64,000 bases of DNA from Candidatus Tenebribacter davisii (GTDB taxonomy: Bacteria; Cloacimonadota; Cloacimonadia; Cloacimonadales; TCS61). The stretch is taken from positions 12,391 through 76,390 of the forward strand of contig JAVCCH010000130.1 in assembly GCA_030765535.1 (NCBI GenBank), in the 5' to 3' direction. Shown here piece after piece: positions 1 through 64,000 of the stretch (within the stretch, counting starts at the first letter, position 1; the number at the start of each line of letters is the position of its first letter). Under the pieces are notes generated by a model, which ran no database searches, was not told the DNA's origin, and saw only the letters and a program-made list of their open reading frames with translations. A program made the position numbers and the translations under genes.

Positions 1-1
1 T

Positions 2-472
2 GAAGTAAGTGTCTTAACAACTGTTCTCCTAAAAAAAATAGGAGTCAGCAATATACATGCAAAAGTAGATAGCAAAGTTCATGCCAGGATCTTGGAACTT
101 CTGGGAGTTCATAATATTATTTTCCCGGAAGAACAAATCGGTAAGCAGCTTGCAAATTCTCTTATCTCAAGTAGTGTTATGGAGTATGTAGATCTTTCCA
201 GCGGCCATAGTGTTGTGGAACTGCTTGTACCTGATGAATGGGTTGGAAAAACTTTACAGCAGCTTGCTCTTCCAACTGAAAAAAGTGTTAATATAATTGC
301 AATTAAATATACAGTACAGAGCGTAACGGAAGAAGGAGAAAATGTCATTAGTAATGAAATTAACGATATGCCCGGTGCTAATGACGTGATCAATGATGAC
401 GACGTTCTAGTGCTTATCGGACCTAAAAGTAAAATTGATGAACTTATAGAAGAAACAAGTAAAAAAGGATAG
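2..472 (+). CDS. K+ uptake regulatory subunit (TrkA/KtrA family), 3' portion; 5' end lies outside the window
   Basis: The frame is open from base 2 (EVSVLTTVLLKKIGVSNIHAKVDSKVHARILELLGV...), so the TTG at 92 in the ORF track is not the true start. The C-terminal part (VVELLVPDEWVGKTLQQLALP...DDDVLVLIGPKSKIDEL) resembles a TrkA-C/RCK_C domain. Confidence 0.7.
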   Translation, partial: EVSVLTTVLLKKIGVSNIHAKVDSKVHARILELLGVHNIIFPEEQIGKQLANSLISSSVMEYVDLSSGHSVVELLVPDEWVGKTLQQLALPTEKSVNIIAIKYTVQSVTEEGENVISNEINDMPGANDVINDDDVLVLIGPKSKIDELIEETSKKG

Positions 473-476
473 AATT

Positions 477-1241
477 ATGAAATTATCATTTATAGGTAAA
501 ATCAGGCTTTTGATCATCTTAATTTTCATCGTTACAATTCTTCAAGCTGGTATAATTCTTCATTTGATCAATAATGCAAACAGTTATATGCAGATGAAAT
601 TAGATCTTCAGAATACAATATTTATTAGTTTGTTCATACAATTTATTTTAGCACTTACAATAATTTTCTATACTCCTGTATTTCTTCATAAAGCTTTTAC
701 AGAGATCCACAATATAATCAAGGATATAACTCAAGGTATTTACACCATAGATATTGATCCTGACAATAACAAAACTACTATCGGAAAAGAATTCCTTATT
801 GTGATATCACTTCTAAAAGATATGCTGAAATCAATTCTTAACTTCGATACTTTAAAAAAAGAGAAAATAGTGGAACATCATAATCGCATAGTCTCAATTT
901 TGAATCTTACTGATGACGGATTTGCAATTGTTGATATTAAGGGTAATTTCGTGTATATGAATGAAAAAGTTACTGAGACATTTCCAGCTTTACATGATAA
1001 ATCTAATATAATTGAAACTAATTTCCCGCCTGAAATAGAAAATAACATTAAAAAATATACATTAAATATTCTAAAATCACGGACAAAACAGGAACCACAA
1101 CAATTTTTTGTTCCTTCTCTGAAACGTCATGTAATACTAAATAGTGCTTTGATACGTGATGCAAGCGGACAGCCGACTGGTGCAATAATTGCTATAAAAA
1201 ATCTTGAAAAAAGGAAACAGACTAAAGAGGAAGAATTATAA
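477..1241 (+). CDS. Membrane-anchored HAMP/PAS-like sensor protein with no recognisable output domain
   Basis: Two N-terminal hydrophobic segments are followed by a HAMP-like linker and a PAS-like stretch (NRIVSILNLTDDGFAIVDIKGNFVYMNEKV). The protein ends after about 254 aa with no kinase, GGDEF or HTH domain. Confidence 0.45.
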   Translation: MKLSFIGKIRLLIILIFIVTILQAGIILHLINNANSYMQMKLDLQNTIFISLFIQFILALTIIFYTPVFLHKAFTEIHNIIKDITQGIYTIDIDPDNNKTTIGKEFLIVISLLKDMLKSILNFDTLKKEKIVEHHNRIVSILNLTDDGFAIVDIKGNFVYMNEKVTETFPALHDKSNIIETNFPPEIENNIKKYTLNILKSRTKQEPQQFFVPSLKRHVILNSALIRDASGQPTGAIIAIKNLEKRKQTKEEEL

Positions 1242-1251
1242 ATAAAATAAT

Positions 1252-2223
1252 ATGAAAATTGAATATAAAGAAAATGAAAAACAGAGAATTGATAAATATC
1301 TAGTGAGTCTTAATCTGGAAAAGTTATATTCACGTTCATTTATAGATAAACTTCTAAAAAATGAAGCAATTCTGGTAAATGGTAAGGTTGTTAAAAAAAA
1401 TCATAAACTAACAAGTTCGGATATTATCGAAATCACAATTCCACCAAAGGATGAAGTAGAAATAAAGCCACAGAATATCCCTTTTGATATTATTTGGGAA
1501 GATGATGATATAGTAATTGTCAATAAACCTGCTGGACTTGTTGTACATCCGGGTGCCGGAATATCCGATGGTACTCTGGTAAATGCACTGATGTATCATT
1601 TTAAGGAAGTACTTTCTACGCGGCATGATCCACTCAGACCCGGGATTGTTCATCGCCTGGATAAAGAAACTAGCGGACTTTTGATAGTTGCTAAGAATGA
1701 TAAGGTACATTCCCTTTTATCTCGCATGTTTCAGGATAGAATAATCAAAAAGACATATCTTGCTGTAACAGTTGGAATTCCACCCAAAACAGAAGATACA
1801 ATTAATACCATGATTGGAAGAAGTAAAAGAGATAGAATAAAGATGACAGTAACTGATGATGGGCGAGATGCTATTACACATTACAAAATTATTAAATACT
1901 ATGATTTTTTTTCAGTGTCTGAAATTATTTTGGAAACAGGAAGAACACATCAAATCAGGGTTCATTTCTCTCATATTAATTGCCCGATATTGGGAGATAA
2001 TACGTATTCGACTTTGAAAAGAACTCTCAGTATTGTTCCATTTCATTATCAGAAAAAAGTGAAGTACTTATTGGCAAATCACCTAAAGAGACAAGCTCTG
2101 CACGCTTACAAATTAGAATTTGAACATCCAATAACAAAAGAAATTATCAAGGTAGAAGCACCCATTCCGGAAGATATTCAATACACTTTGGACTGGCTTG
2201 ATAAATATTTTGTAACTGAATAA
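1252..2223 (+). CDS. rluD: rRNA pseudouridine synthase, RluA/RluD family (S4 domain + PseudoU synthase)
   Basis: Contains the catalytic motif HRLDKETSGLLIVAKN and GRTHQIRVH, with an N-terminal S4-like region. Confidence 0.9.
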   Translation: MKIEYKENEKQRIDKYLVSLNLEKLYSRSFIDKLLKNEAILVNGKVVKKNHKLTSSDIIEITIPPKDEVEIKPQNIPFDIIWEDDDIVIVNKPAGLVVHPGAGISDGTLVNALMYHFKEVLSTRHDPLRPGIVHRLDKETSGLLIVAKNDKVHSLLSRMFQDRIIKKTYLAVTVGIPPKTEDTINTMIGRSKRDRIKMTVTDDGRDAITHYKIIKYYDFFSVSEIILETGRTHQIRVHFSHINCPILGDNTYSTLKRTLSIVPFHYQKKVKYLLANHLKRQALHAYKLEFEHPITKEIIKVEAPIPEDIQYTLDWLDKYFVTE

Positions 2224-2308
2224 ATAATCATACTCATCTATAAGTTAAAAGAAATGGCAAATTTCAAAGTGTCATGTAAATAATTATTATATGATAAAAC
2301 CTTAAATA

Positions 2309-2314
2309 TTGACA
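2309..2314 (+). promoter_or_regulatory. TTGACA box (-35-like), 58 bp upstream of ATG 2367
   Basis: One of a set of TTGAC boxes at a near-constant 51-60 bp distance from start codons (see findings). No convincing -10 hexamer at canonical spacing. Confidence 0.3.
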
Positions 2315-2366
2315 AAAATAGTTGTAAATTTTGATTAAACTATAGAAAGTAATGTGAGGAGTGCTG

Positions 2367-2570
2367 ATGGAATGCAAAAATCAAAACAGAAATCAGGGGG
2401 ACTGCAATTGTACTTATCCCTGCAGTAATAAAGGTATCTGTTGTGATTGTATAAAATTTCACCGTTCCATGAATGAGCTTCCAGCCTATTATTTCCCCGT
2501 AGATGCTGAAAAAACCTATAATCGTTCAATAGAGTATTTTGTTGAACTGTACGATCAGGGAAGAATATGA
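2367..2570 (+). CDS. Small Cys-rich cytosolic protein (DUF6485-like)
   Basis: [33 protein letters not shown] has 7 Cys in about 25 residues. GAGGAG lies 5 nt upstream of ATG 2367, so I prefer this start to the GTG at 2361. The stop overlaps the next start (ATGA). Confidence 0.55.
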
Positions 2571-3148
2571 TGATAGTTATAAAACCACTTATTTTCATAG
2601 TTGTGAATATGCTGGTTGGATTTCTGTATATTTTTGCAATCAAGTGCTTCCTCTTCATTCCTTCAAAAGAGAAAAAATTATTTAACAGAAGAATCCCGTT
2701 AACACCAGCTTATGCCTACAGGAAAAAGATCTGGTTGATAAGAAAGATAAAGAAATATGTTAATGATTATATTCGTGATACAAAAGATGACTCTGATGGA
2801 TCGCGTATAACTGAATGGGAGCATAAGGTTTTTCATAATACCTGGGATAAAATCACATTTATGGAAGATCTCAAGTTTATCCCAAATTCTATAAAAATGA
2901 ACATTCGACATTTTCTTACAACAATAGTATATGAAATTTCAAAACAATTCTTGCGGACTTTTGTTCCTTATTTAATGGGAAAATATGAGGTTAATAAATA
3001 TATTGAATTGCTTGATAAAAAACTTGATGTTGAAATTTTAAAAGAATATTTTAATAAATATGTATACAAATATGTTTTATTGTTCGTATTAGCAATTCAT
3101 TTTCTCATTGGAATTGGCAATATGCTGATATATTTATGTGTAAAATAG
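2567..3148 (+). CDS. Membrane protein of unknown function with N- and C-terminal TM helices (weak DUF445-like resemblance)
   Basis: Hydrophobic N-terminus and C-terminus flank a charged, helical middle. The start overlaps the upstream stop (ATGA). Confidence 0.4.
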
Positions 3149-3157
3149 GAATCTAAA

Positions 3158-4315
3158 GTGAATAGAAATTTTGTAGTATTAATATTAGTTTTAATTGTTA
3201 TAGCTTTACTCTTTTATCCGGTAATTTTCAAAAATAGAGAAACTGCAAGAAATTTAGACTCTAAAGGTTTATCTGTAGATACATTACAAGAAAGGCCAAA
3301 TGATAAAGAACTTAGAACAGATAAGATTAGATCATCCAGAAGAAATGCCATTACAAATGCAGCGGAGATCATTGAACCTGCAGTTGTTAGTGTTAACGTG
3401 ATCAAAACAAAAATGGTTAAACGCAGACGTGGTTTTTTCTTTGGTTTTTATGATGAAGTTCCCTATAATATTCAGGGAATTGGTTCAGGTGTAATTTTTT
3501 CTAAAGATGGATTTATTATTACCAATGCGCATGTTGTAGAAGGTGCTACGGAAATAAAAGTCATTCTAACTGATACCAGACAATTTGACGCAAAAGTGAT
3601 TGGAATAGATAAAAGCCATGACATTTCAGTTTTAAAAATTAACGGAAACAATCTTCCTTATGCCAAATTTGGGGATTCAGATGATCTGATAATTGGTGAA
3701 TGGGCAATTGCACTTGGTAATCCATATGGATTTTTAATTAAAGACAGTAAACCAAGTGTTTCGGTTGGTGTGATTTCTGCCTTAAACAGGGACTTTGCTG
3801 AAAATAATGATGGCAAGATATATCGTCATATGGTACAAACAGATGCAGCTATCAATTCGGGAAATAGCGGGGGGCCACTCGTAAATATTTATGGTGAAAT
3901 AATAGGAATTAATACATTCATTTTCTCAGAATCCGGTGGTAATATAGGTATTGGTTTTGCCATTCCAATTAATACAGTAAAAAAATCTGCACGCGAATTA
4001 ATTGAATATGGAAAAATACGACAGATATGGTTTGGCTTTAAAGTTCAAGAGCTGAATCAGCTCATTGCATCGCATTTAAAACTTAAAAGTCTTGACGGAG
4101 TTTTGGTAAATTATATTCAAAGAAAGAGTCCCGCTGCACTTACCGGACTAAAAGAAGGAGACATCGTTGTAGAGATAAATGGTAATACCATCAAAGACAC
4201 TCGAGATGCTGAACTGGCTGTCTCTGATATCTCAGTAGGAGATAAAATTAGAATTGGTATATTACGTGATGGTAAACCTCTGGAAATTGTATTAAACGCT
4301 GTAGAAAATAGATAA
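3158..4315 (+). CDS. htrA: HtrA/DegP/DegS-family serine protease with one PDZ domain, N-terminal membrane anchor
   Basis: Triad contexts are TNAHVV (His), DISVLKI (Asp) and GNSGGPLVN (Ser). The C-terminal region (GLKEGDIVVEINGNTI) is PDZ-like. GTG start. Confidence 0.85.
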   Translation: MNRNFVVLILVLIVIALLFYPVIFKNRETARNLDSKGLSVDTLQERPNDKELRTDKIRSSRRNAITNAAEIIEPAVVSVNVIKTKMVKRRRGFFFGFYDEVPYNIQGIGSGVIFSKDGFIITNAHVVEGATEIKVILTDTRQFDAKVIGIDKSHDISVLKINGNNLPYAKFGDSDDLIIGEWAIALGNPYGFLIKDSKPSVSVGVISALNRDFAENNDGKIYRHMVQTDAAINSGNSGGPLVNIYGEIIGINTFIFSESGGNIGIGFAIPINTVKKSARELIEYGKIRQIWFGFKVQELNQLIASHLKLKSLDGVLVNYIQRKSPAALTGLKEGDIVVEINGNTIKDTRDAELAVSDISVGDKIRIGILRDGKPLEIVLNAVENR

Positions 4316-4338
4316 TTAAATAAATTTTAGGAGTATGG

Positions 4339-5460
4339 ATGAAAAAATATATTAAAATTATATTTTTGTTGATAATGTTATTTGTAATTAGCTGTAATGT
4401 ATCTATGAATAAAAAAGGAAAAGCCAATTCTAAAAATGTTAAGATGAAAAATCATGAAGTAGAATTAGGTACAATTGTGATCAAACTTGAAGAGACTGGA
4501 GAAATTCAACCGATAAGAGAGATAGAACAAAAATCACAAGTTAGTGGTAAGCTGGTAAAATTCTTTGTTGAAGAAGGGGATTTTGTAAACAAAGGAGATA
4601 TTATTGCAGAGATTGAACCAGATTATAACCAGGCTGAAACTATTCTGCATATAAAAAACAATTTAGCACTAGCAGAGATAGAATTAGAAAATGCACAAGA
4701 TAAGTATGATAAAAAGAAAGAACTATATTCAGAAAATTATATCTCAGAAACAGAACTGGATAATTATAAGGATGCTTTTACAACAGCACAGATAAATTTC
4801 AATTCTGCGTTGCAACAATATGAACTTATTAAAGAAATAGAGACCGAAAATAACATATCCAAACTGTATTCAACAGCTTCGGGTACTATAATTTTGAAAC
4901 CAGTAGAAGAAGGAGAAATGATCGTTTCAAGTTCAGGATCTTATTCTGCCGGTACTGTAGTACTTACACTAGCCGACCTTAGCAGGATGATAGTTGATAC
5001 TAAGATCAATGAAGTTGATATTTCTAAAATTGATATTGGGATGGATGTAAATATTCAAGTTGATGCTTATCCTTATGTTGATTTTAAAGGTAATATTACC
5101 AAGATTGCTGCCATGGCAATTAGTTATAATAATGTTAAGGTATTTTCGGTTGAGATCGAGCTTGTAGAAGTTGATAAAAGATTAAAACCAGGTATGACTG
5201 CAAATATAACGATTATTGGTGAAGAGAGAAAAGATATTGTTGTTATTCCAATTCGTTGTTTATTCTCTGATGATGAAGGTGATGATATAGTATATATAGT
5301 TTCAAATGACTCTATTGGTAAAGGAGTAAATGTAAAAACAGGAATTAATAATTTCCAGCAAGTTGAAATAATTGAAGGAATTGCGGTTGGTGATACGATC
5401 TCTACAAAAGAGCCTGAATCATTAAATAACAGTGATGTAAAAATTCAATTTGGTAATTAA
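4339..5460 (+). CDS. Efflux-pump periplasmic adaptor (HlyD/MacA-type membrane fusion protein), lipoprotein
   Basis: Lipobox-like FVISC, a biotinyl/lipoyl-like segment (SGKLVKFFVEEGDFVNKGDIIAEIE), a coiled-coil hairpin and a beta-barrel segment. AGGAG ribosome-binding site. Confidence 0.75.
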   Translation: MKKYIKIIFLLIMLFVISCNVSMNKKGKANSKNVKMKNHEVELGTIVIKLEETGEIQPIREIEQKSQVSGKLVKFFVEEGDFVNKGDIIAEIEPDYNQAETILHIKNNLALAEIELENAQDKYDKKKELYSENYISETELDNYKDAFTTAQINFNSALQQYELIKEIETENNISKLYSTASGTIILKPVEEGEMIVSSSGSYSAGTVVLTLADLSRMIVDTKINEVDISKIDIGMDVNIQVDAYPYVDFKGNITKIAAMAISYNNVKVFSVEIELVEVDKRLKPGMTANITIIGEERKDIVVIPIRCLFSDDEGDDIVYIVSNDSIGKGVNVKTGINNFQQVEIIEGIAVGDTISTKEPESLNNSDVKIQFGN

Positions 5461-5529
5461 TCTAGAAAGAACTATTTTTCAAATTGTAATTTGCTGCATA
5501 TTGAAAAATTAGATATCAGGAGGAAATTT

Positions 5530-6750
5530 ATGCTGCGTTCTATTGCTATGTTAATAATTTCTTTTACAATTTTCTCTAATTTGCAGGCACAACATTTAAT
5601 AAAAGATGTTGAACTTGTAAAAACTAAAGATAATATAATTAATATCTACCAAAACGAAAATACAGGTGAAATTTTTCGGCATTACTCAAATAAGGTTAAT
5701 TTAGACCTGGGTTTGATTAGTGAATTATTAGATGAAAATACTCAGGAAGGCATTATTTGGGAAAATGGGAAAAAAATACCATTCGCCAAAGGTGAACATC
5801 TACTGGCAGCACGAAATGATATTATCTTAACTGCTAAACATATGTGGGATGTAGAAAAGGAAGAATCTATTTCAGAAGTTAGAAGATATACAATATTTCA
5901 AAGATCACTACTTGAGTCTGAAGGAGTCCTTCACATTGCCAAAAAACAAACAATAATTATGCTTGAAAACGGTAATTTCATCATTACTAATTTCACTGAT
6001 AACTATGGCACTGAATTTATGATCTATTCTTCCAATATGAAATTATTGGAAACATATAAACCTTATATGCTTGGCTTTAAAAATATCCAGTTTGCAGAAA
6101 ATAGAAATATAATAATGGCAGCAGTTTATCCCACAAAAACACATAGGGAAAATACGATAAAACTTTATTTTATAAATTCAAAAAGTGGGCGTATATTAAG
6201 AAAAAAAGAGATATACGATAATTTTTCTACTGAGAAGATGTTTGCGGTAAATGATCTGTTTATTCTTTATGGTGAAGGATGGATAAATACATTTACAAAA
6301 GATGGAAAATCTAAATGGGACAGAGAATTTAAAGAACCGGTATCTGTATTTGAGGGTGATCTGGGGACTTATCTTTATGTAGTTACTAATAAGAAAATTT
6401 ATTGTTTAAAAAAGAAGAATGGTCACATAAAATGGTCTAAGAAGATCTCGCAATATTATGAATTGAATTTGAGTGAGAAGATGGAATCGGTTGTTGATAT
6501 CACTGTTATACCACTAGGGATTTATAGTCTATTTCATGGTTCGGATATTGGTGTGATCATTGGACAAAAAAAAGGTACTCTTGGTAAGAGTAAATTAAGA
6601 CATCAGATCATTCTTTTCAGATTGGATAAGAAGGGTGAATTAATAGATCAGACACACCTTGCAAAGAAAAGTGAAACCGTAACACTTATCTCAGAAAACA
6701 ATGAATTCAAAGTCATTACTGATAATAGCGTAAAAACATATACAAAATAA
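5530..6750 (+). CDS. Secreted hypothetical protein (possible PQQ/BamB-like beta-propeller repeats)
   Basis: AGGAGG lies 7 nt upstream of ATG 5530, followed by a signal peptide (MLRSIAMLIISFTIFSNLQAQ). KIYCLKKKNGHIKWSKK resembles a PQQ-like blade. No firm family assignment. Confidence 0.4.
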   Translation: MLRSIAMLIISFTIFSNLQAQHLIKDVELVKTKDNIINIYQNENTGEIFRHYSNKVNLDLGLISELLDENTQEGIIWENGKKIPFAKGEHLLAARNDIILTAKHMWDVEKEESISEVRRYTIFQRSLLESEGVLHIAKKQTIIMLENGNFIITNFTDNYGTEFMIYSSNMKLLETYKPYMLGFKNIQFAENRNIIMAAVYPTKTHRENTIKLYFINSKSGRILRKKEIYDNFSTEKMFAVNDLFILYGEGWINTFTKDGKSKWDREFKEPVSVFEGDLGTYLYVVTNKKIYCLKKKNGHIKWSKKISQYYELNLSEKMESVVDITVIPLGIYSLFHGSDIGVIIGQKKGTLGKSKLRHQIILFRLDKKGELIDQTHLAKKSETVTLISENNEFKVITDNSVKTYTK

Positions 6751-6786
6751 ATCTAATACTAAAAAAATCAGGGAGTTACATTTTAA

Positions 6787-7263
6787 TTAAAGTAGTTTTT
6801 TTACTATCCCTGTTTTTATATCTACAATATTCATTTCAATTTCTGCTTCAGCAAGTAATTCCTGAGCCAGTTTATCTTCGTATGGTTCTGCTATATATAT
6901 AGTTCTTATCTCAGCATTAATAAGTATCTTTGAACAGATCACGCAAGGTTGGTTAGTACAGTAAAGAGATGCTCCTCTTATTGGAGTACCATTTATTGCA
7001 GCTTGGATAACAGCATTTTGTTCAGCATGAACTCCACGGCATAATTCGTGTCTCTCACCTGAAGGGACATTCAATTGATCTCTTAAACATCCGGTTATAG
7101 CACAATGCCTGATATGTTTAGGTGCTCCATTATACCCGGAAGAGATAATTTGATTATCTTTAACTATGATAGCTCCAACATTCCTGCGTAAACAAGTAGA
7201 CCTTGTACTTGCAAGATATGCCATCTCCATAAAATACTGATGCCAACTCGGTCTTTTTTTCAT
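6787..7263 (-). CDS. dCMP deaminase (cytidine/deoxycytidylate deaminase family, ComEB-like)
   Basis: Zinc-binding motifs HAEQNA and PCVICSKIL; about 158 aa. Confidence 0.85.
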
Positions 7264-7266
7264 TAA

Positions 7267-7989
7267 TTACCTCAATTTATTATTATTTAACTTTTCATCA
7301 CGTACTAGTTCTGCCTGAGATTTTCGTAAATAATATGGTTCCAATTCGGATATGATATTAAAATCATAAATTGGTATTTCTTTCTTCAGAGCAATGCTTA
7401 TCAGGGTAGATGCTAAAGGGATATTTTGATGTATTGGGCAAAAAACATAGTCCATTTTACTTTTTTTTATCTCTTTATTGAATTTATCTGCTCCATCACC
7501 AACAATGATCACCGGCTTTTTTATTTTCTGAAATAGATTAACGAGTTTTGCATTTTTTTCTGGAATAAGTGCAATTAGGTCAGGTGAATACAAACCAGCA
7601 TAAACTTCTTCCATTCTTGCATCTATTAATGCAAGAATATTCCTATTCGTGGGAATAACATTATTAGCTAATAATTGAAGAGTATTTATGGGAAGTAAGG
7701 GAATTTCGTTTGCCATGCAGATTCCTTTGGCAGTTGCCAGGCCAATTCTAATTCCAGTAAAAGAACCTGGTCCATTTGCAATCACCACAAGATCTATATC
7801 AGAAATTTTAATTTTGGAATTCTTTAATCCAGCATCTATTTGAGGTAATAATCTTTCTGAATGAGTAACTTTAATATCAAGATAATTAATGTATGAAATA
7901 TGATCTTTTTTATAAATTGCTATACTACCGGAAGTTGATGTTGTACTCAATGCAAGTATATTCAAAATTGCTCCTATCACTTTTTTCAA
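7267..7989 (-). CDS. tsaB: tRNA threonylcarbamoyladenosine (t6A) biosynthesis protein TsaB
   Basis: Contains the GPGSFTGIRIGLATAKG motif. The size is typical of YeaZ/TsaB. TTG start. Confidence 0.85.
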   Translation of the reverse strand: MKKVIGAILNILALSTTSTSGSIAIYKKDHISYINYLDIKVTHSERLLPQIDAGLKNSKIKISDIDLVVIANGPGSFTGIRIGLATAKGICMANEIPLLPINTLQLLANNVIPTNRNILALIDARMEEVYAGLYSPDLIALIPEKNAKLVNLFQKIKKPVIIVGDGADKFNKEIKKSKMDYVFCPIHQNIPLASTLISIALKKEIPIYDFNIISELEPYYLRKSQAELVRDEKLNNNKLR

Positions 7990-8093
7990 ACTAACCTTTT
8001 ATAAAAAATATTAGAGTCAAGAAAAACAAATTAAAACTTTACGTGCAAACTTGATTTAACAAATTAGCATTAAATTGTAATGCTGGAGAATGG

Positions 8094-8981
8094 ATGAAAA
8101 AATCAAAACAGAGCAAGATAGAATTTTTCTTTTTTAAATTGTTTATAAACATATTTAGAATATTTCCATTTAAATTTACAAGGTCTTTTTTAGCAGGCTT
8201 TTTCGTTTTTGGTTCAAGCATTTTTGATGTTAGAAAGTCATTGGCTAAGAAGCAACTTAAAACAGTCTTTCCAGATAAAACAGATAAAGAAATTAATAAG
8301 ATTATTAAAAAAATGTATTATAATATGGGATTAACAACAGCTGAAACATATTTTGGTAATAGCAAAAAGCTCATTGAAACTTGTGATGTAAAAGGTTGGG
8401 AACACTTAAACGGAGCTGTTGATAATGGAAAAGGTGTGATCCTGGCAACCGGGCATTTTGGGAATTGGGAGCTAGCCGGTAGCTATATTGCCTCACATTT
8501 TGATATGGCTGTTGTAGGTAAAAGGCAAAGAAATAAGTATTTTGATAATTACACAAATGAATTAAGATTAAAAGATAATATTATTGTAATCCAGAAAAAA
8601 AATGCTTTCAGACCCATTTTAAAGCTGTTGAGAGAAGGCTATATCATAAGTTTACTAATGGATCAAAATGCAGGTAAAAATGGTGTTCTAACTGATTTTT
8701 TAGGACATGAAGCATCTACATTTGTTGGCGCAGCAAAAATTGCTATAAAAACGGGATGTCCTATTGTGCCGGCTTATGCTATCAGGAAAGATGATGGAAC
8801 ACATCTTTTTATCTGTGAAGAAATGATCTCTCCAGATGGTTATGAAAATAATTTAGATGATATTACAAAATTAACTGAGATCATCTCAAAAGGGATTGAA
8901 AAATATATTTATCAATATCCTCATTTATGGTTTTGGGTACATAAGCGCTGGAAGGGTTTTAAAAAAGCCAGGAAGATATAA
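8094..8981 (+). CDS. Lipid A biosynthesis late acyltransferase (LpxL/HtrB family)
   Basis: Contains the ATGHFGNWE motif (HX4D/E-type acyltransferase), an N-terminal membrane anchor and the C-terminal YPHLWFWVHKRWK typical of the family. Confidence 0.75.
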   Translation: MKKSKQSKIEFFFFKLFINIFRIFPFKFTRSFLAGFFVFGSSIFDVRKSLAKKQLKTVFPDKTDKEINKIIKKMYYNMGLTTAETYFGNSKKLIETCDVKGWEHLNGAVDNGKGVILATGHFGNWELAGSYIASHFDMAVVGKRQRNKYFDNYTNELRLKDNIIVIQKKNAFRPILKLLREGYIISLLMDQNAGKNGVLTDFLGHEASTFVGAAKIAIKTGCPIVPAYAIRKDDGTHLFICEEMISPDGYENNLDDITKLTEIISKGIEKYIYQYPHLWFWVHKRWKGFKKARKI

Positions 8982-9026
8982 AAACTTTACAATAATAGAT
9001 TATCGCAAACATTTGCCAATAGGGAG

Positions 9027-11006
9027 TTGGTTTTGAAAAAATATATTTTAATCGTTATATCACTTATTTTTTCGCTGCTTAACGCAGTGGATTACCATTC
9101 AGCAACTGGTATGAGCGTTAAGCGATCGGTACGGGACACACTCTTTTATTATCATACCAATAATGATGATCAACACTGGTTTGGAAGTAATAGCTGGGCA
9201 GTGAAGTTTGAATTCAATGAATATTATTCTGAAATTGATACGCTTTTCTTTGAAGCAGAAGGTGCAAATATATACATACCTGGCGAATCTGGTTCGGATC
9301 CGTTAACTATAAAACTTTGTGAAGATAGATATAATCAGCCTTTATTACATCCAGACAGTTTATTATTTTCACAAACGTTATTGGCTTCACAAATTCAATA
9401 TCAAGCTTGGAATTACATTCCCTTTTCTAGTACGATAACAGATTCTACTTTATGGTTGGTAGTAGATTATCCAACCAATTCAAATGAACAGTTTATTTCA
9501 GCTTCAGCAGTAAACGGTTTACAGAGTTATTTCTTGTATGATGGCTATTATCATAGCATGTATGGAAATAGTTATGATTCAGAATTTCTCTTTAACCTTC
9601 AGGGAAATTTCTTATCTACTGGAACAGATTTGGATCTGGTTTCTATAGAATGGGTAGGTGATTTTATCATTGGGGGGACAATATCACCAAAATTTACCAT
9701 AAAGAACAATTCTGATCTCATTGTATCAGGCAGCAGTATAATCCCAATATTAGAATCTCCATACGAAGAAATTGGACTTGTTTATGTTGCAGATAGTTCA
9801 CATTGTAACCAGGTATATTTACCACCATTAACAGCAAATGAAACAAGTATAATAGATCTTAGTGACAGCTTGATGTATAGAATGCCTTATAACCCCTCGC
9901 AATATCAATTCAGTTCTAATCTTTTGTGTGTTTCCGATAGCATGCTGCAGAATAATTCAATTGGAGATGAATTTGAGATATTCATTCAACAAACTGATAA
10001 TATCATGATCGAAAATGCAGTACAATTAAATAGTGATAATTCGAACTATATATGGTCAGCACAAGGAGCTGTTCTGGATACTCTGAATTGCGTATCAGTA
10101 AATTATTTTGCAGATTTCAATGATGAACCCTTCTTTAATTTTGATTCAAATATTAGGTATAATTATTATAATTTAATGGGATATCCTGCCACAATTGTGG
10201 GAGGAACTGAAAAATTATTAGGATATTATTCAGGATATTCCAGTCAGCTTACAGAACTGTATAATGCTGCATTGGCGAAGAATACATTTATCAATCATGG
10301 TACAATTCAGGCTTCATGTAATGAGCAAGGTAATGTCGCTATCTCATATCAACTGCGTTATTCAGAGATATATCTTTTTGATGATTTCATAAATGATCTT
10401 ACAATAAGGACCGGAGTAGTAGAAAATGTAGAAAATGAAGTTGGTATACCAAGTGATACGATTATCCCTGTTTTTACATATATAGTTGCAGAAGAGAGTG
10501 CAGAGCAGTTTTTAGTAAGTTCTACATTAACTGATACAGTCTATTTCAATATGAATGAAGATTATACAACAATAACAGATAATTCCGATAACTGTGATGT
10601 TGTTTTATGGCTTCAGAATGATGAAACAAAAGATATCTATTATGTTAATAAGTTACCATTTACAGAATTCCAGCCAGGGCTGGTTAATGTAGATGAAGAT
10701 GAAATTCCCTCTACTGGTCACAGTTTACTTATTTACCCTAATCCAAGTAAAATTACAGAATCAATAAATATTGCATTCTCCCTTCCCAATACTATCCATT
10801 CTGCCCAACTTAAAATATATAATATTAAAGGACAATTAGTAAAAACAATGGTTCAGGAGCCAGCTTCAAAACAAACCACATTTATCTGGGATAGAAAAAA
10901 TAATGTAAATAAGACTGTCTCCAGTGGTATCTATCTAATGCAGATAAAAGCAGATGTAAATGGTAAGAAGTACAAATTTAACAAAAAGTGTTTGCTGATA
11001 AATTAG
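9027..11006 (+). CDS. Large secreted protein of unknown function with Por/T9SS-type C-terminal sorting domain
   Basis: Signal peptide plus a C-terminal block (LLIYPNPSK...LKIYNIKGQLVKTM...SGIYLMQIKA...KKCLLIN). The real start may be the TTG at 9033, 6 nt after AGGGAG. Confidence 0.6.
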   Translation: MVLKKYILIVISLIFSLLNAVDYHSATGMSVKRSVRDTLFYYHTNNDDQHWFGSNSWAVKFEFNEYYSEIDTLFFEAEGANIYIPGESGSDPLTIKLCEDRYNQPLLHPDSLLFSQTLLASQIQYQAWNYIPFSSTITDSTLWLVVDYPTNSNEQFISASAVNGLQSYFLYDGYYHSMYGNSYDSEFLFNLQGNFLSTGTDLDLVSIEWVGDFIIGGTISPKFTIKNNSDLIVSGSSIIPILESPYEEIGLVYVADSSHCNQVYLPPLTANETSIIDLSDSLMYRMPYNPSQYQFSSNLLCVSDSMLQNNSIGDEFEIFIQQTDNIMIENAVQLNSDNSNYIWSAQGAVLDTLNCVSVNYFADFNDEPFFNFDSNIRYNYYNLMGYPATIVGGTEKLLGYYSGYSSQLTELYNAALAKNTFINHGTIQASCNEQGNVAISYQLRYSEIYLFDDFINDLTIRTGVVENVENEVGIPSDTIIPVFTYIVAEESAEQFLVSSTLTDTVYFNMNEDYTTITDNSDNCDVVLWLQNDETKDIYYVNKLPFTEFQPGLVNVDEDEIPSTGHSLLIYPNPSKITESINIAFSLPNTIHSAQLKIYNIKGQLVKTMVQEPASKQTTFIWDRKNNVNKTVSSGIYLMQIKADVNGKKYKFNKKCLLIN

Positions 11007-11008
11007 TA

Positions 11009-12058
11009 ATGAAAAATAAAAATATTTTTAATACTAGATATTTCGAACTGACTGGATGTATTCATAATCATTCTGAACATTCTTTTGATTCTCATGTGAA
11101 ATTAAGTAAAATTATTAGATCGGCAAAAAAGTGTGAATTAGATTATATTACGATAAATGATCATAAAACCTTTGAAGCAAAAAATGATGAAGCTGTTAAA
11201 AATGAAAAAGATCTTATCGTCATAGTTGGAGCTGAGATTAATGATCCTGAAAAAAATAATCATCTACTGGTTTTTAATACAGATAAAATATTAATTGGTA
11301 AGGAAGTAGAAGAATATACAAAGTTTTATTCTGAAACAAAGGCAATTAGTTTTGTCGCACACCCATTTGAGAAAAGATCTTCTAAGTTATTTAGAAAATA
11401 TATTTGGACAGATAAAGAGAATGATAGTTTTGATGGAATTGAGATCTGGAATTACTTATCTGAATGGATCGGGAAACTTAATCCTAAACTAAATGGATTA
11501 TTCTTAGTTCTGTTCCCTTCGCTGTTTATCAGGAAACCACATCGGGAAGCACTTGATTACTGGGATGAACTAAATAAAGCTGGCCGGCGAAAGTCTGCAA
11601 TAGGCAGTGTGGATGCACATTCTCAGAGAATAAAAAAATTCAAGCTGAAATTAGAATTTCTCACACATAAAACAATGTTCAAAGTGATCCATACAAATGT
11701 CCTTATCCCGGAAAAAGATCATCTAGATGATAAGAATATTTTAAAAGCTTTAAAAAATGGTAATAGCTATATTGTTAATTATAAAGTTGGGAATCCTTAT
11801 GATTTTTATGCTGGTATTGCTGCCTCAAAAGATAAAAGTGCTATATTTGGTCAGGAAATAAAATTAACAGAAAATATGAATTTTTATTTTAGACTTCCAA
11901 AAATTGCACGTGTAAAACTCTATAGGAATGGAAAGAAGTTAGCATCTAAACTTGATGAAAAGGGAAGTTTTGAAATCAAACAAAAAGGCAACTACAGATT
12001 AGAAATTTACAGGCTCGGGTATGGCTGGATCTTTACAAATAATATTTATGTAGTATAG
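11009..12058 (+). CDS. PHP-domain metal-dependent phosphoesterase
   Basis: The N-terminal CIHNHSEHSFDS (HxH) motif, later ITINDH and VAHP, and GSVDAHS fit PHP. I prefer ATG 11009 to the overlapping GTG at 10988. Confidence 0.55.
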   Translation: MKNKNIFNTRYFELTGCIHNHSEHSFDSHVKLSKIIRSAKKCELDYITINDHKTFEAKNDEAVKNEKDLIVIVGAEINDPEKNNHLLVFNTDKILIGKEVEEYTKFYSETKAISFVAHPFEKRSSKLFRKYIWTDKENDSFDGIEIWNYLSEWIGKLNPKLNGLFLVLFPSLFIRKPHREALDYWDELNKAGRRKSAIGSVDAHSQRIKKFKLKLEFLTHKTMFKVIHTNVLIPEKDHLDDKNILKALKNGNSYIVNYKVGNPYDFYAGIAASKDKSAIFGQEIKLTENMNFYFRLPKIARVKLYRNGKKLASKLDEKGSFEIKQKGNYRLEIYRLGYGWIFTNNIYVV

Positions 12059-12059
12059 G

Positions 12060-13013
12060 ATGGAGTGTATGGATAAAATTTTTATTAATGATTTAAAAGA
12101 TCATCTTAATAAAGAGATCATCAGTAACTTCCTGGTTACTGAAAAAGTATTGCGGGAAGGGGCAAAAGATTTTTACATAAGGCTAAAAATGGCAGATAAT
12201 ACCGGTTCAATTCCCGGCAATGTATGGAATAATGCAAAAGATATTTCAGAGAAATTTGAAGAGGGTGATGTTGTTCAAGTTAAAGGATTTATAATAACCT
12301 ATAAAGCGCAACTTCAAATTACAGTAAATAAAATAAAAAAAATATCTCAAGAGGAGTATGATCTAAATGATTTCTTGGAAACTACATCAAAAGATATTAA
12401 TAAACTTGCAGATAAATTATTTAGTTACATCGATAGTATAAATAACCAATATCTTAAAGAATTATTATTGAATATATTCAATGATAAGGAGTTCTTTACG
12501 AAATTCTGTCAGGCTCCTGCAGCTAAAAGCTGGCATCATAATTACATTGGCGGGCTTATTGAACATACGATCTCTGTAGCTGGACTTTGTGATTATGCAT
12601 CTCACAATTATACCATTGATAGAGATTTATTAGTAACAGGAGCAATTCTGCACGATATAGGCAAGGTCTTTGAATATCAGGTTATTCCAAATATTGACTT
12701 TACTCCAGTGGGAAGATTAGTCGGGCATATACCACTTGGTGATAATTATGTAACTGATAAAACAAAAGCTATAAATAATTTTCCGGAAGTTCTTCTCATG
12801 AAACTGCGTCATCTAATTTTATCACATCATGGAGAATATGAAATGGCATCAGCCAGGCTTCCACAAACTCTGGAAGCTACTATCCTTCATCAAGCTGATA
12901 ATTTTGATGCGCAAACAATAGGCGTACAACAACTCAGAGAAGCTGTTACAGACGATAATGCTGTTTGGACTGAATTTGATAGATTGAACAGCAGATATTA
13001 TTACATAAAATAG
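12060..13013 (+). CDS. OB-fold + HD-domain 3'-5' exoribonuclease (YhaM-like)
   Basis: An N-terminal OB-like region is followed by HD-domain motifs HHNYIGGLIEHT, LHDIGK and LSHHGEYE. Confidence 0.7.
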   Translation: MECMDKIFINDLKDHLNKEIISNFLVTEKVLREGAKDFYIRLKMADNTGSIPGNVWNNAKDISEKFEEGDVVQVKGFIITYKAQLQITVNKIKKISQEEYDLNDFLETTSKDINKLADKLFSYIDSINNQYLKELLLNIFNDKEFFTKFCQAPAAKSWHHNYIGGLIEHTISVAGLCDYASHNYTIDRDLLVTGAILHDIGKVFEYQVIPNIDFTPVGRLVGHIPLGDNYVTDKTKAINNFPEVLLMKLRHLILSHHGEYEMASARLPQTLEATILHQADNFDAQTIGVQQLREAVTDDNAVWTEFDRLNSRYYYIK

Positions 13014-13017
13014 AATT

Positions 13018-13803
13018 ATGTTCCAGGCTTCAGTATTAGCGAGTGGCAGCAAAGGGAATTCTATTCTAATAAGAACTGAATCTACAAAGATTCTTATGGA
13101 TGCCGGGCTTAGCGGTAGGAAAACAATAGATTTCATTAGAAGTATCAAATTAGATGAGAATAAATTGGATGCTGTTGTAATAAGTCATGAGCATAGCGAT
13201 CACATCAGAGGTGCTGGTATTATCTGCCGCAAATTTAAGATCCCGCTTTATATTTCAAAACCAACTTATGAAGTTTGTAAAGAACGTCTGTGTACAATAC
13301 CAGCCGGGGAAAAATATTTTAGTGATAGATCTACTTTTACAATTGGAAATATAGAAATTAAAGCCTTTCAGTCTTCACATGATGTTGTTGACGGGAATAA
13401 TTTTACTTTAAAAAAAATTGGAGATGACACAAGAAAATTATCCATTGCCACAGATCTTGGATTCAGCTCTAAATTAATGATCATGCAATTGAAAAAATCA
13501 ACCTCGATTATTCTGGAAAGTAATCATGATATAAAAATGTTGTTGGAAGGATCCTATCCACCACATTTGAAGCAGCGTATTAAAAGTAAACAAGGTCATC
13601 TTTCAAATGAGCAGGCGGTTGGAGTGATTTCTCAGGTTGTACATCCAGGATTAAAAAATATAATTCTTGCGCATCTGAGTGAGGAAAATAATTTACCAAA
13701 AATAGCAGAAAAGTTGATGAGAGATTATTTAAAAAGTATAAATCATGATCTTCAACTTATAGTTGCTTCGCAGTATAGATCAACAAAACTGATCGATGTA
13801 TAA
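13018..13803 (+). CDS. MBL-fold metallo-hydrolase (YycJ/WalJ-like)
   Basis: Contains the HEHSDHIRG (HxHxDH) motif and, late in the protein, HLSNEQA and AHLS. Confidence 0.75.
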   Translation: MFQASVLASGSKGNSILIRTESTKILMDAGLSGRKTIDFIRSIKLDENKLDAVVISHEHSDHIRGAGIICRKFKIPLYISKPTYEVCKERLCTIPAGEKYFSDRSTFTIGNIEIKAFQSSHDVVDGNNFTLKKIGDDTRKLSIATDLGFSSKLMIMQLKKSTSIILESNHDIKMLLEGSYPPHLKQRIKSKQGHLSNEQAVGVISQVVHPGLKNIILAHLSEENNLPKIAEKLMRDYLKSINHDLQLIVASQYRSTKLIDV

Positions 13804-13824
13804 TATAAAAATAAAAGGGAAAAA

Positions 13825-14760
13825 ATGTTAATTTCAATATTATTTTTGTTAGTTGGATTTGTAATCCTAATTAAAGGTGCAGATTTTTTAATTGATGGTG
13901 CATCTTCTTTTGCCAAAAAAATGTCTATTTCAGAAATAGCTATTGGTCTTACCATAGTTGCTTTTGGAACGTCAGCTCCTGAGCTTATAGTAAACGTATT
14001 TGCAAGTATTGGTGGTCATCATGAGATCACATTTGGTAATATTCTTGGTAGTAATATTTTCAATATTCTTATGGTGCTGGGTATTTCAGGCATAATTTCA
14101 ACAATAATGGTTCAAAGAAATACCATATTAAAGGAAATTCCATTTTTACTTGCTGCAACATTATTGGTTTTTGGACTCTCATTATGGAATTCTGACCTCT
14201 CATTTGTTGATGGTATAATACTGATCCTATTCCTGATTATTTTCTTTGTATATGTAATAGTCTTTTTAAAAGCAAAACCTTTATTGGGTTCTGATATTAA
14301 AGAAAGAACATATTTCATGATCATTGTCATGATAACAGCCGGGGTTACGGGTTTGTTCTTTGGTGGTAAATTCGTTGTTGATAATGCCGTTATTATGGCC
14401 CGGCATTTTAATGTAAGTGAAAAGTTCATTGGACTTACAATAGTTGCTTTAGGAACATCGTTGCCTGAATTGGTAACATCAGTAATGGCCATTTCAAAGG
14501 GCAGAAATGATCTGGCAATTGGGAATGTAATTGGTTCCAATTTATTTAATATCCTCTTGGTACTGGGTGTAAGTTCACTTATCTCTCCAGTACATTATGA
14601 TGTAACACTGAATATCGATTTTATTTTTCTTTGCTTAATAACCTTAATGTTATTTTTAAGTATGTTCATTGGTAAAAAACATAGACTTACAAAAGGTGAA
14701 GCGATAACTTTTGTATTTCTATATTGCGCCTATTTGGTATTCCTGTTTATTCGTAAATAA
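13825..14760 (+). CDS. Ca2+/Na+ antiporter, CaCA family (YrbG-like)
   Basis: Two alpha-repeat motifs (GTSAPEL and GTSLPEL) in a polytopic membrane protein of about 311 aa. Confidence 0.85.
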   Translation: MLISILFLLVGFVILIKGADFLIDGASSFAKKMSISEIAIGLTIVAFGTSAPELIVNVFASIGGHHEITFGNILGSNIFNILMVLGISGIISTIMVQRNTILKEIPFLLAATLLVFGLSLWNSDLSFVDGIILILFLIIFFVYVIVFLKAKPLLGSDIKERTYFMIIVMITAGVTGLFFGGKFVVDNAVIMARHFNVSEKFIGLTIVALGTSLPELVTSVMAISKGRNDLAIGNVIGSNLFNILLVLGVSSLISPVHYDVTLNIDFIFLCLITLMLFLSMFIGKKHRLTKGEAITFVFLYCAYLVFLFIRK

Positions 14761-14761
14761 A

Positions 14762-15448
14762 ATGGATGCTGTTGAGCCGAAAATATTTTTTCTAAATTGC
14801 ACATTAGCAGAAAAAGGTATAGATAGATTAAATAAATTATTTACATCTATCCTGACAGAATTAGATATAGATTTTGAAAATCATCATTTAACCGAAAATA
14901 TTACTTTTCTAGATAAATTTTCTCATCTTATCATCAGCGGATCTGCTCTTCTTGTTTCAAATGAAAATGGTAATGATAACAAATTGAACGAAATAATTCA
15001 GCAATTTATTAATAAGAGAATTCTGGGAATATGCTATGGACACCAAATCCTGGCTAAAGTTTTGATGAAGAGAGATATTTGCCGTAAAAGTAAAATTCCT
15101 GAACTAGGCTGGAGAAATGTATCTTTAGTAAAGAATCCTTTGTTTAAGGGCATTCTCGATCCTGTGTTTTATGAATCTCATCTAGAAGAAATTATTGAAC
15201 TAGATGATAATTTTACAATTATTGCCTCAAATACAAACTGTGATATTCAAAGTTACCAATTTGATAACAAACCAATCTGGGGTGTACAATTTCATCCGGA
15301 AGTTACTCATAGTTATGGTAAAATATCTATAAAAAATAAACTTGCAAATAACGAAGAATTAAAAAAATATTACTATAATGAATTAGTAGATCCGGATCAA
15401 TTAAAACAGAATCATAAGATATTCAAAAATTTTATTGATTCATATTAG
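14762..15448 (+). CDS. Class I glutamine amidotransferase-like protein
   Basis: Nucleophile elbow ILGICYGHQ and VQFHPE. I prefer ATG 14762 to the upstream start, which overlaps the antiporter by 50 nt. Confidence 0.7.
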   Translation: MDAVEPKIFFLNCTLAEKGIDRLNKLFTSILTELDIDFENHHLTENITFLDKFSHLIISGSALLVSNENGNDNKLNEIIQQFINKRILGICYGHQILAKVLMKRDICRKSKIPELGWRNVSLVKNPLFKGILDPVFYESHLEEIIELDDNFTIIASNTNCDIQSYQFDNKPIWGVQFHPEVTHSYGKISIKNKLANNEELKKYYYNELVDPDQLKQNHKIFKNFIDSY

Positions 15449-15466
15449 AATAGAAGGAGATGATTT

Positions 15467-16588
15467 ATGAAAATACGTTATATAATATTACTATTTGTAA
15501 TTACGATGATTATTGGCGGTTGTGATATATTCAATACAAAGTTTGATGATACTGAAGAGGCAAGGATGTATGAAGCAAAAAGCTTTATACCTGCTCCTGA
15601 TGATCCGCCTTCATTGAAGATTATGACCTGGAATATCAAGTTTGGTGGTGCACGCATAGATTTTTTCTTCGATGGTTGGGGAGATGAAGTTTTAATGGAT
15701 GAATCCGTTGTTATTGAAAACACCCAAAATATTGCTGATTATATAAATGAAGTAGAACCTGATATCATATTACTCCAGGAACTTGATATTGACAGTAAAC
15801 GCAGTGCCTATGTGGATCAATTGCAGTATCTGCTGGATGTAACTGATCTTAATTATGGAGCGTATGCTTCACAGTGGAAAGCTGATTTTGTGCCAAGTGA
15901 TGGACTGGGCAGAATGAATTCAGGTAATGCCATCATGAGTAAATGGGAGATCACAGATGCTGTGAGGATCGCACTTCCTCTCATTGATCAAGATGGATTA
16001 ACTCAATATTTCTATCTTCGCAGGAATATCCTGAAAACAAAAATACAGATTGGAACTTCCGAAATCCAAGTTCTAAATATTCATGCCGCTGCATATTCCA
16101 AAGACGGAACAAAAAAAGAGCAGATAGATATTTACAAAAGTGAATTGGATGAGTTGGATTCAGAAGGTTTGATTTTTGTGGCGGGAGGTGATTTTAATGC
16201 CATTCCACCCAATGCTGTTAATATAGTGGGAGATGAATTTCCTGATAGACCTGAAGGGCTGAGCGATGATTTTGAAGTTGAAGATTATGAACTAACCGAT
16301 ATGATTGATCTATATGCTGATTATCATCCTGATCTTTCGCCAGTTGATTATATTCAATATGAAGAAACAGATGATTATTTCAGTCCGTATTATACGCACT
16401 CTATTTATATCAATCTTCCATATGAGGATGATTATGATCCCGAAATTGCTGATATTGACTGGAACCGTAAATTAGATTACTTGTTCACTAATGACCCTGC
16501 AGGCTGGATTACCGGCTCAAATGAAACTCACCAGGATACAAGACAACTATCTGATCACTGCCCTGTAACAGTAGAACTGGAGTGGTAA
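15467..16588 (+). CDS. Endonuclease/exonuclease/phosphatase (EEP) family lipoprotein
   Basis: Lipobox IIGGC, MTWNIKFGG near the N-terminus and the C-terminal LSDHCPV motif. AAGGAG ribosome-binding site. Confidence 0.75.
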   Translation: MKIRYIILLFVITMIIGGCDIFNTKFDDTEEARMYEAKSFIPAPDDPPSLKIMTWNIKFGGARIDFFFDGWGDEVLMDESVVIENTQNIADYINEVEPDIILLQELDIDSKRSAYVDQLQYLLDVTDLNYGAYASQWKADFVPSDGLGRMNSGNAIMSKWEITDAVRIALPLIDQDGLTQYFYLRRNILKTKIQIGTSEIQVLNIHAAAYSKDGTKKEQIDIYKSELDELDSEGLIFVAGGDFNAIPPNAVNIVGDEFPDRPEGLSDDFEVEDYELTDMIDLYADYHPDLSPVDYIQYEETDDYFSPYYTHSIYINLPYEDDYDPEIADIDWNRKLDYLFTNDPAGWITGSNETHQDTRQLSDHCPVTVELEW

Positions 16589-16589
16589 A

Positions 16590-17357
16590 ATGAAGAAAAT
16601 TATATTGCTTGTAATAGTTAGTTTTGTATTTGTATCACTATCTGCAGAAACTGCAATATGGTCCAAAGGGACAACAGACGTATTACCACAAGGCAGATGG
16701 GAAGTCGGGATCTTTCAACCGTTAAGTTATGGATTAAATGAATCTACAGAACTATCTACATTCGCCTTATCTGATCTCGTGATGCCAAATATAACAATAA
16801 AGAAATTTTGGAAGAACATGGAAGGCTGGAAATTTACCTCCAAACACAGTTTGATCTATCCCTCTCTTTTCTTGAATATAATTGCGAAAGAGGGTGCTTT
16901 CGGTATCTTACCTGATAATTCAGTTATTCCACAAATATTGGTTTCTAATAACCAGTTTATGCTTTCATATAAATATAATGATTATCTTAATATTATTCCA
17001 AAAATTGGATTTTCTGCAGCCTTAGTTAGTGGAGATAGTGATTTCCCAACGATTGATATGCTGATTGTTTATAATAGAACATCAATCTATCATGAAAATG
17101 TGATGTTCAATATTGGATTGGATGTAAGGGGAAATATCACACCTGCAATTTCTTATCTTGTTGATCTTGATAAGTTCATTATGGATAAAGAATATTGCGA
17201 ATTTTCATATGAACATAAAATGTTGCTAATTTGGAAGATAAACCGTAAATTTGCACTTTCAGGTGGCTATAAAATTTGCTATTCAGATTATCCATCAAAA
17301 TACCAGAGAAGCACAGACATTATCCCATTGCTAGATTTTCAGGTAGGGTTCAAGTAG
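16590..17357 (+). CDS. Secreted hypothetical protein, possibly an outer-membrane beta-barrel
   Basis: Signal peptide and alternating hydrophobic pattern. Lies 1 nt after the EEP gene. No family recognised. Confidence 0.35.
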   Translation: MKKIILLVIVSFVFVSLSAETAIWSKGTTDVLPQGRWEVGIFQPLSYGLNESTELSTFALSDLVMPNITIKKFWKNMEGWKFTSKHSLIYPSLFLNIIAKEGAFGILPDNSVIPQILVSNNQFMLSYKYNDYLNIIPKIGFSAALVSGDSDFPTIDMLIVYNRTSIYHENVMFNIGLDVRGNITPAISYLVDLDKFIMDKEYCEFSYEHKMLLIWKINRKFALSGGYKICYSDYPSKYQRSTDIIPLLDFQVGFK

Positions 17358-17364
17358 TAAACAT

Positions 17365-17378
17365 ATTCTCTAGAGAAT
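17365..17378. promoter_or_regulatory. Perfect 14-bp palindrome ATTCTCTAGAGAAT
   Basis: Read directly from the sequence. Shares ATTCT/AGAAT arms with the palindrome at 17416. Confidence 0.3.
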
Positions 17379-17415
17379 TATAAACGTGCAATAATTAACA
17401 TTTTGGATAGCGGAT

Positions 17416-17431
17416 ATTCTTAATTAAGAAT
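17416..17431. promoter_or_regulatory. Perfect 16-bp palindrome ATTCTTAATTAAGAAT
   Basis: Read directly from the sequence, about 70 bp upstream of the C25 protease start. Confidence 0.3.
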
Positions 17432-17499
17432 TAATAAATTATTGATTATATGGTTCAAAATTTGCATTATATTAATTAAAAATGATTAAGGATTAAAAA

Positions 17500-20400
17500 A
17501 TGAAAAAAATACTTATTGCACTGTTTATTATATTAACTATCAGCCTGAATTCCAGTATAATTGAAAAAGCATATCACTTTGGAAACTACAATATATCTGA
17601 CATTGATGGCTATCAGATAATTGATTTTGAAAACACAATGCAAGAAGCCAGAACAGGAGAACCAGTTCTTCCATATATTGCCATATCACTTCTTCTGCCG
17701 CAGGGAGAAATTGCAGAATCAATTGATATTATTGGAATGAATGAGACACCAATTAATGGACAGTATAATTTATATCCAAAACAACAAGTAAAACCCATTT
17801 CTAAACCCGGTAAGAAAGAATTTGTAAAAGACGATAATATATATAATTCTTCAGAGGTCTACCCAAATAAACAAAATGGCGAAATAATAACACAGTTTTT
17901 AAGTGGTTACTCCATTGCATTATCAACTGTAACACCTGTTAAATATATTCCTGCTGATGGTATGATCTCTTATTACAAACAAATAAAAGTAGTTATTCAT
18001 ACAAAATCTGACAATAAAGCTCAAAATGCTTTGAATAATTTACACTCTAGTTCTGACGTTCTGCAAAGAGTAGATCATTATACCCAAAATCCAGAAATGA
18101 TTAATAGCTATCCGGTTGTAAGATCTCGTGAAGGTGAATACGAAATCCTAATTATTACTCCTAGCCAATTTGTATCTGAATTTGATGAAATGCGTGAAGT
18201 TTATCTTCAACAGGGAATGATCTCAGAAGTCATCACAGTTGAAGAAATTTATTCATCCATGACAGGACAGGATCAACCGGAAAAGATCAGAAATTATATA
18301 ATTCAAGAATATCAAGATAACGAAATAGAACATGTATTACTTGCCGGTGATGTTGAACATGTACCATATAGAGGTCTATATTGCACTGTGGATTCAGGAG
18401 GCGGTTATGAAGATAACGACATTCCTTCCGACCTTTACTATTCAGCTCTGGATGGAACCTGGAATGATGACGGAGATAACAATTGGGGAGAGATTGGTGA
18501 AGAAGATCTTATCCCGGAGGTTTCCGTTGCCAGATTCTCTTTCAGCAATTTATCCGATCTTGCAAATATGTTAAATAAGACAATTATGTATCAAACTCAA
18601 CCGGTGCTGGGTGAATTAAGAGATCCGCTTTTGGCAGGAGAAAATTTATATGATGATCCACTTACATGGGGAGCAGATTATCTGGATATGATCATCGGTT
18701 ATCATGATGACAATGGATATGAGACTACTGGTATACCTGAAGAACATAACATTACAACTTTCTATGATAGAGATCTGGGAAGCTGGTCTGCATCAGAATT
18801 GATGGGTCAGATAAATGATGGTCATTCTTTTATTCATCATGTAGGACATGCAAATGCGGAATATGCAATGAGAATGTCAAATTCCGATATTACAAATGCA
18901 AATTTCAGCCTTATAAATGGAGTTGATCATAATTATACATTTGTCTACACTCATGGTTGTATTTGCGGTTCTTTCGATCATAATGACTGTATAGGTGAAA
19001 GAATGGTAAATATTGAGAATTTCCTTGTAGCCTTTATTGGAAACTCTCGCTATGGCTGGTTTAATGAAGGGCAAACAGAAGGTCCCTCAGCTCATTTACA
19101 TCGTGAATTTACCGATGCTCTTTACACAGATAAACATCATCGTCTAGGTCGTGCACATATGGAATCTAAAACTGCAACAGTTCCATGGTTAACAGCTCCG
19201 GGACAATGGGAAGAAGGCGCAATTCGCTGGTGTTTTTATGATTGTAATGTGCTTGGAAGCAGTGCTCTTCCTATCTGGACGGATGAACCACTTGAGCTGG
19301 ATGCTACTTTTTCACCAGTACTTTTATTAGGTTCCTCAGAGTATTCTGTCCAGTTACAAAATAATGGTACTCCAATAGAAAACATACAATGTACTTTAAT
19401 ACAGGATGATCAGTTGATAGGAACTGCAATAACAAACGTGGCAGGTAATGCAACAATCTCGTTTGATCCTGATGCAGTTTCCATTGGAGAGGCACAATTG
19501 TGTTTTAACGGATACAATCGACCTGTAGAAATTCATCCATTGCAGGTTGTTACTTCTGGCTATTATGTTACCGTATCAGACCATTCAATTTATGCAGGAA
19601 ATGATAACATAATTGAATTTGGTGAAAATGCATTATTGAGCTTAACATTAGAAGAAATCAGTAATAGTGGAGATATCCATAATGTTGAAGTTGAAATAAC
19701 ATTAATAGATGACTATATCACAATAAATGATAATATAGAAACTTTCGGAACTATTCCGAGCGGAGGAACAGTTGAACTGATCGATGCCTTTGATTTTGAT
19801 GTTGATAACGATATCCCGGATGAATACTCAGCTGAAATAAATATCATTATAATTTCGGATGAAGGGGATTGGGAATCACAGATAGACATAGTTGGTTATA
19901 ACGCTGAATTGGAAATTCTCAGTGTTGAAGTAATTGATGGTGAAAATGGCGTTCTCGATCCGGGCGAAACTGCTCAGCTTTCCATAAATGTAAACAATTC
20001 TGGTGGAGCAGATTTGTATAACTTAATACCTTCCATTGTTTCTTCAAATCCAAATATTACGATAACAAATATACCTATGATCATTGATTCCGTGAATACT
20101 GATGAAACTGCTAATATAGTTGTATGCTCAGTGGAAGTGGATGACAATATACAATTAGGTGATGAAATTGATTTCAGTGTAGAAATTACTGCTGATAATG
20201 ATTTTATCTTTAATGATGAATTTGCTCTAATCGTTGGAATTTCAATTGAAGATTTTGAGAGCGGAGATTTTACTATGTTTGCCTGGCAACAAGGTGGAGA
20301 CTCAAACTGGGTGATTGATGGTGAAGCATATGAAGGAAATTATTCAGCAAAGACAGGTGTAATTGGTAACAACAGTACCACAAGCCTTTCAGTAGAAATT

Positions 20401-20967
20401 GATGTTGCATTGGATGATGAAATAAGTTTTTGGAAGAAAGTTTCAACAGAAGCAAATTACGATTATTTCAAATTCTTTATTGATGATATTCTACAAGAAG
20501 ATTGGTCTGGCGAAGTTGAATGGAGTGAATCAAGTTATGCTGTAAATTCAGGTCTTCATTCATTCAAATGGGAATATGTTAAAGACGTTGGTGTTACAGG
20601 TGGAGATGATTGTGCCTGGTTGGATTATATAACTTTTCCACCAATAGCAGGTGAAGTTGCAAACGATGGTGAACTTGTACAGAATGTATCAAAACTTATC
20701 GGTAACTATCCAAATCCGTTCAATCCTGTAACAACAATAAGTTTTTCTGTAACACAAACGTACTCGTTTGTGAATATTGATATTTTTAACATCAAAGGAC
20801 AAAAGATAAAGCAATTAGAAATTAGCAATTTGAAATCAGGAATTAACAATATTACCTGGGATGGAAAAAATAATAAAAATCAACCAGTTGCATCAGGAAT
20901 TTATTTCTATCAATTGAATATAGATAAAAAGGTTATTGCTTCCAAGAAGTGCTTGTTGTTGAAATAA
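17500..20967 (+). CDS. Peptidase C25 (gingipain-like cysteine protease) with CARDB/Ig-like repeats, a jelly-roll-like domain and T9SS C-terminal sorting domain
   Basis: Signal peptide plus His/Cys dyad contexts HHVGHANAEY and YTHGCICGSFD about 40 aa apart. The C-terminus is NYPNPFNPVTTISFSV...IFNIKGQKI...ASGIYFYQL...KKCLLLK. Confidence 0.75.
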   Translation: MKKILIALFIILTISLNSSIIEKAYHFGNYNISDIDGYQIIDFENTMQEARTGEPVLPYIAISLLLPQGEIAESIDIIGMNETPINGQYNLYPKQQVKPISKPGKKEFVKDDNIYNSSEVYPNKQNGEIITQFLSGYSIALSTVTPVKYIPADGMISYYKQIKVVIHTKSDNKAQNALNNLHSSSDVLQRVDHYTQNPEMINSYPVVRSREGEYEILIITPSQFVSEFDEMREVYLQQGMISEVITVEEIYSSMTGQDQPEKIRNYIIQEYQDNEIEHVLLAGDVEHVPYRGLYCTVDSGGGYEDNDIPSDLYYSALDGTWNDDGDNNWGEIGEEDLIPEVSVARFSFSNLSDLANMLNKTIMYQTQPVLGELRDPLLAGENLYDDPLTWGADYLDMIIGYHDDNGYETTGIPEEHNITTFYDRDLGSWSASELMGQINDGHSFIHHVGHANAEYAMRMSNSDITNANFSLINGVDHNYTFVYTHGCICGSFDHNDCIGERMVNIENFLVAFIGNSRYGWFNEGQTEGPSAHLHREFTDALYTDKHHRLGRAHMESKTATVPWLTAPGQWEEGAIRWCFYDCNVLGSSALPIWTDEPLELDATFSPVLLLGSSEYSVQLQNNGTPIENIQCTLIQDDQLIGTAITNVAGNATISFDPDAVSIGEAQLCFNGYNRPVEIHPLQVVTSGYYVTVSDHSIYAGNDNIIEFGENALLSLTLEEISNSGDIHNVEVEITLIDDYITINDNIETFGTIPSGGTVELIDAFDFDVDNDIPDEYSAEINIIIISDEGDWESQIDIVGYNAELEILSVEVIDGENGVLDPGETAQLSINVNNSGGADLYNLIPSIVSSNPNITITNIPMIIDSVNTDETANIVVCSVEVDDNIQLGDEIDFSVEITADNDFIFNDEFALIVGISIEDFESGDFTMFAWQQGGDSNWVIDGEAYEGNYSAKTGVIGNNSTTSLSVEIDVALDDEISFWKKVSTEANYDYFKFFIDDILQEDWSGEVEWSESSYAVNSGLHSFKWEYVKDVGVTGGDDCAWLDYITFPPIAGEVANDGELVQNVSKLIGNYPNPFNPVTTISFSVTQTYSFVNIDIFNIKGQKIKQLEISNLKSGINNITWDGKNNKNQPVASGIYFYQLNIDKKVIASKKCLLLK
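20707..20967 (+). repeat. CTD-coding repeat copy 1 (about 90% identical at DNA level to 23814..24080)
   Basis: Hand alignment of the two 3' gene ends. The rest of the two genes is unrelated. Confidence 0.8.
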
Positions 20968-21128
20968 CACGAGAACCTTGACCTTTACTCGTTTCTAAGT
21001 TTTACTTGGGAATGTAATTGAATGTAAAGCTCAGCTTTATAAATAAGAACAATACGTAATTTGATTTCGTAACGAGAAGAAAATTTGTTTCTGAATGTTA
21101 ATCTTTTCACAATACAATGGAGGAAACC

Positions 21129-24080
21129 ATGAAAAAGTTTTTTCTTACTACCCTCCTAATTCTAATTAGCACTTTCACTTTTGCACAAGTCCAATGGCAA
21201 GACAATGGAGTTGCTGTACGCCAAGGTGAAAATATTATTTGGACTCAAACATCTGTAGCTTGTGATGATGGAACTTTTGTATCAGTTTGGACAGATACTC
21301 GTAACGGGATCCGTGGAGTTTATGCTCAAAAAGTTGATGAAAACGGAAACTCATTATGGGTAGAAAATGGGATAGAAATTTACAATCCTGATAGAATTCA
21401 ATCATATCCTATTGCAATTTCATCTAACAATAATTCTGTAATTGTCTGCTGGCAAGATTATGATGTTGAATACAATTATACTTATATTAGAGTTCAGAAA
21501 ATTGATGCAAATGGTAATCTACTTTGGAGTGAAGAAGGATTTCTACTGGAAGAAAGCGGAATGAATGATTGGAATCTACAAATGGTCATACATAACGATG
21601 GCGGGGTATATATTATTTGGCATGAAACACAGAATTCTGATATTAAAGCAATACGATTATTAGCTGATGGTTCTATTGCTGATGGGTGGGGGCAGGGAAT
21701 GGAACTTTTGCCAGCGCTCTACATTTATGAAGCACATTCTGACCAAATGGATGGTATTATCTTATCTTCTGCCTTATTTGATGATATTTACATACAAAGA
21801 GTAGATGAAAACGGAAATAAACTCTGGGGATATAATGGAACACTATTACATAATGGAGATGAATATATAGATGAAATTAATATCTGTTCCTCTATTTGTA
21901 ATGAATTCTATTTTTCCTGGAGAACTGGTGTAGTTGCTGATCTAGATGAAATTATGATGCAGAAAACTGATATAAATGGAAATGCTATTTGGAATTCACC
22001 ATTCATAATATCAGAAAATAACAATATTCGGAGATTGTTTACAGTATGTTCATCAGATTCACAGCCAATTGTAGTTTGGTCTGATGATGAAACTATATTT
22101 TCTCAAAAGATCGACTCAGATGGTAACTTACTATGGGGTGAAAACGGAATTACTGTTTTTGAAACTAATTGTAATGCAATTTGTAGCAATACAATTAAAC
22201 TGAAAGAAGATACTGCTAGTGGATGTATATTGAGTTGGCAGTATTGTGGTTCTCAGGATTATCTTCTCATCCAACGATTAAATTCAGATGGTGATCTTCT
22301 TTTCGGTGAAGATGGATTAATCTTAAATGTAACTTCATACTCTGCACAATTTGCATCTTTAGCAAAAAAAGATCAAAAATATTATTTATGTTGGATGAAT
22401 AATTCAAGCAACCCTGAGATATTAATTCAACAAATTATTGATGAGGATGGAAATATCTATTTGGAAGAAAATGGAGAGGAAATGTATACAGGGCTTTCAG
22501 GTTCGGTTGATGATATACAGCTTCTTTCAAATGATGATAATCCCATTATATTGTGGTCTGAGTGGAGAAGCGATTCAGAACAAATATTTCTCCAAATATT
22601 AGATAGTAATGGATCTAATGTTTTCACAGAAGATGGGATTCCAATAACTACAGATTCTCAGTATGATCAGGAAGATTTGGTTGCTGTTTTTGGTGAAAAT
22701 TCAGAAACAATTGTTGCTGTCTGGACTGAGAACAGAGCAGGATACAAACAAATTTATGCTCAGGGTATAAACACATCAGGAAATTATCTTTGGTCAGACA
22801 CTACCGGTTTGATAGTTGGAGAATCTGCATTTGAGCAAGAAAAACCAATGATCTCTATTATAGATAATTCAGGCACGGAAGAGTATTATATAGGATGGCA
22901 AGATTTTACAGATTTTATGGATCCGCATATCGCAGGTCAAAAAATTGTTGATGGTAATTTGCAATGGGGATCCAACGGTAAGGTTATCGTTGATAGAGAC
23001 TGTAATGATAAACTAACTGATATTGTAGATAACTATTATATTTGGCAAAGCATGGGATATAATAATGAAAATATATTTTGCATAATGGTGGATGAAAATG
23101 GTGATCCTGCACCTGGATGGCCAGAAGATGGACTGGAAATTTGTATTGAAGATGGAAGACAATGGAAAGCACGTGGCCTAATGATTCCTCAAGGATTACT
23201 TATTTTATGGGAAGATTACCGTAATGGTGATGTTGATATTTATGGTCAGATCGTAACTCCTGATGGAAATGTTCTTTGGCAGGGAAATGGTCTGCCTTTG
23301 GTTTCTCAAGGAAACGATCAAATTGAATTCAAATTTATATATGATAATGGACTTTATGTTGTATGGCAGGATTATCGTTCAAGTTATTATTATGAAATTT
23401 ATATTCAAAAATTTGATCAGGCTGGAACTGAGCTTTGGCAGGAAGGAGGTGTTCTTGTTGCAGAAGAATATGACAATGGATTTGAGAATCCTGATTTAGT
23501 AAAAGTTGGAAACAAAATTACTATTGTATGGGAAAATTGGAATGACTATGATGGTAGAAATATTTGCTCCCAACTTGTGAGTGATGATGGAGAATTACTA
23601 TGGCAGCAACAGGGCGTAATGATTTGCGATGAGATCATGGATCAAATAAAACCAATAATTGTATCAAATGGTGCTGATGATGTCTATATAACATGGCAAG
23701 ATGGTAGATCAACAGAATATGGGTCTATATGGGGTATCTACTCACAAAAATTACATTTAGAACCAACTTTTTCTGATGATGAATTAGTAGGACCAATTGA
23801 GATTCTTTCTAACTACCCAAATCCGTTTAATCCTGAAACAACGATCAGTTTTTCTATAATACAAACATCCTCGTTTGTGAATATTAATATTTTTAACATC
23901 AAAGGACAAAAAATAAAGCAATTAGAAATTAGTCCCGAAAGCATTCGGGAAGGAATTAATGAAATTATCTGGGATGGAAAAAATAGTGAAAATCAATCAG
24001 TTGCATCAGGAATTTATTTCTATCAATTGAATATTGATGATAAAGTTATAGCTTCCAAGAAGTGCTTGCTTTTAAAATAA
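21129..24080 (+). CDS. Secreted protein built of about 15-16 tandem 55-60-aa repeats (probable beta-propeller blades) with T9SS C-terminal sorting domain
   Basis: GGAGGA lies 5 nt before ATG 21129, followed by a signal peptide (FTFAQ). The recurring unit is hhhhW.D.R....IYAQKlD.nGN.LW...G. The CTD is as in the C25 gene. Confidence 0.65.
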   Translation: MKKFFLTTLLILISTFTFAQVQWQDNGVAVRQGENIIWTQTSVACDDGTFVSVWTDTRNGIRGVYAQKVDENGNSLWVENGIEIYNPDRIQSYPIAISSNNNSVIVCWQDYDVEYNYTYIRVQKIDANGNLLWSEEGFLLEESGMNDWNLQMVIHNDGGVYIIWHETQNSDIKAIRLLADGSIADGWGQGMELLPALYIYEAHSDQMDGIILSSALFDDIYIQRVDENGNKLWGYNGTLLHNGDEYIDEINICSSICNEFYFSWRTGVVADLDEIMMQKTDINGNAIWNSPFIISENNNIRRLFTVCSSDSQPIVVWSDDETIFSQKIDSDGNLLWGENGITVFETNCNAICSNTIKLKEDTASGCILSWQYCGSQDYLLIQRLNSDGDLLFGEDGLILNVTSYSAQFASLAKKDQKYYLCWMNNSSNPEILIQQIIDEDGNIYLEENGEEMYTGLSGSVDDIQLLSNDDNPIILWSEWRSDSEQIFLQILDSNGSNVFTEDGIPITTDSQYDQEDLVAVFGENSETIVAVWTENRAGYKQIYAQGINTSGNYLWSDTTGLIVGESAFEQEKPMISIIDNSGTEEYYIGWQDFTDFMDPHIAGQKIVDGNLQWGSNGKVIVDRDCNDKLTDIVDNYYIWQSMGYNNENIFCIMVDENGDPAPGWPEDGLEICIEDGRQWKARGLMIPQGLLILWEDYRNGDVDIYGQIVTPDGNVLWQGNGLPLVSQGNDQIEFKFIYDNGLYVVWQDYRSSYYYEIYIQKFDQAGTELWQEGGVLVAEEYDNGFENPDLVKVGNKITIVWENWNDYDGRNICSQLVSDDGELLWQQQGVMICDEIMDQIKPIIVSNGADDVYITWQDGRSTEYGSIWGIYSQKLHLEPTFSDDELVGPIEILSNYPNPFNPETTISFSIIQTSSFVNINIFNIKGQKIKQLEISPESIREGINEIIWDGKNSENQSVASGIYFYQLNIDDKVIASKKCLLLK
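23814..24080 (+). repeat. CTD-coding repeat copy 2
   Basis: See 20707..20967. It differs by a 6-nt longer segment containing the palindrome TCCCGAAAGCATTCGGGA (23933..23950). Confidence 0.8.
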
Positions 24081-24085
24081 AAAAT

Positions 24086-24544
24086 ATGAAAAAAAATAAA
24101 AACTCAAAAAAAATTAAAATCGCCAAATATTTTTTTTTCATTTGCTGCAGTATCATCATAGTATTTTACATAATACTATTTCAAGGAAGAATGCTTGTTT
24201 CTGTTAGTTGGCCAGAAGTTATGGCACAAAGGACATTCTTTCAAAGAGGTTCTAGACTTAACATACTTACAGGCAATGAGACAAATACATATATTGTATC
24301 CTTTATTTACTCATTTAATGATAAGAACTACGATGGTACTTTTATGACGAAATCAAAGTTATTTGATTCAGATATCAAATATTTCGCAGTTAGGGTCAAT
24401 CCGGAAAAACCAGAAGAAGCATTATTTAATGAACCATCATGGATAGTGATTATTATCTTTTTTATTGTAGCAATCTCTTTGTATGGAATTGGTTTTGTCA
24501 ATATCCTTGAAAAAAATAAAGAATATAAAAATTTTCCGTCATAG
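24086..24544 (+). CDS. Small two-TM membrane protein (DUF3592-like)
   Basis: Layout is TM, then a beta-rich middle (SWPEV...IVSFIYSFNDKNYDGTF...VRVNPEKPEEALF), then TM. ATG 24086 lies 5 nt after the previous stop. Confidence 0.5.
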   Translation: MKKNKNSKKIKIAKYFFFICCSIIIVFYIILFQGRMLVSVSWPEVMAQRTFFQRGSRLNILTGNETNTYIVSFIYSFNDKNYDGTFMTKSKLFDSDIKYFAVRVNPEKPEEALFNEPSWIVIIIFFIVAISLYGIGFVNILEKNKEYKNFPS

Positions 24545-24563
24545 AAAATAAGATTGTATATAT

Positions 24564-24614
24564 AGTTTAGATTGTAAGATTCTTGCTTCTAAGAAGTGCT
24601 TATTATTGAAATAA
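24564..24614 (+). pseudogene. Orphan 3' remnant of a T9SS CTD-coding gene
   Basis: The frame opens after TAA at 24549 and has no start codon. It reads ...SLDCKILASKKCLLLK*, and the last 9 residues are identical to both intact CTD tails. By DNA identity, 27/30 nt match the CTD1 tail and 25/30 match the CTD2 tail. Confidence 0.6.
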
Positions 24615-24693
24615 TAAATTGAATTAAACTAATGAGATCAATAAATTTGATCAAATAGAGTAAAGACAATTTCCCTGGAGTTTGTTTTATAAA

Positions 24694-24699
24694 TTGACA
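24694..24699 (+). promoter_or_regulatory. TTGACA box, 51 bp upstream of GTG 24745
   Basis: Member of the recurring TTGAC-box set. Confidence 0.25.
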
Positions 24700-24744
24700 A
24701 AAAATGTGATTTTATGATCTTCCAAACTAAGGAGTTAACTGAAA

Positions 24745-25452
24745 GTGAAATTATTTAAGATAATTGTACTATTTATTATTGTTTATATTCCTTTATATTC
24801 CAATGAATTTGAAGATTATAAGCTTATTGAGACTCAGAAATTGGAAGGTGATAAAGTATTTGATGAAATGGTTCGGAGTATTGGTAATGTAGAAAATTTA
24901 AAAACAATCCGGACAGAAGGTATTGTCAATCAGCCGGTGGAAAATGGAATAATATCAGTTCCTGTTCAGGTAGATGTAGATTTTTCGGGGAAAATTCGGA
25001 TCAAGTACGAAGATAAAGAATTCATCATTGATGAAGATAAAGGCTGGCTTAAATATCCTCAAGGATATTATGAAAATTTAAATGAAAATTATATCAAAAC
25101 GTTGAGTGGAAACTTAACTAGAAATTTGATCTATATAGCTCAGAATAAAAAAGATTATGAAATTAAACTGATGGGTGAAATTACAATTCTAGATAAGGTA
25201 TGCTATAAACTTGAATTGGTAGAAGAAGGCTCTACCACCATATTATTTGTGGATATAAAAGATCTTATGCCTGTTCAAATGATCTACACCTATGATTTTA
25301 TGCAAATTATCAGAACTTATCTGGAATATAAGGTTATCAATGAAATAAACTATCCAATACACATTACTTCAACCGATATCAATGGAAATCTGATTAGTGA
25401 GGTAAAAATTTTAAAAATTGATTTTAATATTGAGATAGAGGGTTTTAAGTAA
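24745..25452 (+). CDS. Secreted hypothetical protein
   Basis: Signal peptide and AAGGAG ribosome-binding site; GTG start. No family recognised. Confidence 0.4.
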   Translation: MKLFKIIVLFIIVYIPLYSNEFEDYKLIETQKLEGDKVFDEMVRSIGNVENLKTIRTEGIVNQPVENGIISVPVQVDVDFSGKIRIKYEDKEFIIDEDKGWLKYPQGYYENLNENYIKTLSGNLTRNLIYIAQNKKDYEIKLMGEITILDKVCYKLELVEEGSTTILFVDIKDLMPVQMIYTYDFMQIIRTYLEYKVINEINYPIHITSTDINGNLISEVKILKIDFNIEIEGFK

Positions 25453-25461
25453 TTTCATAAT

Positions 25462-25496
25462 AAAAAAGCCATCAGATTTTCAGATGGCTTTTTTAT
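25462..25496. terminator. Bidirectional rho-independent terminator between convergent genes
   Basis: AAAAAAGCCATC-agattttca-GATGGCTTTTTT: a 7-bp stem flanked by an A-run and a T-run. Confidence 0.65.
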
Positions 25497-25530
25497 TAAA
25501 TTGAAACTCACAAAACATTTGCTGATTAAT

Positions 25531-26118
25531 TCATTTAAGGTTTATAATATCATCTTTAATTTCCTTTTCTATTTTTTCTATCTCTTCTAGCGATATATCT
25601 AGCTTTGCAGAAATTTCTTTTATTGCTTTCTGTTCAGCTATGTCATAATCAAAATCGGCAAGAGCGATATAAAAACAGAGTCTTATAAGGTAATACCGTT
25701 TTTCGTGATTATTCTTATAGACCATCTTAATTATGCGGATTATTTCATCCAAGTTGATTAAGTTACTTTTGTAATCCTGTAATAATTTATCGTACATATT
25801 TGTGATGATCTCACGTTCGTATTTCCCAAACTTTTCTGCCAGTTCATTATATTCATACGGACGTTGTTCGAGTTGGAAGATCAGGCTTTCAATAATTCTT
25901 TCATGTTCTTCGCCTTTTAATACGCCATCTGCATTGGCAATATGAATGAGAATAGCCATACTACTTGTTACCAGTGAAAATTCATCAAATTCCTTTTTCT
26001 CTTGCTCGTTAACCGGGAGGTAATTTCTGATCTTATTAAATGATGCTAGGAATTGTTCATCTGATCTATCCGAAGAAAATTGAAAAACTTTATTAACTTG
26101 TTTTGACCATCTTGACAT
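25531..26118 (-). CDS. TerB-like (tellurite-resistance TerB/DjlA-N family) protein
   Basis: Two helical units carry the ANADG...E.ERI and ALADFDYDIAEQKAIKEI patterns. Confidence 0.45.
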   Translation of the reverse strand: MSRWSKQVNKVFQFSSDRSDEQFLASFNKIRNYLPVNEQEKKEFDEFSLVTSSMAILIHIANADGVLKGEEHERIIESLIFQLEQRPYEYNELAEKFGKYEREIITNMYDKLLQDYKSNLINLDEIIRIIKMVYKNNHEKRYYLIRLCFYIALADFDYDIAEQKAIKEISAKLDISLEEIEKIEKEIKDDIINLK

Positions 26119-26191
26119 ACTAATCTCCTTATATTTTATTTATACTTACTTCAATAATCAATATAACTTATTTGAACTCAAGGAGCTATAA

Positions 26192-28096
26192 TTAAGTCTC
26201 TATTAATATATCTTTTATCCTCTTTACCATAGAATTCACATCCAATTTGCAAAGCTTGAAAACATCATCACTATTGCCGGAAAATGCGTAATCTTCTACA
26301 CCGAATTTTACAAATTTACAAGGCAAGCTTATCTGCATCATTTTATCGGCAATACTGTTGCCAATACCTGTATTAACGTTGTGATCTTCATAAGTAAACA
26401 CGGTTCCGGTTTTTGCAGCTTGTTTTAAAGCTTCTTCGTCCAGATCATTCGGGCAGGATACATTCCATACCTGCAATGAAATTCCCTGTTCTTTCAGCTT
26501 TTCTGCAATAGAAAGAGCTCTTACCGCTAGAGTACCCATGACAAAAAGGGCGGCGGAATTTCCATTACATAACAAGTCAGCCTTACCATATTCAAATTTG
26601 TAATCTTTTCCAAAGAATATATCACCATTTTGCTTTTTTATGATTTCCAATTTAGAACGTCCCATAGGAATGAGGAAGTTTCCATATTTTACCGAAATAT
26701 ATCTAATTACTCTATCTGTTTGATTTGGATCAGCCGGGATAATAATTTTAAAATGGTACAGATTCTTCATAACTCCAAAATAATCTATACACTGATGAGT
26801 TTTACCATCTTCGCCAACATCAAGTCCAACATGTGTAGTTATGATTTTTAAATTAGAATTATTAATATCACTCAATCTATGCTGGTTATAAGTTTCATCA
26901 ACGCCGAAAACGCCGAAATCAGGGAAGAAAACCTGTAATCTCTCTTTAGACATAGCTGCACCGAGAACGGCCGTATTATGCTCCATTATACCACCTTGAA
27001 TAAAGTTTTGCGGCAAAACAGCTTCAAATTCTTTGGTTTTAACGCTTCCTTGCAGATCACAATCTAAAACAACAATTGGAGCATTACTATTTTTTGATGC
27101 TATATCGGCAATTGCATTTCCCCAGGCAGATCGATTATCAGTTTTCTTATCATATATTATCGGATTGCCCAGATTAATGTCAAAATCAGAATTTAGTTTA
27201 TCTGAATGAACTGAATTGTCAGGGTTAAATTCATTTCTAAGTTTTTTATACTTTTCAAAATCATTCTCAAGACCAAGTTCTTTTAACGCATCTGCGAGTT
27301 GTTCTTCCGAAAGTGGAGAACCATGATATTTTTTCTTGTTCTCCATAAATGATACGCCTTTACCCATAACACTATGTCCAATGATAACGGTTGGTTTCTC
27401 ATTTTGAACTGCGTCAATTATGGAATTTCTTATTTCAACTAGATCATGACCATCGATCTCAATTACATCCCAACCGTCAGAAAGATAGTTCTCCATGATA
27501 TTTTGCGGCATTACTTTATTGATGTCTCCACTTATCTGTAATTGATTCAGATCAATAAAACCAGTAATATTCAAATTATATTTTACAGCAAATCTACGGG
27601 CTTCACATAGTTGCCCTTTCTGCTGTTCACCATCACCCATCAAAACGAAAGTGTGATTATCAATATTTTTTAATTTACATGCCAGCGCAAATCCGCATCC
27701 GGCTGAAAGTCCCTGTCCCAGGTTACCGCTTGCCCACTCAATTCCCGGAACATCAGGTTCAACATGACCCTCAAAGATGCTGCCGGCAAACCTGAATTGA
27801 GATATAGCATCATCAAGATCAACAAAACCACATGTAGCTAACGTAGAATATGCAGCTGGAGATGTATGACCGTGACTGATAATTACCCGATCTCTAGTTT
27901 CCATTTTCGGATTTTTAGGATCTACATTGATCATATTATAAAGAGTCAGCATGAAATCTATAGTTGACATTGATCCACCCGGATGGCCTGACTTAGCTAA
28001 AGTTGTCATCTTAATTATAGAGCCCCGAGCTTCATTTGCTTTTATTTGGATCTCTTTCAATTGTTTAATTGAAAGTTGAGCTTTATCTAAATTCAT
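26192..28096 (-). CDS. tkt: Transketolase
   Basis: Contains GHPGGSMS and the GDGEQQKGQ TPP-binding motif; full-length, about 634 aa. I prefer ATG 28096, 7 nt after GGAGG, to the TTG at 28111. Confidence 0.9.
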   Translation of the reverse strand: MNLDKAQLSIKQLKEIQIKANEARGSIIKMTTLAKSGHPGGSMSTIDFMLTLYNMINVDPKNPKMETRDRVIISHGHTSPAAYSTLATCGFVDLDDAISQFRFAGSIFEGHVEPDVPGIEWASGNLGQGLSAGCGFALACKLKNIDNHTFVLMGDGEQQKGQLCEARRFAVKYNLNITGFIDLNQLQISGDINKVMPQNIMENYLSDGWDVIEIDGHDLVEIRNSIIDAVQNEKPTVIIGHSVMGKGVSFMENKKKYHGSPLSEEQLADALKELGLENDFEKYKKLRNEFNPDNSVHSDKLNSDFDINLGNPIIYDKKTDNRSAWGNAIADIASKNSNAPIVVLDCDLQGSVKTKEFEAVLPQNFIQGGIMEHNTAVLGAAMSKERLQVFFPDFGVFGVDETYNQHRLSDINNSNLKIITTHVGLDVGEDGKTHQCIDYFGVMKNLYHFKIIIPADPNQTDRVIRYISVKYGNFLIPMGRSKLEIIKKQNGDIFFGKDYKFEYGKADLLCNGNSAALFVMGTLAVRALSIAEKLKEQGISLQVWNVSCPNDLDEEALKQAAKTGTVFTYEDHNVNTGIGNSIADKMMQISLPCKFVKFGVEDYAFSGNSDDVFKLCKLDVNSMVKRIKDILIET

Positions 28097-28140
28097 TATT
28101 TCCTCCAGCAATATATTGTTTAATTTTCATTTACTCTACA

Positions 28141-28172
28141 AAAAAAACACCCGAAAGATCAGGTGTTTTTTA
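28141..28172 (-). terminator. Rho-independent terminator after the DUF4476-like gene
   Basis: The minus-strand RNA reads AACACC-ugaucuuucg-GGUGUU followed by U7. Confidence 0.5.
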
Positions 28173-28178
28173 TAATAA

Positions 28179-28838
28179 CTAATTAGAGATTATTTCTTCT
28201 ACTCTATCCTTGTCGTCAGAATAGGTAAATGCACCCAGTAGATTATGTGAATTATCTTTATCTACAACTTTAGGATATACAATTTGTACAATATTTATTT
28301 TGTCATCTGAAAAGGAAAAAACATCCAATAAAAAGATGAGTTGTGAGATGGAGAAATTCTTGCTTTTTGCTGCAATTCTCACAACTGAAGTCTGATCATC
28401 AGCAAATCCTTCATTCTGGACGTTATCTAATAAATTTTGAAATTCCGAATCACTCATTGCCTGCGGTACATCAGTTTTTTCAATATCTTCCATTTCAATA
28501 TTTGTTGTTTGAAATTCAGTTTGTTTATCATTAACTTTTACAGATATGTTCACATTTGCCTCTTCATTAACTGATGCAACTGCACTCTCTTCCGGTAGTA
28601 AGGCAAGTAATTCATATATTTCATCAATAATTTTCCCGGTTCGCTTTTGATCTAGTTTATTCAATTTAGAATTATACTTTTTTTGCAGAATATCAACTCT
28701 TTTGGCAATTTCATCAACAACATTAATTGAACTTGATTTGGAATTAGAATTCCCATCAACCGAAACTGACATAGTTATACCTTCTCCAAAAGCTAAGACA
28801 CTCAATGCTAATAACCCAATGATAATAATTTTTTTCAT
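28179..28838 (-). CDS. Secreted DUF4476-like protein
   Basis: Signal peptide plus a C-terminal block (FADDQTSVVRIAAKSKNFSISQLIFLLDVFSFSDDKINIVQIVYPKVVD). Confidence 0.5.
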   Translation of the reverse strand: MKKIIIIGLLALSVLAFGEGITMSVSVDGNSNSKSSSINVVDEIAKRVDILQKKYNSKLNKLDQKRTGKIIDEIYELLALLPEESAVASVNEEANVNISVKVNDKQTEFQTTNIEMEDIEKTDVPQAMSDSEFQNLLDNVQNEGFADDQTSVVRIAAKSKNFSISQLIFLLDVFSFSDDKINIVQIVYPKVVDKDNSHNLLGAFTYSDDKDRVEEIISN

Positions 28839-28891
28839 TTTTTTTATTCTCCTTATAAATTTCTATTTTAAAAAATAATTATAATTGTTAA

Positions 28892-28897
28892 GGTCAA
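28892..28897 (-). promoter_or_regulatory. TTGACC box, 59 bp upstream of ATG 28838
   Basis: Member of the recurring TTGAC-box set. Confidence 0.25.
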
Positions 28898-28957
28898 GAA
28901 TATAATTGAAGTAATTTAATTTAATATTTGCAAGAAGAGATTTCAACCTTAATTTAT

Positions 28958-28963
28958 TTGACA
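28958..28963 (+). promoter_or_regulatory. TTGACA box, 57 bp upstream of secA ATG 29015
   Basis: Member of the recurring TTGAC-box set. Confidence 0.3.
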
Positions 28964-29014
28964 AGCAAGTGCTATAAAAAAGGATTGTTCAAATTTAAGA
29001 AAGGGAAAATAATA

Positions 29015-32000
29015 ATGATAAATAAGATAACACGAATGATTTTTGGTGATCGTGATAAACGAGAAGCAAAAAAAATGCAACCCAGGATCTTAGACATAAA
29101 TATAATTTATGATACATTACAAAACCTTTCTGATGAAGAGATAAGAAAAAGAATTCAGGAGATTAAAGAAGAAATTCAAAATGTCCTTAATCCGCTTGAA
29201 GAAGAACTGGAAGAACTAAATAAAAATTATCAAATTGAACCTGACGAAAATAAAAAAGTTGGTTTAGGAAATAATATAGATCGTTTAGCAAAGGATCTAA
29301 AGGAAAAAACACAATCAGTTCTTGATGGTTATTTACCTGAGGTATTTGCAATCATCAAGGATACTTGCCGTCGTTTAGTAGGATATGAATATGATGTACG
29401 AGGTGACAAAGAATCCTGGTTCATGATCCCGTTTGATGTACAGCTTATTGGAGCAATTGTTCTGCATGAAGGAAGAATTGCGGAGATGGCAACTGGTGAA
29501 GGAAAAACACTTGTTGCTACAATGCCATTATTTCTAAATGCATTATTGGGAAGAGGAGTTCACCTTATCACAGTAAATGATTACCTTGCACAACGTGATG
29601 CTGAGTGGATGTCTCCGATATTTGAGTTCCATGGACTTACAGTCGGTTGTAATGTAGGGGGAATGAAAAGCGAAGAGAAGAAAGATGCTTATAGTTGCGA
29701 TATTACCTATGGCACAAATAGTGAATTCGGCTTTGATTATCTGCGGGATAATATGGCAATTTCAGATAAACGTCTTGTACAGCGTAAATTGCAATATTCA
29801 ATTGTTGATGAGGTTGACAGTGTACTAATTGATGAAGCCAGGACCCCGCTTATAATTAGTGGTCCGGTTCAAGAAAGCAAAAACTTTTTTAAAGAATTAC
29901 GACCTGTTATTTTACAATTATTTAATGCACAAGACTTATTAGTAAATCGTTATATTTCAGAGATCAAGAGTGAATTGAAAAAAGAGGAGTATGATGCTGA
30001 TATTGTTGGTAAACTACTTCTGTTAATTAGTAGAGCAGCTCCTAAAAACCGATCTTTTATTAAAATGATGAAAGAAGGTGAACTAAAAAAAATGGTTACA
30101 GATTTTGAAGGTTATTATCTTCGTGATAAAAAACTGCATGAACTGGATGAAGAACTTTTTTATGTTGTTGAAGAAAGGCAAAATAGTGTGGAATTGAGTG
30201 AGAAGGGAAATAGCTTAATTGCAAAAAAAGAACCGGATCTATTTGTAATGAACAACCTTGATGAAATTCTTAATGAGATAGATTCAGAAGAGAATTTATC
30301 ATCCAATCAAAAAACAAGTAAAAAAGAAGAAGAAACATATAAATTCATGGATAAAAGTGAAAAGCTGCATAATATTAAACAGCTGCTTAAAGCTTATGTA
30401 TTATTTGAAAAAGAAGTTGATTATGTAGTTGTAGATAATAAAGTTATGATCGTTGATCAATTTACCGGAAGGATGATGCAGGGCAGAAGATTCAGTGATG
30501 GTCTTCATCAAGCACTTGAAGCAAAAGAGAAGGTAAAGATTGAGGAAGCAACTCAAACTTTTGCGACCATTACTCTCCAAAATTATTTCCGTATGTATGA
30601 CAAGCTTGCCGGAATGACAGGAACGGCTATAACTGAAGAAGCTGAATTCGCAGAGATCTATAATTTACCTGTAAGTGTTATCCCTACAAATCGTCCTATT
30701 TCTCGTATAGATCATAATGATGTGATCTATCTCACAAAAAATGAAAAATATCAAGCTATACAGGATGAGATCGAATATTGGTATGAAATGAAAAAACCGG
30801 TCCTGGTTGGAACTGTATCTGTAGAGGTTTCAGAGACTCTTGCCCGTCTTCTTAGAAGAAGGAACATAAAACACAATGTACTAAATGCAAAATATCACGA
30901 GCAGGAAGCGGAGATCATTAAATCTGCTGGTAACCCCGGAGCAGTAACTATTGCGACAAATATGGCTGGTAGAGGAACTGATATTAAACTTGGTGAGTCG
31001 GTTGTTACTCAAGAAAAGAATAAATATATTGGAATAACAGATAAAGTTTCGGAGGAACATCCTTACGGTCTACCTGACGATGGTTTGCACGTTATCGGAA
31101 CAGAGCGTCATGAAAGTCGCAGGATCGACAGGCAGCTTCGCGGGCGTAGTGGTAGGCAGGGAGATCCGGGAACATCAAGATTTTATTTATCTTTAGAAGA
31201 TAATCTTATGCGTCTATTCGGCTCAGAAAAAATTGGTCCAATGATGGTTAAAATGGGTTTGAAAAAAGGAGAAGCTATTGTTCACCCTTGGATGACATCA
31301 GCAGTTGGAAAAGCTCAAAAGAGAGTGGAATCCTATAACTTTGAAAGTAGGAAACAATTAATAAAATATGATGAAGTCATGAATCAGCAGCGTAATGTGA
31401 TCTATAACTATCGTCGAAATGTTCTTAAAGGTTATGATTTAAAATTTGAGATTATTGAAATGATCAAAGATACAATTGCTGATATGGTTGATAGCATCAT
31501 TGATGATGAGAATTATGCAGAAAATTGGAATATAACAGAAATTTTAAACTGGATACGTACAAATTTAAATGTAGTTTTAAACGAAAATGATATTAAAACC
31601 CCAAGAATGAACTATGAAACATTACTTGAGAATCTGTATGAATATGTTCTAAAAGCTTATCAGAAAAGGGAAGATGATCTTTCTTCTGAACAATTACGTG
31701 AAATAGAAAGACGTGTTCTTCTCAGTGTTGTTGATGAATTGTGGAGAGACCATTTACATGAAATGGATCTTTTAAAAGATGGTATTGGCTTGAGAGCATA
31801 TGGACAAAAGGATCCGTTAATAGAATATAAGAAGGAATCTTTTGGTTTATTCCAGACTTTAGTTTCCAACATAAATGTGAGTGTTGCAAAAAAAGTCTTT
31901 ACAACTTATATAATTGCTCCAGAAAAGATACAAGATTTTCTGGAGATGGCTAAACAGCGCCATGAATCAAGTTCTGCATTTGATACTTCGAAACCAAAAG

Positions 32001-32137
32001 AACCAAATGTAGCCACAAATGCACCAGAAAAACAGAAACTTCAACCTCGTTCAGTTGGAGAAAAGATCGGTAGAAATGATCCGTGTCCATGCGGAAGCGG
32101 GAAAAAATATAAAAAATGTTGTGGTAAAATATCATAG
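29015..32137 (+). CDS. secA: Preprotein translocase ATPase SecA
   Basis: Contains MATGEGKTLVATMP, DEVDSVLIDEARTPLIISG and the C-terminal zinc motif CPCGSGKKYKKCCG. MINKITRMIFG is a typical SecA N-terminus, so I prefer ATG 29015 to the TTG at 28928. Confidence 0.95.
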   Translation: MINKITRMIFGDRDKREAKKMQPRILDINIIYDTLQNLSDEEIRKRIQEIKEEIQNVLNPLEEELEELNKNYQIEPDENKKVGLGNNIDRLAKDLKEKTQSVLDGYLPEVFAIIKDTCRRLVGYEYDVRGDKESWFMIPFDVQLIGAIVLHEGRIAEMATGEGKTLVATMPLFLNALLGRGVHLITVNDYLAQRDAEWMSPIFEFHGLTVGCNVGGMKSEEKKDAYSCDITYGTNSEFGFDYLRDNMAISDKRLVQRKLQYSIVDEVDSVLIDEARTPLIISGPVQESKNFFKELRPVILQLFNAQDLLVNRYISEIKSELKKEEYDADIVGKLLLLISRAAPKNRSFIKMMKEGELKKMVTDFEGYYLRDKKLHELDEELFYVVEERQNSVELSEKGNSLIAKKEPDLFVMNNLDEILNEIDSEENLSSNQKTSKKEEETYKFMDKSEKLHNIKQLLKAYVLFEKEVDYVVVDNKVMIVDQFTGRMMQGRRFSDGLHQALEAKEKVKIEEATQTFATITLQNYFRMYDKLAGMTGTAITEEAEFAEIYNLPVSVIPTNRPISRIDHNDVIYLTKNEKYQAIQDEIEYWYEMKKPVLVGTVSVEVSETLARLLRRRNIKHNVLNAKYHEQEAEIIKSAGNPGAVTIATNMAGRGTDIKLGESVVTQEKNKYIGITDKVSEEHPYGLPDDGLHVIGTERHESRRIDRQLRGRSGRQGDPGTSRFYLSLEDNLMRLFGSEKIGPMMVKMGLKKGEAIVHPWMTSAVGKAQKRVESYNFESRKQLIKYDEVMNQQRNVIYNYRRNVLKGYDLKFEIIEMIKDTIADMVDSIIDDENYAENWNITEILNWIRTNLNVVLNENDIKTPRMNYETLLENLYEYVLKAYQKREDDLSSEQLREIERRVLLSVVDELWRDHLHEMDLLKDGIGLRAYGQKDPLIEYKKESFGLFQTLVSNINVSVAKKVFTTYIIAPEKIQDFLEMAKQRHESSSAFDTSKPKEPNVATNAPEKQKLQPRSVGEKIGRNDPCPCGSGKKYKKCCGKIS

Positions 32138-32158
32138 AAATAATATGCAGGAAAGAAA

Positions 32159-32578
32159 ATGTCTGAAATAGGTTCAAAGGAATTTTTAAAAACGATATTC
32201 GCAGAAAGGCCAGTTCGAAAAGAGCTCAAGAAGCTGGGACTATCTGAGAAGGAGCTGGATAAATTAATGGATTCAATAATCGTTCGTCAAGAGTCAAAAA
32301 ATTATAATAGAATATTAGCAGAAGATGAGCGGAGAATAATTTCCCCAGATGGTTTCGGGTATCTTATCCATCTGCTTAAACTGGGCTCAATAGATAAAGA
32401 TACATTCGAAAAAATAATAGTTCTTTCCATTCAGTTAAATGGATATTTAAAAAAAATAATTAATAAAGAAATGATCGATAACATTGTTAACTACATCATT
32501 TTCTCAGGAATTGAAGATGTCTCTGTAAGAGATTTACTAGACTTATTCATCATCCATGAGAGTGAAATAAATTTTTAA
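32159..32578 (+). CDS. Small hypothetical protein, Smg/DUF494-like
   Basis: RILAEDERRIISPDGFGYLIHLLKLG resembles the Smg core (RIYTPEE..RL......GFLLFLEQ). The position next to topA is consistent with that family. Confidence 0.4.
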   Translation: MSEIGSKEFLKTIFAERPVRKELKKLGLSEKELDKLMDSIIVRQESKNYNRILAEDERRIISPDGFGYLIHLLKLGSIDKDTFEKIIVLSIQLNGYLKKIINKEMIDNIVNYIIFSGIEDVSVRDLLDLFIIHESEINF

Positions 32579-32595
32579 AGAAGAGATAAATTAAT

Positions 32596-34812
32596 ATGGG
32601 AAAAAATCTAATTATTGTCGAGTCACCAGCTAAAGCAAAAACAATCAGTAAGTTTTTGCAGGATAAATATACTATAAAGGCTTCTAATGGGCACATACGT
32701 GATCTTCCAAAGAGAAGTTTTGGGGTTGATCCCAAAGATAACTTCAAGGCTCAATATGTTGTAGATCCTGCCAAAAAAAAGATCATAAAAGAATTAAAGG
32801 AAGCTGCACAGAAAGCCGATAGTATATATCTTGCATCAGACCATGACCGGGAAGGGGAAGCAATAGCCTGGCATCTTACGCAGGTTCTTAAAAAAGAAAT
32901 TAAAGGTAAACCGGTACATCGAATTCTCTTTAATGAGATCACAAAAGATGCAATTATAAAAGCTATGGATAATCCAGGTGAAATTGATCAGAAAAAGGTT
33001 GATTCACAGCAGGCAAGAAGGATTCTGGATAGGATTGTAGGTTATAATATAAGTCCGATCTTGTGGAAGATAGTAACAAAGAATCTCAGTGCTGGAAGAG
33101 TTCAATCTGTTGCTCTTAGAATGATATGTGAACGTGAAGAAGAGATAAATAAATTCGTACCGGTAGAATCATGGAACGTATCTGCTTTATTGTATAAGGA
33201 TAAACTTCCAGAATTTAAAGCAGCTTTGAAAAAATGGAAGGGGAAGAAACCTGAATTCAAAACTCAAAAAGATGCACAAGTTCTACTGGACGCAATTAAA
33301 AAAGATGAATATAAAATTGATTCGATCAAGCAATCTGTAAGATCAATTAATCCGGGACCTCCATATATAACAAGCACCTTACAGCAGGATTCTGCAAGAG
33401 TATTAAATTTCTCAGCTAAAAAAACAATGATGATCGCACAACAGCTTTATGAAGGTGTAGAACTGGCTAAAGGAGCTGTTGGACTGATCACTTATATGCG
33501 TACAGATTCGCTGCGAGTTTCTACGGAAGCGGTAAATTCCTCCAGGAAAATGATTACTGAACGATTTGGTGAAAATAAACTAAATCCTAAAGCAAGATAT
33601 TATAAAAACAAGAATTCAGCTCAAGATGCTCATGAAGCTGTAAGACCTACAAATTCTTTTCATACTCCGGAAAGTTTGCACTCATATCTCTCAAAAGATC
33701 AAATGAATTTATATACTCTTATCTGGCAGAAATTTATAGCAACACAGATGCTGCCAGTTAAAATGAGTAATAAAGAAATTACAATTAAAATAGGTGAAGC
33801 GATCTTTAGTGCCTCAGGAAGTTCGATTGAAAATAGAGGTTTCTTAGAAGTTTTTCCGCATACAAAAGTTATTTTAGGTGAAAACATTGATAATGGTTAT
33901 TTGAGCGGGGATGTTTTAACCACAAAAGAGACTTCCTCAAAACAGAATTTCACAAAACCACCCGCAAGATATACTGAAGCTCTTCTGATAAAAGAATTAG
34001 AATCAAAAGGGATTGGACGACCATCTACATATGCTGCAATAACAAATACCATAAGACTTAGAAAATATGTGTTCATAAAAGCTAAAAGATTCCATCCAAC
34101 TGAACTAGGTTCAACAGTTAATAAGCTCCTGGTTTCAAATTTCAATGAATTTTTTAATGTTAAGTTTACTGCTTCTATGGAAGATAGTTTAGACCAGGTA
34201 GTATTTGGTAAAGTGGAATGGAATAAACTTCTCAAACAATATTATGAATCGCTAAACGGTCTGATTTCTGAACTTGATTTTAAAAAAGCAAAAGCTGATC
34301 TAACTGAAACAACGGACATAAAATGTGAAAAGTGTGGAAGTCCAATGATCTTAAAATGGGGAAAGAATGGCCAGTTTTTAGCCTGTTCAAACTTCCCTGA
34401 ATGTAAAAATATTAAGAATTTTACTAGAAGTGAAGATGGTAAAATTGAGATCCTGAAACCTGAAACCCTTGATAGAAAGTGTCCCAAGTGTGGTGCTGAC
34501 CTATTGTTGAAAGAAGGTAAATTTGGTAAATTTATCGCTTGTTCAAACTTTCCTAAGTGTAAACATACAGAGCCCTTTACTATAGGGATAAAATGTCCTG
34601 AATGTGAAGATGGATTCATAACTGAGAAGAAGAATAGCAAAGGAAGATATTTCTATTCATGTTCAAATTACCCGAAATGTAAATTTTTAACCAATAATAA
34701 ACCCGTAGATATTATCTGCCCTGAATGCGGAAATTATTATATGGAAGAGAAAAAAAGCAGGGATAAGGGTGCGTTCAAAGAATGTCCGAAATGTAAGGCA
34801 ATAGTTTATTAA
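32596..34812 (+). CDS. topA: DNA topoisomerase I with four C-terminal C4 zinc ribbons
   Basis: Toprim LIIVESPAKAKTI, active-site Tyr context GLITYMRTDS, and four CxxC...CxxxxC units. Confidence 0.95.
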   Translation: MGKNLIIVESPAKAKTISKFLQDKYTIKASNGHIRDLPKRSFGVDPKDNFKAQYVVDPAKKKIIKELKEAAQKADSIYLASDHDREGEAIAWHLTQVLKKEIKGKPVHRILFNEITKDAIIKAMDNPGEIDQKKVDSQQARRILDRIVGYNISPILWKIVTKNLSAGRVQSVALRMICEREEEINKFVPVESWNVSALLYKDKLPEFKAALKKWKGKKPEFKTQKDAQVLLDAIKKDEYKIDSIKQSVRSINPGPPYITSTLQQDSARVLNFSAKKTMMIAQQLYEGVELAKGAVGLITYMRTDSLRVSTEAVNSSRKMITERFGENKLNPKARYYKNKNSAQDAHEAVRPTNSFHTPESLHSYLSKDQMNLYTLIWQKFIATQMLPVKMSNKEITIKIGEAIFSASGSSIENRGFLEVFPHTKVILGENIDNGYLSGDVLTTKETSSKQNFTKPPARYTEALLIKELESKGIGRPSTYAAITNTIRLRKYVFIKAKRFHPTELGSTVNKLLVSNFNEFFNVKFTASMEDSLDQVVFGKVEWNKLLKQYYESLNGLISELDFKKAKADLTETTDIKCEKCGSPMILKWGKNGQFLACSNFPECKNIKNFTRSEDGKIEILKPETLDRKCPKCGADLLLKEGKFGKFIACSNFPKCKHTEPFTIGIKCPECEDGFITEKKNSKGRYFYSCSNYPKCKFLTNNKPVDIICPECGNYYMEEKKSRDKGAFKECPKCKAIVY

Positions 34813-34822
34813 GTGAGTTAAC

Positions 34823-36088
34823 ATGCATTTTTCAGAAAGTTTGAGTAGTAGTGTTCAGAATATATTTACTCATAAATTAAGATCATTTCTTACTTTGCTT
34901 GGAATTATTATTGGCGTTTTCGCCGTTGTTACTATGTTTTCCACAATATATGGAATGAAAACACTGATAAACGACAGAATGAAAGAAATGGGTTGGAATA
35001 ACTCTCTTATTATTTATCCTTCCAGCGGGGAGGAGAATATTTCAAGTCGCAGAAGACACCGTTTTAGAAACATTCAAAGAGAAGCAAAACCATTAACCTT
35101 TGAAGATTATATTCTTATCAGAAAAAATGTTAAATCGAAATATATTTATGGTTATATAGCGAATTGGCAAAAATATCATTTTAATGAAAAAGAAGAAAAT
35201 GTGAATCTAAAAGCGACAAATAATGAATTTTTTGAAAGTAAAACATATATCATAAAATCCGGCAGGTATTTCAACTCTTTTGAGAGTTTGAATTCACTTA
35301 AGGTTTGTATTGTTGGTTATCATTTTGCCAATAAATACTTAGGGGATAAGAATCCATTAGGAAAGAAAATCAATATTGGGAATAATCAATTCAGGATTAT
35401 TGGAGTATTGGATCAGGATAAGTTAAACTCAAAAGGAATGAATTTTAATTCGTGGGAAAGACGTCGTGATCTTGAGTCAGTTTACATACCTCTTTTAACA
35501 GGTTCAAGGCTTTTAAGATCAAATAAAGCGATAGATTATCTTTACCTGCAAGCAGACACTGAAAAAGATTTTACAGATATGAAAAATGCTGTTCGGCAAA
35601 ATTTACTTGTAAATCATAAAATGAATCATGATTTTTCATTTAACAATATTGGCGCAATGATGATGAATATCACGAAAGAGATAAACGACATGATGAAGAA
35701 GTGGAATATAACTCTATCCGCAATTGCATCTATTTCACTGATCGTTGGTGGAATTGGCTTGTTCAGCACACTATTAATCTCAATAAATGAGCGGATGAAA
35801 GAGATAGGGATCAGAAAGAGTATTGGTGCAACAAACCGTGATATTTTTCTGCTTTTCATCTTAGAAGCAATCACCCTTTCTCTCTTCGGAGCTTTCATCG
35901 GAATATTCTTTTCCAGTTTATTAGTTAAAGTAATTACAGTGCTCTTAAAATTTCATTTTCCTATCCCGATCGAAGGTATTATGCTTGGAATTGCTTTTTC
36001 CTTATTTATCGGTCTGGCTTCAGGAATTTATCCTGCCTACAAAGCATCAAAGATAGATCCGATAAAAGCAATCTACTATTTCGAATAG
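34823..36088 (+). CDS. ABC-transporter permease, MacB/FtsX family (no adjacent ATPase)
   Basis: Layout is an N-terminal TM, a large periplasmic domain and a C-terminal FtsX-type 3-TM bundle with GIRKSIGATNRDI. Confidence 0.8.
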   Translation: MHFSESLSSSVQNIFTHKLRSFLTLLGIIIGVFAVVTMFSTIYGMKTLINDRMKEMGWNNSLIIYPSSGEENISSRRRHRFRNIQREAKPLTFEDYILIRKNVKSKYIYGYIANWQKYHFNEKEENVNLKATNNEFFESKTYIIKSGRYFNSFESLNSLKVCIVGYHFANKYLGDKNPLGKKINIGNNQFRIIGVLDQDKLNSKGMNFNSWERRRDLESVYIPLLTGSRLLRSNKAIDYLYLQADTEKDFTDMKNAVRQNLLVNHKMNHDFSFNNIGAMMMNITKEINDMMKKWNITLSAIASISLIVGGIGLFSTLLISINERMKEIGIRKSIGATNRDIFLLFILEAITLSLFGAFIGIFFSSLLVKVITVLLKFHFPIPIEGIMLGIAFSLFIGLASGIYPAYKASKIDPIKAIYYFE

Positions 36089-36106
36089 ACTTAACTGATA
36101 TTTAAA

Positions 36107-36112
36107 TTGACA
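36107..36112 (+). promoter_or_regulatory. TTGACA box, 60 bp upstream of ATG 36167
   Basis: Member of the recurring TTGAC-box set. Confidence 0.25.
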
Positions 36113-36166
36113 AATAATTTGATCAGAACAAATTATTTCCGCATTCGAATAACGAGGAGGAAAAAA

Positions 36167-36898
36167 ATGAAAAAGATTTCAATATTATTTTTAATTTTAT
36201 CTTTAAGTTTACTTGGATTTATTGCTGGTTGCGGTAAAGATGATGATGAAGGCGGCACTACAGATCCCTCAATAAATCCCAATGATTACAATTATTATGT
36301 TGTGGTCTCTGGTAGTGTGGGAGAAGATAATTACATTATAAACATTACTCCAATGGCAAATAATCTAATTATTCAAACACTGGAACTTACTGTAAACGAT
36401 AGTGCGGTTACTATGACAAATTTCTTATCAATGTGGACTGGATATTGTACTATGTCGGAAGGTGCATCATATCAATTAGATATAATCCTTAATGGTATTG
36501 ATTATTCTTTCAATATTAATATTCCATATACACCTGCTGTTATGTGGCCAGATGAATGGATCATTACTGAATCGACTAACATTACATGGAATCTTACTTC
36601 TAATGCAGAATATCAGGATATCTACGCATCAGCTAATGATGGTGTAATATATGAAGCACAATATGCAGACCTGAATGCTTCAGATCGTTCATTTACGGTT
36701 CCAGCAAATTGGGTTAGCTCAACCCTTACAGAATATAACCTTTTATTAATGGAAATGAATTTTTCTTTTGATAATGATATGATCGTATCATGCATGGCTG
36801 CCAATGAACATGATTATTATCCTGCTCCAGAAATAAGATACAATGATAAGATCAAGATTTCAAAGGAAATTTTTAATAAATTTGTTATTAAAGAATAA
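36167..36898 (+). CDS. Lipoprotein of unknown function
   Basis: GAGGAGG lies 6 nt before ATG 36167, with the lipobox LLGFIAGC. The upstream extension to 36107 has no support. Confidence 0.5.
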   Translation: MKKISILFLILSLSLLGFIAGCGKDDDEGGTTDPSINPNDYNYYVVVSGSVGEDNYIINITPMANNLIIQTLELTVNDSAVTMTNFLSMWTGYCTMSEGASYQLDIILNGIDYSFNINIPYTPAVMWPDEWIITESTNITWNLTSNAEYQDIYASANDGVIYEAQYADLNASDRSFTVPANWVSSTLTEYNLLLMEMNFSFDNDMIVSCMAANEHDYYPAPEIRYNDKIKISKEIFNKFVIKE

Positions 36899-36911
36899 AT
36901 TACAAATTAAG

Positions 36912-36945
36912 AAAAAAGGCTGCTAACTCAGCAGCCTTTTTTTGT
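36912..36945. terminator. Bidirectional rho-independent terminator between convergent genes
   Basis: AAAAAAGGCTGC-taactca-GCAGCCTTTTTTT. Confidence 0.7.
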
Positions 36946-37982
36946 TAGCCTATTTTAATGGTTTTCCCATCGAATATTTCAACTCTGTTCTTACCTCTTT
37001 TTTTTCCTCGGTAAAGAGCAGTATCAGCTTCTTTGATGCAGGAATCGATATCTTTGGTGATGGAATATTCACTAACACCGAACGTAATTGTGATGGGCAT
37101 GCTTTTGCTATTGTAGTTAAACACTTTATCCTCAATTATTTTTCTAACTTTTTCAGCAGCGATTTTTGCACCGCTCGAATTAGTTTCAGGGAGTAAGAGT
37201 AAAAATTCTTCACCGCCCCATCTACTCACAATATCCTGTTTTCTTAAAATTGAAATAATGACTTTTGAGAGTTCTTTTAAAACATAATCACCACAATCAT
37301 GACCAAAATTATCGTTTATTGATTTGAAATCATCTATATCACCCATAACAAGACTGAAATGTCTTTTATTTCTTTCAAATCTGATTATCTCATAATTTAT
37401 CTTTTCAATAATATCACGTCGATTGGAAAGAGATGTAAGAGGATCTTTTCGCGAAATCTCTTCTAATTGAATGTTTGCTTTCTCGAGTTTATTACGTTCC
37501 CGGTTTTTAACTCTATATCGGATAAAAGCTATCAAAGCGATATTGAGAATTAAAATAAAACCTATCATAAATCCATTTCTAATAATTATTTGGTTAGATA
37601 TCTGCTTTTTGTCTTTTAATAATGTGGCATTCATCATTTTTTTTTCAAGTGAAATATATTTTTGTATTGTCCAGGCAAAATTATCAATATCGGAACTGAT
37701 TTGATAAAGCTCGGATTCTAATAATAGAATTTTTAATAATAGTTCATCATTTTTATTGATTTTAGCTATTTCCTCTGCTTTGAGGCAATAATCAATTTTT
37801 TCTGAAAGAAGTAAGGTGTCAGATAGAGCAGCAATCTCATAAAGCATTTCTGCTTCCTTAACATTTTTATTGATATTATTATTATACTGCTTAGAATCAT
37901 CTAAAGAAAAGAGAAGGGTAAATGAAATAATAAAAAGAATAATAAAAAGAATTTTATGTAAATTGATTTTTTTTATTATCAA
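36945..37982 (-). CDS. Diguanylate cyclase (GGDEF) with extracytoplasmic helical region and TM anchor
   Basis: RKQDIVSRWGGEEF carries an RxxD I-site and the GGEEF active site. The TTG start directly abuts the upstream TAA. Confidence 0.8.
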   Translation of the reverse strand: MIIKKINLHKILFIILFIISFTLLFSLDDSKQYNNNINKNVKEAEMLYEIAALSDTLLLSEKIDYCLKAEEIAKINKNDELLLKILLLESELYQISSDIDNFAWTIQKYISLEKKMMNATLLKDKKQISNQIIIRNGFMIGFILILNIALIAFIRYRVKNRERNKLEKANIQLEEISRKDPLTSLSNRRDIIEKINYEIIRFERNKRHFSLVMGDIDDFKSINDNFGHDCGDYVLKELSKVIISILRKQDIVSRWGGEEFLLLLPETNSSGAKIAAEKVRKIIEDKVFNYNSKSMPITITFGVSEYSITKDIDSCIKEADTALYRGKKRGKNRVEIFDGKTIKIG

Positions 37983-39689
37983 TTATAAAGTTCCTGTAGT
38001 TCTATCAAATCTAATGATGTCAGGTTTATCTTTGATTTTAGTCATTATCACACAATTCTTGCCTTGTTTCTTGCCAGTGTATAATGCCTCATCAGCCATC
38101 TTTATACATTGATCTATATTCATTGGTCTATCGTAAACACTTACTCCAAATGTCATGGTTAATTTCAAGGTGATATCATTAAATACATAAGAGGTAGATT
38201 CAATGTCCTCACGGATCTTATCTGCAAGTCTAAATCCACCCTCAATATCTGTTTCGGGAAGCAGCATAAGAAATTCTTCTCCGCCCCAGCGTCCGGTAAG
38301 GTCTTGTTTACGAGTTGTGGATTTCATCTGTTTTGCCAGAGATTCCAGAATAAAGTCACCACAATCATGACCATTATCATCATTGATTTTCTTAAAGTCA
38401 TCAATGTCAGACATTAGTAAAACAAATGATTTACCATTTCTGCCAAAACGTTTTTGTTCATGTTCTAATTTCTCGATCATATCTCTACGGTTTGAAAGAT
38501 CTGTTAGAGGATCAGTCTTAGCTATTTGCTCAAGTTGAGCATAGGCGATATCTAAATTTTTCTTTGATTTATTACTGGAAATGAACATGTAAATACTCAC
38601 AACTGCAAAGATTAAAATTAAGACGATAATAAATAACAGGACTTTTTGAGTGAATGTCTGTGAATTTATTTGTAGTTCCTGTTTACTGAGTTCCAGATCT
38701 CTAATTTCTTTATCCTTTTGATAAGAATCGATCTCCTTTTGAATATTATCTCTTTGATAACTTGTGATTTTAAGCTGAGTTTCTTTTAGTATTTTTTCTC
38801 TATTTAAAGTCTCGATTTGCTGCACTCTTTGCTTTGCTTCATATTCTTTTTGCTTTTGTTCCTGCTGCATTACTAATTGCAGCAATTCAAGATCACCGAT
38901 CTCTTTTTCTTTTTGTAAAAGCTCTATTTTTCTTTTTCTTTTCTCATCTTCATAACGAATTTGCATATCAATTATTTTTTGAGAACCTTCTTCATATGCG
39001 ATAGAATCTTTCATTGTAGAAAAAAGCTTATAATACTCAAGAGCTTTTTCATCATCTCCTCTTGAAGCGTAAAAATCAGATATCTGAATATATTCATCGC
39101 GCATTAATAGGTGTACATTCTTCTTTTCAAATTTTAATGCTCGAATGAAATAATCTGAAGCCTTTTTATATCGACCAGCTTTTTTATATTCAAGTCCAAT
39201 TCTATTCAAGGCCAAAGCTACTTCACTGCGATTATTCATTATCTCATTTATTTTGAGTGCTTTATTATAATATTCTATTGACTTGGTGTGATTTTTACTA
39301 CTGCTATAAACATCAGCTGTTCTATAAATATCATTAAGTATTAAGTTTACATCACCTATTTGTTCACTTTTTTCTAATGCCTTTTCTAAAAATGAAATGG
39401 AACTTGGATAATCTTTTAAGAGAGCATATGAATTAGCAATATTATTGTAAGCGTCATGTTCGTGGATGCTGTCTTTGAATTTTATTGAAAGAGCTACAGC
39501 TTCTTTTGCATATATAATAGATTGCTCAGGAGAAACAAACGGATATTCTTTCGATAGTGAATTAAGTACTTTTATCTTTTCTTCGGCTACAACAACTTTC
39601 AATTTTGTTTCTAAGCTATCAATTATGGAAGTTGATAAGAGGGGAGTGATCAAAATACAAAATAATACTACTGCTATAACATATTTCAT
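37983..39689 (-). CDS. Diguanylate cyclase (GGDEF) with signal peptide, TPR repeats, long coiled coil and TM anchor
   Basis: RKQDLTGRWGGEEF, N-terminal TPR-like repeats and a QKE-rich coiled coil before the TM helix. Confidence 0.8.
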   Translation of the reverse strand: MKYVIAVVLFCILITPLLSTSIIDSLETKLKVVVAEEKIKVLNSLSKEYPFVSPEQSIIYAKEAVALSIKFKDSIHEHDAYNNIANSYALLKDYPSSISFLEKALEKSEQIGDVNLILNDIYRTADVYSSSKNHTKSIEYYNKALKINEIMNNRSEVALALNRIGLEYKKAGRYKKASDYFIRALKFEKKNVHLLMRDEYIQISDFYASRGDDEKALEYYKLFSTMKDSIAYEEGSQKIIDMQIRYEDEKRKRKIELLQKEKEIGDLELLQLVMQQEQKQKEYEAKQRVQQIETLNREKILKETQLKITSYQRDNIQKEIDSYQKDKEIRDLELSKQELQINSQTFTQKVLLFIIVLILIFAVVSIYMFISSNKSKKNLDIAYAQLEQIAKTDPLTDLSNRRDMIEKLEHEQKRFGRNGKSFVLLMSDIDDFKKINDDNGHDCGDFILESLAKQMKSTTRKQDLTGRWGGEEFLMLLPETDIEGGFRLADKIREDIESTSYVFNDITLKLTMTFGVSVYDRPMNIDQCIKMADEALYTGKKQGKNCVIMTKIKDKPDIIRFDRTTGTL

Positions 39690-39723
39690 AAATTCCCCTG
39701 TTCCCTGATTTCAATGGCTAACA

Positions 39724-40857
39724 TCATCTATTTAATAACTTTATATATTTTTTAAAAATGTGTAATCCTTTGGCAAGCTTTTTTTTATTAATACCATAAT
39801 TAAGCCTGATCCAGTGTTTACCATTTGAGCCGAAACTAAGTCCCGGAATTATTATCAATCCATTCTTTACCAATGTGTTTACCAAATTCATTACTTCAAC
39901 ATTAACCTTGATAAAAAGGTATGGGGAAGATGTGTTTTCTAAGATGTGGATCTCAGTTTGAAGAGGTTTAAGTTGTTGAATCACATATTCCCTATTTTTA
40001 GTAAGTTCCTCTCTTATCCTGTTTTGTGCTTCCATTCCTTTTTCTGAAAGTGCTATTATTGCCGCTTTCTGAGATATAAAGGGAGCACACGTACAAATAT
40101 ATTGATGTGAAGTAATTATCGGTTTTATTAAATAAGGATCATTCGACATTGCCCAGCCTATTCTCCAACCACTCATACTATGAGATTTGGAAATTCCTGA
40201 AATTACAATTATTTTCCCCTGATAATTTAATAATGAGCTTGGTCTGCTCCTGATATACAGTTCACGATAAATTTCATCGACTATAATAAGAACATTATGC
40301 TCTTCACATTTGGAGATCATGAAATCTACTTCTTTCTCAGAAAAACATCTTCCGGTAGGATTGGATGGATTATTAAGCAGAAGTATTTTTGTTTTAGAAC
40401 TGATTTTATTTTCAAAATCAATATAATCCAGTGCAAAATCAGAATTCGGATTAAGATTGAATTCTACAGTTATCCCATCCAGCATTTCAATGATCGTTTT
40501 ATAGGCAAGGTAGGTTGGATTAGCGATCAATACTTCATCACCCTTATTTATATAACTGAATAATGAGGCAAAAATTGCTTCTTCTGCACCGGAAGTTACA
40601 CATACATTCCCATTTAATGGAATTTCATAATAATTTGCGATAGCTATTTGTAATTCAATTAACCCGGCATTTGGTGTATAGAGTATGTTTTTATGTTTAA
40701 TAATATCTATGGCAAAGTCAGTTATTATATCAGGTGTTTGAAATTGAATCTCGCCTAAACCAAGATTAATAGCCTCCTTTGGCGCTTTATCAAATAGTTG
40801 CCTTAAGGTTGAAATCTCGATATTGCTGATCCTGTCTGAATATTTTATTTGTTTCAT
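39724..40857 (-). CDS. PLP-dependent aminotransferase class I/II (possibly the DAP-pathway aminotransferase)
   Basis: [13 protein letters not shown] provides the PLP-lysine context. It overlaps dapD by 4 nt. Confidence 0.8.
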
Positions 40858-41651
40858 CGCAGAGCATCTTCCAGTACAACGGATCTGTCACTTTTTTCAT
40901 CTCTATATTTTATTATGATCGGGCAGTAAATTGAAAAATCATCATTATTCTTAATTTTTCTTGTACCCGGAACTACCACAGCTCCCCGTGGAATACGTAA
41001 TGTGCCCTCTTCGTCTTTTTTGAGGAACTGGTTATGAACAACATCGAATACAGGTGTACTATTTGTAATTATAACTCCGGCTGCAATAATAGTGTTCTCT
41101 TCTACTATTACTCCTTCGTAGATGCCGCAATTACCGCCGATAAATACGTTATCTTCGATGATAACAGGATTTGCACTTATTGGTTCTAATACACCGCCAA
41201 GTTGTGATGCAGCGCTAAGATGAACATTCCTACCTACTTGAGCGCAAGTACCCACAAGTGCATGCGAATCGATCATAGAGCCTTCATCTACAAATGCTCC
41301 AACATTTATATACATTGGCGGCATCATTATCACATTATCGCCAATATGAGCACCTTCCCGAATGGAAGAACCTCCTGGAACTAATCTAATATTTTTTCGC
41401 TTTGTTATATCTTGTATAGGGTATGTATCTTTATCGCAGTAATAACCTGAAGTAACTATTTTACCCATTTTAAAACCTAATAGAATTCCCTTTTTAACCC
41501 AGGCATTAGTTATCCATTTCCCTTTAATTTTTTCAGCAGCACGAATTTCACCGCTGTTCAGATAATCTCTGAATTTAAGAAATAACCTTTTGTCTTCCTC
41601 GCTAAATTGTGATTTATTATAAGTTTCAATAATTTGTTCTTTCAAGTTCAT
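40854..41651 (-). CDS. dapD: Tetrahydrodipicolinate N-succinyltransferase
   Basis: The N-terminal [27 protein letters not shown] resembles DapD, and the C-terminal half consists of hexapeptide repeats. Confidence 0.8.
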
Positions 41652-41705
41652 ACTTACTCCTTCATTTCTTTACTGGATCATGATGTTTGTTTAAGAAAAT
41701 TATAA

Positions 41706-44528
41706 TTATAGAATTCCCTTAAGGTATTGTCCTGTGTAGGACTTTTTATGCTGAACGATCTCCTCTGGGGTACCAGTCGCAACAATTTTTCCACCTTCAT
41801 CTCCACCTTCCGGCCCAAGGTCAATAATATGATCAGCACATTTTATTACATCGAGATTATGTTCAATTACAACAACAGTATTTCCCATTAAAACTAATTT
41901 GTGAAGAACTTTTAATAATTTTTTTATATCATCGAAATGTAATCCGGTTGTCGGCTCATCTAAAATATAAAGGGTTTTACCAGTACTTGTTTTGCTGAGT
42001 TCTCTTGAAAGCTTTATTCTTTGCGCTTCTCCACCGGAAAGAGTTGTAGATGCCTGACCTAATTTTATATATTCAAGTCCGACCTCTTTGAGTGTTTGTA
42101 AGATCTTATATATTTTAGGTATTTTATCAAAAATTTTTAATGCTTCCTGAACATCCATTTCCAGAACTTCAGCAATGTTATATCCCTTATATTTCACAGC
42201 CAGGGTTTCTTTATTATACCGCGTTCCATTACAAACTTCACATTTCACAAAAATATCCGGCAGGAAATGCATCTCGATCTGTTTTACACCATTACCACCG
42301 CATGCTTCACATCTGCCGCCTTTTACGTTAAATGAAAATCTTCCAGGTTTATAACCTCGTAATTTTGCTGCTGGAGTCTGAGAAAATATATTTCTGATCG
42401 GATCAAATAATTTTGTATAAGTTGCGGGATTTGAGCGTGGTGTTCTACCAATTGGTTGTTGGTTTATATTCACGATTTTATCAAAATAATCATAACCTTC
42501 AATATGATCAAAATGGCCTAATTTGCGGGTAGAATTATTAAGTTCTTTTGCCATAGCAGGATATAATATCTGATTGATAAGAGAACTTTTACCTGATCCT
42601 GAAACTCCGGTTACGCAGGTGAAAGAGCCAACAGGGATTTCAACATCGATTTTTTTTAAGTTATTTTGGTAAGCACCGAATATTTTCAATTTCCGTTTAT
42701 CTAATTTTAATCTTTCTTCGGGTTTGGCTATACTTAATTTTCCGGAAAGATATTGTCCGGTCATTGATTTCTTTGATTTTAATAGCTGTTCAATATTTCC
42801 CTGGAAAATGATCTTGCCGCCATAAATTCCAGCTTTAGGTCCAATATCAATTATTTGATCTGCTGTTCTTATCATTTGCTCATCATGTTCCACTACGATC
42901 ACAGTATTCCCGATATCCCGTAAATGAATTAGCATCTTGATGAGGCGATTGTTATCGCGCTGATGCAGACCTATGGTTGGTTCATCAAGAATATACATAA
43001 CTCCCACAAGGCTGCTACCTATCTGGCTTGCCAATCTGATCCTTTGTGATTCTCCACCGGATAGCGTCGGTGCTTTCCTATCTAAAGTGAGATAATGCAG
43101 TCCTACATTTACCAGGAACGTAAGACGATTTTTAATTTCTTTTAACACTTCTTCAGCGATCAATTTATCGTTTCCGGTTAATTCCAGATTATCAAAAAAC
43201 TCAATTGTATGTAAAATTGACATTGAAGTAATTTCGTTAATTGCTTTATCAGCAACTTTTACGGCTAAGCTCTCTTTTCTAAGTTTTTTCCCATGACAAT
43301 CCAGACATTCTTTATTGCCGATATATTTCATATAGTATTTTCTCATGTATTCAGATTTTGTCTCATTCATCCTGCGTGTAAGAGATGGTATAATACCTTC
43401 AAATGATGACATGAATTCACCGGAACCGTTCTTTGAACTCCACTCAAATTTAATTTTCTGTCCACGAGAACCAAATAAAAGCAAGTCTTTTGCTGTTAGA
43501 GATAATTTTTCCCACGGATCATTCAATGAGAATCCGTATTCTTTGGAAATTGCTCTTAATTTTTTTAACTGCCAACTATCCTTTTTCTTATTGAGTTCTC
43601 CCCAATATTCAACCGCACCTGCCATAATGGAGAGTGATCTATCGGGAACAATGAGATCAGGATCAAATTCCATTTTAGTGCCAAGTCCATTACATGATCT
43701 GCACATTCCAATAGGACTGTTAAAAGAGAAATGCTGTGGTGAAAGTTCTGGATAACCAATACTACATTTAGAACATGAATTTGCTTCTGAAAGATTCTCG
43801 ATGCGCATTTCATCTACATATTCAACCTTGATAAAACCATTTGTCAATTTTAAAGCAGTTTCAACTGAATCGATCAATCTTGAGCGGATCTTCGGTTTAA
43901 GCACAAGACGGTCTACCACAATATCGATATTATGTTTACTCTTTTTATCCAGTATGATCTCTTCACTCAATTGCCGCATTAATCCATTGATCTTTACACG
44001 AACAAAACCTTCATTACGTGCTTCATCAAGTTCATCCTTATGCTCACCTTTTCTATTTTGAACTATAGGAGCCAGAATTTGTAATCGTGTTTTATCAGGA
44101 TTCTCTAAAATATGATCTACCAGCTGATCAACCGTTTGTGATCCTACCGGCTCACCACAAATATAGCAATATTGTTTGCCGATTCGAGCATAAAGGATTC
44201 GTAAATAATCATAAATTTCTGTAACTGTACCAACAGTAGAGCGGGGATTTTTACTGGTTGCTTTTTGTTCAATGGAGATTGCAGGAGATAATCCTTCTAT
44301 GTAATCAACTTTTGGTTTTTCCATCTGACCCAGGAACTGACGTGCATAAGCAGAGAGAGATTCTACATACCTGCGTTGTCCTTCCGCATAAAGTGTATCA
44401 AATGCCAGGGATGATTTCCCAGAGCCGGAGACACCTGTAATGATTACTAATTTATTTCTAGGTATTCGTATATCAATATTCTTGAGATTATGCTCGCGTG
44501 CTCCCTTGATGTAAATCTCGGTTTTCAT
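41706..44528 (-). CDS. uvrA: Excinuclease ABC subunit A
   Basis: Two ABC modules ([10 protein letters not shown] twice, LSGGESQRI and LSGGEAQRI) plus zinc fingers; 940 aa. Confidence 0.97.
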
Positions 44529-44549
44529 TTATATATCCAAAACATTAAA

Positions 44550-47135
44550 TTATTGCAGTTCCTTTAATTTTAAAATATAGAAATCAATTTCGGTTGAATC
44601 CTGATAATCTCTGATCTTATTCAATAATTGAATTCCATTTTCAGGTTTATTGGTATAAATAGCTGACTGATAGATCAGTTGAATCGTATTCTTATCGTCT
44701 CTATCGTAATAAACAGCTCTTTCTAAATATTCAAAACCCTTCACAACCTCTTCTGTATTAAAATAATAAAATGAAGCTTCTGCATATATCTGCGAGAGAC
44801 CCTTATAGAATCTACTTTTCTGTTCAATAAAATCTATTGCTTTTTCCATATATTTAATAGCGTTATCATAATCATTTTTTTTATGTGCATAGCGCGAAGT
44901 TCTCATAAAGGCAGCACCATAGTTATTTAGAAGCCTTTTCATATTAGCATCTTTGTAGATCGTATCATCCATGATACCACGGTAGGAATAGACAGAATCA
45001 ATATTTGTGATCAGTCTTTCCATATCAAATTGATCTTTACTTTTAGTTGGGACTAGTTTGCTTACCATCCCTTCATTGCTTAAGTTATCATTAAAACCAA
45101 TTGGGTCTGGTGTTGTTACTGCAAAATAAATTGGACGTTTACCGTAATTATCTTTAATGATCTGTATTACTGCCAGATCTTTAACATATAGAATTTCATC
45201 TTTATTTATTGTAACTATGAATTCATCAGATGGGTTAGTTCCTGAAATTCTTAAATGAGTATCTTTATATACTTTTCTAGGATAAAGTGCTGATTGGGGA
45301 TCATCCTGGCAAAGGTCTATATGCCATTCCGGAATATTGAATTCAACACCTTCATGATCTCTTAATTGTTTTATGTACCAGGGAGTATTAAGCAAACTTA
45401 AATTCGCAATTGTTATATCTTTCCTGATCCCTTTGCATTGCTCATTCTTGAATTTCATAGCTTCAGCAATCAGTTTTTTTGTTTTCTTTGTAGGAGCTAT
45501 AGTTTGTTCATATAATTTACCATTTATATCTTTAACTGTTTTACTGGTAGGTGGAATATATTCTTTTGCTGCTGGATCAAAAACAGCTTGAGCATACCAG
45601 ACAGGGAAAGTATCATTATCTCCGTTAGTAAATATAATTGCATTTTCCTCAACGCTGTTTAAGATGTTCTGTCCATAATCTAAGGCAACATATTCCCGTG
45701 AACGGTCATGTATAAAATACTGTGAAGCAAGGTTGATAATGGGAAGTGCTAAGACAATGATAAGTAATAACACTTTTAGTATCTTATTTTTTCTCCTAGC
45801 AAGATCGATCAAGGCGATTGATCCGATAGCCATCCATACGGTCCAGTAATTATAAGCAGTTGTGAAGAAATAATCTCTTTCTCTTACTTCTGAATCAGAT
45901 AGATTGATAACAAATACCATAGCGATAGATGTCATGAGCATAAAAGAGAAAAAGTAAGCGAATGAATGTTTATTCTTTTTAAAATGATAATAAGCACCGC
46001 CAAAACCAAGGAAAGTGACTATTAAGTTTGAAAGGAGCTTGATAAAGGTTTGTGGAGTGTGCAGCCAGCTGGAAATTATCTCAGCATTAAAGAATTGCCA
46101 GCTGAAGTATTTCAGGAATTGCTCCTTCATTTGGAAGAAGAAAGAAGCACGGCGTACGAACATACTGGTTACACCATATTGTCTTCTTAAAATATAATCA
46201 GTAAATAATTTGATAGTATGCGGGTAGCCTTCATTAATGAATGGCCTGTGAGATGCCCTGATATAAAGGAACAGGTGAGTTGAAAGCGCAATACCGATAA
46301 AGATAATCGCGAATAGCCAGGTCTTCTTTGATACTTTTTCTCTTAAGTGATAGATAAGAATACCCAGAGTTCCTGCCATGAACATAAATTTGGGTAGGTC
46401 CGGTACATGAACAATTTTTCCGATGTAGACAAAGATCAAATAGATAACAATTAAACCAAAGAAGTAAACAATTGTACGTTTCCAGAAAGATGCAGCTTTA
46501 ATCGAATCTTTCAACATGGGATAAACAGCAATGAATAATACTGCAGGTGCGATCTGCAGTGAAGTTTGATGTATACCGAACCCTAAGAAGAAGATATAAA
46601 CTATTAACAGTAATATATTCTGATGGGATAGATCTTTTGATCGCTCCACCCAGATCATTGTGAGCCAGACGATAAGGTTAAGTACGAAGGCCAGACCGGA
46701 ATAGACCTCTGCTTCTATTGCATTATTCCAGAAAGTAAAAGAGAACGCTGTATATATCGCTGCTATTGCTCCACCAAGATAGGCAAAATAAGCATCTTTC
46801 GGCTTGATCCACATGGTAATGAACTTGACTGTAAAAAAGTAAGTGAACATAACTGCAAAAGCAGAAAATATGCCGGATAGAAAATTAATTACAACAGCGT
46901 GAGGAATATTAGCTCCAAAAATGGAGAAGAATCTTCCCAGTAGAATATAAAATGGATTACCAGGAGGGTGGGGAACACCTAATATACTACTGCATGTTAT
47001 ATATTCTCCAGCATCCCAGAAAGAGAGTGTACGTGCCATTGTGAGATAATATATCAGAAGTGTGAAGGCGAGGATAAGCAAACCAATAATTAGATTATAT
47101 CGTTTATTTATAACTGGTTGAGGCTTTAAATTCAT
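44550..47135 (-). CDS. DUF2723-family polytopic membrane protein (putative glycosyltransferase, PMT/TMEM260-like) with C-terminal TPR region
   Basis: Contains the SFWDAGEYITCSSILGVPHPPGNPFY motif, many TM helices and a C-terminal TPR-like region. I prefer ATG 47135, 6 nt after GGAG. Confidence 0.7.
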   Translation of the reverse strand: MNLKPQPVINKRYNLIIGLLILAFTLLIYYLTMARTLSFWDAGEYITCSSILGVPHPPGNPFYILLGRFFSIFGANIPHAVVINFLSGIFSAFAVMFTYFFTVKFITMWIKPKDAYFAYLGGAIAAIYTAFSFTFWNNAIEAEVYSGLAFVLNLIVWLTMIWVERSKDLSHQNILLLIVYIFFLGFGIHQTSLQIAPAVLFIAVYPMLKDSIKAASFWKRTIVYFFGLIVIYLIFVYIGKIVHVPDLPKFMFMAGTLGILIYHLREKVSKKTWLFAIIFIGIALSTHLFLYIRASHRPFINEGYPHTIKLFTDYILRRQYGVTSMFVRRASFFFQMKEQFLKYFSWQFFNAEIISSWLHTPQTFIKLLSNLIVTFLGFGGAYYHFKKNKHSFAYFFSFMLMTSIAMVFVINLSDSEVRERDYFFTTAYNYWTVWMAIGSIALIDLARRKNKILKVLLLIIVLALPIINLASQYFIHDRSREYVALDYGQNILNSVEENAIIFTNGDNDTFPVWYAQAVFDPAAKEYIPPTSKTVKDINGKLYEQTIAPTKKTKKLIAEAMKFKNEQCKGIRKDITIANLSLLNTPWYIKQLRDHEGVEFNIPEWHIDLCQDDPQSALYPRKVYKDTHLRISGTNPSDEFIVTINKDEILYVKDLAVIQIIKDNYGKRPIYFAVTTPDPIGFNDNLSNEGMVSKLVPTKSKDQFDMERLITNIDSVYSYRGIMDDTIYKDANMKRLLNNYGAAFMRTSRYAHKKNDYDNAIKYMEKAIDFIEQKSRFYKGLSQIYAEASFYYFNTEEVVKGFEYLERAVYYDRDDKNTIQLIYQSAIYTNKPENGIQLLNKIRDYQDSTEIDFYILKLKELQ

Positions 47136-47187
47136 GTATAACTCCATCAAAATTAATTTTTAGAAAAGTTGTTTTAGCCATTAATCC

Positions 47188-47193
47188 CGTCAA
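47188..47193 (-). promoter_or_regulatory. TTGACG box, 58 bp upstream of ATG 47135
   Basis: Member of the recurring TTGAC-box set. It heads a long co-directional gene run ending at the terminator at 36912. Confidence 0.3.
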
Positions 47194-47387
47194 GGATTTT
47201 TATATATGTTATTAATTACTTTATACCTTTAATAATTTTCTCTATACTTTATCCAAAACTTGTTACATATTCAATACACTTTTAACCTAAATTTACATAC
47301 TTAATGTTCCACGTTTGAGACGGAATCAGAATTATTCCAATTCATAATTCACAATTTACAATTTATAATTCATTTAATTTCTTTTTT

Positions 47388-48086
47388 TTAAAAATTAAAT
47401 GATAAACCTGTATGTAAACCCAAACCGCCCAAATTTGTTTTTTCGTTAATTTTCACACTTTCACTATTCGTATATTTTAATTCAGATGGAATAAAACTAT
47501 ATTCAGTGCCTGTTTTTAAAGCAATAAATTTATAGAGTTTAATTTTAATTCCTGTTTCAAAATAAAACCCAAGTGCTAAATCATTTGCCTCTAAATCAGA
47601 AGGGTTTGTACTTTCTGATGATGATGTCATCATTAGATCATAATTTGGAACAAAGTTTAACCCACATCCATAAAATAAATTATAAGCAGATGAAGACTGC
47701 ATTCTACCTGATATTCCTAATGTAAAATTCACTATTGATGCTTCATTTTCATAATTGGAATAAGTTGTATCAGTATTCTTTATATATAATTCATTATCCA
47801 TAATTAATGGATAAAAACCTAAGGAAATACCTAAATTACTTTTAAAATAATATGTTAAATTAAGTGCAGGAGCTATCGAAGTTCCATATCCACTTATTCC
47901 TCCATAACTTGTATAATCGTCACCGATAAGAACTTGCGTTGCACTATTGGTAGCTTTCATGTGAGTGGACGATGGTGACCAAAAGTTAATTGATGCATCT
48001 ATCTCAAAATGTTTAAAGTTTTCAGTTTGAGCGTGCACACATGCAATTGTTAATAGAATTGCAATAATTGTAAGTTTTGTTTTCAT
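47388..48086 (-). CDS. Outer-membrane beta-barrel protein (OmpW/porin-like, family unassigned)
   Basis: Signal peptide (CVHAQ), alternating beta pattern and the C-terminal GLSFNF with a terminal Phe. AAGGAGAG ribosome-binding site. Confidence 0.5.
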   Translation of the reverse strand: MKTKLTIIAILLTIACVHAQTENFKHFEIDASINFWSPSSTHMKATNSATQVLIGDDYTSYGGISGYGTSIAPALNLTYYFKSNLGISLGFYPLIMDNELYIKNTDTTYSNYENEASIVNFTLGISGRMQSSSAYNLFYGCGLNFVPNYDLMMTSSSESTNPSDLEANDLALGFYFETGIKIKLYKFIALKTGTEYSFIPSELKYTNSESVKINEKTNLGGLGLHTGLSFNF

Positions 48087-48242
48087 TTTATTCTCTCCTT
48101 ATTTTAAAGTTCTAATATTTTGTGTTCCAGCATATTACTACCAATGGATTGGCACTGCCACATTACCGCAGTGGAGTGCTATGTTATATGAATTTTTTTA
48201 AAATTTCAATTAAATACAAAATAATATTATTCTTTTTTTTAT

Positions 48243-50180
48243 TTAAAATGCTTTTCTTAAATTTATGATAAAAATTGCACCCGTAGGCTGATTATCCTTA
48301 ACATTAATTGAACCTCCAAAACGTTCTATAACCTCTTTTACAATATGTAATCCTATGCCTGTATGTCCTGTTTTACCATAAAGATATCCCTCATTAAAAA
48401 TTTTATCTTGAATTTTATTGGGTATTCCTGATCCGTTATCAGAAAATAAAATTTTGCACTCGTTTTTATCTGAAGATAACAAAATTTCAATTTCAGAAGC
48501 ATTACCATGTTTTATGGAATTATTTATAAGATTTTGAAAAACAGAATGCAACGCATCATCAGCAAATACCTTGCACTTTCCTTCGATTCGGAAATTTATT
48601 TTTGGAAAGTCAATAACTACTTCATTAATCAATCTGGATAATTCATATATTTTTAGTTTACTATTAGATTCGATAAATAATTCGTATTTTTTATAATCTG
48701 ATATTGTTTCCAAACTCTTTAATACTCTTTTATTTATTTCATCAAGTATTGATGGATTTCCTTTTATTTTGAAAATATCTACTGCGCTTTTAATTACTAC
48801 AAAATCATTAGAAAGGTCGTGTCGTATAATCTTGTTCAATATTTTTAATCGCTCGTTACTTGAATCTAATTTCAAGTTGTTTGCTTCAAGTTGTTGTTCA
48901 CTTGTTTTAAGTTGCTGATTTGCTGAATTGAGATTTTCGATAGAAGTTGTTGATTCTTTAAGGTAATTTGTCATTTGATTAAAAGAAGTAGCTAACTCTC
49001 CAATTTCATCAGTTCTATTAGTGATAATTCTGACATTGTAATCACCTTTTATTATCTGTTCAGTATTCTTTATTAACTCCCTTAATGGTCCAGCAATTTT
49101 ATTACCAATAATCAATGAAGTAATTGCAAAAATAGCAGAAAGCAACAAACCTAATAACCATAAGTACTTAACCATATTATTTATTGGTTCAAGAACATTT
49201 ACAAAAGGATTCATATCTAATACATACCAAAACTCACCTGTGTTTCCTTTCTTATGGTCAATAGATTCAAAATTTCCACCAAAATTATATCCTCTCAGTT
49301 CAGATGAAATTTTAATTTCGGATAATCCAATAACAAATTTATTACCTTTTTCTTCGAATATAAAAGATTCTTTAGTATTTCTTTTAATTTTCTTTTGAAG
49401 CTCAGTAGAAATCCTTTTGCTCAGTGGATCAATGTCTTCTTCAAAAATTATTAATCCAGAACTACGCATCAGTTTTAATTTTTCGTGATCTTCTATTTGA
49501 GAATTAACAATTATCGTATTAATAGAACCTAAGATATTCAAGTTTACTTTAAGAATACCGATTATTTCATTATCCTTCTTAACTGGAACTACAACACCGA
49601 GAACATATCCACCAACACTGTCATCATAACCGCGATCATCCAGAAATACAGCACCATTTCCATTATCATAAGAACCTTGCCACCAGTATTTATGAGCGTG
49701 AGCAAAAGTTGTAAGTTTTGCTGTAGATGCAACAAGTGCTCCGTATTTATTTGTTAGAAAGATTTCACCATACTCACCTTTAATATTTTGTTGCAGATCC
49801 TTAAAATATTTTGATACTTCGTTGTTTGTAAACTCAAGTATAAAGGAATCATTTTGTTTTTTTAATGTTTTCCATTTTTTGTTTTGTAGTGAAATTTTTT
49901 CATCTCTTTTCTTTTTTGATAATGATTTGTAATGCTTATTACTATTTGTAAGAGCCTTTGTAATTATTGGAGTAACAGCAATTGATTTTGTTGTTTTTAC
50001 TTTTTCCACTAAATGCTGATCAATACTATTCGATATTTCATCAACAGAAATTTTTGAATCTTCTAATATATTATTAAGGACACTATCATAATTTAATTTG
50101 TAAAAGAATGCAATAGCAGTCATTAGAATTATAATACTTGTAATAAAGATTTTGAGTGATTGTTTTAATGCAAAATTCAT
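48243..50180 (-). CDS. Orphan sensor histidine kinase (Cache-like periplasmic domain, HAMP, coiled coil, HisKA-like, HATPase)
   Basis: Contains the H-box IIRHDLSNDF, HAMP (DEIGELATSFNQM), and the G-boxes DNGSGIP and GHTGIGLHIV. No adjacent response regulator. Confidence 0.8.
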   Translation of the reverse strand: MNFALKQSLKIFITSIIILMTAIAFFYKLNYDSVLNNILEDSKISVDEISNSIDQHLVEKVKTTKSIAVTPIITKALTNSNKHYKSLSKKKRDEKISLQNKKWKTLKKQNDSFILEFTNNEVSKYFKDLQQNIKGEYGEIFLTNKYGALVASTAKLTTFAHAHKYWWQGSYDNGNGAVFLDDRGYDDSVGGYVLGVVVPVKKDNEIIGILKVNLNILGSINTIIVNSQIEDHEKLKLMRSSGLIIFEEDIDPLSKRISTELQKKIKRNTKESFIFEEKGNKFVIGLSEIKISSELRGYNFGGNFESIDHKKGNTGEFWYVLDMNPFVNVLEPINNMVKYLWLLGLLLSAIFAITSLIIGNKIAGPLRELIKNTEQIIKGDYNVRIITNRTDEIGELATSFNQMTNYLKESTTSIENLNSANQQLKTSEQQLEANNLKLDSSNERLKILNKIIRHDLSNDFVVIKSAVDIFKIKGNPSILDEINKRVLKSLETISDYKKYELFIESNSKLKIYELSRLINEVVIDFPKINFRIEGKCKVFADDALHSVFQNLINNSIKHGNASEIEILLSSDKNECKILFSDNGSGIPNKIQDKIFNEGYLYGKTGHTGIGLHIVKEVIERFGGSINVKDNQPTGAIFIINLRKAF

Positions 50181-50343
50181 TGAAATATCCCTTTTTTTTA
50201 ATATTCTATATTAATGACATCTTTAATACTGCTTTTATTTTCACAAGAAATTTATGGAAATTTCCTATAATGGTTGGAGCACGCCACGTTCTTTTTGATT
50301 CTCACCTTGCTTGGCTGTGGAGCTGTGTGTTAGTAGCTTCATT

Positions 50344-51330
50344 TTATGATTCATAATAGCCATTGTTAAACTTTTGAACATAATCTAAAATATCTTCTCT
50401 GCTATAGAAATTATAGACAGGAACGGATTTAGCAAAACGAGTCAACTTTTTAAGGTTAAAATGAGAACATTTGAAAACCTGAAATTTTACAAATCTTAAC
50501 AATTTTTTATTCTCTGAAATTCTTATGCTTATGCGTGAAAAAAGGGTTTCATATTGCATAAATAGAGCAATTAAATATATAAAAGGTAGATAGAAACAAA
50601 TCATAATGGCAGGAAATAATAATGATCTTAAGTTATCGTATAAGAGGAAGTCAGTTAAATTGGAGAAAACTTGATAGATAGCACCGATAGTATAAATAAT
50701 TCCTATAATACTTAAAATAGCGGTTGTCATTTTTTTTACTACTAAATGATCTTTTTCTAATTCAGATACTACATTCATTCCAACAAGCAATACTACAAAG
50801 GGTAATAAAATCAACTCCCAAATTAGATTATAACTATAGAAGTTTACTACAAATTCTAATATTAATACAAACTTTAAATTATCTAATAGTGTTTTCTTAA
50901 AAAAGTAAGGTTCTGTATATGCCTTACTTGCATTCATTAGCATAATAAATGCAACACCAGAAATCCAATAAATTGTGTCTTTTAGTAATGAAAATCTCCA
51001 GAAATTGATTCTATATAACAAAAGAAGAATAACTGATAAATATAATAACATTAATAAATTTATTCTTAACAATGCTTTGCTAAAAATTATTTTAATTAGA
51101 CTGAATATTGAACCGCTTATTTTTTTCTGTGATAAAACCCAGACTAAAAAAACAATAAACCAGAGACCTAAAGAAATTTCTCTATTGTTAAAATTAGATT
51201 GAACAAACTCAATTATATTCAAGATTACTCTCCACAATCTCAATTTACTCTTACTCAAATCATCGTCTAAATTAATATGTTGCAGATCAAGTATTAAATC
51301 CAGAAGCAAATTTACTTTGTTAAAAATCAT
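50344..51330 (-). CDS. Polytopic (about 7 TM) membrane protein of unknown function
   Basis: Hydrophobicity pattern only. It has a basic C-terminal tail of about 70 aa. No family recognised. Confidence 0.4.
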   Translation of the reverse strand: MIFNKVNLLLDLILDLQHINLDDDLSKSKLRLWRVILNIIEFVQSNFNNREISLGLWFIVFLVWVLSQKKISGSIFSLIKIIFSKALLRINLLMLLYLSVILLLLYRINFWRFSLLKDTIYWISGVAFIMLMNASKAYTEPYFFKKTLLDNLKFVLILEFVVNFYSYNLIWELILLPFVVLLVGMNVVSELEKDHLVVKKMTTAILSIIGIIYTIGAIYQVFSNLTDFLLYDNLRSLLFPAIMICFYLPFIYLIALFMQYETLFSRISIRISENKKLLRFVKFQVFKCSHFNLKKLTRFAKSVPVYNFYSREDILDYVQKFNNGYYES

Positions 51331-51379
51331 GAGTCAATTAAAATATATTTGATAATTGTTTATTTTTGTAAATTGATAC

Positions 51380-51407
51380 AAAAAAAACCGTTCTTTTTTA
51401 AGAACGG
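51380..51407 (-). terminator. Rho-independent terminator of tig-clpP-clpX
   Basis: The minus-strand RNA reads CCGUUCUU-aaaa-AAGAACGG followed by U8, 22 nt after the clpX stop. Confidence 0.8.
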
Positions 51408-51428
51408 CTATAGATTTATCAGTTTGTT

Positions 51429-52658
51429 TTAGGCAGACTGTTCCTTTTTTTTATCTTTATAAGAAAATTTAGGGTCAGTTTTACCTAGAACAACATCGGC
51501 AGAAATGAAGCACTCCTTAATATTGCTTATCTCTGGAATATCATACATGATATCCAGCATGAATTTTTCCATAATAGCTCGTAATCCGCGAGCACCGGTT
51601 TTTTGATTTATGGCATTATGGGCTATCTCTTTAAGAGCATCAATCCCAAAGTCCAGTTTTACATCTTCTATTTCGAATAATTTTGTATACTGTTTACAGA
51701 TGGCATTTTTTGGTTTGGTAAGAATAGCGATTAATGCTTCTTCATCCAGTTCATGTAAAGATGAGATAACCGGGATTCGTCCCACTAATTCTGGGATAAG
51801 ACCGTATTTAACCAGATCATTTGGAATTGTTCTACTGAAGAAATCAGGGTCAATATCCTTTTTGGAGATTACATCAGCATCAAATCCCACTGCTTTTTTC
51901 TTAAGTCTGTTTTGGATCACTTTATCTAATCCGAAAAAAGCACCGCCGGTAATGAAAAGAATATTTTTCGTATCAATCTCAATAAATTCCTGCTGCGGAT
52001 GCTTTCTGCCGCCTTTTGGAGGTACATTTACTTTAGCGCCTTCCAGTATCTTGAGCAGCGCCTGTTGAACTCCTTCACCGGATACATCACGAGTTATTGA
52101 AGGAGTCTCGGATTTTCTGGCGATCTTATCAAGTTCATCAATATAGATAATGCCTTTTTCCGCTTTTTCAATATCGTAATTAGCATTTTGCAGGAGTCGT
52201 ACTAAAATATTTTCTACATCTTCTCCTACATAGCCTGCTTCGGTTAAAGTTGTAGCATCGGCAATGGCAAATGGAACTTTAAGTATGCGTGACAGAGTTT
52301 GAGCAATAAGCGTTTTACCGGATCCGGTTGGACCGATCATCAGGATATTGCTTTTCTCAATATCAATTTCACTTTTGTCATCTTGCTTGAATATTCTTTT
52401 ATAATGATTATAAACAGAAACAGCAATTATCTTCTTAGCTTTTTCCTGCCCGATAACATACTGGTTTAATAGCTCATGGATCTCTCTCGGAGTGGGGAGG
52501 ATGAAGTTATCCATCTCTTTTTTCTGAAATTCAGATTCAACAATGGTAGAACACATATTTATGCATTCTTCACAAATATTCCCACTTATACCCTTGATAA
52601 GATATTTTGTTTCAGATTCAGTTCTACCGCAGAATGAACATTTATTTTGTTCTTCCAT
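51429..52658 (-). CDS. clpX: ATP-dependent Clp protease ATP-binding subunit ClpX
   Basis: Zinc finger CSFCGR...CEEC, Walker A GPTGSGKT and IYIDELDK. Confidence 0.97.
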
Positions 52659-53273
52659 CTATTCTCCTGATTTTCTTGTTAAAATGGAATCTTTCCTGGT
52701 CGCAATTACTTCATCAATAATACCATATTCTTTGGCATCTTCCGGGCTCATGAAGAAATTTCGGTCAGTATCTTTTTCTATCTCTTTTAACGGATGTTTT
52801 GTATGTTTATGTAAAAGTTGATTCAGGTTCTTTTTCAGATGCAGGATCTCCTTAGTATGAATTTCAATGTCAGAAGCTTGTCCCTGCACACCTCCCATAG
52901 GTTGATGTATCATAATGCGGCAATTAGGAAGAGCAAATCTTTTGCCTGTGACACCTGCAGCCAGAAGAAAAGCACCCATACTGGAAGCTTGTCCAATGCA
53001 GATAGTAGAGACATCCGGGCGAATATACTGCATTGTATCATAAATGGCGAGACCTGCAGATACAGAACCACCGGGGCTGTTTATATACATGTAGATATCT
53101 TTGTCAGGATCTTCAGCTTCAAGATGCAGCAGCTGGGCAATTACAACGTTTGCCACATTATAATCTATGGGTGATCCAACAAAGATTATGCGGTCTTTTA
53201 AGAGACGTGAATAAATATCATAGGCTCTTTCAACTTTGCCGTTCTGTTCAACTACAATTGGTACATAGGCCAT
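52659..53273 (-). CDS. clpP: ATP-dependent Clp protease proteolytic subunit ClpP
   Basis: Contains [11 protein letters not shown] (Ser) and MIHQP (His). Abuts clpX. Confidence 0.97.
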
Positions 53274-53287
53274 ATTAACTCCCTAAA

Positions 53288-54553
53288 TTATTTTTTTGCT
53301 TTTTCTTTTGGTAAAGCAACAAATTTTGAACTTTCTTTTATCAGGTTGATTACTTTGTTTTCTTCTACTTCAGAAGTGAAATCGCTGCTTTCAATTTGTT
53401 TCTTATACATTTTCTTGTATTTTTTTATATCCATTTTTAGATTTTCAGCAGCTTTTTTAATTGTATCTTCTTTTTCCTCATCAGTTATTTTTACAGCTTC
53501 CAGCTTCTTGATCTCTTCAATTAAATAATGACCTTTAAGATTGAAATCAGCTATACTCATATACATTTGAGTCATTTGACTAATATCCATTTTATATGCT
53601 TCAGCATAAGGTTTTGCCATATTTTCTGCTACTTGTTTCACAATGGACTGTGGAAGCTCGAATTTGTTCTCGTCAATGAGCTGAGCCAGAATAGCACTTT
53701 TCATATTGTTTTTATTATCTTCTTCGATCTTAACTTTAAGTTCTTCTTCTACTTTGCTGTTCAGATCTTTCAGTGATTCATATTCCAGGTCTTTGGCAAA
53801 TTCATCGTTAAGTTCAGGAATATCTTTGCGTTTGATAGATTTGATCTTAATGAGGAATTCTCTGTCCTTCATACTCTCTTTGATATCTTCATCATTAGAT
53901 TTTTGTGTCTTTGTAAATAGTTTAGTTTTAACTTCATCATCAACTTTTACACTGGCAAGATTTGTATTAAATAATTTTGAATATTGATTTTCACCCAAGA
54001 TAAATGTTCTATTCACTTCTTTAGTAACTTCATCTTTATCATCCAGGAATTTGAAGGCAGCTTCGATTATATTGCCGTTTTCAGCGATATCAACAGATGT
54101 TTCAGTCGCCATTTTATTCCTGTAATCTTCTAAAGTTGCATCTATCATATCTTTTTTGAATTTAACAGGTTCATACGGGATCTTTAAGCCTTTATATTTT
54201 TCAACTTTAATATCAGGCATAACTTCATATTTAAAAGTAACAACAAACTCTTTTCCTTTTTCCCAGTCAAATTCTAAAGCTTCACCCTGGTTGATGGGAT
54301 GAACTTTTTCTGTATCGATTGCTTCTTTATAATAATCTGCTAATTTTTGATTATAGAATTCATCTTTGATCTGTGGACCGAATGATTTTTCTATCATTGA
54401 AATTGGTGCTTTACCTTTGCGGAATCCTGGAATTGCTACATAATTTTTGAATTGATTTACGATCTTATTGTAATCTGCCCTGGCAGTTTCTGCTTCTACA
54501 GTAATGGTAAGTTCTCTTACGCATTGACTGGTCTCTTTGATACTAGTTTTCAA
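53288..54553 (-). CDS. tig: Trigger factor
   Basis: Contains the ribosome-binding motif GFRKGKAP. The size and the position upstream of clpP-clpX fit trigger factor. Confidence 0.9.
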   Translation of the reverse strand: MKTSIKETSQCVRELTITVEAETARADYNKIVNQFKNYVAIPGFRKGKAPISMIEKSFGPQIKDEFYNQKLADYYKEAIDTEKVHPINQGEALEFDWEKGKEFVVTFKYEVMPDIKVEKYKGLKIPYEPVKFKKDMIDATLEDYRNKMATETSVDIAENGNIIEAAFKFLDDKDEVTKEVNRTFILGENQYSKLFNTNLASVKVDDEVKTKLFTKTQKSNDEDIKESMKDREFLIKIKSIKRKDIPELNDEFAKDLEYESLKDLNSKVEEELKVKIEEDNKNNMKSAILAQLIDENKFELPQSIVKQVAENMAKPYAEAYKMDISQMTQMYMSIADFNLKGHYLIEEIKKLEAVKITDEEKEDTIKKAAENLKMDIKKYKKMYKKQIESSDFTSEVEENKVINLIKESSKFVALPKEKAKK

Positions 54554-54588
54554 GTTTTCTCCTTAATATAAATAATATATAAAATATC

Positions 54589-54675
54589 TGGTGCGAAAGA
54601 GGGGACTCGAACCCCTACGAGATTGCTCTCACTGGCTTCTAAGGCCAGCGCGTCTACCAACTCCGCCACTTTCGC
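54589..54675 (-). tRNA. tRNA-Leu (anticodon UAG), type II with long variable arm, CCA encoded
   Basis: The reverse complement is GCGAAAGTGGCGGAGTTGGTAGACGCGCTGGCCTTAGAAGCCAGTGAGAGCAATCTCGTAGGGGTTCGAGTCCCCTCTTTCGCACCA. The 7-bp acceptor stem, anticodon loop CTTAGAA and T-loop TTCGAGT all fold by hand. Confidence 0.9.
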
Positions 54676-54683
54676 AATTATAA

Positions 54684-55832
54684 TTATTGCATAGATTGAT
54701 ACATTTTATTGTATTTATCCATTAATTCTTTATTGTTTAATTCTTTAGATGCGTTATATAACATCTGTACAGCTTCTTTTGAGTTACTTTCAAGTTCATG
54801 CCACATTTCAGCATACTTGATAAGCTCTTCATATTTCTTAAGTCCATAAAATTTATAACATAGCGTAGTTACATATATTGGATTATCAATAGTGCCGTCA
54901 GCAGCATCAAGATCAACCGCTTTTTGCAGGTAAATCGTAGAGGCATCATTATCTTTAAGTGATAAAGCAATATTGCTTAAGGTAACCAGGGTATTCAAAT
55001 TTTCAAGATCAAATTCCAAAGCTTTCTTAAAAGCATCATAAGCTAATGAATCTTTTTTACCATTATTAAAGGCAATACCTGCATTATAATAGTTATCGGG
55101 ATTCTCAGGATCATTTTTGGCTGCTTCCATATACCAATTACCAGCTTCAATATAATTCTCTTCATTAAAGTACAGAATTGCTACCTGTTGTTTTGCATAC
55201 ATATCGGTAGAATCAAGTTCAGCTGTTTTGATAAAGAAATTTCTGGAATTTTCCATGTCATCCAGTTTTTCATAACAAAGTGCTATAAGGCGATATGTAA
55301 TTGTACTGTCCGGAACGATCTCAGCAATATTACTGAAGATCTCTATAGCTTCATTATATTCTTCAGATTGAATTTTAATTTTTCCACTATTTACCATTTG
55401 TGTAAAACAATTATCTCTAAATTGTTCGCATGATTCAAGTAGTTCATTTAATTTTGGTTTTTTTATGTTGTCCTTGAAAAATTTCTTTCCTGCTTTTTCA
55501 TCTGTTTCATTTATGCTCTCATATTCAGCATAAATGCCATTGATAACATCAATCAGTCTGATAAAGTATTCTCTTGCTTTTGGATAATCTTTTTTAGTGT
55601 CATAATATATTGCAGCAACATTATTCAGTGCATCGAGCTGATCTGGATTTTCTGCTAACACCTCTTCGTATAAAGGCATAGCTTTTTCATATCTTTTTCC
55701 ACCTAAATGCATATTTGCAGATCGTAAATTCTTCTTGCCCTGAACAGACAGATTTTGTGAAGCAATAAGTAATGTAGTTACGAAGACTAAAATAATTCCA
55801 ACTATGAGTAAAATCTTTTTAGAATCTCTCAT
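54684..55832 (-). CDS. TPR-repeat protein with N-terminal membrane anchor
   Basis: Repeated 34-aa A/Y/L patterns (for example NNVAAIYYDTKKDYPKAREYF). GGAGG ribosome-binding site. Confidence 0.6.
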   Translation of the reverse strand: MRDSKKILLIVGIILVFVTTLLIASQNLSVQGKKNLRSANMHLGGKRYEKAMPLYEEVLAENPDQLDALNNVAAIYYDTKKDYPKAREYFIRLIDVINGIYAEYESINETDEKAGKKFFKDNIKKPKLNELLESCEQFRDNCFTQMVNSGKIKIQSEEYNEAIEIFSNIAEIVPDSTITYRLIALCYEKLDDMENSRNFFIKTAELDSTDMYAKQQVAILYFNEENYIEAGNWYMEAAKNDPENPDNYYNAGIAFNNGKKDSLAYDAFKKALEFDLENLNTLVTLSNIALSLKDNDASTIYLQKAVDLDAADGTIDNPIYVTTLCYKFYGLKKYEELIKYAEMWHELESNSKEAVQMLYNASKELNNKELMDKYNKMYQSMQ

Positions 55833-55884
55833 TTTTCCTCCATATTATATATAATATAATGCAAAATTTTTTATAAGGTATATA

Positions 55885-55890
55885 AGTCAA
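55885..55890 (-). promoter_or_regulatory. TTGACT box, 58 bp upstream of ATG 55832
   Basis: Member of the recurring TTGAC-box set. Confidence 0.25.
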
Positions 55891-55904
55891 GTATTTTGTA
55901 ATGT

Positions 55905-55940
55905 AAAAGCATGAAGAAGGTGACCATAAGTCACCCTCTT
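55905..55940 (-). terminator. Probable terminator hairpin after sppA
   Basis: The minus-strand RNA forms an 11-bp stem (AAGAGGGUGAC/GUCACCUUCUU, one G-U pair) with loop UUAUG. The downstream U-tract is only 4 nt, so this is a weak call. Confidence 0.45.
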
Positions 55941-55951
55941 ATATTAATTTG

Positions 55952-57697
55952 TTAGTTCTCTATCTCAAAAGGCAGAATAGCTTGCAGGGGATCATTCTTA
56001 ATTGATTTTAATAATTCCCAGGCTTTCAGAACTCCTTTGTCTTCTTTTATCTGATTTTTAATTATGGTTTCAGCAAGGTCAATCTCAAATTTTTCCCTTA
56101 ACATCTCTTCCAGGAAGCTCTTTTGTCTGGGATAATATTCGACTGTAAACTCTATGATATTACTGAGTTCAGCAGCTTTTTTTATAGCTTTATCCAGCAT
56201 TCCTACTTCATCTATCAATTTGTTGTTAAGAGCATCCTGGGCTGACCATACTTGCCCTTGAGCGATCAGCTCAACTTCGTTCAGTGATATATCTCTGCCG
56301 TTTGCTACTCTTTGTTTGAATTCCAGATAAGTTTCTAGTATACTTATTCGCATAGATTGTGTTGTTGATTCATCAAGTTTTGTATAGATACTCATTGCGT
56401 TTGAGAATTTCCCTTTTGAGATCTCTTGCTCATGAATGCCAAGCTTATCTGTGAGTTGAGAAATGTTGGGAATCATAGCAACAACACCGATTGAGCCGGT
56501 TATTGTAAAAGGATCGGCAAAGATGTAATCGGATTCAGCCGAGATATAATATCCACCTGAGGCAGCAACATTGCCCATTGAAATTATTACAGGCTTTGTC
56601 TTTCTTAATCGCTTTATTCTATCATGGATTATTTCAGAAACTAGTGCACTTCCACCTGGACTATTAACGCGGATCACAACGCTTTTTACATCATTGTCTT
56701 TCTCTAGTTTTGCGAGAATTTTATTTAGTTTTGAAGCTGTAATGTTCAAGCTGTTAAATCCACCTGACTGCATTACAATTCCACCTTGTGCATATACTAT
56801 GGCAATATTAGAGCTTGACCGTTTGAAATTCGGCATCTTATATTTAGAAATTGAAATTAAATTTCTTTTAGTAATACCAAGTTTTTTATAGAGATCTTCT
56901 TTGAAGCAAAGCCGGTCTACCAGGTTGTATTTTAATGCTCTATCTTTATTGATAAAAAGTTCATTCCTTTTTTCATAAATATCAGTTATAGCTGAAATAT
57001 CAATACTGCGATTATCAGCCAGTTTTAGAAGTATCTCATTATATACATTGGTGTATAACCGATCAAGATTTTTTCGCACCGGTTCAGATAGACTATTACG
57101 TGAATATGTTTCTCCTGCTCCTTTATATTTTCCAGCATGGATTACGTTTATATCAACCCCAATCTTATCGAAGAAATCCTTATAAAAAAGTATTCCTCCT
57201 CCAACTCCTGTCAGCATTATCCCGGCTGAAGCAGAAGGATTAAGATAAATGCTATCTGCAACGGTTGATAAGAAATAATCTCTATTCATGGCAAAATCAA
57301 GATAGGCATTGATCTCTTTCCCTGATTTTTTGAAATTTTCCATCGCAGCCATTATCTCATTAAGACCGGCATAACCACAGGCAATAAAATTCGGTTCAAG
57401 TAAAATACCTTTGATCTTATCATCCTTTGATGCTTTGTTGATCTTATGAACTATATTGTGAACTGAATTCGTCTTTCCTGAAAATGCACCCTGGAAAGGA
57501 TCATCTTTATATTCATTATAGGTAATTACCTGACCGCTAATGTCTAATTTCAACCATGAACCTTCCGTAATCCTTTCCGGCATTGGTTTCTTAAATCCTT
57601 TTCCAATAGTACCAAAACTTATTATCATACTAAAAACAAAAACAATAATTATTATAACTGATGTAAGACATCCTAATGAAAACCATTTTGATTTCAT
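55952..57697 (-). CDS. sppA: Signal peptide peptidase SppA, 67K type (two S49 domains)
   Basis: N-terminal TM helix, duplicated ClpP/crotonase-like halves and the Ser context GNVAASGGYYIS. Confidence 0.85.
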   Translation of the reverse strand: MKSKWFSLGCLTSVIIIIVFVFSMIISFGTIGKGFKKPMPERITEGSWLKLDISGQVITYNEYKDDPFQGAFSGKTNSVHNIVHKINKASKDDKIKGILLEPNFIACGYAGLNEIMAAMENFKKSGKEINAYLDFAMNRDYFLSTVADSIYLNPSASAGIMLTGVGGGILFYKDFFDKIGVDINVIHAGKYKGAGETYSRNSLSEPVRKNLDRLYTNVYNEILLKLADNRSIDISAITDIYEKRNELFINKDRALKYNLVDRLCFKEDLYKKLGITKRNLISISKYKMPNFKRSSSNIAIVYAQGGIVMQSGGFNSLNITASKLNKILAKLEKDNDVKSVVIRVNSPGGSALVSEIIHDRIKRLRKTKPVIISMGNVAASGGYYISAESDYIFADPFTITGSIGVVAMIPNISQLTDKLGIHEQEISKGKFSNAMSIYTKLDESTTQSMRISILETYLEFKQRVANGRDISLNEVELIAQGQVWSAQDALNNKLIDEVGMLDKAIKKAAELSNIIEFTVEYYPRQKSFLEEMLREKFEIDLAETIIKNQIKEDKGVLKAWELLKSIKNDPLQAILPFEIEN

Positions 57698-57712
57698 AAT
57701 TAACTCCTTTTA

Positions 57713-59053
57713 TTAATTTAAATTCAACTCTTTCAATTTACGTGATAAATTACTGATTTGCAGATCCAGTGCTTTGGCAGTATTAGAAATATTATTATTG
57801 TGCATTTTTAACTGAATTGATAAATATTTTGTTTCAAATTCTTTCCTTTTATCTTTTAAGGATATCGTTTCATTCCAAAAGTTGGAATCTGCCCGTTTAA
57901 CAATACCAAGATTTTTAATATCTCCCAGCTCAATTACTATTTTAGGATTTAGAATGTAGAGTCTTTCAATGAAATTCTTCAATTCTCTAATATTACCTTT
58001 GAATTCCCATGAACATAACTCAGTAATTGACTGCGGAAGAAATTCCTTTTGCTGTAATTTCAACTCATTTGAAAATTGTTTAGAAAAGTATTCAATTAAT
58101 ATTGGAATATCTTCCGGATGCTGTCGTAGGGGAGGTGTGATTATTGGAATTACATTTAAGCGGTAATAAAGGTCTTCTCTAAACTCTCCTTTTTGTACGA
58201 GATCTTCCAGATTCTTATGAGTTGCTGCAATAAGTCTTACATCGACTTTCTGGGTTTTATTACCACCAACTCTCTCGAATTCACCTTCCTGTATCACCCT
58301 TAGTATCTTAGATTGCGCCTGAAGGCTCATATCTCCGATCTCATCAAGGAAAAGAGTCCCACTATGTGCTTGTTCAATCTTCCCATTTTTACTTTGTGTG
58401 GCTCCTGTAAAAGCCCCTTTCTCATAACCAAATAACTCACTTTCTACAAGCTCGGTTGGAATTGCAGCTGAATTGAATTTTGCAAAGGGGTTATTTTTTC
58501 TATTACTTCTATGATGTATAGCATAAGCAACCAGTTCTTTACCGGTACCGCTCTCTCCTCGTATAAGTACTTTTGAATCACTGGCAGCTATTCTATCCAC
58601 TAAAGATAACAATTCCTTTATTGGTTCACTATTGCCGATTATTCTATATTGTTCATTTTCGTTTTCTTTTAATCTATTGTAGTCTTTTGAGATAGTTTTA
58701 AATTCAAAAGCTTTTTTAATTACTATTTTTACTTTTGATAAACTAAGCGGTTTTTCAAGAAAATCATAAGCTCCATACTTGATAGATTGAACTGCTTCTT
58801 TTATCCCACTGTGACCTGATATCATAATGACAATTACATCTTCCCGGATCTTTTTTATATCTTTAAGAAGATCAATACCATTTGTTCCATCAAGTCTTAC
58901 ATCCAGAAGAATTACATCAGGAGTGTTATCCTCAAATTTTTGCATTCCCAATCTGCTGTCAATTGCAAAGTCACATTTATAACCTTCATCTTCCAAGATA
59001 TTTTTTAATGTTAAGCAAATATTCATTTCATCATCAATGATAAGGACTTTCAT
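57713..59053 (-). CDS. Sigma-54-dependent response regulator (REC + AAA+ enhancer-binding domain + HTH; NtrC/NtrX-like)
   Basis: Contains DVILLDVRLDG (phospho-Asp context), GESGTGKE, an intact GAFTGA loop and a C-terminal Fis-type HTH. Confidence 0.9.
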   Translation of the reverse strand: MKVLIIDDEMNICLTLKNILEDEGYKCDFAIDSRLGMQKFEDNTPDVILLDVRLDGTNGIDLLKDIKKIREDVIVIMISGHSGIKEAVQSIKYGAYDFLEKPLSLSKVKIVIKKAFEFKTISKDYNRLKENENEQYRIIGNSEPIKELLSLVDRIAASDSKVLIRGESGTGKELVAYAIHHRSNRKNNPFAKFNSAAIPTELVESELFGYEKGAFTGATQSKNGKIEQAHSGTLFLDEIGDMSLQAQSKILRVIQEGEFERVGGNKTQKVDVRLIAATHKNLEDLVQKGEFREDLYYRLNVIPIITPPLRQHPEDIPILIEYFSKQFSNELKLQQKEFLPQSITELCSWEFKGNIRELKNFIERLYILNPKIVIELGDIKNLGIVKRADSNFWNETISLKDKRKEFETKYLSIQLKMHNNNISNTAKALDLQISNLSRKLKELNLN

Positions 59054-60223
59054 TTATTTCTCCTGTTTCAATGTGAATCCGTGAGGGATCATAATAACAA
59101 AACAGCTACCTTCATTTTCTTCACTGGTCACACTAATTTTTGAATTATTTACATCAACTAATTTTTTTACTAAGGCAAGACCAAGACCGGTCCCTTTTTT
59201 CTTTTTTGTGAAATAAGGTTCAAAGATCCTATCAATATCTTTCTTGCTGATACCTTTGCCGGAATCTGCAATTCTTACTGAAACATTCATATTGTCCTGT
59301 TCAATTTTTATTGTGATGGCACCAGTTGGATCAGAAGCATCAATAGCGTTCTGGATCAGGTTTGTAATGATCTGGTAGAAATGTGTTTTATCAAAGAAGA
59401 TATTGCAGTTTTCACCTGATATATCAATTTTAAATTTATGCTGGTAAGAATTAATTATTTCATTTAGAGTCTCGTTAAGGTCAAACTCTATGAATTCAGG
59501 ATTAATATTTTTAGCAAAATTAGAGAAAGAACTGACCAGCAGTTTTAGATTATTGATCTCCTGGTTGATTATCCTGACAGATTCAGGGAAAACTTCGTAA
59601 AATTTATTAAGATCAGTCTCATATTTTTCTTCTAATCTTTGAATTGAAAGCTGGATCGGAGTAAGTGGATTCTTTATTTCATGAGCCAATATGCGGGAGA
59701 GTTCCTTCCAGATGATATCTTTTTCAGCCTGGATCAATTTTCTCTGAGTATTACTCAGCTCGCGTGACATACTGTTAAATGACTGCTTCAATTCACGAAT
59801 TTCTTTTAAACCGGTTTCAGGCAGGGATACAGAAAAATCTCCCTCTCTGATATTTCCTGTAGCTTTTTGTAATTCATTTAAGGGTTTGGTAATTTTATAT
59901 AATAGTAAAATAAAAATTGCAATGGATAAAATCATTAATAATAATAAATAAACCATAGAATAGATTTGTGCTTCCTGCTTCATCATTTCTGCATCTGCAA
60001 GATTTTGGCGAAAGTTATTCAACAGTTCACGTGCTTTGTTGCTATCCTGTTTTGTCTTATATGCAAGTTCAGACATAGAAGTATCAAATTTCATTTCAGT
60101 GAATAGTTCATTAGATTGCTGATACTTTTTCACGAAGAAATTGTTAATTATAAATAAACTGGATAAATAAAGAAGCAGAAATACTAGAATTACGCTGGAT
60201 CTTATACCGGGATTAAGTTTCAT
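59054..60223 (-). CDS. Sensor histidine kinase (2 TM, HAMP, HisKA, HATPase; NtrY-like)
   Basis: Contains the H-box LAHEIKNPLTPI and GTGLGLALVKK. Abuts the response regulator gene. Confidence 0.85.
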   Translation of the reverse strand: MKLNPGIRSSVILVFLLLYLSSLFIINNFFVKKYQQSNELFTEMKFDTSMSELAYKTKQDSNKARELLNNFRQNLADAEMMKQEAQIYSMVYLLLLMILSIAIFILLLYKITKPLNELQKATGNIREGDFSVSLPETGLKEIRELKQSFNSMSRELSNTQRKLIQAEKDIIWKELSRILAHEIKNPLTPIQLSIQRLEEKYETDLNKFYEVFPESVRIINQEINNLKLLVSSFSNFAKNINPEFIEFDLNETLNEIINSYQHKFKIDISGENCNIFFDKTHFYQIITNLIQNAIDASDPTGAITIKIEQDNMNVSVRIADSGKGISKKDIDRIFEPYFTKKKKGTGLGLALVKKLVDVNNSKISVTSEENEGSCFVIMIPHGFTLKQEK

Positions 60224-60761
60224 TGTTATCTTCTGCCAACTCTATAGTAAATTTCGGTTCATTAAATTTCCATAGCATCATAAGATCAAAATCTCTATTC
60301 AATGTTTCTAATCTTATTTTAGGAAGATATGCATTCATTGTAAGTGTGCAGTCATGGATATTTTCGTTTTCATAACTATATTCAACATTCGAGATTATAT
60401 TTGTTAATTCAAGAAAAGAGCCGGTAGTAGAAGTTAGATCCTGATCTTCAAGCATAATATTAAATGATTGTGAAAGAGGATCAAAAATAATGGTATGTTT
60501 AAATTCTTCTTCATGGATCAACTGATCATTCAGTTCGATTTTTATTTTAAAGAAGACATCAATATTTTGGCCGGATTTAAAGATCTCTTCAAAATCGTTA
60601 TCAAAAGCATTTTCCAGTCTGCATTCCATGAATATTTTGTCATCAATAAAAGATCTTGAAAAATTTGAAAATGCAGCGTCATTACCTTGATAGGAAGAAA
60701 GAAGCAGCATCGAAAAAGCCGCTAGTCCAGTTATGATCTTTTCAGCAAAAATCTGGAACAA
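60213..60761 (-). CDS. Periplasmic DUF4390-like protein
   Basis: Signal or anchor segment, with IFMECRLENAFDNDFEEIFKSGQNIDVFFKIKIEL resembling the DUF4390 core. TTG start 5 nt after AGGGAGG. Overlaps the kinase gene by 11 nt. Confidence 0.5.
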   Translation of the reverse strand: MFQIFAEKIITGLAAFSMLLLSSYQGNDAAFSNFSRSFIDDKIFMECRLENAFDNDFEEIFKSGQNIDVFFKIKIELNDQLIHEEEFKHTIIFDPLSQSFNIMLEDQDLTSTTGSFLELTNIISNVEYSYENENIHDCTLTMNAYLPKIRLETLNRDFDLMMLWKFNEPKFTIELAEDNNET

Positions 60762-60773
60762 TTATTCCTCCCT

Positions 60774-60809
60774 AAAAAAAAGAGCCTCTAACATGATAGT
60801 TAGAGACTC
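60774..60809 (-). terminator. Strong intrinsic terminator or attenuator between the PDZ gene and the DUF4390-kinase-regulator genes
   Basis: The minus-strand RNA reads GAGUCUCUAAC-uaucau-GUUAGAGGCUC (11 bp, one G-U pair) followed by U8. The U-tract runs directly into the AGGGAGG ribosome-binding site of the next gene. Confidence 0.75.
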
Positions 60810-60827
60810 ATCAATATTTGTCAATAA

Positions 60828-62015
60828 TTAAAATCCGAACCAAGGTCCAATTGAGATCGTATATCCATCGAAAGATGTCTCCGGTGAATTCTCAATTTCA
60901 AAATCATCATCGCAGGAAATTGCATTCCATCCGTTAGTAAAGGAGTGAGAAATAATATAACCTCCTTCTGCTCTAATACTGAGCCAATCAAGGATTTTAT
61001 ACATTACAACTGCTTTTGGTTGGAACATAATGTAATTCTTTTCAATTTCAATAGCATTGTTAGAAGAGGAATCCATATCATCATTTAAAGTAAGCCAGTC
61101 ATAAGATCCATCAGTTTGGGATATTTGTAGATTGTGACCACCCCATCCCAGCATGAAACCTAGTGATGATACCATGTTTTTAGTGAAAGCGAAACGTTTA
61201 TCCAGTGTAACACCACCGAAGGAATTAGAATAATTCATTCTACGTGTAACATCATCGCCGCTTAAAGTTGTATAGCCTTTCTTCTTGTCTATTGAGTAGC
61301 TGGCTCCCATGCCACCGATGAACCATCCTCTTCCGACATTACCGTGACCACCGCCACCTTGCATAAGTATGCCCTTTTCACTTATTCCCTGGAATCCAAA
61401 TTCATTTAAGATATAGTTAATGTCCTCAAATTCATCAGCTGCTGTATACCATATCGGCATCCATCCACCGCCGCCAAATCCAACTGATAATTTTTTCTTC
61501 TTTTTTACTCCATCTTTAGTAGTAGCTTCCGTTCCTTTAGGATTAAGAGTTTCAAGTGTAAGATTAGTTATGAGTTCTTCTTCATCTCTGAAGATCTTTA
61601 CTTTTACTTCTTCACCTATATTTTTACTGGTGATAAGATTAACCAAGTGATTTTCAAATTTTGCCTTTTTACCATCAAATTCCATAATGATATCACCTTT
61701 TATTATTCCCGCCATTTGTGCTGGTCCGCCTGTTGTCACACCAGTTACAAAGACTCCGTAACAATAGGGATAATGTTTTTCATATGCATCTTCAAAATCC
61801 ATGTCAGATAAATAAACACCCATTTTAGGTTTTTCACCTGACAAGTTTTTAAAATCAATTGTGATCTCGCTAGTTCCGGGAATTTGTTCTAATGCCTCCT
61901 GAACTTCGATCATAGCCTCATCGATCTCCTGCTGAACATCCTCAGCTGATTCCTGTGCCATCAATGACATTGACATAATTGCCAGTCCTAATACTGTGAT
62001 TAAGATCTTTTTCAT
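60828..62015 (-). CDS. Secreted PDZ-domain protein with Gly-rich, beta-barrel-like C-terminal half ending in an OMP-type beta-signal
   Basis: GGAGG lies 5 nt before ATG 62015. Signal peptide (SLMAQ), PDZ core (GVFVTGVTTGGPAQMAGIIKGDIIMEFDG) and C-terminus ...YTISIGPWFGF. Confidence 0.6.
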   Translation of the reverse strand: MKKILITVLGLAIMSMSLMAQESAEDVQQEIDEAMIEVQEALEQIPGTSEITIDFKNLSGEKPKMGVYLSDMDFEDAYEKHYPYCYGVFVTGVTTGGPAQMAGIIKGDIIMEFDGKKAKFENHLVNLITSKNIGEEVKVKIFRDEEELITNLTLETLNPKGTEATTKDGVKKKKKLSVGFGGGGWMPIWYTAADEFEDINYILNEFGFQGISEKGILMQGGGGHGNVGRGWFIGGMGASYSIDKKKGYTTLSGDDVTRRMNYSNSFGGVTLDKRFAFTKNMVSSLGFMLGWGGHNLQISQTDGSYDWLTLNDDMDSSSNNAIEIEKNYIMFQPKAVVMYKILDWLSIRAEGGYIISHSFTNGWNAISCDDDFEIENSPETSFDGYTISIGPWFGF

Positions 62016-62090
62016 AATAACCTCCAATTTTTTTTATACTTTTTCTTTAGAATTCACATCTCACTTCTATAAATCTCATTTTGGATAAAC

Positions 62091-62105
62091 GCAAAACGTG
62101 TGCCA
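62091..62105 (-). promoter_or_regulatory. Sigma-54 (-24/-12) promoter TGGCAC-ACGTT-TTGC
   Basis: The minus strand reads TGGCACACGTTTTGC, a full match to TGGCAC-N5-TTGC (GG-N10-GC). It lies about 75 nt upstream of ATG 62015, and a GAFTGA activator is encoded in the same locus. Confidence 0.65.
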
Positions 62106-62192
62106 AATATGCAAATTGACATATAACTTTATATGATTTAGAAAGTTAGGACTTGTTGGAAAGATTATAGTTAAAATAAAATTTAATACTTT

Positions 62193-62275
62193 TGATAAGT
62201 GAGATCGACTTACTTTATCAAAATGATAAATAATGAACTATGATTCCTTTTAACTTATAATAATAATATTTATCA
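62193..62275. promoter_or_regulatory. Cluster of four TGATAA(A/G)/TTTATCA half-sites (candidate upstream activator sequence)
   Basis: The sites are TGATAAG 62193-99, TTTATCA 62214-20, TGATAAA 62224-30 (together forming the palindrome TTTATCA-AAA-TGATAAA) and TTTATCA 62269-75. They lie about 90-170 bp upstream of the -24 element. Confidence 0.4.
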
Positions 62276-62313
62276 GAAAATAATTTTCAAAAGTCAAGGG
62301 ATAGTATGATTTA

Positions 62314-62595
62314 TTAGAAATACCGACAAATATAGGTTGTATCTTCTGTTACTTTAACTTGAAATTTTTGGTTGGATTCAACTTTAAAAGAATCATATTT
62401 CTTAAACTCTTTCCAAACATCACTACCTGGTAATTTTACAATGAGTTTTCCACTTACTACTGTCATATCTTCATTTGATGAAGTACCAAATTCATATTCA
62501 CCTTCTGCCATTACTCCAATTGTTGCGTTACTAATTGAATCTTTAAAAGCTATAGATTTAACCTTTCCCTCAAAATATTCATTTGTTTTGAACAT
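62314..62595 (-). CDS. ppnP: Pyrimidine/purine nucleoside phosphorylase PpnP (DUF1255/YaiE)
   Basis: 93 aa; the N-terminus [17 protein letters not shown] and the cupin-like pattern are typical. Confidence 0.85.
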
Positions 62596-62605
62596 TGAGA
62601 CTCCT

Positions 62606-63091
62606 TTATTCAGTTGAATTATTAGTTTTATAAATTTCTCTTTCTTCTAATCTAAGTCTTAGAATCTGGCTTCTTTCATAGGCGTCCCATCTTTTATCGG
62701 ATAGAGGAAAGACTTCAATTAGTAATTCATAATAGTAAACTGCTTTTTCAATATCGTTATTTTCGTATAATACGCTTTCGTAGGTATTTCCTAATTTGTA
62801 TAGTGCATCATCTCTTTGATCAGATTTATATTTTTCGTCATCATAGATTTCTTGATAAATTCTAATTGCCTGTGTATAATCTCCAAGTTTAATTAAATTA
62901 TCTGCATAAACTAATTTTGCATGTGCGTTTTTAAATTTAATTAAGCTATTATCTTCATCTTCATTAATGTTAAATTCTTCTAATCCAGCTGCAGATTCAG
63001 GGATCGTCTGTTCATCAAAATCTTTTACAAGCTTATTGGTTGTACAAGAAAACAATACAACACAGCAAATGAGCAATAAAATTTTTCCCAT
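62606..63091 (-). CDS. TPR-like lipoprotein
   Basis: Lipobox VVLFSC and TPR-like helices ([12 protein letters not shown]..., [10 protein letters not shown]...). Confidence 0.5.
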
Positions 63092-63262
63092 TTAAAAAAC
63101 CTCTACAACAAAAAAAACAAAATATAAATTAATGTAAATAAAAAACATTATAATATAACAAAAATATGTTTTTGTACATTAAAATTACTACTTCAAAAAA
63201 TTCAGGTAATGATCGAAATCTAAACTATCCCAATTTAATTTCTGATTTTTAATTTAGTAAGT

Positions 63263-63466
63263 TTATCCGCCACTGATCAAGTGAATTACCTTTACATCAG
63301 CATCAGGCTGCACATAAGTTTTTGAATATTCCGTTTTCTTTATGAGCTTGCCATCAACTTTCACAACCAGCATTTTAAAAGTATAATTCTTTCTTTTCAG
63401 AATCAAATCGATATTCATATCTTCTTCCCAATTCAGGGAGTTTCCGTTCACAAATATTGTTTTCAT
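63263..63466 (-). CDS. thiS: Sulfur-carrier protein ThiS
   Basis: 67 aa, beta-grasp size, C-terminal ...VIHLISGG. Lies downstream of thiF. Confidence 0.8.
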   Translation of the reverse strand: MKTIFVNGNSLNWEEDMNIDLILKRKNYTFKMLVVKVDGKLIKKTEYSKTYVQPDADVKVIHLISGG

Positions 63467-63530
63467 TAATGTTATACCTTATATATTTATTTCTGTGCTC
63501 TGTGTGTTTCAGTGTCTCTGTGCTGAATGC

Positions 63531-64000
63531 TCACAGTGCACTCAGCAACAATTCTAAAACAAGATTTGCCTGCATGTTTGCTACAATTCCAACACGCGGA
63601 GCCATTGGGGAAATACCACTTTGCAGATTAGTTTCTTCATCACCGCAAATGTATAAATTATCACTTTTTCTAGTATGAAGAAGTTCGTTTTTGCCCCAGC
63701 CGGCCAATCCAGAAGCTGCAATGATCGGCTTTTCAGGGAAATTGGTCAGCCAAGTCTCTATCAGCATTTCTTTCATTTCTGCTTTATCAAAAGCTTCTAC
63801 CATGATATCAACATCTTTATAGATCAGCAGAATATTATCCAGATTCAATTTTATATCATGTATCTGATATGTGGTAAATGGGCTGATCTTTTTCAGATTC
63901 TCTAGTAGTGCAATAACCTTTGGCATCCCAATCTGATCCTGATAGAATTGTTGCCGGTTCAAATTAGACGGTTCAATCTTATCAAAATCTGCTACAACAA
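63531..64000 (-). CDS. thiF: ThiF/MoeB-type adenylyltransferase, C-terminal portion (5' end outside the window)
   Basis: The frame stays open to the window edge (...VVADFDKIEPSNLNRQQFYQDQIG...), so the Met at 63962 is internal. The SNLNRQ motif is typical of E1-like ThiF/MoeB. Confidence 0.75.
   Translation of the reverse strand, partial: VVADFDKIEPSNLNRQQFYQDQIGMPKVIALLENLKKISPFTTYQIHDIKLNLDNILLIYKDVDIMVEAFDKAEMKEMLIETWLTNFPEKPIIAASGLAGWGKNELLHTRKSDNLYICGDEETNLQSGISPMAPRVGIVANMQANLVLELLLSAL

What the first reader, a model, noticed from the sequence alone, without database searches (positions are those of the whole stretch)
62091..62105. Full-consensus sigma-54 -24/-12 element in an AT-rich spacer
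Seen in sequence: the minus strand reads TGGCACACGTTTTGC, that is TGGCAC-N5-TTGC with the invariant GG and GC exactly 10 nt apart. It lies about 75 nt upstream of the ATG at 62015 and about 65 nt upstream of the GGAGG ribosome-binding site.
Established: this is the canonical RpoN promoter consensus.
Inference: by rough reasoning, a 10-base GC-containing match is very unlikely by chance in this composition and at this position. I have not computed a formal probability. My by-eye scan of both strands found no other full match in the window.
Basis: partly seen in the sequence, partly recalled or inferred. Interest (0 to 1): 0.55.

Follow-up and report, generated by a model that had tools for sequence, protein, structure and literature searches.

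The report
Conserved sigma-54 promoter with upstream enhancer
The flagged 15-base motif is very probably a working sigma-54 promoter, complete with an upstream enhancer, that switches on a secreted PDZ-domain envelope protein next to its own sensor-regulator genes in an uncultured Cloacimonadota bacterium; it is a clean new example of a well-known type of switch, not a new kind.

Summary
It is the only exact TGGCAC-N5-TTGC in the window. About 0.06 are expected per window, and 0.0003-0.0016 in promoter-eligible positions.

It lies 76 nt upstream of a gene for a secreted PDZ + beta-barrel-like protein. Downstream follow a DUF4390 protein, a HAMP histidine kinase, an NtrC/NtrX-like sigma-54 activator with an intact GAFTGA motif, and SppA.

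In 80 orthologous loci from other Cloacimonadota species:
- 32 of 76 evaluable loci carry a perfect element upstream of the orthologue, where background predicts about 0.05 loci.
- 73 of 76 carry a relaxed one.

A second conserved element appeared: a TTATCA-N3-TGATAA dyad plus a TTATCA half-site, centred near -143 and -112. It keeps a fixed 112-116 nt spacing to the -24 box; the one outlier is +10 nt. This is the geometry of an NtrC-type enhancer. The regulator's recognition helix is near-invariant and covaries with the dyad's flanking base.

A conserved terminator-like hairpin follows the PDZ gene, so that gene is the main output.

I could not locate rpoN, and there are no transcript data. 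Verdict: observation confirmed, interpretation supported, a new member of a known kind, of moderate interest.

The parts
62091..62105 (-). Sigma-54 -24/-12 core promoter, TGGCAC-ACGTT-TTGC. GG is at 62104/62103 and GC at 62092/62091.
   Evidence: unique; 0.06 expected. (0.0003-0.0016 expected in eligible positions). (conserved upstream of orthologues).
62078..62080 (-). Predicted transcription start, about 62079 (12 nt downstream of the -12 C). This is inferred, not measured.
   Evidence: Standard sigma-54 numbering applied. There are no transcript data.
62215..62229 (-). Enhancer site I: the dyad TTATCA-TTT-TGATAA, centred at 62222 (about -143).
   Evidence: the only TATCA-N3-TGATA in the window (0.32 expected); 47 copies in 920 kb of Cloacimonadota DNA. 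29 lie 72-187 nt upstream of a sigma-54 element scoring at least 9/10, and 10 more lie upstream of PDZ genes with a variant -12 box.
62184..62198 (-). Enhancer site II: TTATCA-AAA-GTATTA. It has a strong left half-site (62198..62193) and a degenerate right half. It is centred at 62191 (about -112), 31 bp from site I.
   Evidence: TGATAA-N16-TTATCA (62220..62193) recurs in 32 loci plus the window, at 112-116 nt from the -24 T in 32 cases and 124 nt in one.
62016..62079 (-). Predicted 5' leader, unstructured, with the RBS GGAGG at 62025..62021.
   Evidence: dG -3.0 kcal/mol, z +0.46. (no Rfam family). (no leader micro-ORF here, unlike 12 relatives).
60828..62015 (-). First and main regulated gene: a secreted 395-aa protein with a signal peptide, an HtrA-type PDZ domain and a C-terminal beta-barrel-like domain ending in ...GPWFGF.
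   Evidence: PDZ_2, E 2.3e-13. (366 homologues, Cloacimonadota). (model pLDDT 75; long antiparallel strands over residues 181-393). (the PDZ domain matches DegP/DegQ/DegS, E about 2e-6).
60774..60809 (-). Conserved intrinsic-terminator-like hairpin (GAGTCTCTAAC...GTTAGAGGCTC) plus a T8 run, between the PDZ gene and the DUF4390 gene.
   Evidence: (dG -17.4 kcal/mol, z -2.98). (26 loci; 7 of 13 pairs with compensatory changes).
60819..60824 (-). Invariant TTGACA immediately after the PDZ stop codon. Role unexplained.
   Evidence: identical in 26 of 26 aligned loci. Its distance to the hairpin varies from 11 to 24 nt.
60213..60761 (-). DUF4390 (PlrP-like) protein with an N-terminal signal-like segment. 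It overlaps the kinase gene by 11 nt.
   Evidence: window copy weak, E 2.8e-4. (27 of 31 orthologues match PF14334, best E 5.8e-18). (PlrP literature).
59054..60223 (-). Sensor histidine kinase with two predicted TM segments, HAMP, HisKA and HATPase_c domains.
   Evidence: HATPase_c 5.5e-27, HAMP 3e-13, HisKA 3.7e-9. (syntenic).
57713..59053 (-). Sigma-54-dependent response regulator (receiver, AAA+ with GAFTGA, Fis-type HTH). It is the proposed activator that binds the enhancer.
   Evidence: Sigma54_activat 2.7e-74, Response_reg 4.1e-25, HTH_8 4.3e-6. (GAFTGA). (best hit NtrX, 421 bits, below the 600 cut-off). (conserved recognition helix that covaries with the dyad).
55952..57697 (-). Signal peptide peptidase SppA, 15 nt after the regulator gene. 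It is the last gene of the cluster.
   Evidence: TIGR00705, 386 bits, above the 311 cut-off. (follows the RR in 29 loci).
55914..55940 (-). Terminator-like hairpin after SppA, the probable end of the transcription unit.
   Evidence: 12 pairs, 5 of them G-C.

Best explanation
The motif is the core of a functional sigma-54 (RpoN)-dependent promoter. The proposed mechanism has six steps.

1. Sigma-54 holoenzyme binds the -24 GG / -12 GC element at 62105..62091 as a closed complex.
2. The phosphorylated NtrC/NtrX-like response regulator encoded about 3 kb downstream (59053..57713) binds two dyad sites. These are TTATCA-N3-TGATAA centred near -143, and TTATCA plus a weak half centred near -112. The sites are three helical turns apart.
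3. The regulator oligomerises, loops the intervening AT-rich DNA, and uses ATP hydrolysis through its GAFTGA loop to open the promoter. Transcription starts near 62079.
4. The main product is a secreted protein with an HtrA-type PDZ domain and a beta-barrel-like domain.
5. A conserved hairpin plus T-run stops most transcripts after that gene. Read-through, or an unidentified internal start, supplies the DUF4390 protein, kinase, regulator and SppA. This would give positive feedback.
6. The input is probably an envelope or secretion signal. It would be sensed by the small-loop HAMP kinase together with the periplasmic DUF4390 partner.

Shown: the motif, its rarity, its conservation, the conserved dyad and its fixed phasing, the gene content, the synteny and the hairpin. 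Inferred: that sigma-54 is present, that the adjacent regulator is the one that binds the dyads, the start site, the read-through, and the nature of the signal.
For: - Motif exact and unique. Expected 0.0003-0.0016 in eligible positions.
- Orthologue footprinting: 32/76 perfect, 53/76 at least 9/10 and 73/76 relaxed, against 0.0006, 0.0099 and 0.155 expected.
- 34 of 37 perfect matches in the Cloacimonadota loci are this element.
- Family consensus TGGCAcA-N4-TTGCat.
- Enhancer: 34 of the 35 TGATAA-N13-19-TTATCA sites in 1.84 Mb (both strands) lie upstream of PDZ genes.
- TATCA-N3-TGATA: 39 of 47 copies are upstream of PDZ genes. It is unique in the window.
- Spacing to the -24 box is 112-116 nt in 32 of 33 cases and 124 nt (+10) in one, with an unconserved spacer sequence.
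- The upstream neighbour gene varies between loci while the dyad-to-promoter spacing does not.
- Activator: PF00158 at E 2.7e-74, intact GAFTGA and an HTH_8 domain.
- PDZ-DUF4390-HK-RR synteny in at least 37 loci.
- Recognition helix Q-x-SNLSRK[LI]KEL is near-invariant. x = V/I goes with TTATCA and x = Q with ATATCA.
- Geometry matches NtrC at glnAp2, with sites centred at -140 and -108 (PMC5159524), and the usual 100-140 bp enhancer distance (PMC2709558).
- A second sigma-54 activator gene lies about 9.5 kb left of the window.
Against: - rpoN was not found in the window, in the 10-kb flanks, or in any fetched Cloacimonadota locus. A dedicated hunt failed to recover a Cloacimonadota RpoN. The presence of sigma-54 is therefore inferred only.
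- There are no transcript, footprint or genetic data, and the organism is uncultured.
- No terminator is predicted after the upstream ppnP gene, so read-through could contribute transcription.
- The window motif departs from the extended canonical consensus at two flanking positions: A instead of G after TGGCAC, and G instead of A/T after TTGC.
- The covariation between helix residue and dyad flank involves only a few clades, so it could be shared ancestry.
- The strong internal hairpin means autoregulation of the two-component genes is uncertain.
Confidence: 0.85

Rival explanations
1. The promoter is a real sigma-54 promoter, but the conserved TATCA dyads are bound by a different protein. 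This could be another enhancer-binding protein encoded elsewhere (one lies about 9.5 kb left of the window), or a repressor or nucleoid protein. In that case the adjacent response regulator is not the activator.
For: - Binding was not tested.
- Several PDZ paralogues with the same promoter and dyad have no adjacent two-component system (L060, L063, L064, L068-L074, L077, L079, L080), so regulation in trans clearly happens.
- The genome encodes at least one more sigma-54 activator.
- The half-sites resemble the hexamers of a Fur box (my own knowledge of the consensus GATAATGATAATCATTATC).
Against: - Co-location of promoter, dyad and this regulator family in at least 37 species.
- The regulator's recognition helix is near-invariant and its variable residue partitions with the dyad flank.
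- The dyad orientation (TTATCA-N3-TGATAA) is the reverse of the Fur 7-1-7 arrangement (TGATAAT-N-ATTATCA).
- The site sits at -112/-143 with helical phasing to the -24 box. That fits an enhancer, not an operator overlapping a promoter.
Confidence: 0.1
2. Transcription of the PDZ gene comes from a housekeeping-sigma promoter that overlaps the motif (TTGGCA-17-CAAAAT at 62106..62078), or from read-through from ppnP. The -24/-12 resemblance would then be incidental or non-productive.
For: - One search lists a 9-of-12 sigma-70-like match at 62106..62078 and a 10-of-12 match at 62290..62263.
- No terminator is predicted after ppnP.
Against: - Sigma-70-like matches in this region are no more frequent than in shuffles (42 found against 43.3 expected).
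- In orthologues the conserved positions are TGGCAC and TTGC, exactly 5 nt apart. No -10-like hexamer is conserved downstream (consensus lines).
- The upstream gene differs between loci.
Confidence: 0.03
3. The match is a chance occurrence in AT-rich spacer DNA with no function.
For: 6 of 100 shuffles of the whole window produce at least one exact match somewhere.
Against: - Expected 0.0003-0.0016 in promoter-eligible positions.
- The same element is found at the same place in dozens of species whose proteins are only 36-84% identical.
- It is accompanied by a phased upstream dyad.
Confidence: 0.02

Closest known systems
E. coli glnAp2 promoter with its NtrC enhancer (sigma-54 / NtrB-NtrC)
   Same: - A -24/-12 core promoter.
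- Two activator dyad sites three helical turns apart, centred about -140 and -108 in glnAp2 (PMC5159524) and about -143 and -112 here.
- A receiver-AAA+-Fis-HTH activator with GAFTGA.
- No conserved IHF-like site in the spacer, as at the IHF-independent glnAp2 (PMC2709558).
   Different: - The half-site sequence is TTATCA/TGATAA instead of the TGCACC/GGTGCA type (the latter from my own knowledge).
- The target is an envelope PDZ protein, not glutamine synthetase.
- The regulator scores below the NtrC equivalog cut-off (420 against 558.6 bits).
- The phylum is Cloacimonadota, with no experimental data.
NtrYX-family three-component system PlrP-PlrS-PlrR of Bordetella (DUF4390 partner)
   Same: - A signal-peptide DUF4390 protein is encoded immediately 5' of the kinase gene and overlaps it, followed by an NtrX-like regulator (PMC13001219).
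- NtrX is the regulator's best NCBIfam hit.
   Different: - The kinase here is short (389 aa) with HAMP but no PAS or PDC domain detected.
- The regulator is below the NtrX cut-off (421 against 600 bits).
- Here GAFTGA is intact and a sigma-54 promoter is adjacent. Several proteobacterial NtrX proteins are reported to lack GAFTGA (my own knowledge, not checked here).
- There is no rsmB upstream.
- The lineage is outside Proteobacteria, which was the only group the paper surveyed.
ZraP-ZraS-ZraR envelope stress system of Enterobacteria
   Same: - A sigma-54-dependent two-component system whose main output is a periplasmic or envelope protein encoded next to the sensor-regulator pair.
- Possible autoregulation (ZraR autoregulation is noted in PMC12316311).
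   Different: - ZraP is a small periplasmic chaperone transcribed divergently. Here the output is a PDZ + barrel protein transcribed co-directionally and separated by a terminator.
- The regulator scores 336 bits against the ZraR cut-off of 760.
- No metal-sensing evidence.
DegS/RseP-RpoE outer-membrane stress pathway (PDZ domains reading OMP C-termini)
   Same: The regulated protein's PDZ domain is structurally closest to the DegP/DegQ/DegS PDZ domains, and the cluster ends with the membrane protease SppA. This suggests envelope or secretion quality control.
   Different: - No protease domain is attached to this PDZ.
- Control is by sigma-54 plus an activator, not by an ECF sigma and anti-sigma proteolysis.
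- This is a functional analogy only.

Membership tests
Sigma-54 (-24/-12) promoters | Conserved GG and GC dinucleotides exactly 10 bp apart within TGGCAC-N5-TTGC | tested here: met
   a 10/10 match at 62105..62091, unique in the window.
Sigma-54 (-24/-12) promoters | Intergenic, oriented toward a downstream gene at a plausible leader distance | tested here: met
   76 nt upstream of the ATG at 62015, on the same strand; 0.0003-0.0016 expected by chance at such positions.
Sigma-54 (-24/-12) promoters | Conservation of the element upstream of orthologous genes | tested here: met
   32/76 perfect and 73/76 relaxed. 34 of 37 perfect matches in the loci are this element.
Sigma-54 (-24/-12) promoters | An enhancer-binding AAA+ activator with a GAFTGA loop encoded in the genome | tested here: met
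   PF00158 at E 2.7e-74 with GAFTGA present; a second such gene near the window.
Sigma-54 (-24/-12) promoters | Upstream activator sites about 80-150 bp from the promoter | tested here: met
   conserved dyads centred about -143 and -112 with fixed phasing. Binding itself was not tested.
Sigma-54 (-24/-12) promoters | rpoN present in the same genome | tested here: inconclusive
   Not in the window, its flanks or the fetched loci. The search for a Cloacimonadota RpoN through metagenome DNA patterns, a representative search and name look-ups failed.
Sigma-54 (-24/-12) promoters | rpoN- and activator-dependent transcription start about 12 nt downstream of the GC | not testable with these tools
   This needs 5'-end mapping or a reporter assay.
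NtrYX / PlrPSR three-component systems | DUF4390 periplasmic protein gene immediately 5' of, and overlapping, the kinase gene | tested here: met
   (11-nt overlap). (27 of 31 orthologues hit PF14334, best E 5.8e-18). (definition from PMC13001219).
NtrYX / PlrPSR three-component systems | NtrY/PlrS-type kinase architecture (periplasmic PDC, HAMP, PAS, HisKA, HATPase) | tested here: not met
   only HAMP, HisKA and HATPase_c in 389 aa. No PAS or PDC domain was detected.
NtrYX / PlrPSR three-component systems | Regulator is an NtrX equivalog | tested here: not met
   NF051870 NtrX is the top hit, but at 421.4 bits against a cut-off of 600. NtrC (TIGR01818) scores nearly the same at 420.3 bits.
NtrC-type tandem-dyad enhancer (glnAp2-like) | Two dyad sites about three helical turns apart, 100-140 bp upstream, on a fixed helical face | tested here: met
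   (31 bp centre to centre; spacing 112-116 nt, with one +10 outlier). Reference geometry.

The most novel reading that the evidence does not exclude
This may be a phylum-wide, sigma-54-driven envelope or secretion quality-control circuit. It would be built from a DUF4390-kinase-NtrX-like activator module, making it the first such three-component system outside Proteobacteria. It would come with a defined direct target (a PDZ + outer-membrane-barrel protein), a defined enhancer sequence (TTATCA-N3-TGATAA), and a sequence-conserved terminator/TTGACA element that meters feedback onto the sensor genes. If true, it would give the poorly understood NtrYX/DUF4390 family a clean, portable promoter-enhancer pair for biochemical study.
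Probability: 0.35. Interest if true: 0.55.

Novelty: new member of a known kind. Interest (0 to 1): 0.38.

Why it matters
Sigma-54 promoters with upstream enhancers are textbook biology, so this one is not surprising. There are still three reasons it is useful.

1. Cloacimonadota are uncultured, and I found no paper linking the phylum to sigma-54. This locus gives a well-supported regulatory element for the phylum: promoter, enhancer consensus, activator and target.

2. The adjacent sensor module has the DUF4390-kinase-NtrX-like layout that a 2026 Bordetella study proposed as a three-component system. That study surveyed only Proteobacteria. Here the same layout occurs in a distant phylum with an obvious direct target, which the proteobacterial systems lack.

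3. Sigma-54 promoters and their activators usually work in E. coli, so the circuit can be tested heterologously even though the host cannot be grown.

Tried and rejected
- **Locating rpoN.** No RpoN box in the window or in 84 loci, and no Sigma54 domains in the 10-kb flanks.
Composition and neighbour-protein screens found none that were Cloacimonadota-like.
  - The best candidate, L105, proved to be Neomarinimicrobiota.
  - An exhaustive representative search seeded with that RpoN, plus 30 name look-ups, gave Marinimicrobia, Fidelibacterota, Ignavibacteria and Spirosomataceae only.
  - Two contig look-ups were uninformative. I abandoned this line; one protein search was left unused.
- **Other sigma-54 sites in the window.** 72..86 lies antisense inside trkA and 26349..26363 lies inside an ORF. 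Both rejected as chance.
- **Known RNA elements** in the leader or around the hairpin. Rfam gave only sub-threshold hits, L10_leader at E 0.26 and VrrA at E 0.35. The leader is unstructured.
- **IHF-like or other conserved site** between enhancer and promoter. None is conserved across the 33 phased loci.
- **Sigma-70-type promoter reading.** Not enriched over shuffles and not conserved.
- **Fur-box reading of the dyad.** The half-site orientation is reversed and the position is wrong for an operator.
- **Fold match for the C-terminal barrel.** PDZ hits dominated the PDB search, and no Pfam family covers the domain. The "outer-membrane barrel" label rests only on the model's strand pattern and the C-terminal Phe.
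- **TTGACA after the PDZ stop as a -35 box.** No -10 element at a consistent spacing, and the distance to the hairpin varies. Left unexplained.
- **Literature.** The Francke et al. 2011 sigma-54 survey and its supplements, the 2025 sigma-54 regulon survey, the Ace Lake Tenebribacter paper with its supplements, and the Cloacimonadota pangenome preprint contain nothing on sigma-54 in this phylum.

Full report
**1. The observation**

On the minus strand the window reads TGGCACACGTTTTGC at 62105..62091. GG is at 62104/62103 and GC at 62092/62091. The downstream ATG is at 62015 and GGAGG at 62025..62021, so the element ends 76 nt from the start codon and 66 nt from the RBS. The 395-aa product from that ATG is 100% identical to a database protein, which fixes the start.

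The pattern TGGCAC-N5-TTGC occurs once on both strands of the 64-kb window. Dinucleotide-preserving shuffles give 0.06 per window. Only 5.2% of the window is intergenic. Restricting to the 3,331 strand-specific positions within 300 nt upstream of a gene start gives an expectation of 0.0016 at the shuffle rate, or 0.0003 from intergenic composition.

Allowing one mismatch adds two sites. One is inside an ORF. The other, at 72..86, is antisense within trkA once the flanking contig is read.

**2. Context**

The window comes from a Cloacimonadota genome. The first downstream protein is identical to one named from Candidatus Tenebribacter davisii, an Ace Lake MAG (PMC8542988).

On the same strand downstream of the motif lie:
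- a secreted PDZ-domain protein (62015..60828);
- a small protein with a signal-like N-terminus (60761..60213), which overlaps the next gene by 11 nt;
- a HAMP-HisKA-HATPase sensor kinase (60223..59054);
- a receiver-AAA+-HTH_8 response regulator (59053..57713). Its sigma-54 interaction domain scores E 2.7e-74 and it carries an intact GAFTGA;
- signal peptide peptidase SppA (57697..55952), which scores above its NCBIfam cut-off.

A terminator-like hairpin follows SppA. Upstream are ppnP and a TPR lipoprotein gene in the same orientation.

The small protein is only a weak DUF4390 match on its own (E 2.8e-4). However, 27 of 31 orthologues scanned separately hit PF14334, with a best E of 5.8e-18, so the family assignment holds.

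An AlphaFold model of the PDZ protein (mean pLDDT 75) shows a PDZ domain closest to those of DegP, DegQ and DegS. It also shows a confident C-terminal domain of long antiparallel strands ending in ...GPWFGF. I read this as barrel-like, but that is not verified.

**3. Comparative test of the promoter**

I used an alignment of 20 PDZ-protein homologues to fetch 80 loci from different species. Selection was by protein, so it is blind to the upstream DNA.

Among 76 loci with enough upstream sequence:
- 32 have a perfect TGGCAC-N5-TTGC within 450 nt upstream of the orthologue;
- 53 have at least 9/10 with GG and GC intact.

In the remaining 1.6 Mb of those loci (both strands) there are 2 perfect sites and 31 sites at 9/10 or better. 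That corresponds to 0.0006 and 0.0099 per equal-sized region.

A clade that seemed to lack the element (L022-L035) has TGGCAC-N5-TTGA or TTGT, that is, a variant -12 box. With GG and TG fixed and at least 8/10 overall, 73 of 76 loci have the element, against 0.155 expected.

Of the 37 perfect matches anywhere in the Cloacimonadota loci, all but three are this element. The family consensus is TGGCAcA-N4-TTGCat.

This is strong phylogenetic footprinting across proteins that are only 36-84% identical.

**4. A conserved enhancer**

Anchoring the loci on the -24 box revealed a second conserved block. In the window it reads TTATCATTTTGATAA (62229..62215), followed 16 nt later by TTATCAAAAGTATTA (62198..62184).

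- The inverted repeat TGATAA-N16-TTATCA is found at 35 sites in 1.84 Mb of two-strand sequence. 34 of them lie upstream of PDZ genes.
- In more divergent loci the conserved core is the dyad (A/T)TATCA-N3-TGATA(T/A).
- Of 47 TATCA-N3-TGATA copies in 920 kb, 29 lie 72-187 nt upstream of a strong sigma-54 element (mode 115-119 nt). Ten more lie upstream of PDZ genes with variant -12 boxes.
- The dyad is unique in the window, with 0.32 expected.

The distance from TGATAA to the T of TGGCAC is 112 (1 case), 113 (5), 114 (10), 115 (14) or 116 (2) nt. The single outlier is 124 nt, one helical turn more. The spacer sequence itself is not conserved. The gene upstream of the dyad differs among loci, so the dyad travels with the promoter and not with the neighbouring gene.

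Taking +1 as 62079, the two sites are centred at about -143 and -112, which is 31 bp or three turns apart. NtrC sites at glnAp2 are centred at -140 and -108 (PMC5159524). Enhancers usually lie 100-140 bp from the -12 region (PMC2709558).

**5. Which activator?**

The order PDZ, DUF4390, kinase, regulator is conserved in at least 37 loci, and SppA follows in 29. The regulator's C-terminal helix, Q-x-SNLSRK(L/I)KEL, is nearly invariant. Regulators with x = V or I accompany TTATCA...TGATAA. Those with x = Q accompany ATATCA...TGATA(T/A). The partition is clean, but it involves few clades, so I treat it as supportive only.

PDZ paralogues without an adjacent two-component system keep both the promoter and the dyad. 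This implies regulation in trans and leaves room for another activator; a second one is encoded about 9.5 kb left of the window.

**6. Extent of the transcription unit**

Between the PDZ stop and the DUF4390 start there is a hairpin (60809..60782, dG -17.4 kcal/mol, z -2.98) followed by T8. It is conserved in 26 aligned loci, and 7 of its 13 pairs show compensatory changes. In distant loci a different hairpin occupies the same place. The RBS of the next gene follows the T-run directly, which leaves no room for a promoter after it.

The PDZ gene is therefore the principal output. The sensor genes and SppA receive read-through or start from an unidentified site.

Two features exceed what a plain terminator needs: the invariant stem core AGTCTCT/AGAGACT, and an invariant TTGACA two to five nt after the stop codon. 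I could not explain them (note 4).

**7. What could not be shown**

rpoN is not in the window, the flanks or any fetched locus. A multi-step hunt for a Cloacimonadota RpoN failed. Its presence is inferred from two GAFTGA-type activator genes and from the conserved -24/-12 elements.

No transcript or binding data exist. No paper in the library connects this phylum with sigma-54.

**8. Comparison and verdict**

Mechanistically this is an NtrC-type, enhancer-dependent sigma-54 promoter.

The sensor module resembles the DUF4390-NtrY-NtrX (PlrPSR) three-component systems recently defined in Bordetella (PMC13001219). But the kinase lacks PAS and PDC domains, and the regulator is below the NtrX and NtrC equivalog cut-offs. 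I therefore do not file it as a member of that family.

Functionally it recalls ZraPSR-type envelope stress systems. The PDZ and SppA content points to envelope or secretion quality control, and that part is inference.

The added value is a defined enhancer consensus and target in an uncultured phylum.

Noticed in passing
window 60774..60830 (minus strand); alignment A2 of 26 loci: The intergenic segment after the PDZ gene has an invariant TTGACA (60824..60819) right after the stop codon. It also has a covarying terminator-like hairpin whose stem core AGTCTCT/AGAGACT is sequence-conserved. That is more conservation than a plain terminator needs. There is no Rfam match.
   Followed up: partly
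L002:587, L003:394, L006:6913, L015:5245, L016:6912, L023:5151, L025:6043, L026:181, L028:1534, L029:839, L031:6732, L032:6755: In 12 relatives from two clades, a 22-32 aa micro-ORF with its own RBS lies between the sigma-54 promoter and the PDZ gene. Examples are MKNLVIKWNEKKIEVITRSKSKTN and MKHNSIILLWKERKKLYNLPKK. In the second clade a hairpin plus T-run follows it. The window has no such ORF.
   Followed up: partly
L022-L035, L047, L076 (for example L023 about 5099, L029 about 787): One clade has -12 boxes reading TTGA or TTGT instead of TTGC, while keeping a perfect TGGCAC and the upstream dyad. This is a natural -12 variant series that a GC-strict scan misses.
   Followed up: partly
L082:1-487 (about 9.5 kb left of the window start): A second receiver-AAA+-HTH sigma-54 activator gene lies in the same genome, so this organism has at least two sigma-54-dependent regulators.
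   Followed up: no
window 60213..60761 and orthologues (alignment A3): DUF4390 proteins adjacent to a kinase and an NtrX-like regulator are widespread in Cloacimonadota. The 2026 Bordetella study of this domain surveyed only Proteobacteria.
   Followed up: partly
L060, L063, L064, L068-L074, L077, L079, L080: PDZ-barrel paralogues with no adjacent two-component genes still carry the sigma-54 element. In L068-L071, L073 and L080 a TATCA-type dyad is also present, suggesting a small regulon controlled in trans.
   Followed up: partly
L048:5317-5455: This is the only locus whose dyad-to-promoter spacing departs from 112-116 nt. It has 124 nt, one helical turn more, which is consistent with a face-of-helix constraint.
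   Followed up: yes
window 72..86 (minus strand) and 26349..26363 (minus strand): Two one-mismatch sigma-54-like sites (TGGCATGAACTTTGC and TGGCAACAGTATTGC). Both lie inside coding sequence, the first antisense within trkA, and are judged to be chance.
   Followed up: yes
window 3158..4315 (plus strand): A separate HtrA/DegP-type serine protease with a PDZ domain (Trypsin_2 + PDZ, as annotated for the identical gene in L081:9212-10369) is encoded in the same window. I did not examine whether it is related functionally to the PDZ-barrel protein.
   Followed up: no
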